From contig DXJF01000106.1 of assembly GCA_019057375.1 (NCBI GenBank), forward strand, positions 1 to 16,277: a DNA stretch of 16,277 bases, written 5' to 3'. Origin of the DNA: Candidatus Heimdallarchaeota archaeon. Lineage in GTDB: Archaea > Asgardarchaeota > Heimdallarchaeia > Heimdallarchaeales > Heimdallarchaeaceae. Below, one piece after another: positions 1-16,277 of this stretch (positions are counted from its first letter, which is position 1; every line of letters starts with the position of its first letter). Under the pieces are notes generated by a model that ran no database searches, was not told where the DNA came from, and worked only from the letters and a program-made list of their open reading frames with translations. Both the position numbers and the translations under genes were made by a program.

Positions 1-1
1 A

Positions 2-292
2 CCAATAATTTCTATTGGACCAAATTTTAATCCTGTTGTTGTAAAGAAAGTATTTGAAATTGCAGATAAGAATGAAATACCATATCAGAAACATGCTGCT
101 CCTAGAGGAACAGGGACAGATGCCAATGCAATCCAACTATCTGGTGCAGCTACTGGGTTATTAGCAATTCCTAACAGATACATGCATACAGCTTCAGAAG
201 TTATTAGTCTCGATGATGTAAAAAACATTATTCTGCTAGTTGTAGCTTTTATAAAATCAATAAAAGAAGGAGACAATTTCTTACCTCTCTAA
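2..292 (+). CDS. M42 family metallopeptidase (TET/FrvX-like), C-terminal fragment, truncated by the window start
   Basis: My translation of frame 2 (not in the ORF track): PIISIGPNFNPVVVKKVFEIADKNEIPYQKHAAPRGTGTDANAIQLSGAATGLLAIPNRYMHTASEVISLDDVKNIILLVVAFIKSIKEGDNFLPL*, with TAA at 290-292. GTDA and IPxRYMHTxxE are typical M42 C-terminal motifs. Confidence 0.88.
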   Translation, partial: PIISIGPNFNPVVVKKVFEIADKNEIPYQKHAAPRGTGTDANAIQLSGAATGLLAIPNRYMHTASEVISLDDVKNIILLVVAFIKSIKEGDNFLPL

Positions 293-304
293 TCTCCTCT
301 TTTT

Positions 305-1141
305 CTACTCTATCAACATCGTATAATCAAAATTCTTAACTGAGTGTGTTAGTGCGCCTGAGGATATTAGATCTACTCCTTCTAATGCATAATCCTGTAG
401 ATTCTCAGGATTAATGTTACCTGATAATTCGATTAATATATCCTTCTTAACTGACTTGATTTTTGGAATTGTTAGTTTTATTAGTTGGGGAGAAAAATTA
501 TCTAACATAATAATATCCACGCCAGCTTTAGCTGCTTCTATAGCTTGCTCTTCATTTTGAACCTCGACTTCAATTTTCTTGCTGAAGCTAATGATCGCTT
601 GAGCTTTTTTAATAGCCTCTGTGACTGAACTGAAACCTCTAAGATGATTTTCTTTTAGAAGAATCATATCAGATAGATTGAATCTATGAGTATCTCCTCC
701 TCCCACAACAACAGCATATTTATCATATTTCCCTAAACCTGGAACCACTTTTCTTGTTGCACAGATTTTTAACTGAGGGTTTACTTCATGAGCAATTTCA
801 ATCATTTTAGCTGTTTGTGTAGCAATTCCTGATAATCTCCCAAGAATATTCAAAGATACTCTTTCAGCTTGTAATAGATTATGTATATTTCCATTAAAAG
901 AAGCAACAGCTGTTTTCTTTAATACTTTCTCTCCTTCTTTAACCAATATATCAAGTTCTGACCCTAAAAACTCAAAGATTCTTTTTATGAATACAACGCC
1001 TGCAACAACTCCTTCTTGTTTTGTATAGATTTTCCCTTTAGCATTTACACTAGGAAGAAGTGAAGTTGTTACATCCCAGTAAGGTATATCTTCCTCTATC
1101 CATTTTTTAATATCTTCATCTACTAAAACTAGGGGTATCAT
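305..1141 (-). CDS. nadC: Quinolinate phosphoribosyltransferase (nicotinate-nucleotide diphosphorylase, carboxylating)
   Basis: 278 aa with EDIPYWDVTT, AERVSLNILGRLSGIAT, ATRK, GGGDTHRFNLSDMILLKENH, IEVEV, DIIMLDN, ELSGNI and ISSGALTHS, all matching QAPRTase motifs. Lies directly downstream of nadA. Confidence 0.96.
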   Translation of the reverse strand: MIPLVLVDEDIKKWIEEDIPYWDVTTSLLPSVNAKGKIYTKQEGVVAGVVFIKRIFEFLGSELDILVKEGEKVLKKTAVASFNGNIHNLLQAERVSLNILGRLSGIATQTAKMIEIAHEVNPQLKICATRKVVPGLGKYDKYAVVVGGGDTHRFNLSDMILLKENHLRGFSSVTEAIKKAQAIISFSKKIEVEVQNEEQAIEAAKAGVDIIMLDNFSPQLIKLTIPKIKSVKKDILIELSGNINPENLQDYALEGVDLISSGALTHSVKNFDYTMLIE

Positions 1142-1159
1142 CCTTTTCTAACTCTCTAA

Positions 1160-2185
1160 TTAGTATTTTAGCATATTGTTAACGGCTCGGAAAGCTTTTT
1201 TACGAATCTCTTCATCTAATTCGATAACATTATCATCTGTTGGCTTTTCGAGAGCTTTCCAAGTCGAGAAAAGATCATTTCTTTTCATGCTTATGCATAT
1301 CATTTTACTATCTTCAAACTGAACATCAGGATATTCAACTTTCATTCTATCGATGAACCCTTGTTCAGTTAAGAAAAGAACTTTTTCGTCTTTAGGAGCA
1401 TTGGTTGAATACCTGTGCATGTCCCCAGTTCCCCCTACAAAATCTACAGATTCAATGATTTCTGGTCGGCATTCAAAATGAGCAAAAGTTTTAGTATTAT
1501 CATCAAGAATTAACTTTTCTAATCTTTTGATTGTGAGAGCATTATGAGTTCTACAGGAACCTGGCCAGGTTATAATCTTTTTACCAGTAATTTTTGCTAG
1601 ATTATTTCCCATGTTCTCATCGGGAATAAATATAATGGTATCTTCTTCCAAACTATCTATGATTTTTCGAGCATTAGCTGAGGTACAACAAATATCAGAC
1701 TCAGCTTTTACATCTGCATTTGTATTAACATAACAAACAACAGGAGCTCCAGGATATTCTTCCTTCAGTTTTCTAACATCTTCACCTGTTATTGAATCTG
1801 CTAGAGTACAATCCCTTCCTCTTGCAGGAACTAAAACCAACTTCTCTGGATTAAGAATCTTCACAGATTCTGCCATGAAATCGACACCACAGAAAAGAAT
1901 TCGTTTCTCTTTAATTTCGGTAGCTTTTCTAGCAAGTGCAAGCGAATCACCAACAATATCTGCAATTCCAAAAACAATATCTGCTGTTTGATAGGAATGA
2001 GCAAGTATCTTAAACCCTTTCTCTTTCTTTAGCTGGTTGATTTTATATGTAAAGGGTGCAATTGATTCGCAAGCAGTTTTAGTCCATCCTAGAGGATTCA
2101 ATTTTGTAAATAATCTATCCACTTCTTCCTCTAGTAAACCAAACTCCTCACTTCTTATTTCAGGAGTATCTTCTACAACTACCAT
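1160..2185 (-). CDS. nadA: Quinolinate synthase A ([4Fe-4S] enzyme)
   Basis: 341 aa with ILAHSYQ, GDSLALA, FCGVDFMAESVKILNPEK, CYVNT, CCTSANA, FIPDENMG, AHFEC and TEQG. Three candidate cluster cysteines are present (DCTLAD, GSCRTH, ICISMK). Confidence 0.95.
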   Translation of the reverse strand: MVVVEDTPEIRSEEFGLLEEEVDRLFTKLNPLGWTKTACESIAPFTYKINQLKKEKGFKILAHSYQTADIVFGIADIVGDSLALARKATEIKEKRILFCGVDFMAESVKILNPEKLVLVPARGRDCTLADSITGEDVRKLKEEYPGAPVVCYVNTNADVKAESDICCTSANARKIIDSLEEDTIIFIPDENMGNNLAKITGKKIITWPGSCRTHNALTIKRLEKLILDDNTKTFAHFECRPEIIESVDFVGGTGDMHRYSTNAPKDEKVLFLTEQGFIDRMKVEYPDVQFEDSKMICISMKRNDLFSTWKALEKPTDDNVIELDEEIRKKAFRAVNNMLKY

Positions 2186-2213
2186 CTCAGCCGGACTACT
2201 CTTTTATGAATTG

Positions 2214-2221
2214 TATTTAAA
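2214..2221 (-). promoter_or_regulatory. Candidate archaeal TATA box for nadA-nadC
   Basis: TTTAAATA on the minus strand about 30 nt upstream of the nadA ATG (2185). Judged from position and consensus only. Confidence 0.45.
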
Positions 2222-2444
2222 GACTGTTTGTTTAAGGACAAAATTGAACTAAAATTTTGTATACAAGTCTTAAAACTCAAGAAAAATACAATATTGAAGC
2301 ATTCTCTAGCATAGTATAAGCAATAATTGCCTATTTCTCTTGAAGAAAAAGATAGAAGAAGTGTGTTTGAATGCTTCTAAGTTCATTTATGTATTGTTAA
2401 TACGTATTTTAAAAACATCTAAATTTTTGTTATCTGTGGATAAA

Positions 2445-2452
2445 TATAAATA
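2445..2452 (+). promoter_or_regulatory. Candidate TATA box for the NAD-kinase-like/wHTH gene
   Basis: TATAAATA about 43 nt upstream of the ATG at 2496. The AT-rich background makes this uncertain. Confidence 0.3.
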
Positions 2453-2495
2453 AACATTAATCAGTAATAGTAAAGTAAGGAATGTAGATGAAACC

Positions 2496-3542
2496 ATGAT
2501 TTTAGCTCTATATGTGTCCAATCATACTAACTCGCAAAAGTTTGCTGAAATAATAAAGGGAACGCTTCTTGAAATTGATCCAGAAGTTGAAATCATCGAA
2601 TTTGAAGATGAAGAGTTGAATGAAAACAACTGGGAAAATCAGATGAAGGATTTCTCCACACAAAAAGTAAATTGCATTATTTCAGTAGGTGATGCTGGTA
2701 CATTTCTTAGAGCTATTTTTCTTTCAAGATCATCTGCACCGGTTGTTGCTGCATCGTCTGAAAGTGTAAGTTTCTTTACTGAAATAAGTCCAGTTAATCT
2801 TCAGTATACCTTAACAAGTATCTTAAATCGAAAATATGATGTCGATAACTATCATAGAGTAGTCTTTCTAGATTCTGGAAATGGCACGCCAATTCCAGCA
2901 CTAAATGAGATAGCTATATTCCCAAAGGACTCAGCTCTTTTAATGAATTATACTTTAATAATAGATAAGAATCAGCTTTATAGAGGTAGAGCTGATGGAC
3001 TGATTGTGTCTACATCTCTAGGAAGTACAGGTTATGCTCTCTCATCAGGTGGTCCTATAGCTTTTGGTAACCCAGATGTTCTGATTATAGTTCCAGTTAA
3101 TCCATTGAATAAAGAACACATTCCTCTAGTAGTTCCAATTGATTCAGAGATTAAATTGGTAAACTTGCGTTCAAGATCTCCTTTAGAAGCAATAATTGAT
3201 GGTCAAATAAGAATAGGTGTCGATGAGGAAGTATTAGTTAAAAAAGCTTCCTCAACAGCTAGAATAATACGATTTCAAGCTAAGAAAAACATACTTGCTA
3301 AATTACGAAACAGATTAGTCGAATTAGATTTGAGATCTTTAGAACGTGTTCCTCCATCTGCAAAATATATCTTTAAATTGCTTTTAACTGAAGGAGAAAT
3401 GACACAGAAAGAATTAATTGAAAGTACAGGCTTACCTAATAGAACTGTTCGAAACGCTCTATCTATTCTCAAAGAGAAGGGTGTAATTAATCAAAGACCT
3501 CATCTAAGAGATGCTAGACAATCAATTTATTTTGTTGACTAA
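2496..3542 (+). CDS. NAD kinase-like domain fused to a C-terminal winged helix-turn-helix (MarR-like); catalytic motif degenerate
   Basis: NADK C-domain motifs ALNEIAI, ADGLIVSTSLGSTGYALSSGGP and IIDGQ are present. The GGDGT position reads GDAGT. The C-terminal ~65 aa (PPSAKYIFKLL..GEMTQKELIESTGLPNRTVRNALSILKEKGVI..DARQSIY) is a typical archaeal wHTH. Confidence 0.85.
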   Translation: MILALYVSNHTNSQKFAEIIKGTLLEIDPEVEIIEFEDEELNENNWENQMKDFSTQKVNCIISVGDAGTFLRAIFLSRSSAPVVAASSESVSFFTEISPVNLQYTLTSILNRKYDVDNYHRVVFLDSGNGTPIPALNEIAIFPKDSALLMNYTLIIDKNQLYRGRADGLIVSTSLGSTGYALSSGGPIAFGNPDVLIIVPVNPLNKEHIPLVVPIDSEIKLVNLRSRSPLEAIIDGQIRIGVDEEVLVKKASSTARIIRFQAKKNILAKLRNRLVELDLRSLERVPPSAKYIFKLLLTEGEMTQKELIESTGLPNRTVRNALSILKEKGVINQRPHLRDARQSIYFVD

Positions 3543-3641
3543 TTGAATAAACTAGGGTATTAGCAAATTGTCAAAAAGGTTATCCAGCTTGTGAATTAGC
3601 TTAATTTATTCTTCTTTAATACTATTAGCACTATCAGTTTT

Positions 3642-3649
3642 TTTAAATA
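3642..3649 (+). promoter_or_regulatory. Candidate TATA box for the GTPase gene; a GAGG Shine-Dalgarno-like motif lies at 3693-3696
   Basis: TTTAAATA about 54 nt upstream of the ATG at 3703, and GAGAGGA ending 5 nt before the ATG. Confidence 0.35.
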
Positions 3650-3702
3650 GAGACTATGATAATATAGAGAAGGAGATACTTAGCTAATTTGAGAGGATAT
3701 AG

Positions 3703-4395
3703 ATGAATTTGCTGGAACCATTAGTAATGAAGAAAATCACCATCTTAGGAACGACTGGTTCAGGGAAAACAACATTTTTGGAAGCACTTTTTGGTAATAT
3801 TGAGAAAAATGATGTTGCACGAAGAATATTTGGAGAAATTAGCAGTAATCTAGATTTTACCCCCTTAAAGTATAACAATTTTGCTTCGAGTACAACAACA
3901 ATATCACTGAATGTGGTAAATTCAGTAATTATATTGACGAGATTTAATAAAGTGCTTTTGAGGAAATATGATAAGATAGAGACGCTTGATTTTGAATCAA
4001 TCGATTCTGCGTTTCAAGTAATTATGAATGACTTGCCTGGGCAAGACAGATTTGATTTTATGCAAGATATTGTAATAAAAGGCTCCGATCTTGTTATTAT
4101 AATGGCCGATGGTACAAATATTTCTTCTTTAGAAAAAATTGTTCATTATTTAGAAATGGTTAAGATGGAAGAAGTTAGAAAAAATAGAAATATTCCTATT
4201 ATTATTTTCATCAATAAATCTGATCTTCGAGATAAAGGGGTATACTTAGGAAGAGAAACAGCTGAGAGAATAGTTTTTTCTTTAATTGTTGATAGGGAAC
4301 TTGTTTTCTATGAAACCACTAATTTAGATGCTAATTGCTATGAATTGCCTTTAACAATCATTTTCAATTATCTTGCTATGCAAGCGTATAGCTGA
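3703..4395 (+). CDS. Ras-superfamily-like small GTPase
   Basis: 230 aa with G1 GTTGSGKTT (16-24), probable G2 Thr in SSTTT (62-66), G3 DLPGQ (110-114), G4 NKSD (171-174) and G5-like ETT (204-206). Confidence 0.88.
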   Translation: MNLLEPLVMKKITILGTTGSGKTTFLEALFGNIEKNDVARRIFGEISSNLDFTPLKYNNFASSTTTISLNVVNSVIILTRFNKVLLRKYDKIETLDFESIDSAFQVIMNDLPGQDRFDFMQDIVIKGSDLVIIMADGTNISSLEKIVHYLEMVKMEEVRKNRNIPIIIFINKSDLRDKGVYLGRETAERIVFSLIVDRELVFYETTNLDANCYELPLTIIFNYLAMQAYS

Positions 4396-4435
4396 AGTTC
4401 TTCAGACTAACTAAATCTTTATCTATTTTGAACGT

Positions 4436-4819
4436 ATGATTTTGTTGAAGGAAATGAAACAAATCAAGCAGCTTACTTTCAACATTACTCAAAGTAGGCG
4501 TATTAAGAACTATGCTCAAAAGAAAAACATTCCTGAAAAATCATTGTTAGTTCGATATCGAGATGTCATGCATAGTATCTACAAAGCTTGGGTGAAAAAT
4601 CAACAAGAAAATCCTGAGTTGCAGTTCAGAGAATTTTTTTTAGATATCGTGAAACATGCAGAATTTGCTTTTAGACTAAAAGAGAGAGAAGAACAACTAA
4701 TAATAATTAAGAATCATGTTGAAATCTTAGAAGATGCAATAGAAGAATACAAAGAAGATTATGCAAAAATCAGTAAGATACAGCAAATCGTTAAAGTTTC
4801 TGAGGAGGGGAATATGTGA
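4436..4819 (+). CDS. Hypothetical protein, possibly an N-terminal ribbon-helix-helix-like domain plus a C-terminal coiled coil
   Basis: 127 aa ORF; the true start may be MKQIK at 4454, after GAAGGA. KQLTFNIT..RRIKNYAQKKNIPEKSLL loosely resembles the RHH strand-helix-helix pattern, and the C-terminus has a heptad-like pattern. The domain call is by eye only. Confidence 0.6.
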   Translation: MILLKEMKQIKQLTFNITQSRRIKNYAQKKNIPEKSLLVRYRDVMHSIYKAWVKNQQENPELQFREFFLDIVKHAEFAFRLKEREEQLIIIKNHVEILEDAIEEYKEDYAKISKIQQIVKVSEEGNM

Positions 4820-5268
4820 TGAAAATAGCAACAACTCAATTCAATGTCAAATTTAAGGACAAAATACCTTGTGGAGATGAAGAGATTCTTGCGAGTGATC
4901 TCGCTTATTATCTCTACTACCTTGACTCAATTCCTGAAAAAATTAGTGATTGGAATATGGCGGATCTTAAAGTGCAAAGAAAAGAAGATGAAGATATTTT
5001 CAACGTACTAAGCAAGGAATATTCTAATTTGTTTAGAAGATATGCCTTAATCAGATTAAAAGCTAATGAATTGTATGAAGGAAACAGAGTAATTGCTCTT
5101 ACTATGGGATTATTAAGGCTAAAATTAATTCAATTTAAGGATTCAGATATAGATTTTCCCTTAGACTACGATAAAGCTATAGAACAAGTAGAATATTTTA
5201 TCTATAGGTATCTTACAAAGAAACAAGACAAAAGATTAGTAGAACAAGTCGTTTTTGATGAAAAATAG
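4819..5268 (+). CDS. Hypothetical helical protein, probably translationally coupled to the upstream ORF
   Basis: The ORF track starts it at GTG 4816. The ATG at 4819 overlaps the upstream stop (TGATG) and is preceded by GAGGAGG at 4802-4808. I recognise no family motif. Confidence 0.65.
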   Translation: MKIATTQFNVKFKDKIPCGDEEILASDLAYYLYYLDSIPEKISDWNMADLKVQRKEDEDIFNVLSKEYSNLFRRYALIRLKANELYEGNRVIALTMGLLRLKLIQFKDSDIDFPLDYDKAIEQVEYFIYRYLTKKQDKRLVEQVVFDEK

Positions 5269-5293
5269 AATGGATATTTTCTCGGGATTACAG

Positions 5294-5330
5294 ACCTTTA
5301 GTTAAGGTTACAACCTTATCAACAAGGTTA
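5294..5330. repeat. Array of four alternating ACCTT/AAGGTT half-sites, including the perfect inverted repeat TAAGGTT-AC-AACCTTA; candidate recombinase binding or crossover site
   Basis: ACCTT 5294-5298, AAGGTT 5304-5309, AACCTT 5312-5317, AAGGTT 5324-5329. The array ends 2 nt before the recombinase ATG (5333). Confidence 0.7.
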
Positions 5331-5332
5331 AT

Positions 5333-6064
5333 ATGATTCGTTGCATTGTTTATGTTAGAACCTCAACAGCTGATCAAGAATCAGGTTTAGAAACACAAGT
5401 TGATGACGTTACAGCAAAAATCTATCAAGCTGGAGATAGGGAGATTATCAAAATAATCAAAGATGAGGATGTTCCAGGTGATAGTGATCCAGAATATAGA
5501 GTAGGATTCAAAGAGATTCTAAGAATGGTTGAAGAAAATGAATTTGATGAGTTGTGGAGTCAATCCAGAGACCGTTTATCGAGAGATGTAGATATTCTAG
5601 GATACATTCGGGTTATGCTCAAGAAAAAAGAAATATCTATCATCTGTTTAGATGATGAAGATAACAAAGCATTTGCTAGAATAAAGGATCTTTTTGGAGA
5701 AATGGAGTTAGAGAAATATAGAGAAAAACGATACAAAGGTATGTTACGAAGAATAAATGATAAAAAAGTTATGTCTCGTCCTCCATTTGGATATGCAGTT
5801 GATGAGGGGGGAAACTTAATAGCTGATGAAAGTAAAATGGGTCTTATTAGACGTCTTTTCGGTGAGTTTGATAATCCTTTTGCATCACTAAAAACCCTAA
5901 GTATGAAATATAACATCCCTGTATCCACTCTGAGAAATATACGATCTAATCCTATTTATAGAACAGGAGAAGTAAGGTGGGCTGGGAAAATAGCTTATTA
6001 TGTGGATCCAATAGTTCCAGAAGATAAAGATCAGATGTTAAAAACTGAATGGGAAGGAAGGTGA
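5333..6064 (+). CDS. Serine recombinase (resolvase catalytic domain plus recombinase DNA-binding domain, no zinc-ribbon domain)
   Basis: YVRTST (catalytic Ser11), DQ..LETQ, RVGFKEIL, RDRLSR, then SRPPFGY, IRRLF and IRSNPIYRTG..DPIV, which are typical of the recombinase domain of large serine recombinases. The protein ends at 243 aa. Confidence 0.9.
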   Translation: MIRCIVYVRTSTADQESGLETQVDDVTAKIYQAGDREIIKIIKDEDVPGDSDPEYRVGFKEILRMVEENEFDELWSQSRDRLSRDVDILGYIRVMLKKKEISIICLDDEDNKAFARIKDLFGEMELEKYREKRYKGMLRRINDKKVMSRPPFGYAVDEGGNLIADESKMGLIRRLFGEFDNPFASLKTLSMKYNIPVSTLRNIRSNPIYRTGEVRWAGKIAYYVDPIVPEDKDQMLKTEWEGR

Positions 6065-6071
6065 ATCCTTC

Positions 6072-6977
6072 TTATTCATACATCTCTCTAATATATTCTT
6101 TTTCAAGAACTAATCTTACGTCTGGTATATTAGTGCTGAAACCATATTCTGTGATGAATCCAGAAATCAAATTAGCTGGTATTATTTCAAAATAAGGATT
6201 GTAAACTTTGACTTCCTTTGGTTTATCTTTTGCCCAAACCTCAGTAGATGGATAACTTTGTATGGTAAAGGGAATAGCTTTTAAGAGGAGTTTTAAGGTC
6301 GTACTCACGACATAAAAAGGAACTTTAGCTTGAAAAGCGAAAATAGCTAAAGCATGACAGCCTATTTTATTTACTACATTTCCATTAGGAAAAATAGTAT
6401 CTGCTCCTATAAGTACTAAATCAGGATTTAAAGCTTTAATTGCTCTTCCAACAGCTGCATCTACAAGGTAATTAACTTTATACCCTAGATTAACTACTTC
6501 TAAGGCTAATTTTTTGCCTTCTAGCGCAGGTCTTGATTCAAAAATTGTTAAAACTGGAAGTTTATCATTGTCGTGTGTTTCAGTAAATTTTTTGAGTGAA
6601 CTGAATATTGTACTTGATCTTGACATAGTCACGATATTTTTACACTGAGCGATTCTAGGAATTAGTTTCTCTATAAGCTGGTTTCTTTGTTCATCCAACT
6701 TCTCAATTACTCTATCAGCTAAATCCTCAACTGCTATACCATGTTGAAAGAAATCTATGAAATAAATCAGAACATTTCGAAGAGCAGACATTTCCTTTTT
6801 AATTTCTATAACCTTACGAAGCATTTCTGAAAGATTAATTATCTTACCATACCTAGCTGGATTTTTTTGAATCTCAGTTCTAATAAGCTGAATAGCTTTA
6901 CGAACAATTTCTTCAGATCCACTGATTTTATCAGCTTTCAAATTTGCAATTTGCTCTTGAAATTCTTTGGAATACAC
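6072..6977 (-). CDS. eIF-2B alpha/beta/delta family protein (MtnA/ribose-1,5-bisphosphate isomerase fold)
   Basis: 301 aa, GTG start. Motifs ESRPALEG, LVDAAVG, VLIGADTIFPNGNVVNKIG, VPFYVV and NPYFEIIPANLISGFITEYG. Confidence 0.88.
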   Translation of the reverse strand: MYSKEFQEQIANLKADKISGSEEIVRKAIQLIRTEIQKNPARYGKIINLSEMLRKVIEIKKEMSALRNVLIYFIDFFQHGIAVEDLADRVIEKLDEQRNQLIEKLIPRIAQCKNIVTMSRSSTIFSSLKKFTETHDNDKLPVLTIFESRPALEGKKLALEVVNLGYKVNYLVDAAVGRAIKALNPDLVLIGADTIFPNGNVVNKIGCHALAIFAFQAKVPFYVVSTTLKLLLKAIPFTIQSYPSTEVWAKDKPKEVKVYNPYFEIIPANLISGFITEYGFSTNIPDVRLVLEKEYIREMYE

Positions 6978-7036
6978 AAAGCTTCAGTTGGAAATGCCTT
7001 TAAAAAGTTGTTTCTATCCTTTTTAAAGAACAAAAA

Positions 7037-7771
7037 CTATAGACCAAAGAAATCTTTTTCCTCATCTATAATTTCAATGTATAAACTATCGTATTTGTGT
7101 GTAAGATGAATTATATTTTCAGGTAAAATTCTTTCCTTTGATTTTGTAAAGAATGTTCGTACTGTAGCTAGATCTTCTTCATCAATCATCATATCTTTCT
7201 GAATCCTAATGATAAGAAGAGGAATTTTTCTGTTTTCATCTAGAATGTCTTCTACATTTCTCCCAACTTCACGAACACATCCATTGTATTCTCTTTTCAT
7301 TTTTCTCGCACCATTTTCAACTAATCTCTCTAAGCCTTCAAATGATGCGGGAATTGCTTTCTCTAAGTTAAATCCAGTGACAATGAGATTGAAAGGAAAC
7401 AGAAGAGCAATCAAGATTGCAAAGAAATAGATTAATGGAACTGGAAGCTTGAATAAGAAATTTAGAAACCAATGTGGTGTCAAAATCCGAGCTGCTCCAA
7501 TAAGAACAGCGCCTTTGCAGTTTGTAAGTGCTTTTCTACTAAGAAGCTCAATAATATTGCAACCTCCCATACTATATCCAGCAATAATAAACGGTTTGTT
7601 TTCAGGGATTAAGGATTCTATCTCCTCTAGATGATCTTCTATTGAATATCGCTTATAGTTGGTTGTATGTGCAAAATTGTCTTTCCCATACCTTTCTTCA
7701 TAAGCAGGATAGGTTCTTTTATAATTACTAAAACCTGGAGCGAGAATCATGAATGGTTCTTTTTCAGACAT
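7037..7771 (-). CDS. Alpha/beta-fold hydrolase
   Basis: Nucleophile elbow AGYSMGG, an N-terminal LAPGFS oxyanion loop, and candidate Asp (KDMMID) and His (IIHLTH). I moved the start from 7858 to MSEKEP at 7771 because the longer start would leave only 5 nt before the divergent gene. Confidence 0.8.
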   Translation of the reverse strand: MSEKEPFMILAPGFSNYKRTYPAYEERYGKDNFAHTTNYKRYSIEDHLEEIESLIPENKPFIIAGYSMGGCNIIELLSRKALTNCKGAVLIGAARILTPHWFLNFLFKLPVPLIYFFAILIALLFPFNLIVTGFNLEKAIPASFEGLERLVENGARKMKREYNGCVREVGRNVEDILDENRKIPLLIIRIQKDMMIDEEDLATVRTFFTKSKERILPENIIHLTHKYDSLYIEIIDEEKDFFGL

Positions 7772-7863
7772 TGTATTTGCGTAAGTTAGGTAGGTTTTAA
7801 GTTTTTTTAAATTCTTGATGTTTTTAAAGTAAAATCTAAAAAGGTAATAAGATATCAAGACTT

Positions 7864-8772
7864 ATGGTAAATTTCCTCTTCGTAATATCTATACTCTCCG
7901 GATTGGTTTCTTTTGCATTGTATAATATAGGGTTTGTACTAGAGAAAAAAGCCATCAATAAGCTGCCTGAGGAAATTAAAAAATCTATGAAAACCTTGTT
8001 GAAATCAATTATAAGTAATAAACTGTGGTTGTTTGGATTATTACTTACTGTACTAAGTATGGGCTTTTATTATGTAGCACTTCTTTGGGCTCCTTTAAGC
8101 GCTGTAGCACCTTTATCGGGTTTTGGGATTATCATCTTGGTAATATATGCTCATCTAGATCTAAAGGAAACAGTAAAGAAAATAGAAGTGATTGGATTCT
8201 TCTTAATTCTTGGTGGAATCACAGTTTCTTCATATTTGACAAGCTTAGGGGATTCATCAATAACATGGGATCAATGGAAAATATTTTCACATTCATGGGG
8301 GAGTGCAATCATGATTATTGGTAGCCTTATTGTTGCAATTTCTTTTACTTTTGTTCCAGTTATCTTCAAAAGAAAGATTCAACCATTCGATATTGCAATT
8401 TTTGGTGGGATCATAGCTGGAATTCAAGCTATTATAATTAAAGGTATCACAATTTGGACAACAGAAAGCAATTGGAACACAAATCTGATTGTTGCAATTT
8501 TCTATGTTATTGGTTTCCTTATTACAGCTCTTCTATCAACAGGAAGTCTCCAATTTGCATTTAGGGAAGGTAAAGTTTCAAGTATAATGGCTATTTATAA
8601 TGGAGTAATGACGATATTTCCAATTTTCTTTGGAGGGATACTTCTAGGAGAATGGAGCTTACTTTCAACATTACAACGAACTTTTCTTGGTAGTTCTATT
8701 TGTATAACTTTAGTTGGAATAATAGTTCTAAGTTTTCGTCATTCTCATTCTTTTGATGAAACTAATCGATGA
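7864..8772 (+). CDS. DMT-superfamily transporter (EamA/NIPA-like)
   Basis: 302 aa with about 9-10 hydrophobic helices. VLEKKA, LWLFG, WAPLSAVAPL, LKETV and C-terminal AFREG..FGGILLGEW match DMT/NIPA patterns. Overlaps the convergent deaminase by 28 nt. Confidence 0.8.
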   Translation: MVNFLFVISILSGLVSFALYNIGFVLEKKAINKLPEEIKKSMKTLLKSIISNKLWLFGLLLTVLSMGFYYVALLWAPLSAVAPLSGFGIIILVIYAHLDLKETVKKIEVIGFFLILGGITVSSYLTSLGDSSITWDQWKIFSHSWGSAIMIIGSLIVAISFTFVPVIFKRKIQPFDIAIFGGIIAGIQAIIIKGITIWTTESNWNTNLIVAIFYVIGFLITALLSTGSLQFAFREGKVSSIMAIYNGVMTIFPIFFGGILLGEWSLLSTLQRTFLGSSICITLVGIIVLSFRHSHSFDETNR

Positions 8773-10100
8773 GTTATCTTTTCTATTTCATCTAGAGTAA
8801 TATCAATATCTCGATTGAGAAGTGTTGAATTTTCCAAAATTATTCTACCGTTACTTATGACATTGGTTACATCATTTCCTTTCATGGAATAAGCAAAATG
8901 ATTGAGAAGATATTTGTCATCAAAATTTGGCGTTAGATGAGGTTTCTTAAGATTGATTGTAACAATATCTGCAAAGGAATTCTTTTCTAAAGTTCCAATC
9001 CCTTCCCATCCTATAGCTTTAGCTCCACCAATAGTAGCTAATTTAAAAGCTTCTTCTGCCTTGATTAAAGTAGGATTATGATGAAGACCTTTATAATAAA
9101 CTGCTAGGAACCTAATAGTATCGAAAAGATCTAATGTATTATTGCTAGAAGGACCATCTGTTCCCAAACCTACTAATTCTGTTGACTTGATTATCTCTGG
9201 AATCGGGGGCATGTGATTTCCAAGTTTTGCATTGGAAAGCGGATTAAGCGATATTTTCGTTCTTTTATCTTTTAGTAAATTAATATCCTTGTTATTGACA
9301 TGGATACAATGTGCTGCAATTAGATTTTCATCTAGAATACCTATTTCATCTAGAAACTGAACAGGGGTTTTTACATCAGGAAAAGGAATTTCATATTTTT
9401 TATTGAACTTCTTGCTATCCTTCAGTTCAGTTTCTGATTCAGCGAGATGAGTGTGAATAAATACTTCAGGAATTTCTGCATTTTTAGTGTTATAGTCATT
9501 CTTGAACTGGTGAGCTGCTTTGAAATCTGAAATGTTAACTGTATACGGGGAGTGCAAGGCTAAGGATACTCTAATCGTTTCATCCATCGAATTGTGATGT
9601 TCCTTAACAATTTCTATAGCATCTGATAAAGTTGTTATTCCTGTGATAAGGGGAGCAGCTATCATTCCTTTCAATCCAATGTCACTGATTGCTTTTGCTT
9701 CGAATTCAGGATACCAGTACATTGAATTAACTGTAGTAACTCCACTGAGAATTGACTCCATACTCCCTAGAAGAGCTCCTTGATAAACGTCCTCCTCGGT
9801 AAGTTTAGCTTCCAAAGGCCAAATGTGATCTTCTAACCAAGTTCTTAATGGAATGTCATCTACTATTCCTCGAAATAAAGTCATTGCTAAGTGTGTATGA
9901 CTATTAATTAATCCCGGAATTATTAGGTGATTTTTATCCCCTATTAGATCATGTCCAGCAAGGTTATGTTTTGTTTTGTCATAGGAGCCTATTTCTATTA
10001 TTCTGTCCTCTTCTATAATCAGAAGTGGATTTTTAACGAATTTAAGATTAAACTCATTGTCAAAATAAACTGCTAATCTTCCTTCTACGGCAAGTTCCAT
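8745..10100 (-). CDS. mtaD: Amidohydrolase, 5'-methylthioadenosine/S-adenosylhomocysteine/5'-deoxyadenosine deaminase-like
   Basis: PGLINSHTHLAMTLFRG, WLEDHIWPLEAKL, ESILSGVTT, LHSPYT, HTHLAES, AAHCIH, NPLSNAKLG, GTDGPSSNNTLDLF, ATIGGAKA and ADIV. The exact substrate is not certain. Confidence 0.78.
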   Translation of the reverse strand: MELAVEGRLAVYFDNEFNLKFVKNPLLIIEEDRIIEIGSYDKTKHNLAGHDLIGDKNHLIIPGLINSHTHLAMTLFRGIVDDIPLRTWLEDHIWPLEAKLTEEDVYQGALLGSMESILSGVTTVNSMYWYPEFEAKAISDIGLKGMIAAPLITGITTLSDAIEIVKEHHNSMDETIRVSLALHSPYTVNISDFKAAHQFKNDYNTKNAEIPEVFIHTHLAESETELKDSKKFNKKYEIPFPDVKTPVQFLDEIGILDENLIAAHCIHVNNKDINLLKDKRTKISLNPLSNAKLGNHMPPIPEIIKSTELVGLGTDGPSSNNTLDLFDTIRFLAVYYKGLHHNPTLIKAEEAFKLATIGGAKAIGWEGIGTLEKNSFADIVTINLKKPHLTPNFDDKYLLNHFAYSMKGNDVTNVISNGRIILENSTLLNRDIDITLDEIEKITHRLVSSKE

Positions 10101-10161
10101 AAGAGTATAATAAATGAAAAATATTTGAGTGTTGTTCTATTTGGTAACAAATTCTCTTTGT

Positions 10162-10168
10162 AAAAAAA
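10162..10168 (-). terminator. Candidate archaeal oligo-T terminator after the radical SAM gene
   Basis: T7 tract on the minus strand starting 1 nt after the TAG at 10170-10172. Confidence 0.35.
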
Positions 10169-10169
10169 C

Positions 10170-11231
10170 CTAGGTCAAATATATCGGTTTGTAAGGGTAT
10201 ATTGGAATTAAATGGTTACATTTTGGGCATCTACTATTTTCTGTTAGGTTATTGAAAATAACAGAAAACACGTTCCTTTTTATCAGTAATTCTGAACAAT
10301 TTGGACAGTATGTGCTCTGGAAAGGATGACCAGGAATATTTCCCAAATAAACGAAATTTAATCCTTCATCTTTTGCAATGGTGTGAGCTTTTTGAAGTTG
10401 CGATATAGAAGTTTTAGGAATTTGAGTTAAGTGGGAAGGAAAGTATCTAATGAAATGTACAGGTGTATTAGCTGAGAGGTTTTTGATAACATTCTGGGAG
10501 AAATTTCTAATGAATTCTTCGTCATCATTTATTGTTGGGATGACTAAATAAACAAGTTCGATGTGAATACTTCTTTGATAAGCCATTTGGAGATTCTCCC
10601 AAACATATTTGAGTTTTATATCCAATAAGCAATCAACAACATTTTCTGTTCCTTTGAAACTTATAGTTAAACCATTCATACCTGCTGAAATGAGATAATC
10701 GAGAGCTTCTCCTGTCATATATCCATTAGAAACAAACATTTTGTAATAGTCATTAGGAAGCAATTGGAAAACATCCACAGCAAATTCAAGAGAAAGTGTT
10801 GGCTCGTTAAACGAGAAACAAACTCCATTTATGGAGGGATTAAAACTGGCATTTTCAACAATTTTTTCTGGAGTCATAAGACTTGCATCAGTAAATTTAT
10901 CCGGTCGAGGATTCTTAGAAATATCCCAATTAATACACCAATCACAATCAAAATTGCATCCCCAAGAACCTAAAGTTAAGGAGGTTGATCCAGGAAAATA
11001 ATGATAAGCTGGTTTTTTTTCGATAGGATTAAGACTATAACTGGAAACATCTCCGTACTGAATAGAGTAGAGTTTTCCTTCAAAATTTTGCCTTGTTTTA
11101 CATTTACCCATTTCTCCCTCTTTAATCACACACATTCTTCGGCATGTTAAACATTGAACAGTATCACCATTCATTCTCTTGAAAAGATATGACTGTTTAA
11201 TTCGAGGATCTTTAGTGTTCAATGTTTTCAT
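10170..11231 (-). CDS. amrS: AmmeMemoRadiSam system radical SAM enzyme
   Basis: N-terminal VQCLTCRRMC..GKCKTRQN; NPIEKKPAYHYFPGS; radical SAM motif GCNFDCDWCINWDIS; FSFNEPT; VSNGY; HFIRYFP; C-terminal YLGNIPG..TYCPNC..RCPKC. Confidence 0.88.
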   Translation of the reverse strand: MKTLNTKDPRIKQSYLFKRMNGDTVQCLTCRRMCVIKEGEMGKCKTRQNFEGKLYSIQYGDVSSYSLNPIEKKPAYHYFPGSTSLTLGSWGCNFDCDWCINWDISKNPRPDKFTDASLMTPEKIVENASFNPSINGVCFSFNEPTLSLEFAVDVFQLLPNDYYKMFVSNGYMTGEALDYLISAGMNGLTISFKGTENVVDCLLDIKLKYVWENLQMAYQRSIHIELVYLVIPTINDDEEFIRNFSQNVIKNLSANTPVHFIRYFPSHLTQIPKTSISQLQKAHTIAKDEGLNFVYLGNIPGHPFQSTYCPNCSELLIKRNVFSVIFNNLTENSRCPKCNHLIPIYPYKPIYLT

Positions 11232-11341
11232 CCTTTAAGTGAAACTGTATCTTATATATGTTTTGACACTTTTATCTTTGAAAATTAAAAAACTTAGAAA
11301 CATTTTTTATTATCGTTTCATATCATAATTTGATTTTACCT

Positions 11342-12001
11342 ATGGGTTATGTATTGATGAAAATACTTGAATCTGCTCCTTACCGATATGATAAAGGTGT
11401 TCGAATTCTTACTTTAGGTAAAATCGATAAAGCTTATGGTAGATTAACTCAGCAAGTAAAGAAAGGTGATAACGTTCTAGATATCGGCTGTGGAACTGGT
11501 ATGCTGACTCTACACGCACTAATAAAAGGAGCAAATGTAACTGGGATTGATATTAATCCTGAAATGCTAGAAATTGCTCGTATCAGAATTGAAAATAGTG
11601 ACTTTAAAGAAAATGTAAATCTTTTAGAAATGGGTGTGGCAGAACTAGATAATTTTGATGAGAATGAATTTGATGTAATTATGAGCGGTTTATGCTTTTC
11701 AGAATTAAGTAATGATGAATTGAATTATACTCTTAAATTTTGTAAAAAAATTCTCAAACACAATAGTGTGTTAATTATAGCTGATGAAGTAAAATCAAAT
11801 CTTTTCGTTTTTAGATTTCTGAATTTTCTAATAAGAATACCTTTAGTAATAGTCACTTATATCTTGACTCAAACTACTACCAAGGCTGTTAAGGGGTTAG
11901 AGGAGAAAGTGACTAGAGCTGGTTTTAAAATAGAATCAATAAGAAAAAATAAAATGAGAAATTTTATTGAATTAGTAGCAAGAAAAACCAAGGAGAATTA
12001 A
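11342..12001 (+). CDS. cpaM: Class I SAM-dependent methyltransferase, resembling the corrinoid protein-associated methyltransferase (CpaM) family
   Basis: SAM motif I VLDIGCGTG, TGIDINPEML, FDVIMSGLCFSEL and IIADE. The N-terminus YVLMKILESAPYRYDKGVRILTLG matches my recollection of CpaM-family proteins, and the gene sits directly upstream of an HgcAB-like gene. The ATG at 11342 is preferred over the TTG at 11330. The family name needs an HMM check. Confidence 0.72.
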   Translation: MGYVLMKILESAPYRYDKGVRILTLGKIDKAYGRLTQQVKKGDNVLDIGCGTGMLTLHALIKGANVTGIDINPEMLEIARIRIENSDFKENVNLLEMGVAELDNFDENEFDVIMSGLCFSELSNDELNYTLKFCKKILKHNSVLIIADEVKSNLFVFRFLNFLIRIPLVIVTYILTQTTTKAVKGLEEKVTRAGFKIESIRKNKMRNFIELVARKTKEN

Positions 12002-12002
12002 T

Positions 12003-13160
12003 ATGAGAGTAACTTACTTCTTCTATTATGTTTTCATAAATGTTGTTGAAACATTAATCCGTCTTTTTCCAGTTCCAGCAAAAACCGGGTATAGAAAAAT
12101 TGGTTCTCCCAACGAAGATTCTCCAGTGTTATTAACATGTAATTTCCACTTAACAATTCATAGATTGAAACGAGCTATAAGAGGTATTAACTGTCACTTA
12201 CTTATTGCAAACAGCAAAGGGATAAATGTCTGGTGTGCGGCAACAGGAGGTTTGTTAAATAATCATAGTGTTATCTCTGTAATTAAAACAAGTGGAATAG
12301 AAGAAAAGGTAAATCACAGAAAGATTATGCTTCCCCAGTTAGCTGCACCAGGAATCGAAGCTAAGGAAATTCAGAAGAAAACTAGTTGGAAAGTAATCTG
12401 GGGGCCAATTTATGCAAAAAGCATTCCAAGTTTCATAAAGAATAATTTTGTAAAATCAGAGATTATGCGTCAAGTAAAATTCCCAATCATCGAAAGAATC
12501 GAAATGGCAATAATGTGGTGGTTCTTTCTATCAGTGATTCAGTTTATTTTTTGGATTCCCTTTATTATTTGGAAACCATTCTTACTTGAAGAAGCTCTTT
12601 CTTTGTGTGTTCAGATTTTTGGAATATCGGTAATATCTTTTATTTTATTTCCATTATTTGAACCTCTTTTGAAGGTCAAGTACAAAGCAGATGTTAATTT
12701 TAATTTTAAACGGTTAATTGTGATTTTCATAATGATGCTCATAGCAGCTACAGGAGTAGTAATTTACACTTTTGTAATCAAAGACTATGCTAAATGGATG
12801 CTAATTCGTTGGAGCATTATTTCTTTCATTATGGTTATAATTATCAATATGGATTTGACTGGAACAACACCTGTTTTGAAGAGCGATTTACATGAAGAAC
12901 GATTATATCATGTAGTAATTGATAAAGAGAAATGCAGAGGAACAGGAATCTGTGTTGAGGTATGCCCTAGAAATTGTTTAGAAATGGATACAAAAACGAA
13001 CAAAGTTTCAGATCCAAGAGCTAAAGATTGTGTTCAGTGTGGTGCATGTATAGTTCAATGTCCTTTTGATGCCTTATTCTTTAGAAATAATCAAGATGAA
13101 ATAATTTCACCTGAAAACGTTAGAAAATATAAACTAAATCTCATGGGAAAAAGAGATTGA
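12003..13160 (+). CDS. HgcAB-like fusion: corrinoid-binding (CdhD/HgcA-type) domain, about 4-5 transmembrane helices and a dicluster ferredoxin
   Basis: PVLLTCNF, LLIANSKGINVWCAATGG (cap helix, Cys78), HRKIMLPQLAAPG and WGPIYA; hydrophobic helices at about aa 166-285; CRGTGICVEVCP (311-322) and CVQCGACIVQCP (343-354). Starts 1 nt after the methyltransferase stop, with AGGAG at 11991-11995. Confidence 0.9.
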   Translation: MRVTYFFYYVFINVVETLIRLFPVPAKTGYRKIGSPNEDSPVLLTCNFHLTIHRLKRAIRGINCHLLIANSKGINVWCAATGGLLNNHSVISVIKTSGIEEKVNHRKIMLPQLAAPGIEAKEIQKKTSWKVIWGPIYAKSIPSFIKNNFVKSEIMRQVKFPIIERIEMAIMWWFFLSVIQFIFWIPFIIWKPFLLEEALSLCVQIFGISVISFILFPLFEPLLKVKYKADVNFNFKRLIVIFIMMLIAATGVVIYTFVIKDYAKWMLIRWSIISFIMVIIINMDLTGTTPVLKSDLHEERLYHVVIDKEKCRGTGICVEVCPRNCLEMDTKTNKVSDPRAKDCVQCGACIVQCPFDALFFRNNQDEIISPENVRKYKLNLMGKRD

Positions 13161-13183
13161 ATACGCTAAGTAAATAGGTTCTT

Positions 13184-15109
13184 TTAAAGATGAAAATATT
13201 GAAGAAGTAGGAATTTTAGAGAAAGGAATCTGTAAACCTGATTTGTCTTTCTCAAAAGAATCAATACTTCTAATGGACTTTGATTATACCAACTGAAAAC
13301 AACTACTGATTTTTCGTTATCAATTGTGATTTCCTCGAAATAGAGTGATAATGGTGATGCAAAATCAAACGAGAAAGGTACTAAGGAATTATAATTAGTC
13401 ATTGGAAGAGTAATCTTGGAACCATTTGTGTAAATAGTATTATTAGCAACATAAGTTGTTGAATTTGCCCATAATGGATCTCCAGTATTAGGATTAGATT
13501 CGAATCTAGGATAGTTAGAACTAGATATGTCTATACGTAATTTGTGACCTTCATTAAATAAATAAGCTGTACTATCAAGTTTCAAGTTTATTTCATAAAT
13601 AGAACCTGGTGTAAGAAAGTCCCAGTCTGATAAACTATTTCTATTTCTTGATCTAATGATTGTGTCAGAAATAATCATAGACCTATTATCAGGATAGACA
13701 TCAATTAGTTTGACAGTAAAATCAGTATCTGTACAATTTGAACTAACATAAAGAGTAACTTCAATTTGTCCTACAACAGCTTCTGGTTGTGTAATTGTAG
13801 ACGTAGTAAATCTCAAAATGTCATCTCTGGCATCTAATGGTTGTTGATCATATATCCCTGCAGGAGTAGCTAAATTTCCTCCACCTATAGTTTGAACAGG
13901 ATCATTAGGATCATACAAATACCACAAACTGTCAGTAGTTGATTCACTTGATGTGGGAAGACTTGCAGCAGGAATGTATGGTGGTGGAATCAAACTTAGG
14001 TTTGAATACATATATAGATCAAATGGTATAGACCAAATTGGCCAAGATGATGCTTGATACCAGTTATTAGCAAGATGGCCTGGATTATACTCCAAGGAAC
14101 TCATGAGATAAAACATAACTGGAGGTAACATGTCCCAGATAGAAGAATTATCTAATAACCATTTTTCAAAAACAGCATTAGTTGCTTTAATAACTATTCC
14201 AGGATCTTGATGAGGAAAGAATATATCTCCAGTTCGAACTCCAAACATTCCAGCGTGCACCCATGGTCCCATGATCAGTTTAGCATTCCCAGCTGCCCCT
14301 GTTCCTCCTTCAGTTTGATAACCTGTAAATGCATCAATTGTATTTTGAGAGAAGATATCATACCAACCTCCCATGTGAATTGAAGCTGCGTTAATGTCTG
14401 AATAATTATTTTCAATATTCCCTTCTTTCCATATTCCTCCATACTTTTCATTCGTTTGTAGTAAATCGAAAGTTGTTTCAGGAAAACCATTAGCTTCAGT
14501 CCAAGGGATAATAAGCTCATTTCTCAATTGACCTCCTGTAAAAGCTGTAGAGTAAACATTAGGTGCTGCAACAATAGGGAATTGACAAACTAAAGATTCA
14601 GGAGCATTAGGTGCCATAAGATATTGAGCTATACCTAAAGCTGATAATCCCCAGGTACCGATTTTACCATTACACCAAGGTTGGTCTGTAATCCAATTTA
14701 GAGTGTCGTGACCATCTGTTTGTTCCGAGATAAAGGGTAAAGATAATTCTCCTTCAGAAGCATAGAATCCTCGAAAATCCTGCAAAACGACGATTATTCC
14801 TGTTTCTGCATAATAAGCAAGTGAACTAAGTGCATTCTTATTATACGGGGTTCTAGCAAAAATTACTGGTTTAGATTCGTTAATGTAAAGAGGTAAGTAA
14901 ACATCAGTAGCTAACCTAATTTTATCTCTCATCGGAATCATATAAGTAATTTTAGCATAATGATCATAAAAAGTGCTATTAGCTGGATAATCCCATTGAA
15001 ATAATTCAGAATGTGGAGCTTTTTTAGGGATGAAAATAACGAGAAGTGTAGTTGAAGTAGCAACAATGATTATTGAAGAAAAGATTAGAGCGACTAATTT
15101 AGTTTTCAC
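13184..15109 (-). CDS. CocE/NonD family (S15-like) serine hydrolase with an N-terminal signal or membrane anchor
   Basis: 641 aa, GTG start, hydrophobic residues 5-27. Motifs MRDKIRLATDVYLP, RTPYNK, QDFRG..SEG, WITDQPWCNGKIGTWGLSALG (Ser), GGWYD (Asp), GPWVH (His), TDFTVKLIDVYPD and GHKLRIDISSSNYPRFESNPNTG. Confidence 0.92.
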   Translation of the reverse strand: MKTKLVALIFSSIIIVATSTTLLVIFIPKKAPHSELFQWDYPANSTFYDHYAKITYMIPMRDKIRLATDVYLPLYINESKPVIFARTPYNKNALSSLAYYAETGIIVVLQDFRGFYASEGELSLPFISEQTDGHDTLNWITDQPWCNGKIGTWGLSALGIAQYLMAPNAPESLVCQFPIVAAPNVYSTAFTGGQLRNELIIPWTEANGFPETTFDLLQTNEKYGGIWKEGNIENNYSDINAASIHMGGWYDIFSQNTIDAFTGYQTEGGTGAAGNAKLIMGPWVHAGMFGVRTGDIFFPHQDPGIVIKATNAVFEKWLLDNSSIWDMLPPVMFYLMSSLEYNPGHLANNWYQASSWPIWSIPFDLYMYSNLSLIPPPYIPAASLPTSSESTTDSLWYLYDPNDPVQTIGGGNLATPAGIYDQQPLDARDDILRFTTSTITQPEAVVGQIEVTLYVSSNCTDTDFTVKLIDVYPDNRSMIISDTIIRSRNRNSLSDWDFLTPGSIYEINLKLDSTAYLFNEGHKLRIDISSSNYPRFESNPNTGDPLWANSTTYVANNTIYTNGSKITLPMTNYNSLVPFSFDFASPLSLYFEEITIDNEKSVVVFSWYNQSPLEVLILLRKTNQVYRFLSLKFLLLQYFHL

Positions 15110-15127
15110 AAATTAAAGTAATATTGG

Positions 15128-15136
15128 TTTAATATA
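15128..15136 (-). promoter_or_regulatory. Candidate TATA box with an A-rich BRE-like upstream run for the CocE/NonD gene
   Basis: The minus strand reads AAAAAAA-TATATTAAA, ending 18 nt before the GTG at 15109, which is compatible with a leaderless transcript. Confidence 0.3.
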
Positions 15137-15162
15137 TTTTTTTGGTCTACTTTTTTTTCTAA

Positions 15163-15891
15163 TTATTCATAGCATTTAGAGATTTCTTCATAGAGTTCAT
15201 CTTTCTTGGCAATAATTAATCCTAACCACATAACAAAGTCCAAGAGATACTTTCTAACAGGTTCACCTAGATTTTCATTAATTGCCATTTCTATATTTTC
15301 TGTTGTAGTTGATTCCATGTTTTTAATCATTTCTTGATTGTTTATTTCGTACATATTTATTAGAAATCTCTCAAAACGCTCTTCGTTGAGTTTACGACCA
15401 GGAAACTGGTTATTCAAAACATTTCCAACGAAACGAGTTACCGATATCCTTTGTCTAAGAATTTCTTTATCTTCCGTTTCATCAAATAGTATAGTTTCTC
15501 CCAATAGAAGAAAGAATTTAGCAGTAGTTCCAAAAGTTGTTTCTGAGACAATTTTAGTACTCCCATCTTCTTGAAATTCTTTGTATAATATTTTACCAGC
15601 TTCCTCAACCATACCTTCGTCTTTTAAAGCTTTCAAATATCGGTAAATTGTCTTAACTGATTTTTCTTGAGATTTCTTTTTACTCCTTGAATCTACAATA
15701 ATCCAGTTTTCAAATTCTTCAGATATTCTTTTAATTGTTAGTGGTCCTTTCTGTGATAAAATTTGTCTCAGAAATTTAAGATTTTTATCATTAAAAACAG
15801 TTTTATCATCTGAACTATAAATGTGTTTAACAGCAACTGGTTTTTCTGAAGATATTTGGGTTTCTGTTAGAAATTCTCTTTTCTTTTTCAT
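15163..15891 (-). CDS. Winged helix-turn-helix (ArsR-like) transcriptional regulator with a C-terminal helical domain
   Basis: LKFLRQILSQKGPLTIKRISEEF..KSVKTIYRYLKALKDEGMVEEAG..ETTFGTTAK is an HTH plus wing pattern. Confidence 0.8.
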   Translation of the reverse strand: MKKKREFLTETQISSEKPVAVKHIYSSDDKTVFNDKNLKFLRQILSQKGPLTIKRISEEFENWIIVDSRSKKKSQEKSVKTIYRYLKALKDEGMVEEAGKILYKEFQEDGSTKIVSETTFGTTAKFFLLLGETILFDETEDKEILRQRISVTRFVGNVLNNQFPGRKLNEERFERFLINMYEINNQEMIKNMESTTTENIEMAINENLGEPVRKYLLDFVMWLGLIIAKKDELYEEISKCYE

Positions 15892-16121
15892 TTTTGTTAC
15901 ACTTGATGTAAATGAGTTCTCATTGTTGTAAGAATATTATTCTTATCGCTGAGAGGTTCTATTGGACATTTATAAATATGGTGCTCTTTGGTTAACCCTT
16001 AGATTTTGCTTTAGACTACGTATTTGAATTTAATAGGTGTATTAAGTTTTCTCGATGTTATGAGAACTCAATCTTATTCACGTAAGTTTTTTAAGTGCTT
16101 ACCATTTGGAGATATTATATT

Positions 16122-16226
16122 GTGAGTCAAAGAGCTTACTCTCTAACAATTATAGGAAGTTTTAACTTGTTTCCAATGTATTATTTCGAAGATGGTTACG
16201 AAGAAGATGAAATAGAAGATAACTAA
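16122..16226 (+). CDS. Possible small protein with an acidic C-terminal tail
   Basis: My translation from GTG 16122: MSQRAYSLTIIGSFNLFPMYYFEDGYEEDEIEDN*. GGAGA lies at 16108-16112 and an alternative ATG at 16176. It is below the ORF track cutoff and could be chance. Confidence 0.25.
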   Translation: MSQRAYSLTIIGSFNLFPMYYFEDGYEEDEIEDN

Positions 16227-16277
16227 TATCTTCCTTTTTATCACTTTTCTATTTACAGTATGAAATATATTCTAAAT

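What the first reader, a model, noticed from the sequence alone, without database searches (positions are those of the whole stretch)
2496..3542. NAD-kinase-fold pseudoenzyme fused to a wHTH, divergent from nadA-nadC: candidate pyridine-nucleotide-sensing transcription factor
Seen: the NADK signature GGDGT reads GDAGT (aa 65-69, nt 2688-2702), so the conserved Asp position is Ala. The usual GINxGxLGFL motif reads AASSESVSFF. The C-domain NAD-contacting motifs (LNE, DGLIVSTSLGSTGYALSSGGP) are well kept, a complete wHTH follows, and the gene is head-to-head with de novo NAD synthesis genes. Known: the GGDGT Asp is important for NADK catalysis, and characterised NAD-pathway regulators (NadR, NiaR, NrtR, NadQ, Rex) use other sensor folds. 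NADK-HTH fusions may already exist in archaeal annotations. Inference: the kinase fold has been repurposed as an NAD/NADP or NaAD sensor controlling nadAC, which would be a regulator class I do not know to be characterised.
Basis: partly seen in the sequence, partly recalled or inferred. Interest (0 to 1): 0.8.

Follow-up and report, generated by a model that had tools for sequence, protein, structure and literature searches.

The report
NAD-kinase-derived regulator of archaeal NAD genes
A Heimdall-group Asgard archaeon carries a spare, apparently disabled copy of NAD kinase joined to a DNA-binding domain, and comparison across archaea indicates it is a switch, not found in the papers searched, for the genes that make the coenzyme NAD.

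Summary
Gene 2496-3542 encodes a 348-aa protein with a full NAD-kinase fold and a C-terminal winged helix. The catalytic GGDGT motif reads GDAGT and the second glycine-rich motif reads SSESVSFF. The NAD-contacting motifs (NE, GSTGY, DG) are invariant across the family. The gene is divergent from nadA-nadC, and the genome has a separate canonical NADK.

The fusion is a broad archaeal family (Heimdallarchaeaceae, Loki-type Asgard, DPANN, Thermoproteota, Nitrososphaeraceae). In 12 of about 18 lineages examined it sits next to NAD genes: de novo (nadA/C/X/B) or salvage (pncA, pncB, nadE, nadM, nadK).

A 13-bp palindrome, GGCAA-N3-TTGCC (window 2319-2331), lies upstream of nadA in 18 of 26 regions from fusion-bearing Heimdall genomes and in 0 of 44 from fusion-less ones. 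It recurs in NAD-gene intergenic regions of five other clades.

About 20% of family representatives keep GGDG[TS]. In one such genome the fusion is the only NADK found, so decay from a bifunctional ancestor is likely.

Best reading: an NAD(P)-sensing repressor. Effector and sign are inferred, not shown. No paper describing it was found. This scan has already reported the same family from other genomes.

The parts
305..1141 (-). nadC, quinolinate phosphoribosyltransferase; likely regulated target and second gene of the nadA-nadC operon
   Evidence: TIGR00078 nadC scores 316 bits, over its cut-off; Pfam QRPTase_N and QRPTase_C.
1160..2185 (-). nadA, quinolinate synthase; likely regulated target, divergent from the regulator gene
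   Evidence: NF006878 scores 323 bits, over its cut-off; Pfam NadA 323 bits. The divergent arrangement is conserved in nearly all Heimdallarchaeaceae loci.
2214..2221 (-). Candidate TATA box of nadA (TTTAAATA on the minus strand), about 30 nt from the nadA ATG, which implies a near-leaderless mRNA
   Evidence: Read from the sequence. It sits at IGR position about 29 in almost all orthologous spacers. Promoter function is inferred.
2236..2248 (.). O2: a weak operator-like element (GGACAAAATTGAA) directly upstream of the nadA TATA box
   Evidence: Its position (IGR about 51) is conserved across genera, but it has 2-4 mismatches to GGCAA-N3-TTGCC. Spacing to O1 is 81-84, 95 or 72-73 bp in different genera. 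Tentative.
2316..2334 (.). O1: candidate operator. The core is AGCAATAATTGCC at 2319-2331, inside the extended 19-bp near-palindrome ATAAGCAATAATTGCCTAT
   Evidence: It sits about 132 nt from the nadA ATG in all Heimdallarchaeaceae genera. It stays with nadA where the fusion gene is 6 kb away (G005). None of 44 nadA upstream regions from fusion-less Heimdall genomes has a match with at most 1 mismatch. The same palindrome occurs in NAD-gene IGRs of five other clades.
2389..2407 (.). Second palindrome (ATGTATTGTTAATACGTAT), about 35 nt upstream of the regulator's TATA-like box; binder unknown
   Evidence: It is conserved only within the genus: absent from genera g2, g4 and g5 and from other phyla. 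It is therefore not the family-wide operator.
2440..2455 (+). TATA-like A/T box in front of the regulator gene
   Evidence: GGATAAATATAAATAA is conserved in many genus-level spacers. Promoter function is inferred.
2496..3542 (+). NADK-like/wHTH fusion gene (348 aa), the proposed regulator
   Evidence: The AF2 model has pLDDT 86, and the best Foldseek hits are NAD kinases (TM 0.80-0.87 on the target).
2688..2702 (+). Degenerate catalytic motif: GDAGT in place of GGDGT
   Evidence: Orthologues read GDTGT, GGTGT, GSTGT or GHTGT.
2748..2777 (+). Degenerate second glycine-rich motif: AASSESVSFF in place of GINxGxLGFL
2901..2909 (+). LNE (aa 136-138), the NE/D motif that contacts NAD in NADKs
   Evidence: N137 is invariant in the family. 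The motif's role is taken from PMC9763689.
2994..3056 (+). Conserved region II (DGLIVSTSLGSTGYALSSGGP), the dinucleotide-binding part of the C domain
   Evidence: D167, G168, T173, G176, S177, T178, Y180, S183 and G186 are invariant in 22 diverse fusions. Roles are taken from PMC9763689.
3351..3539 (+). Winged helix-turn-helix (aa 286-348); the recognition helix includes RTVRNAL
   Evidence: Pfam HTH_24 is over its cut-off. AF2 gives helices 287-299, 304-311 and 315-327 plus a beta hairpin at 331-347. P287, A289, L313, R316 and T317 are invariant, and V318 and R319 nearly so, across phyla.

Best explanation
The gene encodes a transcription factor built from a duplicated NAD kinase. The kinase fold has lost its catalytic, ATP-handling glycine-rich motifs but keeps the pocket that holds NAD(P). 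It therefore acts as a sensor of the pyridine-nucleotide pool. Like other NADKs it probably forms a dimer or tetramer. Its C-terminal winged helices would then bind the palindrome GGCAA-N3-TTGCC (O1, 2319-2331), and probably a weaker copy next to the nadA TATA box (O2, 2236-2248). The most likely mode is end-product control. When NAD+ or NADP(H) is plentiful the liganded protein binds DNA and shuts down nadA-nadC and possibly its own gene. When the pool falls it releases the DNA. Shown here: the fold, the motif decay, the separate canonical NADK, the conserved NAD-gene neighbourhood and the conserved palindrome. Inferred: DNA binding by this protein, the identity of the effector, repression rather than activation, and loss of kinase activity.
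For: Fold and motifs. P0001 scores 140 bits against NF002984, whose cut-off is 326.

Canonical NADK alongside the fusion: the own genome has a 279-aa NADK with GGDGT and GVNCGKVGFL. A canonical NADK also co-occurs in 13 of 14 fusion-bearing DPANN genomes and in 4 of 5 other genomes checked. Six Heimdall-clade homologues in the hit list (about 68-74% identical) read GGTGT, with no Asp at all, so Asp66 is not conserved.

Context: the fusion is divergent from nadA-nadC(-nadX) in Heimdallarchaeaceae, L085, L088, L006 and L008. It is divergent from nadA alone in L091 and from nadA with nadB nearby in L207. It precedes an NAPRTase-like gene in L092 and L007. It sits in pncB | pncA-nadE-(prs)-nadK or nadM clusters in DPANN.

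Operator: O1 has a fixed position in four Heimdallarchaeaceae genera. A match with at most 1 mismatch occurs in 18 of 26 nadA upstream regions from fusion-bearing genomes and in 0 of 44 from fusion-less Heimdall families. Perfect or 1-mismatch copies lie in NAD-gene IGRs of L008, L088, L091, L092 and L205. In non-Heimdall loci 5 of 15 such hits fall in the 2.3% of sequence that is regulatory IGR (binomial P = 1.5e-5; shuffles average 0.054 hits). In the 0.6-Mb genome G087 the only perfect match is the nadA/fusion spacer. The recognition helix RTVR is nearly invariant across phyla.
Against: No experiment exists.

O1 lies about 100 bp from both recognisable TATA boxes in this window. That is an unusual position for a simple archaeal repressor and would fit an activator. 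O2 is a poor match (4 mismatches here).

In the DPANN salvage clusters, in L202 and in L207 only degenerate relatives of the motif are seen. In Vulcanisaeta and Nitrososphaeraceae no site was found at nadA, and genome-wide perfect matches are not next to NAD genes.

The Heimdall contrast is a single clade against its sisters, so it is not independent. The consensus was refined after the L088 and L008 sites had been seen, which makes the test partly circular.

About six of the roughly 18 lineages examined have no NAD gene beside the fusion.
Confidence: 0.72

Rival explanations
1. It is an activator, not a repressor. It binds O1 about 100 bp upstream of the nadA promoter and recruits TBP/TFB when NAD is scarce. 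The effector would then be a precursor or breakdown product (NaMN, quinolinate, ADP-ribose), or the apo form would be the active one.
For: O1 is far upstream of the nadA TATA box in all Heimdallarchaeaceae, a position typical of archaeal activators (own knowledge). NrtR responds to ADP-ribose rather than NAD (PMC2330246).
Against: In L088, L091 and L008 the palindrome directly abuts a TATA-like element, which is the BRE position. Bound there, a protein should block TFB. An operator-like element also abuts the nadA TATA box in this window. End-product repression is the usual logic for cofactor pathways (NadR, NiaR, RbkR).
Confidence: 0.17
2. It is still an active NAD kinase as well as a regulator, that is, bifunctional like RbkR, NadR or BirA, with Asp66 taking over the role of the shifted Asp.
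For: An Asp remains in the loop (GDAGT). Fifteen of 74 tail-bearing representatives keep GGDG[TS]. In the Micrarchaeota genome G288 such a fusion is the only NADK found. One intact-motif fusion, P0182, is also divergent from nadA. Bifunctional members therefore probably exist.
Against: In this clade the second Gly of GGDGT and the whole second Gly-rich motif are gone. Close orthologues have GGTGT, GSTGT or GHTGT with no Asp. The motif decays differently in each clade, which indicates relaxed selection. A canonical NADK is present in this genome. The NCBIfam score is far below every NADK equivalog cut-off.
Confidence: 0.07
3. The palindrome belongs to another transcription factor or is a clade-specific promoter element. 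The fusion protein would bind elsewhere (for example the 2389-2407 palindrome) or regulate something other than NAD genes.
For: Assignment of O1 to this protein rests on co-occurrence only. The 2389-2407 palindrome lies nearer the fusion gene's promoter. Vulcanisaeta sites are not at NAD genes.
Against: The same palindrome turns up beside fusion genes in at least six separate clades of the family tree, and not at nadA of fusion-less Heimdall genomes. The 2389-2407 palindrome is confined to one genus.
Confidence: 0.04

Closest known systems
NrtR, the Nudix-related transcriptional regulator of bacterial NAD metabolism (Rodionov et al. 2008, PMC2330246)
   Same: An enzyme-derived N-terminal sensor domain with a perturbed catalytic signature is joined to a C-terminal wHTH. 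It is annotated as the enzyme. It sits next to NAD de novo and salvage genes, has palindromic operators upstream of them, and its motif varies between lineages.
   Different: The sensor fold is Nudix (ADP-ribose pyrophosphatase), not NAD kinase. NrtR is bacterial, and its effector is ADP-ribose. There is no sequence or fold relationship in the sensor domain.
RbkR, the archaeal riboflavin kinase/wHTH regulator (Rodionova et al. 2017, PMC5397151)
   Same: It is an archaeal cofactor-pathway regulator made of a kinase of that pathway fused to a wHTH. It was found by comparative genomics and controls biosynthesis and transport genes of its own cofactor.
   Different: RbkR is bifunctional, with an active CTP-dependent riboflavin kinase. 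It belongs to a different fold and pathway, and its HTH is N-terminal (own knowledge). Here the kinase motifs have decayed in most members.
Canonical NAD kinase NadK/PpnK (EC 2.7.1.23), e.g. A. fulgidus 1SUW/1Z0S and M. tuberculosis 1U0T/1Y3H
   Same: The two-domain fold is the same (TM 0.80-0.87 on the target). The NE, conserved-region-II and DG motifs are shared.
   Different: The GGDGT and GxxGxLGFL motifs are degenerate. A roughly 90-residue linker plus wHTH has been added. The protein scores below all NADK equivalog cut-offs. The fusion NADK domains form one group apart from canonical NADKs (support 91/88).
NadR of Enterobacteria (HTH + NMN adenylyltransferase + ribosylnicotinamide kinase)
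   Same: NAD-pathway enzyme domains are fused to a DNA-binding domain. It represses NAD genes with NAD as co-repressor (cited in PMC5397151, and in PMC2330246).
   Different: The enzyme folds are unrelated, the enzyme domains remain active, the HTH is N-terminal, and NadR is bacterial.
Rex (NADH/NAD+ redox-sensing repressor)
   Same: A wHTH joined to a dinucleotide-binding domain reads the pyridine-nucleotide state (own knowledge).
   Different: Rex has a Rossmann-fold sensor and an N-terminal wHTH. It controls fermentation and respiration genes rather than NAD synthesis.

Membership tests
NAD kinase (NadK/PpnK, EC 2.7.1.23) | Two-domain NADK fold (N-terminal alpha/beta domain plus C-terminal beta sandwich) | tested here: met
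   AF2 model with pLDDT 86. The top Foldseek PDB hits are all NADKs, E about 1e-22, TM 0.80-0.87 on the target. phmmer against 1SUW gives 5e-24.
NAD kinase (NadK/PpnK, EC 2.7.1.23) | GGDGT motif with the catalytic Asp (D185 in mouse NADK, PMC9763689) | tested here: not met
   The motif reads GDAGT, and Ala67 aligns with the Asp. Orthologues read GDTGT or GGTGT.
NAD kinase (NadK/PpnK, EC 2.7.1.23) | Second glycine-rich motif GxxGxLGFL | tested here: not met
   It reads SSESVSFF, whereas the own canonical NADK has GVNCGKVGFL.
NAD kinase (NadK/PpnK, EC 2.7.1.23) | NE/D motif and conserved region II (GSTAY), which recognise NAD | tested here: met
   N137-E138 and D167...G176-S177-T178-G179-Y180 are present and invariant across fusions.
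NAD kinase (NadK/PpnK, EC 2.7.1.23) | Score over a curated NCBIfam NADK equivalog cut-off | tested here: not met
   The best score is NF002984 at 139.9 bits against a cut-off of 326. The own canonical NADK is also below the cut-off (215 bits), so this criterion is weak for Asgard proteins.
NAD kinase (NadK/PpnK, EC 2.7.1.23) | Phosphorylation of NAD to NADP | not testable with these tools
   An enzyme assay is needed.
Winged-helix transcription factor (MarR/TrmB/ArsR-like wHTH) | Three-helix bundle plus beta-hairpin wing, recognised by wHTH profiles | tested here: met
   HTH_24 scores 24.4 bits against a cut-off of 21.9; TrmB and MarR_2 fall below their cut-offs. AF2 gives H287-299, H304-311 and H315-327 with strands 331-335 and 343-347.
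Winged-helix transcription factor (MarR/TrmB/ArsR-like wHTH) | Palindromic operator near regulated promoters | tested here: met
   GGCAA-N3-TTGCC lies in NAD-gene spacers of six clades. Assignment to this protein is by co-occurrence only.
Winged-helix transcription factor (MarR/TrmB/ArsR-like wHTH) | Sequence-specific DNA binding | not testable with these tools
   EMSA or footprinting is needed.
NrtR family | [quoted passage not shown] | tested here: not met
   No Nudix match was found; the N-terminal part is NADK. The protein works like NrtR but is not a member.
RbkR family | CTP-dependent riboflavin kinase domain | tested here: not met
   No such Pfam or NCBIfam match was found.

The most novel reading that the evidence does not exclude
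Archaea from Asgard to DPANN use a family of NAD-kinase-derived transcription factors that read the NAD(P) pool directly through the old substrate pocket. The family began as bifunctional kinase-regulators. These survive in Micrarchaeota and Diapherotrites, where the fusion can be the only NADK. Catalysis was then lost repeatedly wherever a second NADK was available. As NADK-type tetramers the proteins bridge two operators set in helical phase (O1-O2 spacings of about 73, 83 and 95 bp) and loop the nadA promoter.
Probability: 0.3. Interest if true: 0.85.

Novelty: new variant of a known kind. Interest (0 to 1): 0.72.

Why it matters
In the papers searched I found no described transcriptional regulator of NAD synthesis for Archaea. 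The known regulators (NadR, NiaR, NrtR, NadQ) are bacterial. This family would fill that gap for several archaeal phyla, including the Asgard relatives of eukaryotes. It would correct hundreds of database entries now labelled 'NAD(+)/NADH kinase'. It also offers a clear case of an enzyme becoming a ligand sensor, with both bifunctional and decayed forms still extant for comparison. A palindromic operator and a small, soluble, well-folded protein make it directly testable in vitro.

Tried and rejected
1. PWM scan of the own genome. Apart from the window's site, which was part of the training set, the only strong intergenic hit is G000:C71:8216, 67 bp from a contig end and behind a Zn-dependent dehydrogenase. 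The region is not conserved in relatives. Unresolved.

2. No site was found upstream of nadX in the own genome (C65), which sits behind another ORF. None of the PWM hits of 14 or more lies near nadE (C12:109888) or the NMNAT gene (C63:76663).

3. The 2389-2407 palindrome was rejected as the operator because it is confined to one genus.

4. DPANN salvage clusters give only low PWM scores. They carry related ATGGG(A/C)AA-type half-sites that I could not validate.

5. Vulcanisaeta distributa and Nitrososphaeraceae have no convincing site at nadA. Perfect genome-wide matches lie beside a HAD hydrolase, an SBF transporter/Lrp pair or inside genes. Their regulon is unresolved.

6. Rfam finds no riboswitch or other family in the 310-bp spacer.

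7. A first related-loci run was swamped by canonical NADKs and yielded only six fusion loci.

8. A strict regex for the wHTH under-counted tails and was replaced by alignment coverage.

9. Literature searches for an NADK-derived transcription factor found nothing. The library holds open-access papers and bioRxiv only.
Full report
**What is there.** The window lies in a Heimdallarchaeaceae (Asgard) genome: the best homologues are named Heimdallarchaeaceae and Heimdallarchaeum. ORF 2496-3542 (+) encodes 348 residues. Pfam finds NAD_kinase (aa 34-114), NAD_kinase_C (aa 136-259) and winged-helix models at aa 291-345. NCBIfam NADK equivalogs match at 140 bits or less, far below their cut-offs. An AlphaFold2 model built on a 22-sequence alignment has mean pLDDT 86. 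Behind a disordered linker at 261-280 it shows three helices and a beta hairpin. Foldseek ranks only NAD kinases at the top, with TM 0.80-0.87 normalised to the target. Across a 310-bp spacer lie nadA (1160-2185) and nadC (305-1141), both over their NCBIfam cut-offs.

**The motifs.** The alignment to A. fulgidus NADK 1SUW puts GDAGT (aa 65-69, nt 2688-2702) on GGDGT and SSESVSFF on NTGRVGLL. A review of NADK (PMC9763689) names three conserved elements:
- the GGDG motif, whose Asp is the catalytic centre at the 2' position of the ribose;
- the NE/D motif;
- conserved region II, whose Thr and Tyr recognise adenine and nicotinamide.

The last two are intact here (N137-E138, T178, Y180). They are invariant in 22 fusions that are only 32-89% identical. 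In the GGDGT position only the first Gly is invariant. Among the Heimdall-clade homologues listed the motif reads GDTGT, GDAGT, GGTGT, GSTGT or GHTGT. The six GGTGT proteins (about 68-74% identical) have no Asp at all, so Asp66 is not under selection in this clade.

**A separate NADK.** The genome has four NAD_kinase_C matches:
- a 279-aa canonical enzyme with GGDGT, GVNCGKVGFL and GSSAY, which scores 215 bits to NF002984;
- the fusion itself;
- two NADK-like proteins of 371 and 388 aa, both with GGDGT and no NCBIfam match. Their length and layout recall the COG3199 type (from memory, untested).

A canonical NADK accompanies the fusion in 13 of 14 fusion-bearing genomes of a 201-genome DPANN sample. 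The same holds in Heimdallarchaeum aukensis, Vulcanisaeta distributa, a Nitrososphaeraceae MAG and a Thermofilaceae MAG, but not in one Promethearchaeati MAG.

**The family.** The fusion is widespread. It occurs in Heimdallarchaeaceae (26 of 31 species genomes counting G000), but in none of 52 genomes of the other Heimdall families. It also occurs in Loki-type Asgard, Nanoarchaeota/Woesearchaeota, Parvarchaeota, Micrarchaeota, Diapherotrites, Thermoproteota (Vulcanisaeta, Thermofilaceae), Nitrososphaeraceae and Thermoplasmata.

In a tree of the NADK domains the fusions form one group apart from canonical NADKs (support 91/88; 90% of bootstrap trees). An exhaustive profile search returned its 150 best 50%-identity representatives. 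Among the 74 that carry the wHTH tail, 59 have a degenerate motif and 15 keep GGDG[TS]. Among the 50 without a tail, 41 keep it, and the nine that do not are mostly fragments (Fisher 7e-12, but relatives are not independent).

The decay takes a different form in each clade: GDTGT, GDDNL, GTDKF, GDDHF. Intact-motif fusions occur in Micrarchaeota and Diapherotrites. In Norongarragalina meridionalis (G288, 0.9 Mb) the fusion is the only NAD_kinase_C match in the genome. Another intact member, P0182, is divergent from nadA and next to a nadB-like gene. The simplest history is a bifunctional kinase-regulator that lost catalysis repeatedly where a second NADK existed. This history is inferred.

**Genomic context.** NAD genes lie beside the fusion in 12 of about 18 lineages examined.
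- De novo, divergent nadA-nadC(-nadX): this window and nearly all Heimdallarchaeaceae loci; L085 and L088; Thermofilaceae L006 and Nanoarchaeota L008.
- De novo, divergent nadA alone (L091) or nadA with nadB nearby (L207).
- Salvage: an NAPRTase-like gene follows directly in L092 and in Loki-type L007.
- Salvage clusters in DPANN that lack nadA: fusion, then pncB opposed to pncA-nadE-(prs)-nadK (L192-L201).
- Other salvage clusters: nadM-like plus nadK (L194); Nudix-pncB opposed to pncA-nadE-nadK (L202); nadM opposed to pncB-like-pncA-nadE-nadK (L205).

No NAD neighbour was seen in Vulcanisaeta, L090, L203, L204 and Nitrososphaeraceae L009.

**The operator candidate.** Aligning 19 orthologous nadA/fusion spacers shows three conserved blocks: the nadA TATA region, a palindrome AGCAA-N3-TTGCC about 132 nt from the nadA ATG, and a longer palindrome at 2389-2407.
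- The 13-bp palindrome (window 2319-2331; extended ATAAGCAATAATTGCCTAT, 2316-2334) is present in all four Heimdallarchaeaceae genera for which a nadA upstream region could be read. It stays with nadA in G005, where the fusion gene is 6 kb away.
- The 2389-2407 palindrome occurs in one genus only.
- A match with at most 1 mismatch to GGCAA-N3-TTGCC is present in 13 of 19 adjacent fusion-bearing regions (500 nt upstream of the NadA Pfam match), in 5 of 7 further regions from fusion-bearing genomes, and in 0 of 44 regions from fusion-less Heimdall families.
- Outside Heimdall, perfect copies lie in the nadA/fusion spacers of L008 and L088. One-mismatch copies lie in L091, upstream of the NAPRTase-like gene in L092, and in the nadM/pncB spacer of L205.
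- Over 25 non-Heimdall loci (238 kb), 5 of 15 such hits fall in the 2.3% of sequence that is regulatory spacer (binomial 1.5e-5; shuffled spacers give 0.054 hits on average).
- In the 0.6-Mb genome G087 the nadA/fusion spacer holds the only perfect match.
- The recognition helix RTVR(N/H/Y)AL is shared by all clades that carry the clear motif.

Caveats: the consensus was sharpened after the L088 and L008 sites had been seen, and the Heimdall contrast is one clade against its sisters.

**Mechanism.** In L088 and L091 the palindrome abuts a TATA-like element on the fusion-gene side. In L008 it abuts one on the nadA side. A protein bound there would occupy the BRE position and should block TFB, which indicates repression. 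In this window O1 is about 100 bp from both recognisable TATA boxes. A conserved but weak look-alike, O2 (2236-2248), abuts the nadA TATA box. The O1-O2 spacing is 81-84, 95 or 72-73 bp in different genera, close to whole numbers of helical turns. NADKs are typically tetramers, and mammalian NADK is a homotetramer (PMC9763689). A tetramer could therefore bridge O1 and O2. This is speculative.

The effector is inferred from the conserved NAD pocket and from pathway logic. NAD+ or NADP(H) as co-repressor is most likely. The presence of nadK in the DPANN clusters makes NADP(H) a serious candidate. An activator mode, or an effector such as ADP-ribose as in NrtR (PMC2330246), is not excluded.

**Comparison and novelty.** The closest analogue in architecture and role is NrtR: an inactive Nudix domain plus a C-terminal wHTH controlling bacterial NAD genes. 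The closest archaeal analogue is RbkR, an active riboflavin kinase plus wHTH (PMC5397151). NadR is the classic NAD-pathway enzyme-regulator fusion. The protein fails the defining catalytic features of NADK and has none of the sensor folds of NrtR, RbkR, NadR, NiaR or Rex. Six full-text searches found no paper on an NADK-derived regulator or on an archaeal NAD regulon of this kind; the library is limited to open-access papers and preprints. Databases name these proteins NAD(+)/NADH kinase. Earlier notes of this scan report the same family from other Heimdall genomes and name a 13-bp palindrome. I re-derived and tested that claim here. I added the salvage-cluster contexts, the intact-motif subgroup and the case where the fusion is the only NADK.

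**Verdict.** This is a new variant of a known kind: an enzyme-derived cofactor-sensing transcription factor. I put about 0.7 on the regulator reading and about 0.85 on loss of kinase activity in this clade. The sign of regulation and the effector are still open.

Noticed in passing
window 2389-2407: A 19-bp near-palindrome (ATGTATTGTTAATACGTAT; perfect TACGTATTG-N-CAATACGTA in relatives) lies about 35 nt upstream of the regulator's TATA-like box. It is conserved only within the genus. Binder unknown; it may be a second, lineage-specific regulator of the fusion gene.
   Followed up: partly
window 2227-2248: The inverted repeat TTTGT-N6-ACAAA upstream of the nadA TATA box changes to TTTGA-N6-TCAAA in three close relatives, a paired change. 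The pairing is broken in others (TTCGT...). It overlaps the weak operator-like element O2.
   Followed up: partly
window 3703-5268: A Ras/Arf-like small GTPase (230 aa) is followed by two small ORFs (127 and 150 aa) with no Pfam or NCBIfam match, then a serine recombinase (5333-6064). This looks like a typical Asgard small-GTPase neighbourhood. The two small ORFs are uncharacterised.
   Followed up: no
G000:C39 (L003 1489-2604) and G000:C132 (L004 1477-2643): Two further NADK-like proteins of 371 and 388 aa have an intact GGDGT and no NCBIfam match. Their length and layout recall the COG3199 'ATP-NAD kinase family' type (from memory, untested). Function unknown.
   Followed up: no
L206 (G288, Norongarragalina meridionalis) and L207: NADK-wHTH fusions with an intact GGDGT occur in Micrarchaeota and Diapherotrites. 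In G288 the fusion is the only NAD_kinase_C match in the genome. In L207 it is divergent from nadA and next to a nadB-like gene. These are probably bifunctional kinase-regulators.
   Followed up: partly
G000:C71:8216-8234 (L129): This is the second-best PWM hit in the genome (TGAGGCAAGTTTTGCTTAT). It is intergenic, 67 bp from a contig end, behind a Zn-dependent dehydrogenase. The downstream gene is not assembled and the region is not conserved in relatives.
   Followed up: partly
L181 (G003:C345:1773-2144): The contig ends in an Illumina adapter sequence (AGATCGGAAGAGCGTC). Its spacer closely resembles genus-g1 spacers such as L110, although G003 is placed in genus g2. This is probably a contaminant or chimeric contig in that MAG.
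   Followed up: no
L014 (Vulcanisaeta distributa, G083:C2): The fusion gene matches in two segments in different frames (residues 93-231 and 231-334), and the open frame around the NADK_C match is only 164 aa. This indicates a frameshift or a sequencing error in this isolate genome.
   Followed up: no
L210 (G084:C13:8101-8113): A perfect 20-bp palindrome, TTAAGGCAAGGTTTGCCTAA, containing the operator consensus lies between two convergent gene ends (a methyltransferase and a helicase/SWIM protein) in a Nitrososphaeraceae MAG. It is more likely a terminator-like hairpin than an operator.
   Followed up: partly
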